Assembly: GCA_964434515.1 (NCBI GenBank)
Contig: CAYSWE010000001.1
Location: 1 to 28,705 of the forward strand
Direction: 5' to 3'
Source of the DNA: an uncultured Phycisphaerales bacterium
GTDB lineage: Bacteria > Planctomycetota > UBA1135 > GCA-002748355
DNA: 28,705 nucleotides
Part shown: positions 1 through 28,705 of the stretch, in pieces
Position numbering within the stretch: position 1 is the first letter of the stretch
Layout: the number at the start of each line of letters is the position of its first letter
Position numbers and translations under genes: made by a program
The notes under the pieces: generated by a model
The model's database searches: none
What the model saw: the letters and a program-made list of their open reading frames with translations, nothing else
What the model was told of the DNA's origin: nothing

Positions 1-2292
1 GTGAAAAAACGCCTCCGCACCGGTGATGTCCTGATACGGTTCGAGCTGCTCGGGTGAGCGCGCAAGGTAGCGAGCCAGGGCCCCGCACTCATCAGCGCCG
101 CGGGGATCGGGGCGGAGGTCGAGCGCCAGGGCCCGGTAGGCGACGAACTCGGCCAACCGGGGCGAGTCTACCTGAATCGTGGTTCGCGTGAGGTGGATTA
201 GGGCGTCTGTTTGGACCCTTCGATCTCGGTAGCCAGTCTCGTCGATTGCCCGCGACACGAGCTCGAACAGCGTGCACAGGTCGGCCGGTGCGGTCGGAAG
301 ACCCTTGGGATCCATGTTGCGCAGCTCGTTCCACGCGCAATCGAATGCCGGTTCGAGCCGAGCCGACGCCGTGATTCGGTACAGCCCGATGCTCGACGCC
401 AGGGAGTCCGGCGCGACGCGAATCGCCGCGCGTTTGCCCTGCAGATCTGCCGCGACCCAGTCTACGACGGCCACAGGGACAGTCGCCGACTCGTGTGGTG
501 TTCCCTCGAGGCTTGCGATCGCGACGCGCGCGGCTGCGAGGTAGTCGCTGCGGCCGGGGGTGGCGGCGGCCGGCGTCGCCTCGAGCTGGCCGAGGTCTTG
601 CAGCGCGAGCCGCACGTTGCCGGCGGTGACATGCCTGCGCAGCGCCAGCAGGAGCACCTCGAAGCGGAGGGCGCGCACGTCGGGATGCAGAGGGTCGACG
701 CGTTCGGCCTCGGTGACCAGCGTGGCGGCCTTCTTGTACGCCTTCTTCCGGACGGCGAGTCGCACTCGAACGAGCCATGGTTCGACGTTCGTTGGATCCT
801 GCGCACACCAACCGACGAGGATGGGCTCGAGGATCTTGTCGCGCCTGCGGGCAGCGTAATCGGACGAGACATGCTGGACGAGTCTGCGAAACCGTTCCGG
901 CGTCGGATGGATCTTGCAGGCGGCATAGCGCAGCGCTGTTTCGACGAGGTCGAACTCAGGCAAGCCTGGCTCCAGTGCGCTCAGGGCTTTGTGCAACGCG
1001 CAGAGCGCGACATGGCAGTGGGCGGCGCGTTCGGTTTCCGGCTCGTCCTCGAGCCAGAACTGGTTGGCGTCCAAGATGTCCTCGAGCTCCTCGCGTGTGT
1101 CTTCCTCGAGGATGGGGCTTCCGGCTAGGTCCAGCGCCAGGATGGAGGTTGCGTGAGCCGCAGTGGGCGCGAGTCGATCCAGGATCAATGCAAGCTCGGC
1201 GGCGTCCAGCTTGCGCAAAGCGGGCGGCCAGGTCGTGGCCGGGCTGAGCAGCTCTCCGATGTCCTTCTCGGTGAGCCAAATGGTCCAGGCGAGGATTCCG
1301 CCCACAGGATCCTCTCGGTCGGAACTCACGGCGGCCAGCCGGTGGAACTCCTGGCCGAAGACCTGAACGAGCTGGTTTACGGCGACGTTCGGATAGGTTG
1401 GGAGTTCGAACAGGTTGGCGAGCGTCCATCGCGCCAGGCGAATCGCCAGGCGGCGGTTGGTCCCGAGGAGGCTCGTGAGCGTGCTTCGCAGGGCGTCGGC
1501 GAAGCGCTTCGCGTCGTCTGCACGCCGGGCGCGGATCAGCTCGCTCACCCGGGAATGGACGGTGGCCGCGGTGCCGAGGATCCTCGATCGCAGTGTGCCG
1601 AGCGCCGGGGTCGGCGGTTGGCTCGTCGTGCTTCCTTGCAGCATCGAGCCGAGCATTACGGCGAGCGGGTGCGGGGCGGTGTCCGCACCGATCCGGTTGA
1701 GAGCGCGCCGCGCTGCGCTGTCGTTGTTGGCGTAGAACGCGTCGATTGCTAGCGCGAGATGGCGCCACGGATCCAGCGGTGCGTCGCGGCCGATGGTCCG
1801 CAGCGCCCGGCGTGACGCGTCCGTGAGTTTGCCGTTCGTGGCCTCGGTGAGCGCCTGGACGACCTTCGTTGCGTCCGGGTCGTCGAGCTGGCGCGGGTCG
1901 GTGAGGTGACGACGAAGCATGTCGGGCGAACATCCGGCCGCGAGTGCGGCGGCCGGGTCGCCGCCGCGAAGCCGCAGGCCAACCTCGACCTCCTTCCACC
2001 GCGACGCGCACTCCGGACACGCGGCCTTGGCTGCGGCCAGCGTCTCCTCGGCTTCACGCTGCATGCCAGCGACAAGGAGGCTCGAAACCCGTGCTTCGTA
2101 GGCGTCGGCCAGGAGCGCTCGTGCGGCATCGCGATGTTCGGCGCCTGCCAGCTTGGTCAGGCGCTTGGCATCCTTGAGGGCGCCCATCGAGCGTCCGCTG
2201 TCGAGCTTCTTGCGCGCCGCCCCGAGCTGGGTTGGTAGGTCGGCCGGAGCGCGCTGGGATTGCTGTCGCTTTTTTGTTCGCTTTTTTGCCAT
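1..2292 (-). CDS. Large helical hypothetical protein with TPR-like segments; partial, 3' end runs off the left edge (at least 764 aa)
   Basis: Manual translation from ATG 2292: MAKKRTKKRQQSQRAPADLPTQLGAARKKL..., open to position 1 (...QDITGAEAFFH). It is absent from the ORF track because it has no stop in the window. TPR-like stretch: WCAQDPTNVEPWLVRVRLAVRKKAYKKAATLVTEAERVDPLHPDVRALR. The + strand ORFs 211..1128 and 1153..1752 are its antisense shadows. Confidence 0.75.
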   Translation of the reverse strand, partial: MAKKRTKKRQQSQRAPADLPTQLGAARKKLDSGRSMGALKDAKRLTKLAGAEHRDAARALLADAYEARVSSLLVAGMQREAEETLAAAKAACPECASRWKEVEVGLRLRGGDPAAALAAGCSPDMLRRHLTDPRQLDDPDATKVVQALTEATNGKLTDASRRALRTIGRDAPLDPWRHLALAIDAFYANNDSAARRALNRIGADTAPHPLAVMLGSMLQGSTTSQPPTPALGTLRSRILGTAATVHSRVSELIRARRADDAKRFADALRSTLTSLLGTNRRLAIRLARWTLANLFELPTYPNVAVNQLVQVFGQEFHRLAAVSSDREDPVGGILAWTIWLTEKDIGELLSPATTWPPALRKLDAAELALILDRLAPTAAHATSILALDLAGSPILEEDTREELEDILDANQFWLEDEPETERAAHCHVALCALHKALSALEPGLPEFDLVETALRYAACKIHPTPERFRRLVQHVSSDYAARRRDKILEPILVGWCAQDPTNVEPWLVRVRLAVRKKAYKKAATLVTEAERVDPLHPDVRALRFEVLLLALRRHVTAGNVRLALQDLGQLEATPAAATPGRSDYLAAARVAIASLEGTPHESATVPVAVVDWVAADLQGKRAAIRVAPDSLASSIGLYRITASARLEPAFDCAWNELRNMDPKGLPTAPADLCTLFELVSRAIDETGYRDRRVQTDALIHLTRTTIQVDSPRLAEFVAYRALALDLRPDPRGADECGALARYLARSPEQLEPYQDITGAEAFFH

Positions 2293-2334
2293 GGCCTGCG
2301 GGCGTCGAGGCTAGCAGGTTGGCTCGTGGCTGGC

Positions 2335-2362
2335 GAGCGCACGCCGGGCTCCCGGCCCGCTC
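2335..2362. other. GC-rich intergenic hairpin (GAGCG/CGCTC outer stem, GCCGGG/CCCGGC inner stem) just 3' of the selenoprotein candidate
   Basis: Inverted repeats read directly from the sequence. There is no U-tract, so it is not called a terminator. Confidence 0.3.
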
Positions 2363-2364
2363 GG

Positions 2365-3624
2365 TTACCAGTGGTAGTCCCAGATCCGTGCTGGGGCGAT
2401 TCGCTCGTTGCGCGCGCCGCTGGCGAGCTGCAGGACGGCGCCGATGGGGCTCGCGGCGAGGTCGTCGCCGCGGGCATTGAACTGCGTGCCGCCCCAGCGC
2501 TTGCCGACGGCGACGAGGTCGAACTCGACGAATTGCGCGCGCTGGCGATCGAACGCCGCGTGTCCCAGGAGCCGCGTTTCCAGGCCGATTTCTTGTTGCG
2601 TTGGCCGGTCGCTGAAGCCTTGGATCCGCCACCGGCCCTTGCGCACCGCGCGGGTCGCACCGGTCAGCTTCAGGCGCACGATGTCGCCCTCGACCCTGTC
2701 GACGGTGGCGATGAGGCGTGCGGTCTGCACGTCGTGTTCACCAAACGGTGGCACTTGACCGCGCACGTTGTCGAGCAGGTTCAGTCGGACCAGTCGCCGG
2801 ATCAGGGGCTGCGGAACCGCGCGTCGCGCGCCGACCTTGGGTTTGGGCGGGACGAACTGTTTGGCCTCGCTCTTCTTGAACCACGCGTAGTCCAGGTTCC
2901 ACGCGCGCGCCCTCCAGTCGCGCGGACGGCTGGCACGGTCGCCGCTGGTTCGCGGTAGATCGCGGGTCGTGATGCGCAGCACCAGGCCGTCTTCGGGATA
3001 ACCGTCGATCCAGCGCTTGGTCTTGCCGAGCTCGGCGATGCGGGCTGCTGGCAAGTGGCGTTCGCTGGCCTCGAGTTCTTGCCACCGGTGGAGCGCGCGC
3101 CGCAGCATCCGGGCGACGACGTGTGCGTGGCGCGTGTTGCAAGACGCGAGGAACTTGCCGCTCGGCGCGACCGCGTAGATCCCCTGTCGCGTGTTGGACG
3201 GTTGGGTGCGCCCCTTGTAGTGACCTTGCTCGGCGAACTCCTGGAACGTCCGGCACTCGACATCCTTGCCGCGCTGCAGCCGCCCGACCTCGTCGGCTAC
3301 TGGAACGAACTGCTCGAGCAACGCTTGAATCTCGGCTTTGGACCAGACCGACCGCCTGGTCACGACACCGTTGTTTCACACGCAGCCGAGCGGGTGGCCG
3401 TTCATCGCCCAGAGCAGGACGGGCTTGTTGGTTCGTTCGCCCTCGATCAGCCCGTTGCGCAGCTCGCTGCGCCACCCGATCTTCCGGAAGGCGAGTTCCT
3501 CGGCCGTCGGCAGGATCGCCGCGCGCCATTCGGCCAGGCTGGCTTGGGTGAGTTGGGCGCCTTGCCTTGGGGTTGGATTGCCCGTGGAAACTGCGAGTAA
3601 CAGTGCAGCAGTGAGGAGTTGCAT
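2365..3624 (-). CDS. Putative exported selenoprotein: thioredoxin-like N-terminal domain with a C-V-U motif (Sec at codon 83) plus an uncharacterised C-terminal domain; 419 aa
   Basis: Track ORFs 3376..3939 and 2365..3363 are in the same frame, separated only by TGA at 3378-3376. Read-through gives ...KPVLLWAMNGHPLGCV-U-NNGVVTRRSVWSKAEIQALLEQFVPVADEV..., a continuous Trx-like pattern. ATG 3624 gives a hydrophobic leader (MQLLTAALLLAVSTG). A SECIS-like hairpin follows the UGA. The gene ends at TAA 2367-2365. Confidence 0.85.
3341..3361 (-). promoter_or_regulatory. Candidate bacterial SECIS element
   Basis: mRNA UGA-AACAACGGUGUCGU-GACCAG-GC-GGUC-GGU-CUGGUC. GACCAG pairs perfectly with CUGGUC. 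The GGUC apex starts 23 nt after the UGA and resembles the E. coli fdhF SECIS apex (AGGUCU). Confidence 0.75.
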
Positions 3625-3717
3625 GCGCAGATTGCACCAGGTTTCCCGCGGAACCACTAGAGCCCGGCCGCTGCGGCAGAACGTTGTGCCGATGCTCGAT
3701 GCGCTGACCCGTATTGG

Positions 3718-3757
3718 TTGACGCTCTGTCAAGGGTATAGATGTAACATAGTTGCAT
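3718..3757. promoter_or_regulatory. AT-rich divergent promoter region with two inverted repeats (candidate operators)
   Basis: TTGAC-N5-GTCAA at 3718-3732 and ATGTAAC-N3-GTTGCAT (one mismatch) at 3741-3757. Positions 3721-3780 are 23/60 G+C. The region lies between the divergent selenoprotein and S8 protease genes. Confidence 0.35.
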
Positions 3758-3838
3758 TTCAAGCTATCGTATGTTTCGATGCACCCGCCCTTCGGGGCAC
3801 CTCTCTTCTCGTTAACCACAGACCACAGGAGCAAGATC

Positions 3839-6538
3839 ATGCAAACCTCTCTGCTCGCTTCTCTCTCTCTCGTCGCCGCGTCGGCGGCTCTGTGTGCGCA
3901 AGGCGGATTTCCTGCTGCGCAGCCTCTGGGGGCAGGCATCGCCGATTCACCCTCGATGGCCCAGTCGCCGGTTCACGCCCGCGCACACGGCCTCCGGGGG
4001 GCACTCCCTGGGACCGAGCGCTGGATTGTTCACTTCAAAAAGCGACCGTTCACGCTCGCCGGCTATCGGGCCGAGATGTGGGGGCGGCGTGATCCGAAGC
4101 AGGTAGCCCGAATCGTCGCCGACCTTGAGGCTCGAATGAAGGCGCACCAGAAGGACTTCATCGATGAGGTGGTGTCCCTCCGCGGCGCTGTCGTCTATCA
4201 ATATTGGATCGTCATTGCTTGTTGCATCGATATTCCTGCGCAGCACATCGCAACATTGCGCAACTATCCGAATGTCGATTGGTTGCAGCCAGACGAACTC
4301 GCGACTCCGCAGATCAAGACTGCGACGAATGCGAGGAACCACAATGCCGACGCCCTGCAGGCGCAGGGATTCACTGGGGCCAATGTAGGCCTTGCGATTA
4401 TCGATACTGGTATCGATATCAATACGCATGGCACCGGTCGCATTCATGTAACGTTGTCGAGGCGCGGCAATACCAACCGGAGCCGGATCTGTGTTGCCCG
4501 GCAGATTGGGGCTCAGCCGTTCGACGATGTGCATGGTCACGGCACCGGCGTTACATCCATTGCTGCAGGTTGGCGTTGGCGTACTTCGACCGCGGACAAC
4601 GGTCACGCATTCGACGCCGCGATTGCTGGATACTCGATCGCGAACGCGACGAATGGAAACTCGGCATTGTCGACCATGGCGGCAGCCTATAACCGGGTTG
4701 CGGCGGACGCTGCCAGGTGTCGCATTGTCGCGACAAACCTGTCCTACTCTGGTAGTGCGAACCCCATGTCCGTGGAGCAAAAGGCCATGGACAGTCTCGC
4801 GCTCAACGCTGATATCGTCAACTGCACTGCGGCGGGGAACTTTGGTTCGAACGTCTCGCGGAGCCACGCCAACATCAACGGGCTCTCCGTGGCAGCGGTG
4901 AGCGAGAATTCGAAGACCTTGGCCGGGTTCTCGTCGCGTGGCATGCAAGGAGGTCGCTATTTCCCGAACATCGCAGCGAACGGGGTCTCGACGAACATGG
5001 CGCGTCGCGACAACGAGACGGTCGACTGGGTTGCCTCCGGAACTTCGATGGCGTCGCCGCAGATGTGCGGCGCGGTCACGCTGATTCGCGGTATCAATCG
5101 TGCCATGCGGGCGGACGAGACGCGCGCAGTCATGCTTGCGTCGACGTTCGCCAGTCCGGGCACGGGAAGCACGATCAAGGTTCTTGGTCCCGGGGCTGGT
5201 TATCTCAAGGACGACGGTGCGCGTGACATCGCGCGCGTGGCCGCGAGACACGGGAGAGCGACGTTGCTTGGGACGACTCGTAGCTTTACGCGCCGAGTCG
5301 TGGTTCGTGTTGGGCAGAGGCTGCAATGCGCGATTGCGTGGAACCGGCACAACGTGAACTCGACGAACTGGTCCAACCTAGACCTCCGCTTGAAGCGCGG
5401 CTCCTCGACCCTCGTCAACTCGAACTCGTCGCTGAACACCGAGGAGTTCGTTCGTTACACGGCGACACGCAACGAGACACTGACCCTTGAGGTCACCTTG
5501 GTCACTCTTGGGGCGGGCGCAAAGAGTCAAGCGTTTGGCTGGGCCTGCTCGCTGTCTACGGGCAGTGCGTCGCTGCCGGGTCGCTACGTGCTCTACGGTC
5601 GCGCATGTCCGGGGTCCCGAACGATCCCGGCATTCCACAACGTGCTTCCGCGGGCCTATCGGACGAAGATGGGGCAGTCAGCCAACACATTCCCGCACGC
5701 GCGGCGCATGCGCTATCAGCAGATATTCCTTGGCTCGGAGATCGGAGTGTCGCAAGTTTGGAGGCAGCTTTGCTTGCGACGTGACGAACGATTTGGCGGT
5801 CCCGCACAACTCCAACGGATTCAGGTGCATCTTGGCCAGTCCACGCGTTCGCCGGCCACGCTTGGCAGAGGGTTCTTGGCCAACTATTCGGGTGCGCGTC
5901 GCCTCGTATTCAGCGGAAACCTCAATCTTCCCAATCGCACTGGCGGGGGAGGGACGCGCTCGTTCGACGTGTGCTTCCGGTTCCAGACGCCGTATGTCTG
6001 GATTCGCAATGGGCGGAACTTGATCGTGGAAATGGTCAATACGAGCCCGACATCCCGGTCGCACTACGAGGATTTTTGTGTAGGGCGGGACGCAACGACA
6101 GCGCGTGCGTTTTCGTTCAATCCGCTGTCGACGACGGCGCAGAGTGTCTATCGCAATCAGGGACTTGTCATGAGCCTGGGGCGCCCGGCACGCAGGATTG
6201 CGCCATTCCTCTCGCATAGCGGTGTGCCGGTCGTCGGGCGCTCCTTCCGGGTCTTTTTGTCCAATGCTCGGGCGCGGACCCGGGCGTATCTGATCCAAGG
6301 GATGCGCACGTCACGTCCGGTTTCGTTAGCCCCGGGTTGTAGGCTGTACGCGACAGTGCAGTCGATTGTCAGTCGAGCCACGACGAGCAGCGGTGGTTTC
6401 GCTGCCGCTACGATTTCGATTCCCAATGACCGATCTCTCATCGGTCGGAAGCTAGCACATCAATGGTGGGTCCGCGATTTCGTGAACCGTCGAGGTTATG
6501 TGTTTACCAACGGCGGCGAAGGCCTGATCGGCGGTTGA
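3839..6538 (+). CDS. Secreted subtilisin-like serine protease (peptidase S8) with multi-domain C-terminal extension; 899 aa
   Basis: Catalytic triad motifs AIIDTGID, HGHGTGVTSIAAG and ASGTSMASP, plus oxyanion AAGN. Signal peptide MQTSLLASLSLVAASAALCA. AGGAG lies upstream of ATG 3839, which is preferred to the track start at 3752. Confidence 0.93.
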   Translation: MQTSLLASLSLVAASAALCAQGGFPAAQPLGAGIADSPSMAQSPVHARAHGLRGALPGTERWIVHFKKRPFTLAGYRAEMWGRRDPKQVARIVADLEARMKAHQKDFIDEVVSLRGAVVYQYWIVIACCIDIPAQHIATLRNYPNVDWLQPDELATPQIKTATNARNHNADALQAQGFTGANVGLAIIDTGIDINTHGTGRIHVTLSRRGNTNRSRICVARQIGAQPFDDVHGHGTGVTSIAAGWRWRTSTADNGHAFDAAIAGYSIANATNGNSALSTMAAAYNRVAADAARCRIVATNLSYSGSANPMSVEQKAMDSLALNADIVNCTAAGNFGSNVSRSHANINGLSVAAVSENSKTLAGFSSRGMQGGRYFPNIAANGVSTNMARRDNETVDWVASGTSMASPQMCGAVTLIRGINRAMRADETRAVMLASTFASPGTGSTIKVLGPGAGYLKDDGARDIARVAARHGRATLLGTTRSFTRRVVVRVGQRLQCAIAWNRHNVNSTNWSNLDLRLKRGSSTLVNSNSSLNTEEFVRYTATRNETLTLEVTLVTLGAGAKSQAFGWACSLSTGSASLPGRYVLYGRACPGSRTIPAFHNVLPRAYRTKMGQSANTFPHARRMRYQQIFLGSEIGVSQVWRQLCLRRDERFGGPAQLQRIQVHLGQSTRSPATLGRGFLANYSGARRLVFSGNLNLPNRTGGGGTRSFDVCFRFQTPYVWIRNGRNLIVEMVNTSPTSRSHYEDFCVGRDATTARAFSFNPLSTTAQSVYRNQGLVMSLGRPARRIAPFLSHSGVPVVGRSFRVFLSNARARTRAYLIQGMRTSRPVSLAPGCRLYATVQSIVSRATTSSGGFAAATISIPNDRSLIGRKLAHQWWVRDFVNRRGYVFTNGGEGLIGG

Positions 6539-6554
6539 CGGGACGTGGTCCCGT
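6538..6554. terminator. Hairpin between convergent genes (possible terminator or stabiliser)
   Basis: ACGGGAC-GTG-GTCCCGT directly after the S8 stop and 4 nt from the DUF938 stop. Only a weak U-tract follows. Confidence 0.4.
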
Positions 6555-6558
6555 GCTT

Positions 6559-7239
6559 CTAGAAGCCGGGGCGAACGCTGGCTTGGCACCGGGGGCCGTT
6601 CGCACCCGGTTGCCAGGTCAGTAGGTCGTTGTTGTTTGGCATCGACGTGACGCTCGCCAGGCGCATGCCGTGCTTTGCGGCGACGCGGGTCACGTCGTCG
6701 AGCTTGCGCACGCCGAGTTGTGGATCGCGCTCGCGCAGGGTCCGGTCGAAGGCCAGGTTGCTCGGTGCGGTGGGGCGACCCGGCACGAGGAATGCCCCGT
6801 AGATCACGAGGACGCCGGTCGGTGCCAATCGTGGTGCCAGGCCGGCGAACAAGGCCTCGGTGGTCGACCAGGGTGCGATGTGCAAGAGGTTGATTGCTAG
6901 CGCTGCGTCCCACGGCCCGGCCGGCCAGGGCCCGGATTCGAGATCGAGCGCGAGAGGCTCACGCAGGTTGGGCACGGCGCTCGCGGTCCGCCATGCACGG
7001 ATGCTGGCCAGCGCGGTCTCGCTTCGATCGGTCGGCTGCCATTCGAGACTGGGAAGCTGTGGTGCGAAGAAGGCCGCGTGCTCGCCGGTGCCGGCTGCGA
7101 GCTCGAGGAGGCGACCGTCTGCCGGCAGCACGCGGCGCAACTCGGCGAGGATCTCGGCGCGATTGCGCGCGACGGATGGCGAGTACGCTCGTCCGTCCGC
7201 GGAGGTGTCGAGCGGTTCCATCCGTTCGGGTCTGCTCAT
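6559..7239 (-). CDS. DUF938 family SAM-dependent methyltransferase-like protein
   Basis: Motifs SVARNRAEI, LLELAAGTGEHAAFFA, WQPTD, INLLHIAPW, YGAF, PSNLAFDRTLR.RDP.LGVR and MPNNN. Start is ATG 7239 (alternative 7221). Confidence 0.9.
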   Translation of the reverse strand: MSRPERMEPLDTSADGRAYSPSVARNRAEILAELRRVLPADGRLLELAAGTGEHAAFFAPQLPSLEWQPTDRSETALASIRAWRTASAVPNLREPLALDLESGPWPAGPWDAALAINLLHIAPWSTTEALFAGLAPRLAPTGVLVIYGAFLVPGRPTAPSNLAFDRTLRERDPQLGVRKLDDVTRVAAKHGMRLASVTSMPNNNDLLTWQPGANGPRCQASVRPGF

Positions 7240-7283
7240 GGTAGGTCGATCCGTCGACTGTTCGGGTTGGTGGTTTGGAGGCA

Positions 7284-9203
7284 ATGCCAGCGGCGCGCAA
7301 CGCCGTGCGAAGCGATTCGCTCCGCTTGTTCTATCGAGTCGGCGGCGCAGTGCTGTCGATAGGGACTTGGTCCGTGGTCCACCGCCCGCTACACGCTCCG
7401 CCTATGCTAGCAGTCTGTCTTGGCCTTGCCACGGCCGGGGCGACGTTTGGCGTGGGTTGGTTGCGCGCGGCCGCATCGGGTGTGTGTGGCGGGGCGCCTG
7501 CGGCGGCGTGGGTCGTTGTGACCGCGCTCGTATTTGGTGCGATCTCGGTCGTTACGTTCCGCGGCGAGGCGCGTGGGCGTGCCATCGCGGCGCGGCTTGT
7601 GGTCTGTGGTGCGGTGATTGTGGCGCTAGCCTCAACCGCGACCTTGGTCGTGACCGGCAAGTGCGGCGACGTGTTCGGCACCTTCACCTTCTGGCTCGAC
7701 GACGACATGATGATCTCGTTGCGCTATGCCGCGAACTGCGCGCGGGGTGATGGACTCGTGTGGAACGTGGGCGAGCACGTCGAGGGCTTCACCAACTTGC
7801 TTTGGACCTTGATGCTCGTTCCGGCCCACTGGCTGGCCGGTCAGGACACGGTCGCCTTGGTCGCCATCGTGATGAGCACGGCGTTCCTCATCGGTGCCGT
7901 TGTCGCGACGTTTCACTGCACACGGCGGCTCGGTGCCTCGCGAACGACCGCGGCGCTCGCGGCGATGACCGTCGCGGGTTCGGCTCCGCTGATCCACTGG
8001 ACCGCGTCTGGGGGGGAGGCGCCGCTCGCAGCGCTGCTCTTGGTCGTGTTCGCAACTCTCCTGCTCGCGGGTGTGGCGTCCACGGCGCGCGCGGTCGTGG
8101 TCGGGATCGTCGCGGGGCTCGCCGTGCTGACGCGCCCGGACTGCGCAGTGGTCGTCGGGGTCTTGTTGGCTTGGTTCACGGTCGTCCATCGTCCCCGGCG
8201 GTCCGTGTTGCTCGCCGGTGGCGCGGCGTTCGTCCTGCTGCCAGCCCTCCAGGTCGTGCTCCGCCTGGCCTACTACGGCGAGGTGCTACCCAATACCTAC
8301 TACCTCAAGGCCACCGGCTGGGATGGGCAGTGGTCGCGCGGCTGGACCTATGTCGGGGGACTCGTCATGGCGCACGCCGCGCTGGTCGTGGCAGCACTCG
8401 GCGGGATCGCCGGTCGCAACCGACGCGCGCGGCTGGGGATCGTTTGCGCCATCGCCGCGCATCTGGTCTACGTCGCCTCCGTCGGCGGCGACGAACTGCC
8501 AGCAAGTCGCTTTCTCGTTCCCGTGATTCCACTGCTGGCTGCGGTTGGTTTTGCCGGCGCCGAACGGATCGGCTCGGCGCTCGGACCGCATTACCGTCTC
8601 GACTTCGTGCTGCCCGGCCTCCTGCTCGTCGTCGGCGGCGTGTCGACCGGGCTTGCGCCGGGGTTTGTGACGCACGAATCGCGCGAGCGGGGTGTCGCCG
8701 AACTGCGCAACGTGCAGCTCGGGCGCCTCATCGAGTACAACACCAAGCCGAACGCCACGGTTGCCCACTTCTGGGCTGGTGCAACGGCCTACTTTTCGAA
8801 TCGTCGCGGCATCGACCTGCTCGGCAAGTGCGACCGGCATGTCGCTCGGCTCCTGGCTCGGCCAGGCCTGAATGCGCCCGGGCACAACAAATACGACTTC
8901 GTCTACTCCCTGGGCCTTGGTCCTGACGTTGTGGTTGGTGGGCTCGGCGGTCGAGCCGACCCGCACGCCACCACAGGTCTCGTCGAGCGGTTCCGTCACA
9001 GCGACTGCCGGGCCTTCGTGGACCTGCTCGATGACCCCGAGTTCGGCCTGCGCTATGCGGCGCACTCGGTCGGTTCGGCTCCGGACAGTCCGCCGCTGCT
9101 ACGCTGGTTGTGCCGAGAATGGCACGGCACCTACGTGCGCGGCGGGACGCCCCGCGCCCGCGCCGCCATGGCCTGGCAGCTACCCCCGAAAAAACGACTC
9201 TGA
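7284..9203 (+). CDS. Polytopic membrane protein, GT-C-fold glycosyltransferase-like (AftB/GT89-like loop motif)
   Basis: Many hydrophobic segments. [36 protein letters not shown] follows the first helices. Also [16 protein letters not shown] and RFLVP motifs. The start is uncertain (7275 or 7284). Confidence 0.8.
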
Positions 9204-9379
9204 CACGTTTTTTCCGCCCTGCGCGGAGCTTACTTTCCCGAGGATTCGGACTATATGGAGTGGAAGCCGAGCTGCCATCGGGCCTTGCGTTCAAGGATGT
9301 GTTCGCGGATGGTCGATGCATCCACGACCGGGCCGGGCTCGGTTTGTCCTGCTCCCCGTTTGGTTGACAGACTCGCCCT

Positions 9380-10480
9380 ATGGTTCGAAAGATCGACAGA
9401 GACCACAGTCGCTTCCGGCAGATCGTTCGGGGAAAGATCAAGCAGGACCTGAAGAAGTTCGTCAGCTCCGGCGAGCTGATCGGCAAGCAGGGCGGCAAAT
9501 ACGTGTCGATCCCGATCCCGCAGATCAACCTGCCGCGATTTCGTTTTGGGCAGAACCCGCAGGGCGGCGTCGGCCAGGGTGAGGGCAACGAGGGAGACCC
9601 TGTCGAGGGTATGGGAGAGGGCGAGGGCCAGGCCGGCGAGGACCCGGGGCAGCACGTCTTGGAGGTCGACGTCAGCCTCGAGGACCTGGCGGCGATTCTC
9701 GGCGAGGAACTCGAGCTTCCAAACATCGAGCCCAAGGGGAAGAAGGTCATCAGCCAGGCCGGCGGCTCGTGGAAGGGCGTGCGCCGCGTTGGGCCCGAGA
9801 GCCTGCGCCACTTCAAGCGCACGTATCGCGAGGCGCTGAAGCGGCAGATCGCCGCCGGACTCTACGATCCGGACAACCCTGCGATCATTCCGATCCGCGG
9901 CGACAAGCGCTTCAAGTCGCGCAAGGAGACGGTGCACCCGCAGGCCAATGCCGCCATCATCTACATGATGGATGTGTCGGGCAGCATGGGGCGTGAGCAG
10001 AAGGAGATCGTGCGCATCGAGGCGTTCTGGATCGATACCTGGCTGCGTTCGCAGTACAAGAACATAGAAGTGCAGTACATCGTGCATGACGCGGTTGCTC
10101 ATCTCGTCGACCAGCACACGTTTTTTCATCTGCGCGAGTCTGGTGGAACCAAGATCTCCTCGGCCTACGAACTCTGTCTGCAGCTGATGGGGGACCGCTA
10201 TCCGGCCGACGAGTGGAACCTGTATCCATTCCATTTTTCCGACGGCGACAACTGGTCGACGCGCGACACCGAGCATTGCGTGAGCCTGCTGCGCGACCAG
10301 ATCCTCCCGGTGAGCAATCAGTTCTGCTATGGGCAGGTGAAGAGCGCATACGGCTCTGGCCAGTTCAAGAAGGACCTGGACGCCGCGCTCGGTGACGAGC
10401 AGCGGCTCGTCACGTCCGACATTCTGGATCGTGATGGGATCCTGGATTCCATCAAGTCGTTCCTCGGCAAGGGGCGCTGA
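9380..10480 (+). CDS. yeaH: DUF444 family (YeaH/YhbH) vWA-type protein
   Basis: [14 protein letters not shown] start, Gly-rich [10 protein letters not shown] region, [15 protein letters not shown]-like [19 protein letters not shown] and [16 protein letters not shown] overlap with the next gene. Confidence 0.93.
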
Positions 10481-12003
10481 TGGCCAACCTGACTCCGGAA
10501 CTCGCAGCGATTCACGAGGAAGTCAAGGCGCTGGCGAAACAGTATGGCCTCGACACCTTCGAGACGATCTTCGAACTGATCGATTCCGATCAGATGAATA
10601 TGATCGCCGCTTATGGCGGCTTCCCGACGCGCTATCCGCATTGGCGTTTCGGTATGGAGTACGAGCAGCTTGCCAAGAGCTACGAATACGGTCTTTCCAA
10701 GATCTACGAGCTCGTGATCAACAACGACCCGTGCTACGCCTATCTCATGCGCTCGAACGGGCTGACCGACCAGAAGCTCGTGATGGCGCACGTCTATGGG
10801 CATTGCGACTTCTTCAAGAACAACTATTGGTTCTCGAAGACCAATCGAAAGATGATGGACGCGATGGCCAACCACGGCACGCGGATTCGCGCCTACATGG
10901 ATCGACACGGCGTGGCCGAGGTCGAAGACTTTATCGACCGCGTGCACAGTCTCGACAACCTCATCGATCCACACAGTCCGTTCATCCAGCGAGAAGGCCA
11001 CGCGGCGGCCGCCGAGGAAGCGCAGTCCGAAGTGTCGCGCATGGCCGCCAAGGACTACATGGATCGCTACATCAACCCGCCGGAGTTTCTCGAGGCGCAG
11101 CAGCGTCAGCTCGACGAGGAACACGAGCGCAGCCTGGGCTTTCCGGCCGAACCGGCTCGCGATGTCCTCCAGTTCATGCTCGAGTACGCGCCGCTGCAAC
11201 GCTGGCAACAGGACGTGCTCGCGATGCTACGCGAGGAGGCCTACTACTTCGTGCCGCAGGCGATGACCAAGATCATGAACGAGGGCTGGGCCGTCTACTG
11301 GCATTCGACGATGATGTGCAATCACCTGGTCACCGCCGACGAGGTCGTGATCTATTGCGACCATCACTCGGGAACGCTCGCGACACAGCCGGGGCGCGTC
11401 AATCCCTACAAGCTCGGCGTCGAGTTGTTCCGCGACATCGAGCATCGCTGGAACCGTGGCAAGTTTGGCCTCGACTATCAGCGGATCGAGGACGCTCATG
11501 ACCGCCGCAGGTTCGACAACGGCGCTGGACTCGGGCGCGAGAAGATCTTCGCCGTGCGCAAGTCGCATAACGACGTGACGTTCATCGACGAGTTTCTCAA
11601 TGCCGAGTTCGCCGAAGACCAGAAGCTCTTCGTCTATGGTTTTAACCAGCGCACCGGCCAGTATGAGATCGTTGACCGCGACTGGACCAAGGTCAAACAG
11701 CAGCTGCTCTGGTCACTCACAAACTTTGGCCAGCCAAGGATCAGCGTCGTCGACGCCAACTACCAGAATCGGGGCGAACTCTACCTCTATCACGACTGGG
11801 CCGGAGTCGACCTGCAGTTCGAGGAGGCGGCGCAGACCCTACGAGCTCTGCACGCGATGTGGACCCGCCCTGTGCACCTAGAGACGCGCGAGGAAGGCAA
11901 CGGTCGACTGCTGAGCTTCGATGGCGAAGAGGTCCAGTTCCGGGAGCTGGCACCGGCTGCGGATGCGGCACTCGTCGTGGGGCAGGACTCGGACGAGGGC
12001 TGA
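10480..12003 (+). CDS. spoVR: SpoVR/YcgB family protein
   Basis: GGFPTRYPHWRFG, KIYELVINNDPCYAYL, HVYGHCDFFKNN, TKIMNEGWA, NPYKLG and DVTFIDEFL. Translationally coupled to the DUF444 gene. Confidence 0.93.
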   Translation: MANLTPELAAIHEEVKALAKQYGLDTFETIFELIDSDQMNMIAAYGGFPTRYPHWRFGMEYEQLAKSYEYGLSKIYELVINNDPCYAYLMRSNGLTDQKLVMAHVYGHCDFFKNNYWFSKTNRKMMDAMANHGTRIRAYMDRHGVAEVEDFIDRVHSLDNLIDPHSPFIQREGHAAAAEEAQSEVSRMAAKDYMDRYINPPEFLEAQQRQLDEEHERSLGFPAEPARDVLQFMLEYAPLQRWQQDVLAMLREEAYYFVPQAMTKIMNEGWAVYWHSTMMCNHLVTADEVVIYCDHHSGTLATQPGRVNPYKLGVELFRDIEHRWNRGKFGLDYQRIEDAHDRRRFDNGAGLGREKIFAVRKSHNDVTFIDEFLNAEFAEDQKLFVYGFNQRTGQYEIVDRDWTKVKQQLLWSLTNFGQPRISVVDANYQNRGELYLYHDWAGVDLQFEEAAQTLRALHAMWTRPVHLETREEGNGRLLSFDGEEVQFRELAPAADAALVVGQDSDEG

Positions 12004-12008
12004 TCACC

Positions 12009-12659
12009 TCACGAACGCCTCGCTCCCCAGACCACGAGCCGGTCGAGCACGACATAGAGGGCACCGACGGCGAGCGGCGGGTTCGCGGTCCTTACGCCCA
12101 GCCAGGGGACGTGGTGTTTCCAGGCCCAGTTGCCGAGCCAGGTGCCCTCGAGTTCCATGGCCAGCGCGAGCAGGAGCATGGTGACGTAGAGCCGGCGTTC
12201 GGTGCGGCTGCGCGACGCGAGCACGTACAGCGCGAAGAGGCAAGGGCTCAGCCGGTCGATGCCGAGCACGAGGCTCAGGGTGAACCACGGCAGGCCGAGC
12301 CAGAGCACGACGTCGTCAAGTCGCGCCGGCATGCGTTTGGCGAGGAACTGGCCCAGGAGGAATAGCAGCACATGCCCTGGCGGGACGAACAACGGCAGAT
12401 TGCCGAACTGGTAGTCGTAGAGTCCCCAGACGAGCGATAGGACGGCCTCCCCGGCGGTCGCGAAGGCGAGGCACCAGACCATGACCCAGCGTCGTTCTCG
12501 GGTTCCCGCAAAGAACAGCCAGGAGAAAACCGTCCACGTGCAGGCATCCACGGCGACCTGCCCCGTCTTGCCCAGCGTTCGATCGGCGACGAGGCCACCG
12601 ACGATCAGCAGCCCGATCATAAGGGCTTCCCACCGCGCGACGTGCGCGCGACGGTTCAC
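12009..12659 (-). CDS. Uncharacterised integral membrane protein with two Glu-containing half-repeats; 216 aa
   Basis: Hydrophobic ORF with GEAVLSLVWGLYDYQFGNLPLFVPPGH and ELEGTWLGNWAW. GTG 12659 overlaps the TGA of the upstream lipoprotein gene (GTGA). Confidence 0.75.
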   Translation of the reverse strand: MNRRAHVARWEALMIGLLIVGGLVADRTLGKTGQVAVDACTWTVFSWLFFAGTRERRWVMVWCLAFATAGEAVLSLVWGLYDYQFGNLPLFVPPGHVLLFLLGQFLAKRMPARLDDVVLWLGLPWFTLSLVLGIDRLSPCLFALYVLASRSRTERRLYVTMLLLALAMELEGTWLGNWAWKHHVPWLGVRTANPPLAVGALYVVLDRLVVWGARRS

Positions 12660-13048
12660 TTCTCGTTGGCCTGTTCGGCGCGGTCTTTCTGCAGGACTTC
12701 CGTGCTGGGTTTGTACTCGCCGGACACCGTCGTGATCACGGGCGTCAGGATCCACGTGAACGGAGGGAAGCCGTACCAGTAATTCTCAGACGACGACTCG
12801 ACGATGCGGATCTCGTTGCCACCATCCGCGGAGATCGCCTGGGTCAGCTTGCCGACCATCGTATCGAGGGTCGTGTTACCGAACAGCGGGATGGCGACGG
12901 CCAGATTCACACCGACGTTGGTCGTCGACGTGACGTAGATGGGTTTGCCGTCCTGGCCGACCACGCCATTCCAGTGGCGTGCCGTGGACGCGAACGTGCA
13001 GGAGCTTGCCAAGAGCAGCGTGAGAGCGAGGCTGAGGTGTAGTCGCAA
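12656..13048 (-). CDS. Small putative lipoprotein; 130 aa
   Basis: TTG 13048 is preceded by AGGGAG. Leader MRLHLSLALTLLLASS-C with a lipobox-like Cys. Confidence 0.75.
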   Translation of the reverse strand: MRLHLSLALTLLLASSCTFASTARHWNGVVGQDGKPIYVTSTTNVGVNLAVAIPLFGNTTLDTMVGKLTQAISADGGNEIRIVESSSENYWYGFPPFTWILTPVITTVSGEYKPSTEVLQKDRAEQANEK

Positions 13049-13127
13049 CGGTTTCTCCCTGTTGTGGTGAGCCGTGGAGTGTGGCGTGCCCGAGTTCTTG
13101 CGCAACGCTCTGTCGTGCGAGAGGGCG

Positions 13128-13565
13128 CTACTTCCGGCCGAGCCACCAAACGAACAGCATCAAGCCTGCTTGCGAAGCGATGCTCACACCCCGGCTCGGC
13201 GCGGCGATGCCCAGAGCGGTTGCGTCGTGCAGGGCACCCAGCTGGTGCAACGGGATCATGGCGCCGAGCGTGGCCACGAGGCCCCAGGAAGCCAGCTTGC
13301 GCAGCCGCTTGATGGCGAAAGCCGCGCCGGCGATGAGTTGTCCGAGGCCCCCGGCGTAGACAACGCCCGGCGTGCCGGACAGGGCCGACGGCAGGCGATT
13401 CATGAGTTGTTCGGGCGACAGCAGGGCCCAGCCGCCCGTCGCTAGGAACGCGAGACCTGCTGCCCACGCCGCTCGCTCGCGAACCGTGTCCCAGAGAGCG
13501 CGTTTGCGGAAGAACGGGAGGTGGAGAACTGCGAATACGGTGAAGGAGATTCCAAGGAAGAGCAT
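13128..13565 (-). CDS. DoxX-like small membrane protein
   Basis: About 4 hydrophobic helices. The pattern P..L.....VVYAGGLGQLIAGAAF...RKLASWGL resembles DoxX-like proteins. ATG 13565. Confidence 0.65.
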   Translation of the reverse strand: MLFLGISFTVFAVLHLPFFRKRALWDTVRERAAWAAGLAFLATGGWALLSPEQLMNRLPSALSGTPGVVYAGGLGQLIAGAAFAIKRLRKLASWGLVATLGAMIPLHQLGALHDATALGIAAPSRGVSIASQAGLMLFVWWLGRK

Positions 13566-13676
13566 GGCGGGGCACGATACTCGAAGCTTCGCGGTTCGGT
13601 GCGGAAGACTCGGGTAGGATGCAGTTCCCATCGACTACACGACTGTCGCGCAATCGAACCTACGAGGAGGCTTCTC

Positions 13677-14927
13677 ATGATCACGCATCAATCCAGGTCG
13701 CGGTTTCTCGCCGCGTTGGCTGTCTTGCTTCTTGGTGGCTTGGCTTCGGCGCAGCGACGCGTATGGATCGTGGATGGCGACGGCCGACCAGGAACCGACT
13801 TCCGCGTACTGCCAAAGGCCGTCGCCGCTGCGAAGGATGGTGACGTCATCCGAGTGCGCCGCAGGGCACTCTCGGTTCCCTATCGGGGCTTCGCGACGAG
13901 TAAGGCCTTGTCCATCCTGGCCGAGTCGGAAGGGATCCGGCTTTACACGCAGGTGACGGTCCACGATCTAGCCAGGGGGAAGGACGTCGTTCTGCGAGGG
14001 TTTGCGTTTAGCGCGCTTTTTCCACAAGGCGATATCGACCTGGTGACGGTGCGCGATTGCCGAGGGCGGGTGCTCATCGAGCAGTCGACCATGGAGCAGC
14101 CTTTTCCGCGGCGTGTTTGTGGTAAGGCCGCCGGACTTTTCGTGAAGGATTGTGCTGACGTCTCCCTTCACCAGCTCAAGGTCTCCGGTGCTCCAGGGAT
14201 CCGTGTTCAGGGGAGTTCGCTGCACGTGGCGAATTGTGACGTCCGTGGCGTGAGTGCCTGGCAGGTGCACTTTGTCTACTTCGGTGGATGCATCGCGATG
14301 GACGCTTCGGGCTCGATGGTCGACGTAGCCGGTGGCAAGCTCACGGGTGGCTCTGCGCCGTTCGTGCAGGTGTCCCTCGTTGTCCCAGCCCGCGAGGCTG
14401 TTCGACTCGACCGCACCTCCAGGCTGACCCTTCGCGGCGACGCGAGCACCGTGGTTCGCGCTGGTGAGCCCCACTTCACAAAGGTCGCAGTCTCGGCGAT
14501 CCTCGGTACTGGACAGCTCGTCATCGACCCCAGCATCCGCCCCCTGTCGGCCAACGGTGCGCCGCCGATCGCTGCGAGCCTGCGCACGACGCGCACGCGC
14601 CTCCCGGCGCTGGCGATGACGGGCGCCGGTCCGGGGGGGACGGCGCGCGGTCAGCTGTTCTCACCCCGCGGCGACTTCGTTTGGATCTTTCATGGCCTCG
14701 TAGCCGACAGGATTCCGCTCCCAATCCTCGGCGGCAGCTTGGCCCTGGACCCGCGCGTGATCTTTCTCGTCGCTCAAGGGAGGCAAGGCGCGACCGAGCA
14801 CTTCTCGGCAAGCTTTTCGATTCCCAAGCTCCCGGGGCTCGTTGGTTTCAAGTTCGGCTGGCAGGCGGTCAGCGGGACGGTTCGTGGGCTACGGTTGTCC
14901 AACGCGGTCCTGGCCGTCCACTTCTGA
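13677..14927 (+). CDS. Secreted protein with a probable right-handed beta-helix (pectin-lyase-like) region and a conserved-looking C-terminal domain; 416 aa
   Basis: GAGGAGG precedes ATG 13677. Signal peptide ending ...GGLASA-Q. N-terminal VWIVD...DF..L..AV.AAKDGDVIRVR is typical of beta-helix proteins, followed by short beta-strand repeats. Confidence 0.78.
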   Translation: MITHQSRSRFLAALAVLLLGGLASAQRRVWIVDGDGRPGTDFRVLPKAVAAAKDGDVIRVRRRALSVPYRGFATSKALSILAESEGIRLYTQVTVHDLARGKDVVLRGFAFSALFPQGDIDLVTVRDCRGRVLIEQSTMEQPFPRRVCGKAAGLFVKDCADVSLHQLKVSGAPGIRVQGSSLHVANCDVRGVSAWQVHFVYFGGCIAMDASGSMVDVAGGKLTGGSAPFVQVSLVVPAREAVRLDRTSRLTLRGDASTVVRAGEPHFTKVAVSAILGTGQLVIDPSIRPLSANGAPPIAASLRTTRTRLPALAMTGAGPGGTARGQLFSPRGDFVWIFHGLVADRIPLPILGGSLALDPRVIFLVAQGRQGATEHFSASFSIPKLPGLVGFKFGWQAVSGTVRGLRLSNAVLAVHF

Positions 14928-15095
14928 CGAAGAGCACGCCGTCTTGGCGGGGATGAGCGGTGCGACCAGGAAGCCGATAAGCAGCCCGATCCAGCCGGCT
15001 TCTTTCCAGTGGGTCCAGGATTGCACGGCAAATCCGAGCACGGCAGCGAGGATCACGACCGCGATCCTGCGTGGAGATGAAAGCGCTCACAACAT
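14889..15095 (-). CDS. Candidate small membrane selenoprotein, 68 aa: MLUALSSPRRIAVVILAAVLGFAVQSWTHWKEAGWIGLLIGFLVAPLIPAKTACSSSEVDGQDRVGQP
   Basis: Manual translation: ATG 15095, TTG, TGA 15089-15087, then an open frame with two hydrophobic helices to TAG 14891-14889. A SECIS-like hairpin follows the UGA. Not in the ORF track. Confidence 0.6.
15049..15068 (-). promoter_or_regulatory. Candidate bacterial SECIS element
   Basis: mRNA UGA-GCGCUUUCAUCUCCACGC-AGGAUC-GC-GGUC-GU-GAUCCU. AGGAUC pairs perfectly with GAUCCU, followed by G-U and C-G pairs closing a GGUC loop that starts 27 nt after the UGA. Confidence 0.6.
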
Positions 15096-15155
15096 GAGTG
15101 GATTCTCGCGGGGTAGGAACGTCCAAGCTACGCGCTCAGTGTATCGGAGACACCA

Positions 15156-15737
15156 CTAACGCGTCAGCGCTAGCTCGTAATTGCACACGCGGCGAATCGC
15201 GGCGGCAAAGTTCGCTTCTTGGAAGTTCGGTGTGACGAGAAACTCGCCGTCCTTGCCGCCGCTCCCCGTGTCGACGCAGATTGTGCCGACGCCGGCGCGG
15301 CTGCCGGCGAGGATGTCGCAGGTTGCTTGGCCGATGAGCCATGAGCGGCGCAGGTTGAGGTCGAACTCCTGTTCCGCCATCTTGAGCATGCCGATGTTGG
15401 GCTTGCGAAACACCGACTCCTTGCGCCAGCGCCCCTTCCCCTTGGGATGATAGAGGCACGCGTAAAACTTGCGCAGTGGCACGCCGGCATTGGAAAAGCC
15501 TTCGAGTACCTTCTCTTGGAACTTACGGAAGTCACGCTCGCGTAGGACCCCCTCGGCGACCCCGCGCTGGTTGCTGGCGATGAAAATGTCGATGCGTGTG
15601 GTGTCGATGCGGTGGAGCGCTGCCAGCGCCCCCTCGTAGAATCGCGGCTGCGTGTAGTCTTCCCGGTCCGTCCAGGGTTGGACCAAGATTCCGTGCAGAT
15701 CGAAAAACAGTGCCTGTCGTGTCCCGCCCTTGGCCAT
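15156..15737 (-). CDS. GmhB/HisB-N-like HAD-superfamily protein with degenerate catalytic motifs; 193 aa
   Basis: ALFFDLHG, ASNQRGV, CLYHP...RKPNIGML, SWLIGQATCDILAG..AG..TI.V.TG.G follow the GmhB layout. ATG 15737. Confidence 0.85.
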   Translation of the reverse strand: MAKGGTRQALFFDLHGILVQPWTDREDYTQPRFYEGALAALHRIDTTRIDIFIASNQRGVAEGVLRERDFRKFQEKVLEGFSNAGVPLRKFYACLYHPKGKGRWRKESVFRKPNIGMLKMAEQEFDLNLRRSWLIGQATCDILAGSRAGVGTICVDTGSGGKDGEFLVTPNFQEANFAAAIRRVCNYELALTR

Positions 15738-16014
15738 GGTCTCTGTCCTCGTTGCCGTCTTGTCGGGTGTGCGTCGTGCACGCCCGTCGGGCCAAATGCC
15801 CGCGAAAGCCCGATCGGATCGGATCGCTAAGCTCTTGAGGATCACGGAAAAACTCCCGAAAGAACGCTGCGGGGGCTCGCAGCAGCCCGACAGGGATGCG
15901 AAGCTTGTCTTCCGGAGACCCGTATCCGTCCCAACCTGAGAGATATCCTGGCCTTGCGAGGATCTGCGCCCGTAGCTCTGTTTCCCACCCGGCCTGAATG
16001 AGAACCAATCCACA

Positions 16015-16650
16015 GTGAGTACCCAGGGCGATTCTGACCACGATCCCGCCGACCGAGATCCAATCGCGGCCGGGCTTGGATCCTCGCGTCGCGTTCTCTC
16101 GCGGGCGAGCGACGAGGAGCTGATGGTCTGCGTCAGCCGCGGCGACTTGCCGGCTTATGAGCACCTGGTCGAGCGCTACAAGGTTGGTGTCTACAGCCTG
16201 TGCTACCAGATCCTGCGTTGCCGTGAGGACGCCGAGGAGGCGAGTCAGGACACGTTTATCAAGGCTTACCGCGCGCGGGCAACCTACGACCCGGAGCGTG
16301 CGGTTGCACCTTGGCTGCTGCGCATCGCCAGCAACGCAGCGCGCGACATCCTGCGCAAGCGCCACACGCGCGTCGTGGTCAACTCCGATCTACTCCTCGC
16401 CGAGTCCGATCGCATCCCCGACACCAAGCAGGACGAAGCCAGTCAGCGCATGGACAGCGAGGAGGTCTATCAAGCGCTGGGGGATCTGAGCGAGGACTAT
16501 CGGTTGCCGCTGGTGCTCAAGTACCTGCATGGCCTCACCAATCAAGAAATCGCTGACTCGATGGGGATGTCGCTCTCCAGTCTCAAGGTGCGATTGAGTC
16601 GCGCCCGAGAGATCCTGCACTCTCGGCTGTGGCGGAGGTGGGACCAATGA
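16015..16650 (+). CDS. ECF (sigma-70 group 4) RNA polymerase sigma factor
   Basis: Region 2: DAEEASQDTFIKAY and PWLLRIASNAARD. Region 4: LSEDYRLPLVLKYLHGLTNQEIADSMGMSLSSLKVRLSRAREIL. ATGA overlap with the next gene. Confidence 0.93.
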   Translation: MSTQGDSDHDPADRDPIAAGLGSSRRVLSRASDEELMVCVSRGDLPAYEHLVERYKVGVYSLCYQILRCREDAEEASQDTFIKAYRARATYDPERAVAPWLLRIASNAARDILRKRHTRVVVNSDLLLAESDRIPDTKQDEASQRMDSEEVYQALGDLSEDYRLPLVLKYLHGLTNQEIADSMGMSLSSLKVRLSRAREILHSRLWRRWDQ

Positions 16651-19331
16651 CTGCGCGCGATGCCTGTCGTGCGGTTCGTGGCCTGTTGTTCGCGTACTGC
16701 GACAGCGAGCTGACGCCGGTGCAACGGGAGCAGGTCGATGAGCATGTGACCGCTTGCCGTTCGTGTGGGATGGAGCTGTCGCGTTGCGAGCTCGAGCTCA
16801 TGCGCTTGCGTGAGGTGCTCGTGCCGATGGAGCCGACGGCGCAGTTCACGCAAAACGTCATGGAGAGCGTGCGCGAGATCGTCGCCCGCGAGGCAGCGCA
16901 CGCGCCGCCGCAAGGCTTCACGCGCAAGGTCATGGACCGGGTGCGCGAGGAGGCGGGGGTTTCGCCGACGCCGTCGAGACTCGGGCGGTGGGGATTGCGC
17001 AGCTGGAGCGCGCGGCCTCACGCTGGGCCTCACGCTGGGGCGCACGCGGGGGCGCACGCTGGAGGCCGTCGTCCGCTGGGGGCCCGCGTACTCATCGCAG
17101 CTGCGGCCGTCCTGCTCGCGGTGATCTCGGTCGTGATCGCGTTGCGCAATCCAGCTGGCGAAACTGGTGCTGTACGCGCCGATTGGATTGTGGCCAGTGT
17201 TGTTGGTAGCGATGGGCTTGGTAGCGACGTTCTTGGTAGCGACGTTCTTGGTAGCGACGCTGCAGGGATCGTGCAGGCGGGCAACGTCCTCGACGTCCAA
17301 CATCGGTTTCACTGGGACGACGAACTCGTCGTGGTCGAGGCTCGCTCGGCCGGATCCGGAGACGGGCGTTGGCGCATCGAGTTTCGTGGACGAACCCAGG
17401 TCGAGTTCGTCGCGCGAGGTCACCTGCGGGTTGACGAAGGCGATGTGCGGTTGGTGCGCATGGAAGGTTCCGCTCCGATCCTTCTCGAAGGGCCGAGTGG
17501 TGAGTTCCTGCGAATGACGGGTAGCGCGCGTGACCCCGAATCGACCGAGCCAGGGGCCGGTGACTTCGACGTCGAAATCGACCGCGTCGAGCATGAGAGT
17601 GGCGCGCTGGCCGCCACCGGGCTGCGACGCGTGCGGCTGCGTGTTCGCGAGGGGCGGGTCTCGCTTCGCCAATCGGCGTTGGCCGACCCCGTGGTGGTGG
17701 ATGCCGGGTTCCAGGCGTGGCTGGAGCCGCTGCGGCCGCTGCGCATCGAGCCGCTTCATGGCAGGGCGCTCCGTGAGCGCCCGGTCGCGGCCAGCAAGCC
17801 CGTGCGTCCTGCGCGCGAGCTGCACATTCGTGGCTATGTGACCGACGTCGAGCGCAATGGCGTTGGCGGCGCGCGTGTGACGCTGCACGTCCATGGCAGG
17901 GGGCCGACGGAGGTCCTCGCTCGCGCCGATGGACTGTTCGACCTGCGAGCGGAGTTGCCGCGGATGACTCGTGAGACTCCGGAGAGGGAGATGTGGTTGT
18001 CGGCGCGGGCTGACGATCGCGACGACCTCGCGATGGTTCCGTTCCACCCATTGACGCGACGGCCCGAGGCTGGCGAGGTCCTGTTCGAGTCGGTGCAGCT
18101 CACTCGTTCGCAGAAGTTCCGTGGGCGTGTGGTCGCGGCCGCCGGTGCGCCGGTGCGCGACGCGAGGGTGCGGGTTCTGCGCTATGACTCGTTCTTTGGG
18201 CGGGCGCGGTTCTTGACACAATCCGATGCGCACACGGATGGCGCTGGACGTTTTCGGCTCTCCAGGTTGGTGCGCGAGCGTCGCGGTGAGACGACGGTTC
18301 TTTTGATCGAGCCCAAAGGGGCGCCGCCGTATGCTGCCTACGGGCTGTTGTCGGGAGTTCTGGCGCAGGGTGGCGGGGAGCACGTCGTGCGGGTTTCGGC
18401 GCCGCGCCAGGTCGAACTGCGCGTTCTGGATTCAGGTTCACGATTCGTTTGGGTCGAGCGCCGTCCTGCTGGGCCGGCCGGCCGCTTCTATCGGAACGTC
18501 GAGAAGCTTGCGTTGGCCCCGTCGGCGCGGACACTGCACGTGGAGATCGGTGCGGGCGAGCGAGTGCGCTGGTGGGAGGACCGTGGGACCGGTTCGCCAG
18601 TGCTCGGGCATGAGGCCAAAATCGCGCAGATCCCTACTGGTTCGGCCAGTGAGCAAGGCGTCGCCTTGCTGGAGCAGCCGTTTGCCGACCTGCCTCCCGC
18701 GGCGACGACTCCTACGGCCGCAGGGGCCGAGTTTGTGCCACTGCCGGGCCTGACGGCGTCGCTGTACGGGCGTTTCGGTCCGCGGCGCGGCTCGTCCAGG
18801 CACCGCGCAGCGCGGGGCCTGGCGCAGGTTTCGGTGCACTTGCTCGAGACATCGCTGGCGCGAGTTGCGGGTGCGCAGGTCTTTGTTCGTGTCGACGATG
18901 GACCGGCGTACTTTGTTGGCTGGAGTGATCAAGACGGCGCGATCGACCTGGGGCGGTTGCCTGTGGGGTCGCATGTGATGGCCTTGGCCGTGCAGGAGCG
19001 TCCCGCCGTCGGGCTGGGCGCCCACCGCTTCGTGGTTGGCGCGACCGACTCGAGCCAGCTGATCACGGTGAGTTCGACCCGGGGCATTCGGGGGCGTGGC
19101 CTCTCGGCTTTGGCGGGTGCCGCCTTCGCCAACGCGTTCGCCGAGCTTGCGGTCGTGAGCGGTCCGTTCCAGGGCTTCACCACGGGTGTCTCGATCGGTG
19201 CCGACGGGAGTTTGGACGCCGTGGATGTTCCGCCCGGAAAGGTGCAGGTGCGCGTCGGCAACCGGCGGGTCGAGGTCGACAACCGCTACGGTGAGGTCGA
19301 GCTACCCGATCCCAAGGAGTGGGGGCGGTAG
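16647..19331 (+). CDS. Large membrane-anchored zinc-binding anti-sigma factor (zf-HC2) with a long extracytoplasmic beta-rich region; 894 aa
   Basis: ATG 16647 is coupled to the sigma stop. Contains EHVTACRSC (HxxxCxxC), one TM segment (VLIAAAAVLLAVISVVIAL), a FecR-like strand pattern, then IRGYVTD...V.GARV.L and FRGRVV..AG.PV.DARV.V repeats (carboxypeptidase-regulatory/transthyretin-like). Confidence 0.85.
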   Translation: MTARDACRAVRGLLFAYCDSELTPVQREQVDEHVTACRSCGMELSRCELELMRLREVLVPMEPTAQFTQNVMESVREIVAREAAHAPPQGFTRKVMDRVREEAGVSPTPSRLGRWGLRSWSARPHAGPHAGAHAGAHAGGRRPLGARVLIAAAAVLLAVISVVIALRNPAGETGAVRADWIVASVVGSDGLGSDVLGSDVLGSDAAGIVQAGNVLDVQHRFHWDDELVVVEARSAGSGDGRWRIEFRGRTQVEFVARGHLRVDEGDVRLVRMEGSAPILLEGPSGEFLRMTGSARDPESTEPGAGDFDVEIDRVEHESGALAATGLRRVRLRVREGRVSLRQSALADPVVVDAGFQAWLEPLRPLRIEPLHGRALRERPVAASKPVRPARELHIRGYVTDVERNGVGGARVTLHVHGRGPTEVLARADGLFDLRAELPRMTRETPEREMWLSARADDRDDLAMVPFHPLTRRPEAGEVLFESVQLTRSQKFRGRVVAAAGAPVRDARVRVLRYDSFFGRARFLTQSDAHTDGAGRFRLSRLVRERRGETTVLLIEPKGAPPYAAYGLLSGVLAQGGGEHVVRVSAPRQVELRVLDSGSRFVWVERRPAGPAGRFYRNVEKLALAPSARTLHVEIGAGERVRWWEDRGTGSPVLGHEAKIAQIPTGSASEQGVALLEQPFADLPPAATTPTAAGAEFVPLPGLTASLYGRFGPRRGSSRHRAARGLAQVSVHLLETSLARVAGAQVFVRVDDGPAYFVGWSDQDGAIDLGRLPVGSHVMALAVQERPAVGLGAHRFVVGATDSSQLITVSSTRGIRGRGLSALAGAAFANAFAELAVVSGPFQGFTTGVSIGADGSLDAVDVPPGKVQVRVGNRRVEVDNRYGEVELPDPKEWGR
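17016..17063 (+). repeat. In-frame 12-nt tandem repeat x4 (PHAG-PHAG-AHAG-AHAG)
   Basis: cctcacgctggg cctcacgctggg gcgcacgcgggg gcgcacgctgga. Confidence 0.85.
17202..17261 (+). repeat. In-frame 15-nt tandem repeat x4 (VGSDG-LGSDV-LGSDV-LGSDA)
   Basis: gttggtagcgatggg cttggtagcgacgtt cttggtagcgacgtt cttggtagcgacgct. Confidence 0.9.
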
Positions 19332-19351
19332 CCGCCCTCACTCCCGAGGCC

Positions 19352-20722
19352 ATGGTGCTGATGTCGGGAGCCACCGAACGTCCGTCGCCATTCGATACGA
19401 TCTATGCGTTCGCCACGCCCGGTGGCGTGGCGCGGCGCGGCGTCTTGCGCATCTCGGGACCGCTGGCGTTGTCCGTGGTGCACGAGCTCTCCGGCGAGGA
19501 GTTGCCGCGCACGCGCAGCGCGCAACGTCGCCAGCTGCGGCTCTGGGGTGAGTTCCACAGCGTCGCCCTGCCGGCCATGTGCTTGGTGTTCCCCGGGCCC
19601 GCTTCTTACACTGGAGAAGACATCGTCGAGCTACATTCGGTGAGTTCGCCGCCGATCGCCGAGCTGCTCGCGGAACAACTGCGAAGGCGCGGTGTTCGGC
19701 GTGCTGAACGCGGCGAGTTCACGCGGCGCGCCTTTCAGAATGGCAAGCTTGGCCTCGCCCAGGCGGAGGCCGTGATTGCGTTCATCCGTGCACGGGACGA
19801 CGAGTCGCTGCGGCGCGCCGGGGCTCTCCTGCTCGAGGACAGCAACGTCGCTGCCAATGGGTTGCGCGAGCGGTTGCTCGGTGTCTTGGCGCTCTTGGAG
19901 GGCGGGCTCGACTTCGAGGCGTTTGAGACTGGCGCAGTCGAGGTCGAGGCATGGTTACCGGAGCTGCGCAGCATCGCACGCACGCTCGCCGGCCAGTGCG
20001 CGCAGAGCGCTGCCGTTGGGGCCGAGACCGCGCTGCCGAGCTTTGTGTTGCTCGGGCCTGCGAACGCAGGCAAGACGAGTCTGTGGAATCTGCTGCGGGA
20101 TCCCGAGACGGCCTTTGCGGGCCTTGTTTCCGACATGGCCGGGACGACTCGGGACCTGCGCTGGGCGGTTTGCGGGATGGGCCGTTATCGGCTTGCGGAC
20201 TCGCCGGGACGCGATGTCCATCGGGATGCGGGCGAGGATCAGGAGCTACGGATTCTTCGGCAGGAGCTCGCGCTGACGGATGGCTATGTCTGGATGAGCC
20301 CGGCCGATGCGCCTATGGCACCGCCCACCGAGCTCGGGACACCGTTGCTGCTAGTCAACTCGCGGTCGGACCTGACGGACCCTGGCGGCGTGTCCGCGGG
20401 GGGGCAGGCCTTTGGCGATGCTTCGGAGTTGGCCTGTTCGGTGCGCACCGGGCATGGCGTTGCCGAGCTGCGTGCAGCATTCCAGAGCATGGGCCGGCGC
20501 GGGACGTGGGCGGAGGACTGGGCCAGCCTTGTGCGCGGTCGCCTGCGCGAGGCGCGCGATGCGGCCGCGCGCGCCACGGCATCGGCCGAGGCGGGCCTCG
20601 GCGCCGAATGTGTCGCCGCGGAATTGCACGACGCGGTCGCCGCGCTCGATCCCGTCGATGCCGCGGCGGTGCCGGAGGCGCTGCTCGATCGGATCTTCGC
20701 GAGCTTCTGCCTCGGCAAGTAG
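19352..20722 (+). CDS. mnmE: tRNA modification GTPase MnmE (TrmE)
   Basis: DTIYAFATP, SYTGEDIVE, AE.GEFTRRAF.NGKL.L.QAEAV, G1 GPANAGKTS, G2 VSD.AGTTRD and C-terminal IFASFCLGK. Start is ATG 19352 or 19361. Confidence 0.92.
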   Translation: MVLMSGATERPSPFDTIYAFATPGGVARRGVLRISGPLALSVVHELSGEELPRTRSAQRRQLRLWGEFHSVALPAMCLVFPGPASYTGEDIVELHSVSSPPIAELLAEQLRRRGVRRAERGEFTRRAFQNGKLGLAQAEAVIAFIRARDDESLRRAGALLLEDSNVAANGLRERLLGVLALLEGGLDFEAFETGAVEVEAWLPELRSIARTLAGQCAQSAAVGAETALPSFVLLGPANAGKTSLWNLLRDPETAFAGLVSDMAGTTRDLRWAVCGMGRYRLADSPGRDVHRDAGEDQELRILRQELALTDGYVWMSPADAPMAPPTELGTPLLLVNSRSDLTDPGGVSAGGQAFGDASELACSVRTGHGVAELRAAFQSMGRRGTWAEDWASLVRGRLREARDAAARATASAEAGLGAECVAAELHDAVAALDPVDAAAVPEALLDRIFASFCLGK

Positions 20723-20910
20723 AGTGAGGATCGCTGCTTGCGGCAATCCGAGGCTGTGGTACGCTAGCGGCACCTCGGTGGATACCCACGCCGGCGAGGT
20801 GCCGGCGGGCGGCCGGCGTGCCCGACTTCGGGCCGCAGGGAACGTGGGCGAACCTTGATTCTTGTCCTGCCTTCTTTTCGAGGCTCCACAGAGAGGCTCT
20901 GTGCTTCGCG

Positions 20911-21393
20911 ATGCGCTGTCCCCACTGCAAAGCGGACAATGACCGCGTGGTCGATTCGCGGTCTTCCGCGGACGGCTTCACGATCCGACGCCGCCGGCAA
21001 TGTGCTGCCTGCGGCCGGCGCTTCACGACGTACGAGAAGGTCGAGGCCACGCCACTGCGCGTGGTCAAGAAGGACGGCTCGCGGGTTTCGTTCGACCGCG
21101 ATCGCATTCGCGATGGTCTGTTCCGGGCATGCCACAAACGGCCGGTGTCCAAGGAGCAGATCGAAGCGATCGTCGATCGGGTCGAGCGGCAATGCAGCGA
21201 AGCGTTCGATCGCGAGGTTCCGGCTGCGATGATTGGCAACCTCGTCATGATGGAGCTTCGCAGTCAGGATCAGGTCGCCTATGTCCGTTTCGCATCCGTC
21301 TATCGCGAGTTCAAGGATGTGACACAGTTCCTCGAGGAGCTGCGTCCTATGCTCGAGAAGAACCCGGACATCGAAGGCGAAGCTTCTGCTTGA
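20911..21393 (+). CDS. nrdR: Transcriptional repressor NrdR
   Basis: MRCPHC...VVDSR...[18 protein letters not shown] zinc ribbon; ATP-cone [13 protein letters not shown]; [15 protein letters not shown]. Confidence 0.97.
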
Positions 21394-21434
21394 CGGCATT
21401 GCTTGACTTCGGCTGATCCACATCTGGATGACAG

Positions 21435-24400
21435 ATGCGACTGAAGCGACTCACGCTACATGGATTCAAGTCGTTCGCGGAGCGGACGGAGTTCGACTTT
21501 ACCGAAGGCTTGACCGGCATCATCGGGCCGAACGGGTGCGGTAAGTCCAACGTCGTTGATGCGATGAAGTGGGTGCTGGGTGACCAACGCCCCTCGAGTC
21601 AGCGCAGCAAGGAGATGCTGGACGTCGTGTTCCACGGTGCCGAGGGGCGTCCCGGGATGGGCCACGCCGAGGTCACGTTGGTGCTCGAGCTCGGCACGGC
21701 CGATCCGTATGGCGATGGCCCGGGGCCGGATGCTGTGCGGCCGGATGCTGGGCGGCCGGATGCTGGGCGACCGGATGACCTGGACGCCCGCGTCGAGATG
21801 ACGGTGGGGCGGCGCTTGTTTCGCACGGGCGAAAGTGAGTACCTGCTCAACAATCAAGTCGTCCGGCTGAAGGACATCAAGGACGCGTTGCTCGATACCG
21901 GCCTTGGAGTCGGCGGTTACTCCGTGATGGAGCAAGGCCGGATCGACGCCGTGCTCTCCGCCAATCCCGATGATCGGCGAGCGATCTTCGACGAGGCCGC
22001 CGGGATCAGTCGCTACAAGGTCCGCCGCAAGGAAGCGCTCCGCAAGCTCGATCGGACCGAGCTGAACCTGGCGCGCGTCCTGGATATGCGGCAGGAGAAG
22101 GCGAGCCGTGTGCGATCACTCAAGGTCCAAGCCACGCGCGCTCGGAGCTACCGGGAGACCAGCGAGCGGCTCATGGCGTTGCGCGTCTCGCTGGCCGTCC
22201 TCGATTCGATTCAGCTACGGGCCAAGCTCGACGAGGTCGAGTCGGAGTTCGAGGGCTTGTCCGATGCGGTCGCCCGGTTCGAGAGCCAGCGTGAGGCGGG
22301 CCGCGCCGAACTCGCCGAGTCCGAGGCCGAGGCACGTGCGTTGGTGGCGCGGCTGGCCGAGTTGCGCGCGGTGGCCGCCGAACTTCGTAGCGAAGAGCGC
22401 AGCCGGCGGGAGGGGCTGGAGAGCGCAACGGCCCAGACCAAGAGCCTGGACGAGACGGCGACGCGGTGTGCGGCCGAGGCCGAGGCCGTGCGGGAGACTG
22501 TCACGCGCAATCAGCAGGATCTCGAGGAACTCGTGCGCCAGGAGGATGAGCTGGCACGGTGTCTCGAGGGTGCGGTTGCCGACCTACCGGGGCTCACCAG
22601 GGTCGCTACCGAGACGCGCGCGGCATTCAAGAATGCCCAGCGCGAACGCGAGCGCGTCCAGTCGAGGATTCTGGAGTCCATGCACGAGCGTACGCGTGCC
22701 AAGAACCTCGTGCGCGACGAGGAACTGCGCATTCGAACCGTCGACGCCGGACACGAGCGCCTTGCGGCGCAGCTCGCGGAGGTTGGGCGCAAGCTCAGCG
22801 ACAGTCGCCGCGAGGGCGCGCGCGAGACGCGTATTCATACCGATCTCACCGAGCGGCTCGAGCGTTTGCGCCGCACGGTCGAGGCGCACGCGCAGCGACT
22901 CGGCGCCGACGAGGCCGATCGCGCGGCGGCGGTCGTGCACCGGCACGAGCTCGTCGCGCGGCGATCCGCGCTTAGCTCTCAAGTGGCCGTGCTGGAAGAG
23001 CTCGAGGCTTCGCGCACGGGATTCGACGACGCCGCGCGCGAGCTGATCGAGTCCGGCGATGGCGTCGTTGGCAGTCTGGTCGAGCTGCTGGACTGCCCGG
23101 TCGAGATTGGACCGGCGCTGGAGGCCGTGTTGGGCGCGCGCGTGCAGGCTCTGGTGCTCGAGGATCGCGCTCGCGTGCATGGGGCGCTCGATGCGCTTGC
23201 GGCGCGCGATGGCGGTGGCAGCCTGGTGCTCGTCGACCTCGCTGCGGCGCCTAGCGGCACGTCGGATGCCGCGGTGCATCGCTCGCTCGCCGCGCTCGAG
23301 GCCAGCCCCGATGGCTTGGCGCTCGCGTCGTTTTGCCGGGTGGACCCGCGCGTTCGTGGGTTGATCGACGCGATGCTGGCGGACGTCGTGCTCGTGCAGG
23401 ATCTCGCCGCGGCCGAGCGGCTGCGCGAGTCGGGCCAGACGTTTGTGACTCTGCGGGGCGAGGTCATGGATGGTGCCTGGTTCTGCGGCGGCAAGGCCGA
23501 GGTTTCCGCTGGGCTCTTGCAGCGGCGTGCGAGTCTGGAGAGCCTGCGCGACGAGCTTGGGCACATGGATGGCGAGCTCGATGAGGCGCACGCTGCCGAG
23601 GCTTCGCTCGAGGGCGTGTTGGCGCGACGGGCGCGGCAGGGACGGCGGCTCGACGGGCTGACCGACGTGTTGGTTTCCAAGCAGACGGCAACCTGGCACA
23701 TGCTCCAAGCGCGTGAGCGGCGTGAGTCGGAGCTGGAAGAAGAGCTCGAGGCGGGCAGGGCCGAACTGCACTCGAGGAGTGGCGAACGAACCGAAGGCTT
23801 GGCGCGCATGATGACGCCGATGCTCGATTCGATGCTTTGCGAGCGGCGTGAGGCGCGGTTGGCCGATCAGCAGCGTGAGCTGAACGATGTCGTGCGTGAG
23901 CATGATCGCTTGGTGACGGAATCTCAGGATCGCTTGGCGGAGCTGCAGTCGCGCAAGGCGGGTCTCGATGCTCAGCTCGGTGGGTTGCGCGAACGGCGTG
24001 GGCTGCTGGAACGGACCCTGGCCGAGCTGGATGCGCGGGCTGCGACGCTGGGCCAGCAGGGCAAGCGCGCGCGCGAAGAGCAGACGCGTTTGGTCGGCGA
24101 CGTCGCGCGCTGGCGGGGCGAGTTGGCCGACTTTGCTTGTCGAGCAACGTTCACGGAAGATTTGGCGAAAACCGTCGCCGCGAGCGTCGAAGACCTGGAG
24201 CGAGGCACGGCCGCGCAGCGCTCGGCCGTCACCGAGTTTGAGGAGCAGCTCTTGGCCGCGAGGGAGGCTCGAGCCAAGGCCGAACTGGATGCCCGCGAGG
24301 TCGCGAGTCGGCTGCAGCGCATGGACGAAGAGATCCAGGAGGCCTACCGCGTCGATCTCGCGCGGGTGCGCGGCGATCATGACGGGCGTGGGCTCTGGGC

Positions 24401-25292
24401 CGCGAAGCCGTTCCTCGGACCCGAGCTGCCGCCCGATGGCGAGGTTCGCGAGCGCGTTCTGGCTGCCTCGATGCATGGCCCGCTCTTGCCTCCGGACTAC
24501 TACGAGCGCGAGGATTCGCTGCCCCGCTGGTTCGACGATCCCGAGTTCGTCCCCGACGACGCCAAGCGCGAGGTCGAGGTTCTGCGCGCGCGGATGCAGC
24601 GCATGGGTTCGGTCAATCTGGACGCAGAGGCGGAGCTCAAGGAGATCCAGGGCCAGTACGCGCAGCTGGAGCGGGATTGCACGGACCTCGAGGAGGCGCG
24701 CCGTGAGCTCATGAGCACGTTGCAGCGGATCAACGAGGAGTCGCGTGTTCTGTTCGAGCAGACGTTCGAGGCGGCGCGCAAAAACTTCCAAGAGATCTTC
24801 CGCAAGCTGTTCCAAGGCGGGCGTGCCGACATCCGGTTGGTCGAGACCGACGATCCGCTCGATGCCGGCATCGACATTTTCGCCCAACCACCTGGCAAGG
24901 AGCTGCGCTCGATTCGGTTGCTCTCTGGTGGCGAGCGTAGCCTGACGGCGTTGGCGATCCTGTTCGCGGTGTTTCAGATCAAGCCCTCGCCGTTTTGCAT
25001 CCTCGACGAGGTCGATGCGGCCCTCGACGAGACCAATGTCGAGCGGTTTTTGCGTGTGCTGAACGAGTTCACGGACAACACGCAGTTCCTGGTCGTAACC
25101 CACCACAAGCGCACCATGGCCGACTGCCGCGTGCTCTACGGTGTGACCATGCCGCGCAAGGGGATCTCGACGCGGATGTCCGTCAGCCTGGAGCAAGTCG
25201 AAAGCGGCGCCGTCGATGATGTCCTCGACGCCCGGCCGACCGGGCGCACGCCCCGCATCCGGCCCGCAGCCCAGGAGGCGAGCGAAGCCTAA
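21435..25292 (+). CDS. smc: Chromosome segregation protein SMC; 1285 aa
   Basis: GFKSFA, Walker A GPNGCGKSN, Q-loop EQGRID, coiled coils, hinge (GVVGSLVELL...ALEAVLG; VTLRGE), signature LSGGE, Walker B ILDEVDAALD and H-loop VTHH. Confidence 0.97.
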   Translation: MRLKRLTLHGFKSFAERTEFDFTEGLTGIIGPNGCGKSNVVDAMKWVLGDQRPSSQRSKEMLDVVFHGAEGRPGMGHAEVTLVLELGTADPYGDGPGPDAVRPDAGRPDAGRPDDLDARVEMTVGRRLFRTGESEYLLNNQVVRLKDIKDALLDTGLGVGGYSVMEQGRIDAVLSANPDDRRAIFDEAAGISRYKVRRKEALRKLDRTELNLARVLDMRQEKASRVRSLKVQATRARSYRETSERLMALRVSLAVLDSIQLRAKLDEVESEFEGLSDAVARFESQREAGRAELAESEAEARALVARLAELRAVAAELRSEERSRREGLESATAQTKSLDETATRCAAEAEAVRETVTRNQQDLEELVRQEDELARCLEGAVADLPGLTRVATETRAAFKNAQRERERVQSRILESMHERTRAKNLVRDEELRIRTVDAGHERLAAQLAEVGRKLSDSRREGARETRIHTDLTERLERLRRTVEAHAQRLGADEADRAAAVVHRHELVARRSALSSQVAVLEELEASRTGFDDAARELIESGDGVVGSLVELLDCPVEIGPALEAVLGARVQALVLEDRARVHGALDALAARDGGGSLVLVDLAAAPSGTSDAAVHRSLAALEASPDGLALASFCRVDPRVRGLIDAMLADVVLVQDLAAAERLRESGQTFVTLRGEVMDGAWFCGGKAEVSAGLLQRRASLESLRDELGHMDGELDEAHAAEASLEGVLARRARQGRRLDGLTDVLVSKQTATWHMLQARERRESELEEELEAGRAELHSRSGERTEGLARMMTPMLDSMLCERREARLADQQRELNDVVREHDRLVTESQDRLAELQSRKAGLDAQLGGLRERRGLLERTLAELDARAATLGQQGKRAREEQTRLVGDVARWRGELADFACRATFTEDLAKTVAASVEDLERGTAAQRSAVTEFEEQLLAAREARAKAELDAREVASRLQRMDEEIQEAYRVDLARVRGDHDGRGLWAAKPFLGPELPPDGEVRERVLAASMHGPLLPPDYYEREDSLPRWFDDPEFVPDDAKREVEVLRARMQRMGSVNLDAEAELKEIQGQYAQLERDCTDLEEARRELMSTLQRINEESRVLFEQTFEAARKNFQEIFRKLFQGGRADIRLVETDDPLDAGIDIFAQPPGKELRSIRLLSGGERSLTALAILFAVFQIKPSPFCILDEVDAALDETNVERFLRVLNEFTDNTQFLVVTHHKRTMADCRVLYGVTMPRKGISTRMSVSLEQVESGAVDDVLDARPTGRTPRIRPAAQEASEA
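21726..21779 (+). repeat. In-frame 15-nt tandem repeat x3.6 in smc (PDAVR-PDAGR-PDAGR-PDD)
   Basis: ccggatgctgtgcgg ccggatgctgggcgg ccggatgctgggcga ccggatgac. Confidence 0.88.
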
Positions 25293-25306
25293 GACTCTTC
25301 CAGGCT

Positions 25307-25861
25307 TCAGCGCACGCGGAAGCGGGTCGCGACGGCGTGGACGCGGTTTTCGTAGCGGTAGCGCCAGTGGGCGGTGACGCGCACCAAGTGATGGAGCTGG
25401 ACGCTGGTGTTCACCGGGAAACGGGAGACCAGAATCGCGCTCGTGCCGGGATCGACGCGTTCGTTGGCCGGTCCGAACTCTTCCGTCGCCGGGTCCCAGG
25501 CTTGCGCGCGTTCGAAGGTAAAGCGCCGCCCGATGTCGTCCTCGATCCAGGTCTTGGCGAGCGCCAGGTCGACCGGGGCACGGCTTGTGTTGGTCACGTG
25601 CATCGTGACCTGCCAGGCGCGGTCCCCGGCTTCGCTCATCGGGTCTTCGACGAAGCTGGCCTGCACGTCGAAGCGGAGTCCGCGTGGGTGCACCATGGCG
25701 CGGGCGTGGCCCACGCTCGCAAGGCCGGGTCGATCGACCAGGTCCGGGAGCGTCTGCAGGGGCGTCTCGGTGGTGGTGGAGCAGCCGGCGAGGGCAAGTA
25801 GGAGCCCCGCGAAGAGGACGCGGGCGCCATGAGGAGAGGTTCCCTGGTTGGATGCGTGCAC
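25307..25861 (-). CDS. Putative lipoprotein of unknown function (beta-rich, Ig-like pattern)
   Basis: Canonical lipobox LLLALAG-C, followed by alternating beta-strand patterns (VTMHVTNTS.APVDL; V.PG.SAIL..RF). Convergent with smc. Confidence 0.72.
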   Translation of the reverse strand: MHASNQGTSPHGARVLFAGLLLALAGCSTTTETPLQTLPDLVDRPGLASVGHARAMVHPRGLRFDVQASFVEDPMSEAGDRAWQVTMHVTNTSRAPVDLALAKTWIEDDIGRRFTFERAQAWDPATEEFGPANERVDPGTSAILVSRFPVNTSVQLHHLVRVTAHWRYRYENRVHAVATRFRVR

Positions 25862-25942
25862 CGGCGTATCGTCGGGCGGTGATGGACCTTGGTCCAGGGC
25901 GCGACGGAGCTTTTTGGACGGGTCGCCGTTATCCTCGCCAAG

Positions 25943-27583
25943 ATGAATCGTCGTACGTCGAGTGTGTCGCTGGCGCTGGCCGCGGCCCTAGTCCTTTTCG
26001 CCATTCAAGGCAACAGCCAAGCCAAGCGCCAAGGCCAGAGTAAGACGGCGCAGGAGATTTTGGCGGGGCTTCCGAAGGCGATGCAGTCGATTACGGCCGT
26101 CGACCTCGAGGCGCACGCCAAGACGATTACGGCCGACGACTATGCCGGCCGGTTGACGGCGACCGAGGGGCAGCTGAAGGCGGCGAAGTATTTCGTCGAG
26201 CACTTCAAGAAGCTCGGCCTCGAGCCGCTTGGGGACACGGCGGCGGGTGAGCGCACCTTCTATCAGCATTGGCCGGTCGTGTTCGAGAAGCTTGTCGCGG
26301 CGGACACTGGGCTCTTCGCACCCAAGGGCAACAAGGTCCACAAGAGTGGCGCGTGGTTCCTGCCGCGCAAGATCAAGAAAAAGACCGTGTTCCGCGGCAA
26401 GCTCCTGTTCGCCGGCAGCAGCGGGATCGAAGACCTGGACCTTGCTGGAACGATCCCCGTGGTCCACTGGGCGCCGATCGGCGCGTCGGGGCGACGCGGC
26501 GTGATGGGCGCGATCAGCTCGGGTATGCGGCTGATCGGCAAGGTTGCGAGTTACGCCAAGAAGGCCAAGCGGGCCGGTGCCAAGGCGTGTGTTCTCGTCA
26601 CGAAGTCGATGCCCGTAGCGTTTGTTTCGGCTACGAACATGTTCACGCGATACCCGGGCAAGCCGCTGCTGACGCGGCCTGGTTCCGGTCGCAATCGGAT
26701 GGCAGGCTTGGTCCCGCGTGTTCCGATCCCGACGCTCGTGCTCAGCGGCAAGGATGCAGCGGCCGTGCTCGGTTGGATCGGGCTCAACGAAGAGCTTGCT
26801 TACACAGAGGAAGACGACCTGGCTGTGGGCAAGCGCTCGACGCGGCGATTCCGACTGTTGGTCAAGCCGACGACCGAGAAGGGGCAGGCCGTCAACGTGT
26901 GTGCCGTGCTGCGCGGGCGGGATCCGGACCTTCGGTCGCAGGCCGTGATCTATTCCTGTCACATGGATCACCTCGGTTTGGCGCCAGACGGCGGTGTGTT
27001 CAACGGCGCCGATGACAATGGTTCGGGGTGTTCGACTGTTCTTGAGATCGCGCAGGCCTACGCAATGCTCAAAGGTGACGATCGGCCACGTCGCAGCATC
27101 ATCTTTCTCGCGGTCGCGGGTGAGGAGTTGGGGCTGTGGGGATCGGCCTACTACGCGAAACATCCGACTTGGCCGGCCCAGCAGATCATCGCCGACGTGA
27201 ACATGGACATGCTCGGGCGCAGCACGGAGCGGGTTCCACCCGACACCGTGGCGTTGACTCCGACCTATCGTCACACCAACTACTCCACGCTGGCTCGTGA
27301 CGCGGCGTTCCTGGGGGAGGGCCTGGGGCTCAAGATGGGCAACGGCGATCGCTTCTATGCGCGCAGCGACCACATCAACTTTGCGCGCAAGGGGATTCCG
27401 GTCGTGTTCTTCTGCGACGACGAGCACGCGGACTATCACATGCCGACGGACACCGCCGACAAGCTTGAGTTCGGCAAGATCGAACGCATCGCGCGGCTCG
27501 CGTTCGCTGTCGGCCTGCGGGCGGCCAATGCCGCATCGCGACCCAAGGAACTCGGCAAGCGCAGCGGCTGGTTTGCCCGATAA
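25943..27583 (+). CDS. Secreted M28 family metallopeptidase (aminopeptidase) with a PA-like insert; 546 aa
   Basis: HMDHLG, NGADDNGSG, GEELGLWGS, NMDMLGR, RSDH..F...GIP and DYH.PTDT motifs. Signal peptide from ATG 25943. Confidence 0.92.
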   Translation: MNRRTSSVSLALAAALVLFAIQGNSQAKRQGQSKTAQEILAGLPKAMQSITAVDLEAHAKTITADDYAGRLTATEGQLKAAKYFVEHFKKLGLEPLGDTAAGERTFYQHWPVVFEKLVAADTGLFAPKGNKVHKSGAWFLPRKIKKKTVFRGKLLFAGSSGIEDLDLAGTIPVVHWAPIGASGRRGVMGAISSGMRLIGKVASYAKKAKRAGAKACVLVTKSMPVAFVSATNMFTRYPGKPLLTRPGSGRNRMAGLVPRVPIPTLVLSGKDAAAVLGWIGLNEELAYTEEDDLAVGKRSTRRFRLLVKPTTEKGQAVNVCAVLRGRDPDLRSQAVIYSCHMDHLGLAPDGGVFNGADDNGSGCSTVLEIAQAYAMLKGDDRPRRSIIFLAVAGEELGLWGSAYYAKHPTWPAQQIIADVNMDMLGRSTERVPPDTVALTPTYRHTNYSTLARDAAFLGEGLGLKMGNGDRFYARSDHINFARKGIPVVFFCDDEHADYHMPTDTADKLEFGKIERIARLAFAVGLRAANAASRPKELGKRSGWFAR

Positions 27584-27592
27584 TCGTCTACT

Positions 27593-27608
27593 CAGGCCGC
27601 GCGGCCTG
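27593..27608. other. Perfect 16-bp palindrome/hairpin between the M28 peptidase gene and fbp
   Basis: CAGGCCGCGCGGCCTG is its own reverse complement. No U-tract follows. Confidence 0.35.
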
Positions 27609-27663
27609 GCGACCGAAGAGTCCTCCGTCCAACCTCTCGTCTTTTCCCCTACACGACTTTGCA

Positions 27664-28659
27664 ATGAGCACCCCGACTCTTATCGAGCACCTTCATAGCT
27701 CGGAACAGCTTCATCCAGGCGCCACCGGCGAACTCTCGCACATCCTGGCTCGGCTCAGTCTCGCTGGACGCATGATCGCGCAGCGCCTGCTCAATGCGGG
27801 TTTCCTTGGCGAGCACGGCGAGACCGGCGTGATCAACGTCCAAGGCGAGCGCGTGCAAAAGCTCGACGAACTCGCCGATAGCATCTTTGTGCGGTTGTTC
27901 GAAAGCGATCCAGGTGTCTGTGCTCTCGCCTCCGAGGAGCGCTCGAAGATTCACGCCTACGACAACGAGGAGTCCAGGCGCGCGAAGTACCTGATTCTCT
28001 ATGATCCTCTCGATGGGTCCGGCAACATCGATATCAATGGCAGCCTGGGGACCATCTTCTCGGTGCATGCCAGGCGGGACCTCGCCACGACTGTCAGCGA
28101 GCAGGACTTTCTGCAGCCTGGGCGTTCGCAGATTGCCGCTGGCTACATTCTGTACGGTCCTGCGACCGTGTTCGTCTACACCGTCGACGAAGTGAGCGGG
28201 GTCAACGGATTCACGCTCGATCGTTCGATCGGCGAGTTCTTCCTTACGCACCCGCACGTGGCCATGCCCGAGGGTGGCGGCGCTTACAGCGTGAACGAGT
28301 CCAACGAGCCCAAGTGGGATGACAAGGTCAAGGAACTGGTCGCGTCGTATCGCCAGGGCCGTGCACCGGTCGGTAAGCGCGCCGCACGCTACACCGGCGC
28401 GCTCGTGGCGGACTTCCACCGGACGCTCCTGCAAGGGGGGATCTTCCTCTACCCGGGGCTCAGCGACCGTCCGCGGGGCAAGCTCCGCTACCTGTATGAG
28501 GCCTCGCCGCTTGCGCTGATTGCCGAGCGAGCTGGTGGGGCTGCCACGGATGGTTCCCAGCGCGCGCTCGACCTGGAACCTACCGAACTGCACGAGCGCT
28601 GCCCGCTGTTCATCGGCAGCAAGGCCGACGTCGAATACGCCGGTTCGTGCCTGGCCTAG
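27664..28659 (+). CDS. fbp: Fructose-1,6-bisphosphatase class 1
   Basis: NVQGE.VQKLD, ASEE, DPLDGSGNID.N.S.GTIFS, FTLD...GEF.LT, RYTGALVADFHRTLL.GGIFLYP and GKLRYLYEA.PLA.IAE.AGG. Confidence 0.97.
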   Translation: MSTPTLIEHLHSSEQLHPGATGELSHILARLSLAGRMIAQRLLNAGFLGEHGETGVINVQGERVQKLDELADSIFVRLFESDPGVCALASEERSKIHAYDNEESRRAKYLILYDPLDGSGNIDINGSLGTIFSVHARRDLATTVSEQDFLQPGRSQIAAGYILYGPATVFVYTVDEVSGVNGFTLDRSIGEFFLTHPHVAMPEGGGAYSVNESNEPKWDDKVKELVASYRQGRAPVGKRAARYTGALVADFHRTLLQGGIFLYPGLSDRPRGKLRYLYEASPLALIAERAGGAATDGSQRALDLEPTELHERCPLFIGSKADVEYAGSCLA

Positions 28660-28705
28660 AAACGCGGCCGAAAACCCGGCATGGCTGCGACGCCCGCTAG
28701 CACGC

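What the first reader, a model, noticed from the sequence alone, without database searches (positions are those of the whole stretch)
2365..3624. Hidden exported selenoprotein: two 'hypothetical' ORFs joined by a Sec UGA in a C-x-U thioredoxin-like motif
Seen: one in-frame TGA (3378-3376) separates two ORFs. It falls right after Cys-Val, at the redox-site position of a Trx-like sequence (W...G....KPVLLW......C-V-U...R..VWS..EI..LL..FV.V). The upstream part alone would be an 82-aa stub ending at its active site. The codons after TGA (AAC AAC GGT GTC GTG) stay in frame, and a SECIS-like hairpin follows. Established: bacterial Sec is encoded by UGA plus a downstream SECIS and usually sits in Trx-fold redox motifs. 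Inference: the U-x-x-G-x-x-x-R-x-x-V spacing recalls eukaryotic SELENON (SCUGSGRTLRETV). The signal peptide and the unknown C-terminal domain of about 250 aa suggest an extracytoplasmic Sec oxidoreductase family that pipelines would annotate as two fragments.
Basis: partly seen in the sequence, partly recalled or inferred. Interest (0 to 1): 0.92.

Follow-up and report, generated by a model that had tools for sequence, protein, structure and literature searches.

The report
New widespread thioredoxin-like selenoprotein family
The two 'hypothetical' ORFs are one gene whose in-frame TGA encodes selenocysteine in a thioredoxin-like redox site. The same TGA is kept in well over a hundred related genomes, so this is a real and widespread selenoprotein family that gene callers split in two and that the curated family libraries do not hold.

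Summary
One minus-strand frame (3624→2365, 419 codons) is interrupted only by TGA 3378-3376, directly after Cys-Val.

The TGA lies at the identical aligned codon in 25 of 25 homologous loci from four phyla, and in about 140 of 150 matches across 401 genomes of the window's own phylum (Planctomycetota, going by the titles of the closest records). Cys-containing homologues exist.

selA, selB and Sec-containing selD are in the genome. tRNA-Sec is missing from this 80%-complete assembly but present in 5 of 5 better-assembled carriers. TGA is otherwise the commonest stop codon here. The hairpin at 3341-3361 meets all four published bSECIS criteria, but I could not show covariation.

AlphaFold (pLDDT 92) gives a Thioredoxin_7/AGR2-like N-domain with Sec at the N-terminus of helix α1. 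It is followed by a confidently folded β-rich C-domain with no credible PDB match.

There is no Pfam or NCBIfam model, and none of the 119 families in a 2026 catalogue fits. The nearest known family is VPGUxxT (22.6 bits against a 275-bit cut-off; hhalign probability 68%).

Members from Planctomycetota and Verrucomicrobiales have signal peptides; those from Chloroflexota do not. Some homologues are the outer module of Ser/Thr kinases. The substrate is unknown, and the SELENON resemblance is untested.

The parts
2365..3624 (-). Single selenoprotein gene: 419 codons including Sec83, with TAA stop at 2365-2367. An in-frame GTG at 3655-3657 is an alternative start.
   Evidence: frame. (co-linear homologues with TGA at the same codon). 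(one compact two-domain model, pLDDT 92.4, pTM 0.90).
3559..3624 (-). Signal-peptide-like N-terminus (residues 1-22; hydrophobic core LLTAALLLAV).
   Evidence: Read from the sequence. Low pLDDT for residues 1-20. Clear signal peptides in homologues from Planctomycetota and Verrucomicrobiales. In Ser/Thr-kinase fusions the module sits after a TM helix. No signal-peptide predictor was available.
3025..3543 (-). Thioredoxin_7/AGR2-like thioredoxin-fold domain (residues ~28-200): β1 69-74, Sec83, α1 84-92, β2 107-112, β3 148-152, β4 158-162, α3 167-183.
   Evidence: AlphaFold2 model. Foldseek best hits are AGR2/AGR3, prob 0.95-0.99, TM(target) 0.51-0.65, but E only 0.016. hhalign to the genome's own VPGUxxT/Thioredoxin_7 selenoprotein gives prob 68.5%, E 4.6e-5. 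No Pfam hit.
3376..3384 (-). Redox motif Cys81-Val82-Sec83. The Sec codon TGA is at 3376-3378.
   Evidence: TGA conserved in 25/25 loci. 137 of the 150 listed phylum matches hold exactly one TGA, by my count. Cys stands at this column in P0125, P0106, P0154, P0198, P0133, P0151, P0211, P0250 and L087/L088.
3341..3361 (-). bSECIS-like hairpin: 8-bp stem, apical loop GGUCG, loop starting 22 nt after the UGA, -12.8 kcal/mol.
   Evidence: It meets the four criteria of the bacterial SECIS model quoted in PMC13188914. No column-fixed covariation was found.
2368..3012 (-). β-rich C-terminal domain (residues 205-419) with long antiparallel strands and conserved motifs RDLPR, WNxDxAWF, DNVRGQ and GxRWGGTQxNxRxDD. 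No recognisable relative was found.
   Evidence: conservation. (pLDDT 93.1 when folded alone). (best Foldseek PDB prob 0.30, TM <= 0.36). (no Pfam, NCBIfam or PDB sequence match).

Best explanation
Positions 3624 (or 3657) to 2365 on the minus strand are one gene. Its UGA at 3378-3376 is read as selenocysteine by the SelA/SelB/SelD/tRNA-Sec system, probably helped by the hairpin at 3361-3341, which is positioned and shaped like a bacterial SECIS. The product is a two-domain protein that this organism exports through the Sec pathway. The N-terminal domain is Thioredoxin_7/AGR2-like and carries Sec83 at the N-terminal end of helix α1, the canonical redox position. It is rigidly packed against a β-rich C-terminal domain of unrecognised fold. 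I infer that it is a selenol-based oxidoreductase acting on an unidentified extracytoplasmic substrate. Sec is the essential reactive residue. Cys81 is a common but dispensable partner that can close a selenenylsulfide. The C-domain supplies substrate binding. SHOWN: the continuous conserved frame, the conserved TGA, the Cys homologues, the Sec machinery, a hairpin that meets the bSECIS model, the predicted fold, and the absence from Pfam/NCBIfam. INFERRED: actual Sec insertion, export, redox chemistry and the role of the C-domain. The confidence given is for 'real Sec-encoding gene for a Trx-fold protein of an uncatalogued family'. The oxidoreductase mechanism on its own I put at about 0.55.
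For: Frame and motif. TGA at the aligned codon in 25/25 loci from Planctomycetota, Verrucomicrobiales, Chloroflexota and Armatimonadaceae, with conserved flanks WAMNGxPLxC[TV]-U-NNGV. The family is in 128/401 genomes of the phylum; by my count 137 of the 150 listed matches have exactly one TGA. All 44 Sec-form loci I re-read have the TGA at the site. 5/201 Chloroflexota genomes carry it, all with one TGA. N-terminal profile search: 1,782 cluster representatives, and 124 of the top 150 are stubs ending [GA]C[TV] or CNT just before the Sec codon. Cys at the site in several full-length homologues. Own genome: selA 444 bits, selB 315 bits, selD 325 bits with its own TGA. selA in 61/61 genomes of the order and in 5/5 carriers from other phyla. 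tRNA-Sec (72-78 bits) in 5/5 better-assembled carriers. TGA ends 1,176 of 2,248 long ORFs in this genome, so the code is standard. The same genome holds catalogued exported Trx7-type selenoproteins (VPGUxxT type 2, 310 bits; Trx7/PDZ, 395 bits). Hairpin: it meets all four bSECIS criteria. 28/63 Sec sites pass the strict model against 11.6% of control codons. Mean stability z = -1.0 against same-phase windows. Fold.
Against: There is no protein-level evidence (no 75Se labelling, no mass spectrometry). tRNA-Sec was not found in this assembly, although the assembly is 80.6% complete and only 32 tRNA genes were detected. The hairpin is not exceptional energetically in Chloroflexota members. A fixed-register test showed no covariation above controls, and RNAalifold gave no consensus. 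The Foldseek E-value for the Trx domain is weak (0.016), and no thioredoxin Pfam model matches. No conserved gene neighbour points to a substrate or a reductant. Family members that lack both Sec and Cys at the site (P0266, P0249, P0145, L089, L090), and kinase-fused copies, show that the scaffold can work without redox chemistry.
Confidence: 0.88

Rival explanations
1. The protein is a real selenoprotein but not an enzyme. The Trx-like plus β module is an extracytoplasmic sensing or binding module, and its Sec (or Cys) senses redox state or binds a metal, chalcogen or small ligand. The stand-alone form would be a binding or chaperone protein.
For: Three independent fusions place the module after a Ser/Thr kinase domain and a TM helix. 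Their site variants are CxC, C-V-A, or no Cys at all. Some stand-alone members have lost Sec/Cys altogether. The closest fold matches, AGR2/AGR3, are non-catalytic or weakly catalytic PDI-family binders. The weak C-domain matches are to β-barrel ligand binders (all low probability).
Against: The costly Sec is kept in the great majority of members across four phyla. That pattern is typical of catalytic redox sites. Many invariant polar residues (Q147, Y150, D222, N243, D245, E253, R277, R376) look like an active site. The kinase fusions are a small minority.
Confidence: 0.25
2. The TGA is a true stop. The locus is then two genes (an 82-aa stub and a 332-aa protein started at an internal GTG) or a decaying pseudogene.
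For: Public pipelines call it this way. A GTG lies 5 codons after the TGA.
Against: The stop is always TGA, never TAA or TAG, and always at the same codon, in over 100 genomes from four phyla. Both halves are under protein-level conservation and are never separated. Homologues have Cys there and read straight through. The stub would end inside the loop between β1 and α1 of a single predicted domain.
Confidence: 0.02
3. The TGA is read through as a standard amino acid (Trp, Gly or Cys) through an alternative genetic code or near-cognate suppression, not as Sec.
For: A few database homologues show W, G or R at the site. P0006 really has TGG there.
Against: TGA is the commonest terminator of long ORFs in this genome, and it ends many family members' own genes. 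Every carrier genome I tested has selA. W, R, G and C are each one base away from TGA, as expected for occasional point replacement. The position is a classic Sec/Cys redox site.
Confidence: 0.02
4. The thioredoxin-like domain is a bacterial relative of the eukaryotic SELENON (selenoprotein N) redox domain, as the first reader's U-x-x-G...R...V spacing suggested.
For: PMC12839072 confirms that SELENON has an SCUG motif in a luminal thioredoxin-like region and reports a disease mutation, p.Arg466Gln, four residues after Sec462. Both proteins are extracytoplasmic or luminal. The SELENON flanking sequence itself is recalled from memory, not tested.
Against: No tool here holds SELENON, so homology is untested. 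The motif differs (GCVU against SCUG: Cys is adjacent to Sec in SELENON and at -2 here). There is no EF-hand or TM anchor. The extra domain is C-terminal here, whereas most of SELENON lies N-terminal to its Sec. The relatives I could measure are Thioredoxin_7-type.
Confidence: 0.1

Closest known systems
VPGUxxT family thioredoxin-like (seleno)proteins, types 1 and 2 (NCBIfam NF041382/NF041383; 'hypothetical protein OS_HP5')
   Same: Both are exported Thioredoxin_7-type proteins with Sec in the redox loop between β1 and α1, and they share an N-terminal helix-W-helix-KP(I/V)LL layout. A true member sits in this same genome (G000:C424, 310 bits, one TGA). It is the only catalogued family that gives any HMM signal (22.6 bits for a Chloroflexota member; hhalign prob 68.5%, E 4.6e-5 over 76 columns).
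   Different: The score is far below the cut-off (22.6 against 275 bits), and the window's own protein gives no hit at all. The motif is U-x-x-C/T there and C-x-U here; in the hhalign alignment our Sec falls on their second Cys, not on their Sec. The active-site loop is 4 residues longer here. The C-terminal halves are unrelated.
Trx7/PDZ domain-containing (seleno)protein (NF041199)
   Same: It has an exported Thioredoxin_7-like domain with a C-x-x-U motif fused to a second domain. It is present in the same genome (395 bits). Verrucomicrobial members of our family also have C-x-x-U.
   Different: No HMM match to our family. Its second domain is PDZ; ours is an unrecognised β-rich domain.
AGR2/AGR3 (anterior gradient proteins, PDI family; PDB 2lns, 9i3u, 3ph9)
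   Same: They are the best structural matches to the N-domain (Foldseek prob 0.95-0.99, TM 0.51-0.65). They are secretory-pathway thioredoxin folds with a single reactive Cys (CxxS), much like the one-Sec variants of this family.
   Different: They are eukaryotic, single-domain and have no Sec. Sequence identity is 12-18%, and the Foldseek E-value is only 0.016-0.15. This is fold-level resemblance, not demonstrated homology.
[quoted passage not shown]
   Same: They share the C-x-U spacing of the redox motif.
   Different: There is no match to PF13192 or to the NCBIfam models of the other CxU families (rhodanese form 3, UshA-like, ferredoxin-thioredoxin reductase).
SELENON (eukaryotic selenoprotein N)
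   Same: It is a luminal or extracytoplasmic Trx-like selenoprotein with a similar U..G...R..V spacing after Sec.
   Different: The motif is SCUG, and it has an EF-hand, a TM anchor and a different domain order. Homology was not testable here.

Membership tests
Bacterial selenoprotein gene (UGA decoded as Sec) | In-frame UGA conserved at the same codon in orthologues, with protein conservation on both sides | tested here: met
   25/25 loci from four phyla. About 140 of the 150 listed matches in 401 genomes of the phylum. Site re-read in 44 loci.
Bacterial selenoprotein gene (UGA decoded as Sec) | Homologues with Cys at the Sec position | tested here: met
   P0125 (STC), P0106 (TTC), P0154, P0198 and P0133 (CTC), P0151, P0211, P0250, L087, L088.
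Bacterial selenoprotein gene (UGA decoded as Sec) | bSECIS stem-loop just downstream: 3-9 nt loop, 4-16 bp stem, G in the first two loop positions, 16-37 nt spacing, MFE <= -7.5 kcal/mol (PMC13188914) | tested here: met
   Window hairpin: 8 bp, loop GGUCG, spacing 22 nt, -12.8 kcal/mol. Family-wide, 28/63 sites pass against 11.6% of control codons. However, there is no covariation signal, and only 1 of 3 known selenoprotein genes of this genome passes the same strict filter.
Bacterial selenoprotein gene (UGA decoded as Sec) | Sec machinery (selA, selB, selC, selD) in the genome | tested here: inconclusive
   selA, selB and selD are above their cut-offs. selC (tRNA-Sec) was not found in an 80.6%-complete, 603-contig assembly with only 32 tRNA genes. 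It is present in 5/5 better-assembled carriers.
Bacterial selenoprotein gene (UGA decoded as Sec) | Selenium in the protein (75Se labelling or a Sec peptide by MS) | not testable with these tools
Thioredoxin-fold oxidoreductase | β-α-β-α-β-β-α core with the reactive residue at the N-terminus of α1 | tested here: met
   AlphaFold2 model pLDDT 92.4: β1 69-74, Sec83, α1 84-92, and so on. Foldseek to AGR2/AGR3 gives prob 0.95-0.99. This rests on a prediction, not a solved structure.
Thioredoxin-fold oxidoreductase | Match to a thioredoxin-superfamily sequence model (e.g. Pfam Thioredoxin_7, PF13899) | tested here: not met
   No Pfam hit for the window protein or for any of the 48 aligned members.
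VPGUxxT thioredoxin-like selenoproteins (NF041382/NF041383) | HMM score above the curated cut-off (350 / 275 bits) | tested here: not met
   No hit for the window protein. The best family member scores 22.6 bits.
VPGUxxT thioredoxin-like selenoproteins (NF041382/NF041383) | VPGU-x-x-T/C motif | tested here: not met
   The motif here is G-C-V-U-N-N-G. The genome's true member has IPGUSTC.
Trx7/PDZ selenoprotein (NF041199) | HMM score above 300 bits, and a PDZ domain | tested here: not met
   No hit. The positive control in the same genome scores 395 bits.
SELENON | SCUG motif, EF-hand, N-terminal TM anchor, sequence homology | tested here: not met
   The motif is GCVU, and no EF-hand or TM anchor is present. 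Sequence and fold homology to SELENON were not tested, because no tool here holds it.

The most novel reading that the evidence does not exclude
This is the founding member of a large uncatalogued selenoprotein family: at least 1,782 clusters at 50% identity, found in about a third of the genomes sampled from the window's phylum. A Sec-bearing Thioredoxin_7-like domain is welded to a β-domain whose fold has no counterpart among solved structures. Together they would form a periplasmic selenol-based catalytic or sensing module with a new activity, not generic disulfide exchange. Ser/Thr kinases have also recruited the module as their outer sensor, which would make it a Sec-based extracytoplasmic redox-sensing unit.
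Probability: 0.3. Interest if true: 0.8.

Novelty: new variant of a known kind. Interest (0 to 1): 0.62.

Why it matters
Three reasons.

1. Annotation. A family of at least 1,782 clusters at 50% identity is systematically split into a stub and a fragment and labelled 'hypothetical'. It occurs in about a third of the 401 genomes sampled from the window's phylum, often in several copies. One HMM with a Sec-aware rule would repair thousands of gene models and enlarge the known selenoproteomes of Planctomycetota, Verrucomicrobiota and Chloroflexota.

2. Selenium biology. The 2026 catalogue lists 119 prokaryotic selenoprotein families, and none matches this one. The family shows unusually clean natural variation at its site: C-x-U, C-x-x-U, x-x-U, C-x-C, x-x-C and no redox residue at all. 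That makes it a good system for asking what Sec buys over Cys outside the cytoplasm.

3. Structure and function. The C-terminal domain is confidently predicted yet has no recognisable relative. Its use as the outer module of Ser/Thr kinases hints at a ligand- or redox-sensing role that can be tested in cultivable planctomycetes.

Tried and rejected
- **Pfam, NCBIfam and PDB sequence searches** of the read-through protein and of 48 members found nothing beyond a sub-threshold VPGUxxT signal.
- **Foldseek of the whole model and of the C-domain alone** found no credible match for the C-domain. The best hits were Ail/OmpA-like barrels, LmcA and the CCS/SOD β-barrel at prob <= 0.30 and TM <= 0.36. 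I do not read these as homology.
- **SECIS covariation.** A fixed-register 8-bp helix on 46 sequences from Planctomycetota, Verrucomicrobiales and Armatimonadaceae is 66% paired, the same as shuffled columns and as the +1-slid control. RNAalifold returned no consensus. The helix shifts register with the Arg codon (AGR against CGN), so a structure-aware alignment is needed.
- **Hairpin stability** in Chloroflexota members is not better than gene background.
- **Rfam** gave nothing relevant, only a 25.7-bit sub-threshold sRNA hit on the other strand.
- **Gene neighbourhood.** There is no conserved neighbour in Planctomycetota or Verrucomicrobiales. In 9 Chloroflexota loci a His_Phos_1 phosphatase follows directly, which tells me little. 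The window's own neighbours are an unknown protein of at least 764 aa downstream and a divergent S8 peptidase.
- **Co-occurrence with selA** is uninformative inside the order, because all 61 genomes have selA.
- **tRNA-Sec** in the window's genome was not found with Rfam RF01852 or ARAGORN, also at relaxed settings.
- **Alternative genetic code** is rejected.
- **Literature.** Full-text searches for selenoproteins in Planctomycetes/Planctomycetota found no description of this family. PMC4807772 Table S9 lists an unnamed 'hypothetical' Sec candidate in a planctomycete whose closest hit has Cys; I cannot tell whether it is the same family.
- **SELENON.** No tool holds it, so this was not tested.
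Full report
**1. Observation**

On the minus strand an ATG at 3624 opens a frame that runs to TAA at 2367-2365. Its only interruption is TGA at 3378-3376. The codons before it are Cys81 and Val82. After it the frame continues as N-N-G-V-V-T-R-R-S-V-W.

Table 11 splits this into an 82-codon stub and a 332-codon ORF that starts at a GTG five codons after the TGA. An in-frame GTG at 3657 is a possible earlier start and would add a charged n-region to the hydrophobic N-terminus. The described features are all present at the stated coordinates.

**2. Is the TGA conserved?**

A search of 5.8 billion proteins with the read-through product found 738 relatives. Almost all are 310-335 aa, cover only 75-79% of the query, are called 'hypothetical' and carry no Pfam domain. 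In other words, only the downstream piece is called.

I fetched 26 related loci from species-representative genomes. All 25 that cover the site have TGA at exactly the aligned codon, in frame. The flanks are conserved: WAMNG(H/N)PL(G/A)C(T/V)-TGA-NNGV in records titled Planctomycetota, Chloroflexota, Thermomicrobiales, Thermoflexus and Armatimonadaceae, and PLCN(T/V)-TGA-GNGV, that is C-x-x-U, in Verrucomicrobiales.

A six-frame scan of 401 genomes of the window's phylum found the family in 128, often in 2-4 copies. By my count 137 of the 150 listed matches contain exactly one TGA and no other stop. I re-read 44 of these loci and the TGA is at the site in every Sec-form copy. In Chloroflexota the family is sporadic (5 of 201 genomes), again always with one TGA.

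A profile of only the 78 residues around the site hit 1,782 cluster representatives at 50% identity (880 at E <= 1e-10). Of the top 150, 124 are stubs that end in GCT, ACT, GCV or CNT, the residues just before the Sec codon.

**3. Cys forms and other variants**

Full-length homologues without a stop have Cys at the Sec column: P0125 (S-T-C), P0106 (T-T-C), P0154, P0198 and P0133 (C-T-C), P0151, P0211, P0250, and L087 and L088. This is the classic Sec/Cys pairing.

Rare W, R or G at the site are all one base away from TGA. P0006 really has TGG. A few members have Ala or no redox residue at all (P0124, P0190, P0266, P0249, P0145, L089, L090).

Some Sec forms lack the Cys at -2: G-H-T-U, G-L-T-U, A-A-G-U, and P-C-A-V-V-U. 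The Sec/Cys position is therefore the constant element, and the neighbouring Cys is an optional partner.

**4. Decoding machinery and genetic code**

- The window's genome is a 603-contig assembly, 80.6% complete. It encodes selA (444 bits), selB (315 bits) and selD (325 bits, itself with an in-frame TGA, next to selA).
- tRNA-Sec was not found. Only 32 tRNA genes are assembled, and selA sits on a short contig.
- Five better-assembled carriers each have one tRNA-Sec at 72-78 bits.
- selA is present in 61/61 genomes of the order and in 5/5 carriers from other phyla.
- TGA terminates 1,176 of 2,248 long ORFs in this genome, so the code is standard.
- The genome also holds two catalogued exported Trx7-type selenoproteins: VPGUxxT type 2 (310 bits) and Trx7/PDZ (395 bits). 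These serve as positive controls, both for Sec use and for NCBIfam's power to recognise catalogued families.

**5. SECIS**

The window's hairpin (3361-3341) has the stem GACCAGGC/GUCUGGUC and the loop GGUCG. The loop starts 22 nt after the UGA, and the energy is -12.8 kcal/mol. It meets all four constraints of the bacterial SECIS model as stated in PMC13188914.

Across 63 Sec-form genes, 28 have a strictly model-conform hairpin, against 11.6% of control codons in the same genes. The +10 to +44 window is on average 1 SD more stable than same-phase windows. Related sequences are not independent, so these figures overstate significance.

The weaknesses are these. The Chloroflexota hairpins are unremarkable. 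A fixed-register helix shows no covariation beyond controls, and RNAalifold finds no consensus. Only 1 of 3 bona fide selenoprotein genes of this genome passes the same strict filter. So the hairpin is compatible with a SECIS but is not proven by covariation. The case for Sec rests mainly on the codon conservation.

**6. The protein**

With a 48-sequence alignment, AlphaFold2 gives one compact model with pLDDT 92.4 and pTM 0.90.

Residues ~28-200 form a thioredoxin fold. Sec83 sits between β1 (69-74) and α1 (84-92), the canonical redox position.
- Foldseek's best PDB hits are AGR2/AGR3, which are Thioredoxin_7-type PDI-family proteins (prob 0.95-0.99, TM 0.51-0.65). The E-value is only 0.016.
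- hhalign links the family profile to the genome's own VPGUxxT protein, which matches Pfam Thioredoxin_7, at 68.5% probability and E 4.6e-5 over 76 columns. In that alignment our Sec aligns with the second Cys of their U-S-T-C motif.

Residues 205-419 form a β-rich domain with long antiparallel strands. It folds confidently on its own (pLDDT 93.1) but has no credible PDB match (best prob 0.30) and no sequence-family match. Invariant polar residues (Q147, Y150, D222, N243, D245, E253, R277, R376) suggest a defined site. I could not map them in 3-D because model coordinates are not exposed by the tools.

**7. Location and context**

Members from Planctomycetota and Verrucomicrobiales start with clear signal peptides. 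Members from Chloroflexota and Armatimonadota do not.

Three multidomain homologues are Ser/Thr kinases followed by a TM helix and then this module, with C-x-C, C-V-A or no Cys at the site. This supports an extracytoplasmic location and raises a sensing role as the main functional rival.

No conserved neighbour was found in Planctomycetota or Verrucomicrobiales. A His_Phos_1 gene follows directly in 9 Chloroflexota loci.

**8. Comparison with what is known**

The 2026 catalogue of 119 prokaryotic selenoprotein families (PMC13188914) gives a Pfam, NCBIfam or CDD identifier for nearly every family. Scans of the window protein and of 48 members against Pfam-A and NCBIfam 20.0 found no family above threshold. 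The only signal was VPGUxxT at 22.6 bits against a cut-off of 275.

The family therefore fails the membership tests for VPGUxxT, Trx7/PDZ and the PF13192 CxU families, while working like them: a Trx-fold protein with Sec in the redox loop. PMC12839072 confirms the SCUG motif and a pathogenic Arg four residues after Sec, but the motif and the architecture differ from ours.

**9. Verdict**

This is a real, strongly conserved selenoprotein gene that pipelines split in two. It belongs to a large family that is, as far as I could test, uncatalogued. The recoding mechanism is the ordinary bacterial one. The new elements are the family itself, its Trx7-like-plus-unknown-β architecture and its site variability.

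My confidence is about 0.9 that it encodes Sec, about 0.55 that it is a selenol oxidoreductase, and about 0.25 that it is mainly a sensing or binding module. The substrate is unknown.

Noticed in passing
G000:C424:1579-2358 (locus L095:1417-2298, + strand): The same genome holds a bona fide VPGUxxT type-2 thioredoxin-like selenoprotein: 310 bits against a 275-bit cut-off, motif IPG-U-STC, a signal peptide and a Pfam Thioredoxin_7 match. It has one in-frame TGA.
   Followed up: yes
G000:C78 (locus L099:505-1821, - strand): A Trx7/PDZ (seleno)protein scores 395 bits against NF041199, with motif C-V-P-U-E-N-C and a signal peptide. Its post-UGA hairpin (GACGGGC/AGUUG/GUCCGUC, 25 nt spacing) also fits the bSECIS model.
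   Followed up: yes
G000:C400:1068-3391: selD (with its own in-frame TGA, so a Sec-containing SelD) and selA are adjacent on a short contig. tRNA-Sec is not in the assembly. In relative G191 it lies about 4 kb from selA.
   Followed up: partly
P0136, P0190, P0145 (database proteins); L086 = G320:C321:9950-11430: These are Ser/Thr protein kinases (one with Kelch repeats) that carry this Trx-like plus β module after a TM helix, with C-x-C, C-V-A or no Cys at the site. The module appears to have been recruited as an outer sensor domain.
   Followed up: partly
G320:C321 (5261-6409 and 10103-11278); G221:C37 (8991-10142 and 10759-11868); G108:C42 (50037-52212): Paralogues sit close together or in tandem on one contig. 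They sometimes pair a Sec form with a form that has lost the redox residue.
   Followed up: partly
L074, L077 (G-H-T-U), L078 (G-L-T-U), L065 (A-A-G-U), L092 (P-C-A-V-V-U): These Sec-form members lack the Cys two residues before Sec, so a vicinal selenenylsulfide cannot be universal in the family.
   Followed up: partly
L103:1501-2715 (protein P0006): This full-length homologue has TGG (Trp) in place of the Sec TGA, on a single read-assembly contig. It is either a real inactivating point change or an assembly error. An O-methyltransferase gene follows it.
   Followed up: partly
window 1-2292 (- strand): An ORF of at least 764 aa starts 70 nt after the selenoprotein's stop, on the same strand. 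It opens with a Lys/Arg-rich N-terminus, has no Pfam match and runs off the window. It may be co-transcribed.
   Followed up: partly
window 3752-6538 (+ strand): A divergently oriented 928-aa ORF matches the Peptidase_S8 (subtilase) domain (73.8 bits).
   Followed up: no
L030:4254-4988, L037:4188-4877 and 7 other Chloroflexota loci: A His_Phos_1 (histidine phosphatase) gene directly follows, and in some loci abuts, the selenoprotein gene in Chloroflexota. This looks like an operon and is not seen in Planctomycetota or Verrucomicrobiales.
   Followed up: partly

Follow-up and report, generated by a model that had tools for sequence, protein, structure and literature searches.

Two in-frame UGA codons of a Phycisphaerales genome are followed by hairpins that are very probably ordinary bacterial SECIS elements with the known GGUC core

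Two hairpins on the minus strand of a 28,705-nt stretch of DNA from an uncultured Phycisphaerales bacterium (the whole of which is called the window here) carry an identical heptamer, GCGGUCG, at the apex. Each lies directly 3' of an in-frame UGA and within the open reading frame. Both are very probably ordinary bacterial SECIS elements, and GC-GGUC-G is then the known GGUC core and not a distinct signature of the lineage. The original prediction had proposed a possible lineage SECIS consensus. Its first part stands, as both hairpins behave like SECIS elements: the TGA, the hairpin and the spacing are conserved, synonymous sites in the loop are frozen, and SelA, SelB and SelD are encoded. The consensus part does not stand, since the heptamer is found at 3 and GGUC at 8 of 18 selenocysteine (Sec) sites, the first G of the heptamer varies, and E. 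coli fdhF has GGUC as well. Binding of SelB and actual insertion of selenocysteine at both UGAs are what we infer by analogy with known systems.

Hairpins and host genes

The features of the two sites are as follows.

2365..3624, minus strand: predicted selenoprotein gene of site 1, about 419 aa when counted from the Met ahead of a signal-peptide-like segment, with a maximal open frame that extends to 3939
3376..3378, minus strand: in-frame UGA (putative Sec) of site 1, motif G-C-V-U-N-N-G
3341..3361, minus strand: candidate SECIS hairpin 1; 5' arm GACCAGGC (3361-3354), loop GGUCG (3353-3349), 3' arm GUCUGGUC (3348-3341)
14889..15095, minus strand: predicted microprotein gene of site 2, 68 aa, two-helix membrane protein beginning M-L-U, between two convergent genes
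15087..15089, minus strand: in-frame UGA (putative Sec) of site 2, codon 3 of the microprotein gene
15049..15068, minus strand: candidate SECIS hairpin 2; 5' arm AGGAUCGC (15068-15061), loop GGUC (15060-15057), 3' arm GUGAUCCU (15056-15049)

The stems had been described as perfect over 6 bp. This is correct, and a G·U and a C-G pair extend each stem to 8 bp, which leaves loops of 5 nt (GGUCG) and 4 nt (GGUC). The C and the G that flank GGUC are simply the loop-closing pair. Counted from the A of the UGA, GGUC starts at +22 nt at site 1 and at +26 nt at site 2; the 23 and 27 nt given earlier are the distances from the U of the UGA to the first base of the heptamer, and they agree. Both UGAs are in frame, as had been stated: at site 1 the codon joins two open frames, and at site 2 it is codon 3, followed by 65 open codons. 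Folding of hairpin 1 gave a dG of -12.8 over 8 bp and z = -3.1 for its 66-nt context. For hairpin 2 the dG was -10.6 for the 8-bp stem and -12.1 with two further outer pairs. Neither host protein had a Pfam or NCBIfam match, and an Rfam search of the window returned no match.

The gene at site 1

The UGA of site 1 links its two open frames in the motif ...NGHPLGCV-U-NNG..., and the coding score is positive on either side of it (0.57 and 0.33). A search of 41 related genomes returned 23 hits, 22 of which have one TGA, in frame and at the aligned position; the exception (locus L033) has TCA, a serine codon. A database homologue, P0105, has Cys in the Sec column. Another, P0006, has W there, the gene caller having evidently taken the TGA as Trp, and most of the other database homologues were called as fragments of about 320 aa that begin downstream of the UGA. 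The family is therefore systematically mis-annotated.

The hairpin is conserved together with the codon. In the orthologues, 81% of the cells of the helix are paired, compared with 12-60% in slid registers. Nine of ten close homologues have a GGUCN loop, all nine with the same 22-nt spacing; one further homologue has AGUUG, and in several paralogues that are less closely related, the loop is CGUGN and the register is shifted. The pair beneath the closing pair is A-U in five orthologues, G-U in four, and G-C in one. Because this pair varies, the heptamer does not keep its first G at site 1, where 5/10 orthologues have A instead. The 3' arm of some orthologue hairpins carries a bulged U.

Selenocysteine machinery and Sec sites of the genome

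The assembly is a 4.66-Mb MAG of 603 contigs with 64.7% G+C and 80.6% completeness, and its homologues are labelled Planctomycetota. It encodes SelA, SelD with an in-frame TGA in a G-U-A-A-K motif, and SelB, which has a SelB-wing_3 domain and E. coli SelB (5lzb) as its top PDB match. Only one SelB was found. The SelD gene (G000:C400, about 1068-1967) contains a short masked run (N, XXXX in the translation), and SelA is directly upstream on the same contig. ARAGORN and Rfam searches found no tRNA-Sec in this assembly, in which only 32 tRNAs were detected, and the best hits to the Rfam tRNA-Sec model were tRNA-Ser and tRNA-Leu. A tRNA-Sec above the Rfam threshold is present in the relatives G009, G018, and G031, which have both window genes. 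Four Molybdop_Fe4S4 hits in the genome all lack an in-frame stop, and no formate dehydrogenase with Sec was detected. A reassigned TGA, read for instance as Trp in the way P0006 was translated, was rejected, since TGA is the stop of over 1000 ORFs with good coding scores.

Further candidates came from a scan, by coding score, for TGAs with coding sequence on either side. When SelD and the two window genes are counted with them, there are at least 18 predicted Sec sites, so that this MAG is rich in selenoproteins, with at least 16 sites beyond the window. Redox Pfam domains span the TGA in 15 of the 16 additional candidates (AhpC/TSA, thioredoxin-like, deiodinase-like, CMD/AhpD, DsbD-Trx, and DUF3179). 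The products are a peroxiredoxin, several Trx-like and AhpC/TSA proteins, a DsbD-Trx fusion, a DUF3179 protein, SelD, two EF-hand plus deiodinase-like proteins, and two CMD/AhpD proteins. Three Trx_7 paralogues have the motif Y-U-(G/Q)-P-C in common. The further sites, on G000 contigs and with the 0-based index of the TGA, are listed here by strand.

Plus strand: C153+5294, C429+1238, C524+2545, C79+10773, C353+995, C530+3065, C74+11727, C424+1674, C331+5453
Minus strand: C212-2454, C306-884, C380-3251, C219-6958, C14-13843, C215-794, C400-3122

There may be a nineteenth site on G000:C168 (minus strand, TGA index 1547, locus L061). A well-scoring ORF of 332 codons reads ...KATFG-UGA-RKLPVLPVGR... 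and continues for 20 more codons, and a 7-bp hairpin with a GGUC tetraloop lies 20 nt past the UGA; the protein has no Pfam match. Two other candidates were discarded. The TGA at 11713-11715 (minus strand) of the window is a shadow of the plus-strand gene at 10480-12003, which scores well, and the TGA on C139 merely precedes a TTG/GTG start.

Apical loops at the Sec sites

The loops at the 18 Sec sites fall into the following classes, given with their distance from the UGA.

GGUC or GGUCN: 8/18 sites (7 independent families), +18 to +31
CGUGN: about 3-4 sites including SelD (CGUGA), +24 to +26
AGUUG: 1 site, +25
UGGCA: 1 site, +19
Unclear: 4 sites

The GGUC class occurs in all three codon phases, for instance as CGG-UCG at site 1 and GCG-GUC at site 2. 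It must therefore be set at the level of the RNA and not by a shared peptide.

SelD provides a second view of the same loops. The gene was found in 40 of 41 relatives, almost always with a TGA. Enumeration of contiguous stems misses the SelD hairpin of this genome; when one mismatch is allowed, a CGUGA pentaloop is recovered at +26 on a 3+4-bp stem, and this fold is backed by compensatory changes in relatives. The original prediction had named a known selenoprotein with another apex as grounds against a consensus, and in the strict sense this SelD is one. The loops of the relatives are distributed as follows.

CGUGA: 10
CGUGC: 6
CGGGC/A: 5
GGUCC: 2
GGUCG: 1
GGUGC: 1
CGUGU: 1

Two further sequences have loops, GCGC and GGCGCA, that are off the N-G-(U/G)-N-N pattern. 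On one and the same orthologous stem, GCGCA/UGCGC, the loops GGUCC, CGUGC, and GGUGC interchange, and the outer stem is again backed by compensatory changes. This interchange points to an order-wide loop rule of N-G-(U>G)-N-N. The distance from the UGA differs by family of the order (+19, +26, or +32; loci L084-L113), which suggests that the hairpin was re-formed elsewhere in the mRNA whereas the Sec codon did not move. The replacement of GGUCN, CGUGN, and CGGGN loops in SelD is also a clean natural data set on the loops that SelB tolerates.

Against this background the heptamer itself can be judged. It is identical at site 1, site 2, and C429, matches at six of seven bases in C380, and is complete in 16 of 17 orthologues of the microprotein; C-G also closes six of the eight GGUC-class loops. 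A planctomycete SelB that reads not only GGUC but also the closing C-G and the G beneath, with the whole 7-mer as its determinant, would account for these matches. Such an extended lineage consensus is nevertheless improbable. The exact heptamer is present at only 3/18 Sec sites, the other two GGUC-class closing pairs are U-A, and in two GGUC-class elements C, not G, stands ahead of the closing C. Variation of the first G in half of the site 1 orthologues, with that of the pair below the closing one, speaks against it as well, as do the CGUGN loops of SelD and others, the loop interchange in SelD orthologues, the same GGUC in E. coli fdhF, and the presence of a single SelB. The preferred reading remains that of ordinary SECIS elements with a GGUC core.

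The microprotein gene at site 2

Site 2 taken alone is not compelling. A UGA at codon 3 is highly unusual, the gene occupies a 228-nt gap between convergent genes, the context of hairpin 2 is not unusually stable (z = -0.65), and the coding scores are weak, at -0.01 upstream and 0.16 downstream of the UGA. Chance alone places a TGA 15-35 nt upstream of about 19-20% of strong GGUC hairpins. On these grounds the locus could be a two-codon mini-ORF or non-coding, its palindrome a terminator, an attenuator, or a by-product of the peptide R-I-A-V-V-I-L, and its likeness to hairpin 1 a coincidence. The comparison of orthologues overturned chance as an account of site 2, and we regard the absence of a SECIS element here as highly improbable.

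Seventeen genomes, which represent several families of the phylum, have a homologue. The window gene begins ATG-TTG-TGA, and start-Leu-TGA is kept in 17/17 homologues, the start being ATG in 16 and GTG in one and the Leu codon CTC in 15 and the synonymous TTG in two. Conservation does not extend 5' of the start, and in one homologue the ATG is immediately preceded by TAA. Between the UGA and the hairpin the amino acids are kept while the codons change, with four codons in use for Leu and four for Pro, so this stretch appears to be translated in frame. Initiation downstream of the UGA is a poor substitute: the sole candidate internal start, a GTG, is absent in 5/17 homologues, and some have no other in-frame start ahead of helix 1. 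The codons of the loop are frozen (Ala GCG in 16/16, Val GUC in 17/17), whereas other Ala, Pro, and Gly codons drift. No T-run follows hairpin 2, which argues against a terminator. All 17 homologues have TGA at the Sec position, and a Cys-containing form was not seen among them. All six of the closest homologues share a Cys near the C-terminus, as do most of the remaining eleven.

These observations support hairpin 2 as a SECIS element. Its GGUC loop and 26-nt spacing are invariant across the 17 genomes, and 90% of the cells of the helix are paired, compared with 34-52% in slid registers. At one pair, A-U is replaced by G-C and also by C-G. Covariation, which had been proposed as a check, was found in the form of one two-sided pair in each of the two alignments, but it is thin, and shuffle controls at site 1 are only weakly exceeded. 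The reason is that the stems must encode protein as well.

A -10-like hexamer that ends 6 nt before the ATG (TAGAAT, TAGACT, TACGCT, or TATGCT) is present in about half of the homologues of the microprotein. It was noted in the 12 nt before the ATG at loci L065, L069, L075, L064, L038, and L039, where no Shine-Dalgarno sequence is present, and the window has GAGAAT in the corresponding place (15096-15107, minus strand). From sequence alone, the mRNA may be leaderless. If it is, one translocation would separate 70S initiation from the decoding of the Sec UGA at codon 3.

Frequency of the motif

Caution had been advised about the heptamer on its own, and the counts support this even more strongly: the window contains 20 copies of GCGGTCG where shuffles predict 19.8, and the genome contains 3319. 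In the genome, hairpins with a stem of at least 5 bp number 122 with GCGGTCG and 544 with a GGUC loop, and 17 of the 19 GGUC hairpins with at least 8 bp are not SECIS elements. GGUC is therefore informative only together with a UGA and a reading frame.

When these are combined, the result is different. The scan looked for hairpins of 5 bp or more, with GGUC or GGUCN as the loop, located 15-35 nt past a TGA. In the suggested comparison with true TGA stops, such hairpins were strongly enriched at Sec codons, following 8/18 Sec-UGAs versus 1/1042 stop-like TGAs (Fisher p = 1e-14); they follow 0.125% of all TGA trinucleotides. A UGA, a gap of 15-35 nt, and a GGUC-loop hairpin thus tell Sec codons from stops almost perfectly. 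That both resemblances are chance in a 65% G+C genome with common GCGGTCG and short palindromes is a reading to which we give next to no weight, for although the heptamer stands at its chance level and such hairpins run into the hundreds, this enrichment already contradicts it, as do the conservation of the hairpins in orthologues of both genes and the UGA-to-loop spacing that is fixed in each family.

Three other GGUC-loop hairpins are found in the window, at 2449-2475 (plus strand), 2715-2733 (plus strand), and 18016-18034 (minus strand), with stems of 11, 7, and 7 bp and no UGA upstream. The first two are antisense inside the gene of site 1, and none of the three has an evident function. 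The window, with the two SECIS hairpins included, holds 5 of the genome's 70 GGUC-loop hairpins of at least 7 bp, compared with about 0.4 expected.

Proposed mechanism and significance

On the preferred reading, that of ordinary bacterial SECIS elements, a small apical loop with G-U at positions 2-3 (GGUC) would be displayed in the coding sequence just 3' of the UGA. By analogy with E. coli and Moorella, the loop would be bound by the C-terminal winged-helix domain of SelB, which also carries GTP and Sec-tRNA(Sec). Once tethered, this complex would compete with release factor 2 for the UGA in the A site of the ribosome and supply selenocysteine there. GC-GGUC-G would accordingly consist of the canonical GGUC core, the closing C-G, and the pair below, which happens to be G·U in both hairpins. 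GGUC(N) would be the commonest of several interchangeable loop variants of the order (GGUCN, CGUGN, and AGUUG; consensus N-G-U/G-N-N).

A more specific idea is tentative and, on balance, unlikely to be right. The SelB of the order might read a narrow N-G-U-N-N code, of which GGUC closed by C-G is the form of highest affinity, selected where decoding is hardest. In 17/17 genomes the microprotein, whose UGA is codon 3, has retained GGUC together with its closing pair and the spacing of 26 nt, whereas SelD and others drift among GGUCN, CGUGN, and CGGGN. If this were true, the identity of the SECIS loop would tune recoding efficiency gene by gene, and a scan for GGUC hairpins (about 44% sensitivity and 99.9% specificity here) would uncover hidden and even very short selenoproteins of the phylum.

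The signature lends independent support to two uncatalogued selenoprotein genes of the window: one encodes a C-x-U protein, the other a microprotein in which residue 3 is Sec. The same signature helped to reveal the at least 18 Sec sites of this planctomycete MAG.

Comparison with known SECIS elements

The closest known element is that of E. coli fdhF, GCAGGUCUGC, in which GGUC starts 18 nt past the UGA, as checked in 5419 E. coli genomes. The AGGUCU loop that had been given for it is correct. The likeness lies in a hairpin inside the ORF just past the Sec-UGA, the same GGUC, and the same reader protein, SelB. The G-U of the loop is the established determinant for SelB. The fdnG loop of E. coli is AGUCU. 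There are also differences. The fdhF loop has 6 nt, A-GGUC-U, whereas the window hairpins have loops of 4 or 5 nt closed by C-G, and GGUC is located at +22 and +26 in the window compared with +18 in fdhF. A bulged U in the upper stem is a feature of the fdhF type of SECIS element in E. coli; it is absent from both window hairpins, which thus fall outside this type when it is narrowly defined by the bulge and the +18 position. The host genes are unrelated to formate dehydrogenase.

Within the same genome and order, the SelD elements have the same architecture as the window hairpins and likewise G-U at loop positions 2-3, and a few SelD orthologues even have GGUCC or GGUCG. The SelD element of this genome differs in that it presents CGUGA, not GGUC, on a mismatched stem.

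The general bacterial model is broader. As summarised in PMC13188914, the bSECIS model (bSECISearch; Zhang and Gladyshev 2005) comprises a loop of 3-9 nt, an upper stem of 4-16 bp, a G in the first two loop positions, usually with G or U after it, and a UGA-to-loop distance of 16-37 nt. Hairpins 1 and 2 lie within all four of these ranges, and nothing in the constraints as given in that summary sets them apart in kind. The UGA is conserved at both sites, and the spacing is fixed within each set of orthologues. Compared with the model in this form, the loop repertoire of the genome and the order is narrower, consisting mostly of N-G-U-N-N pentaloops or GGUC tetraloops. The shared apex is no discovery in itself, as the SelB core is known from E. 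coli; the novelty is in the host genes.
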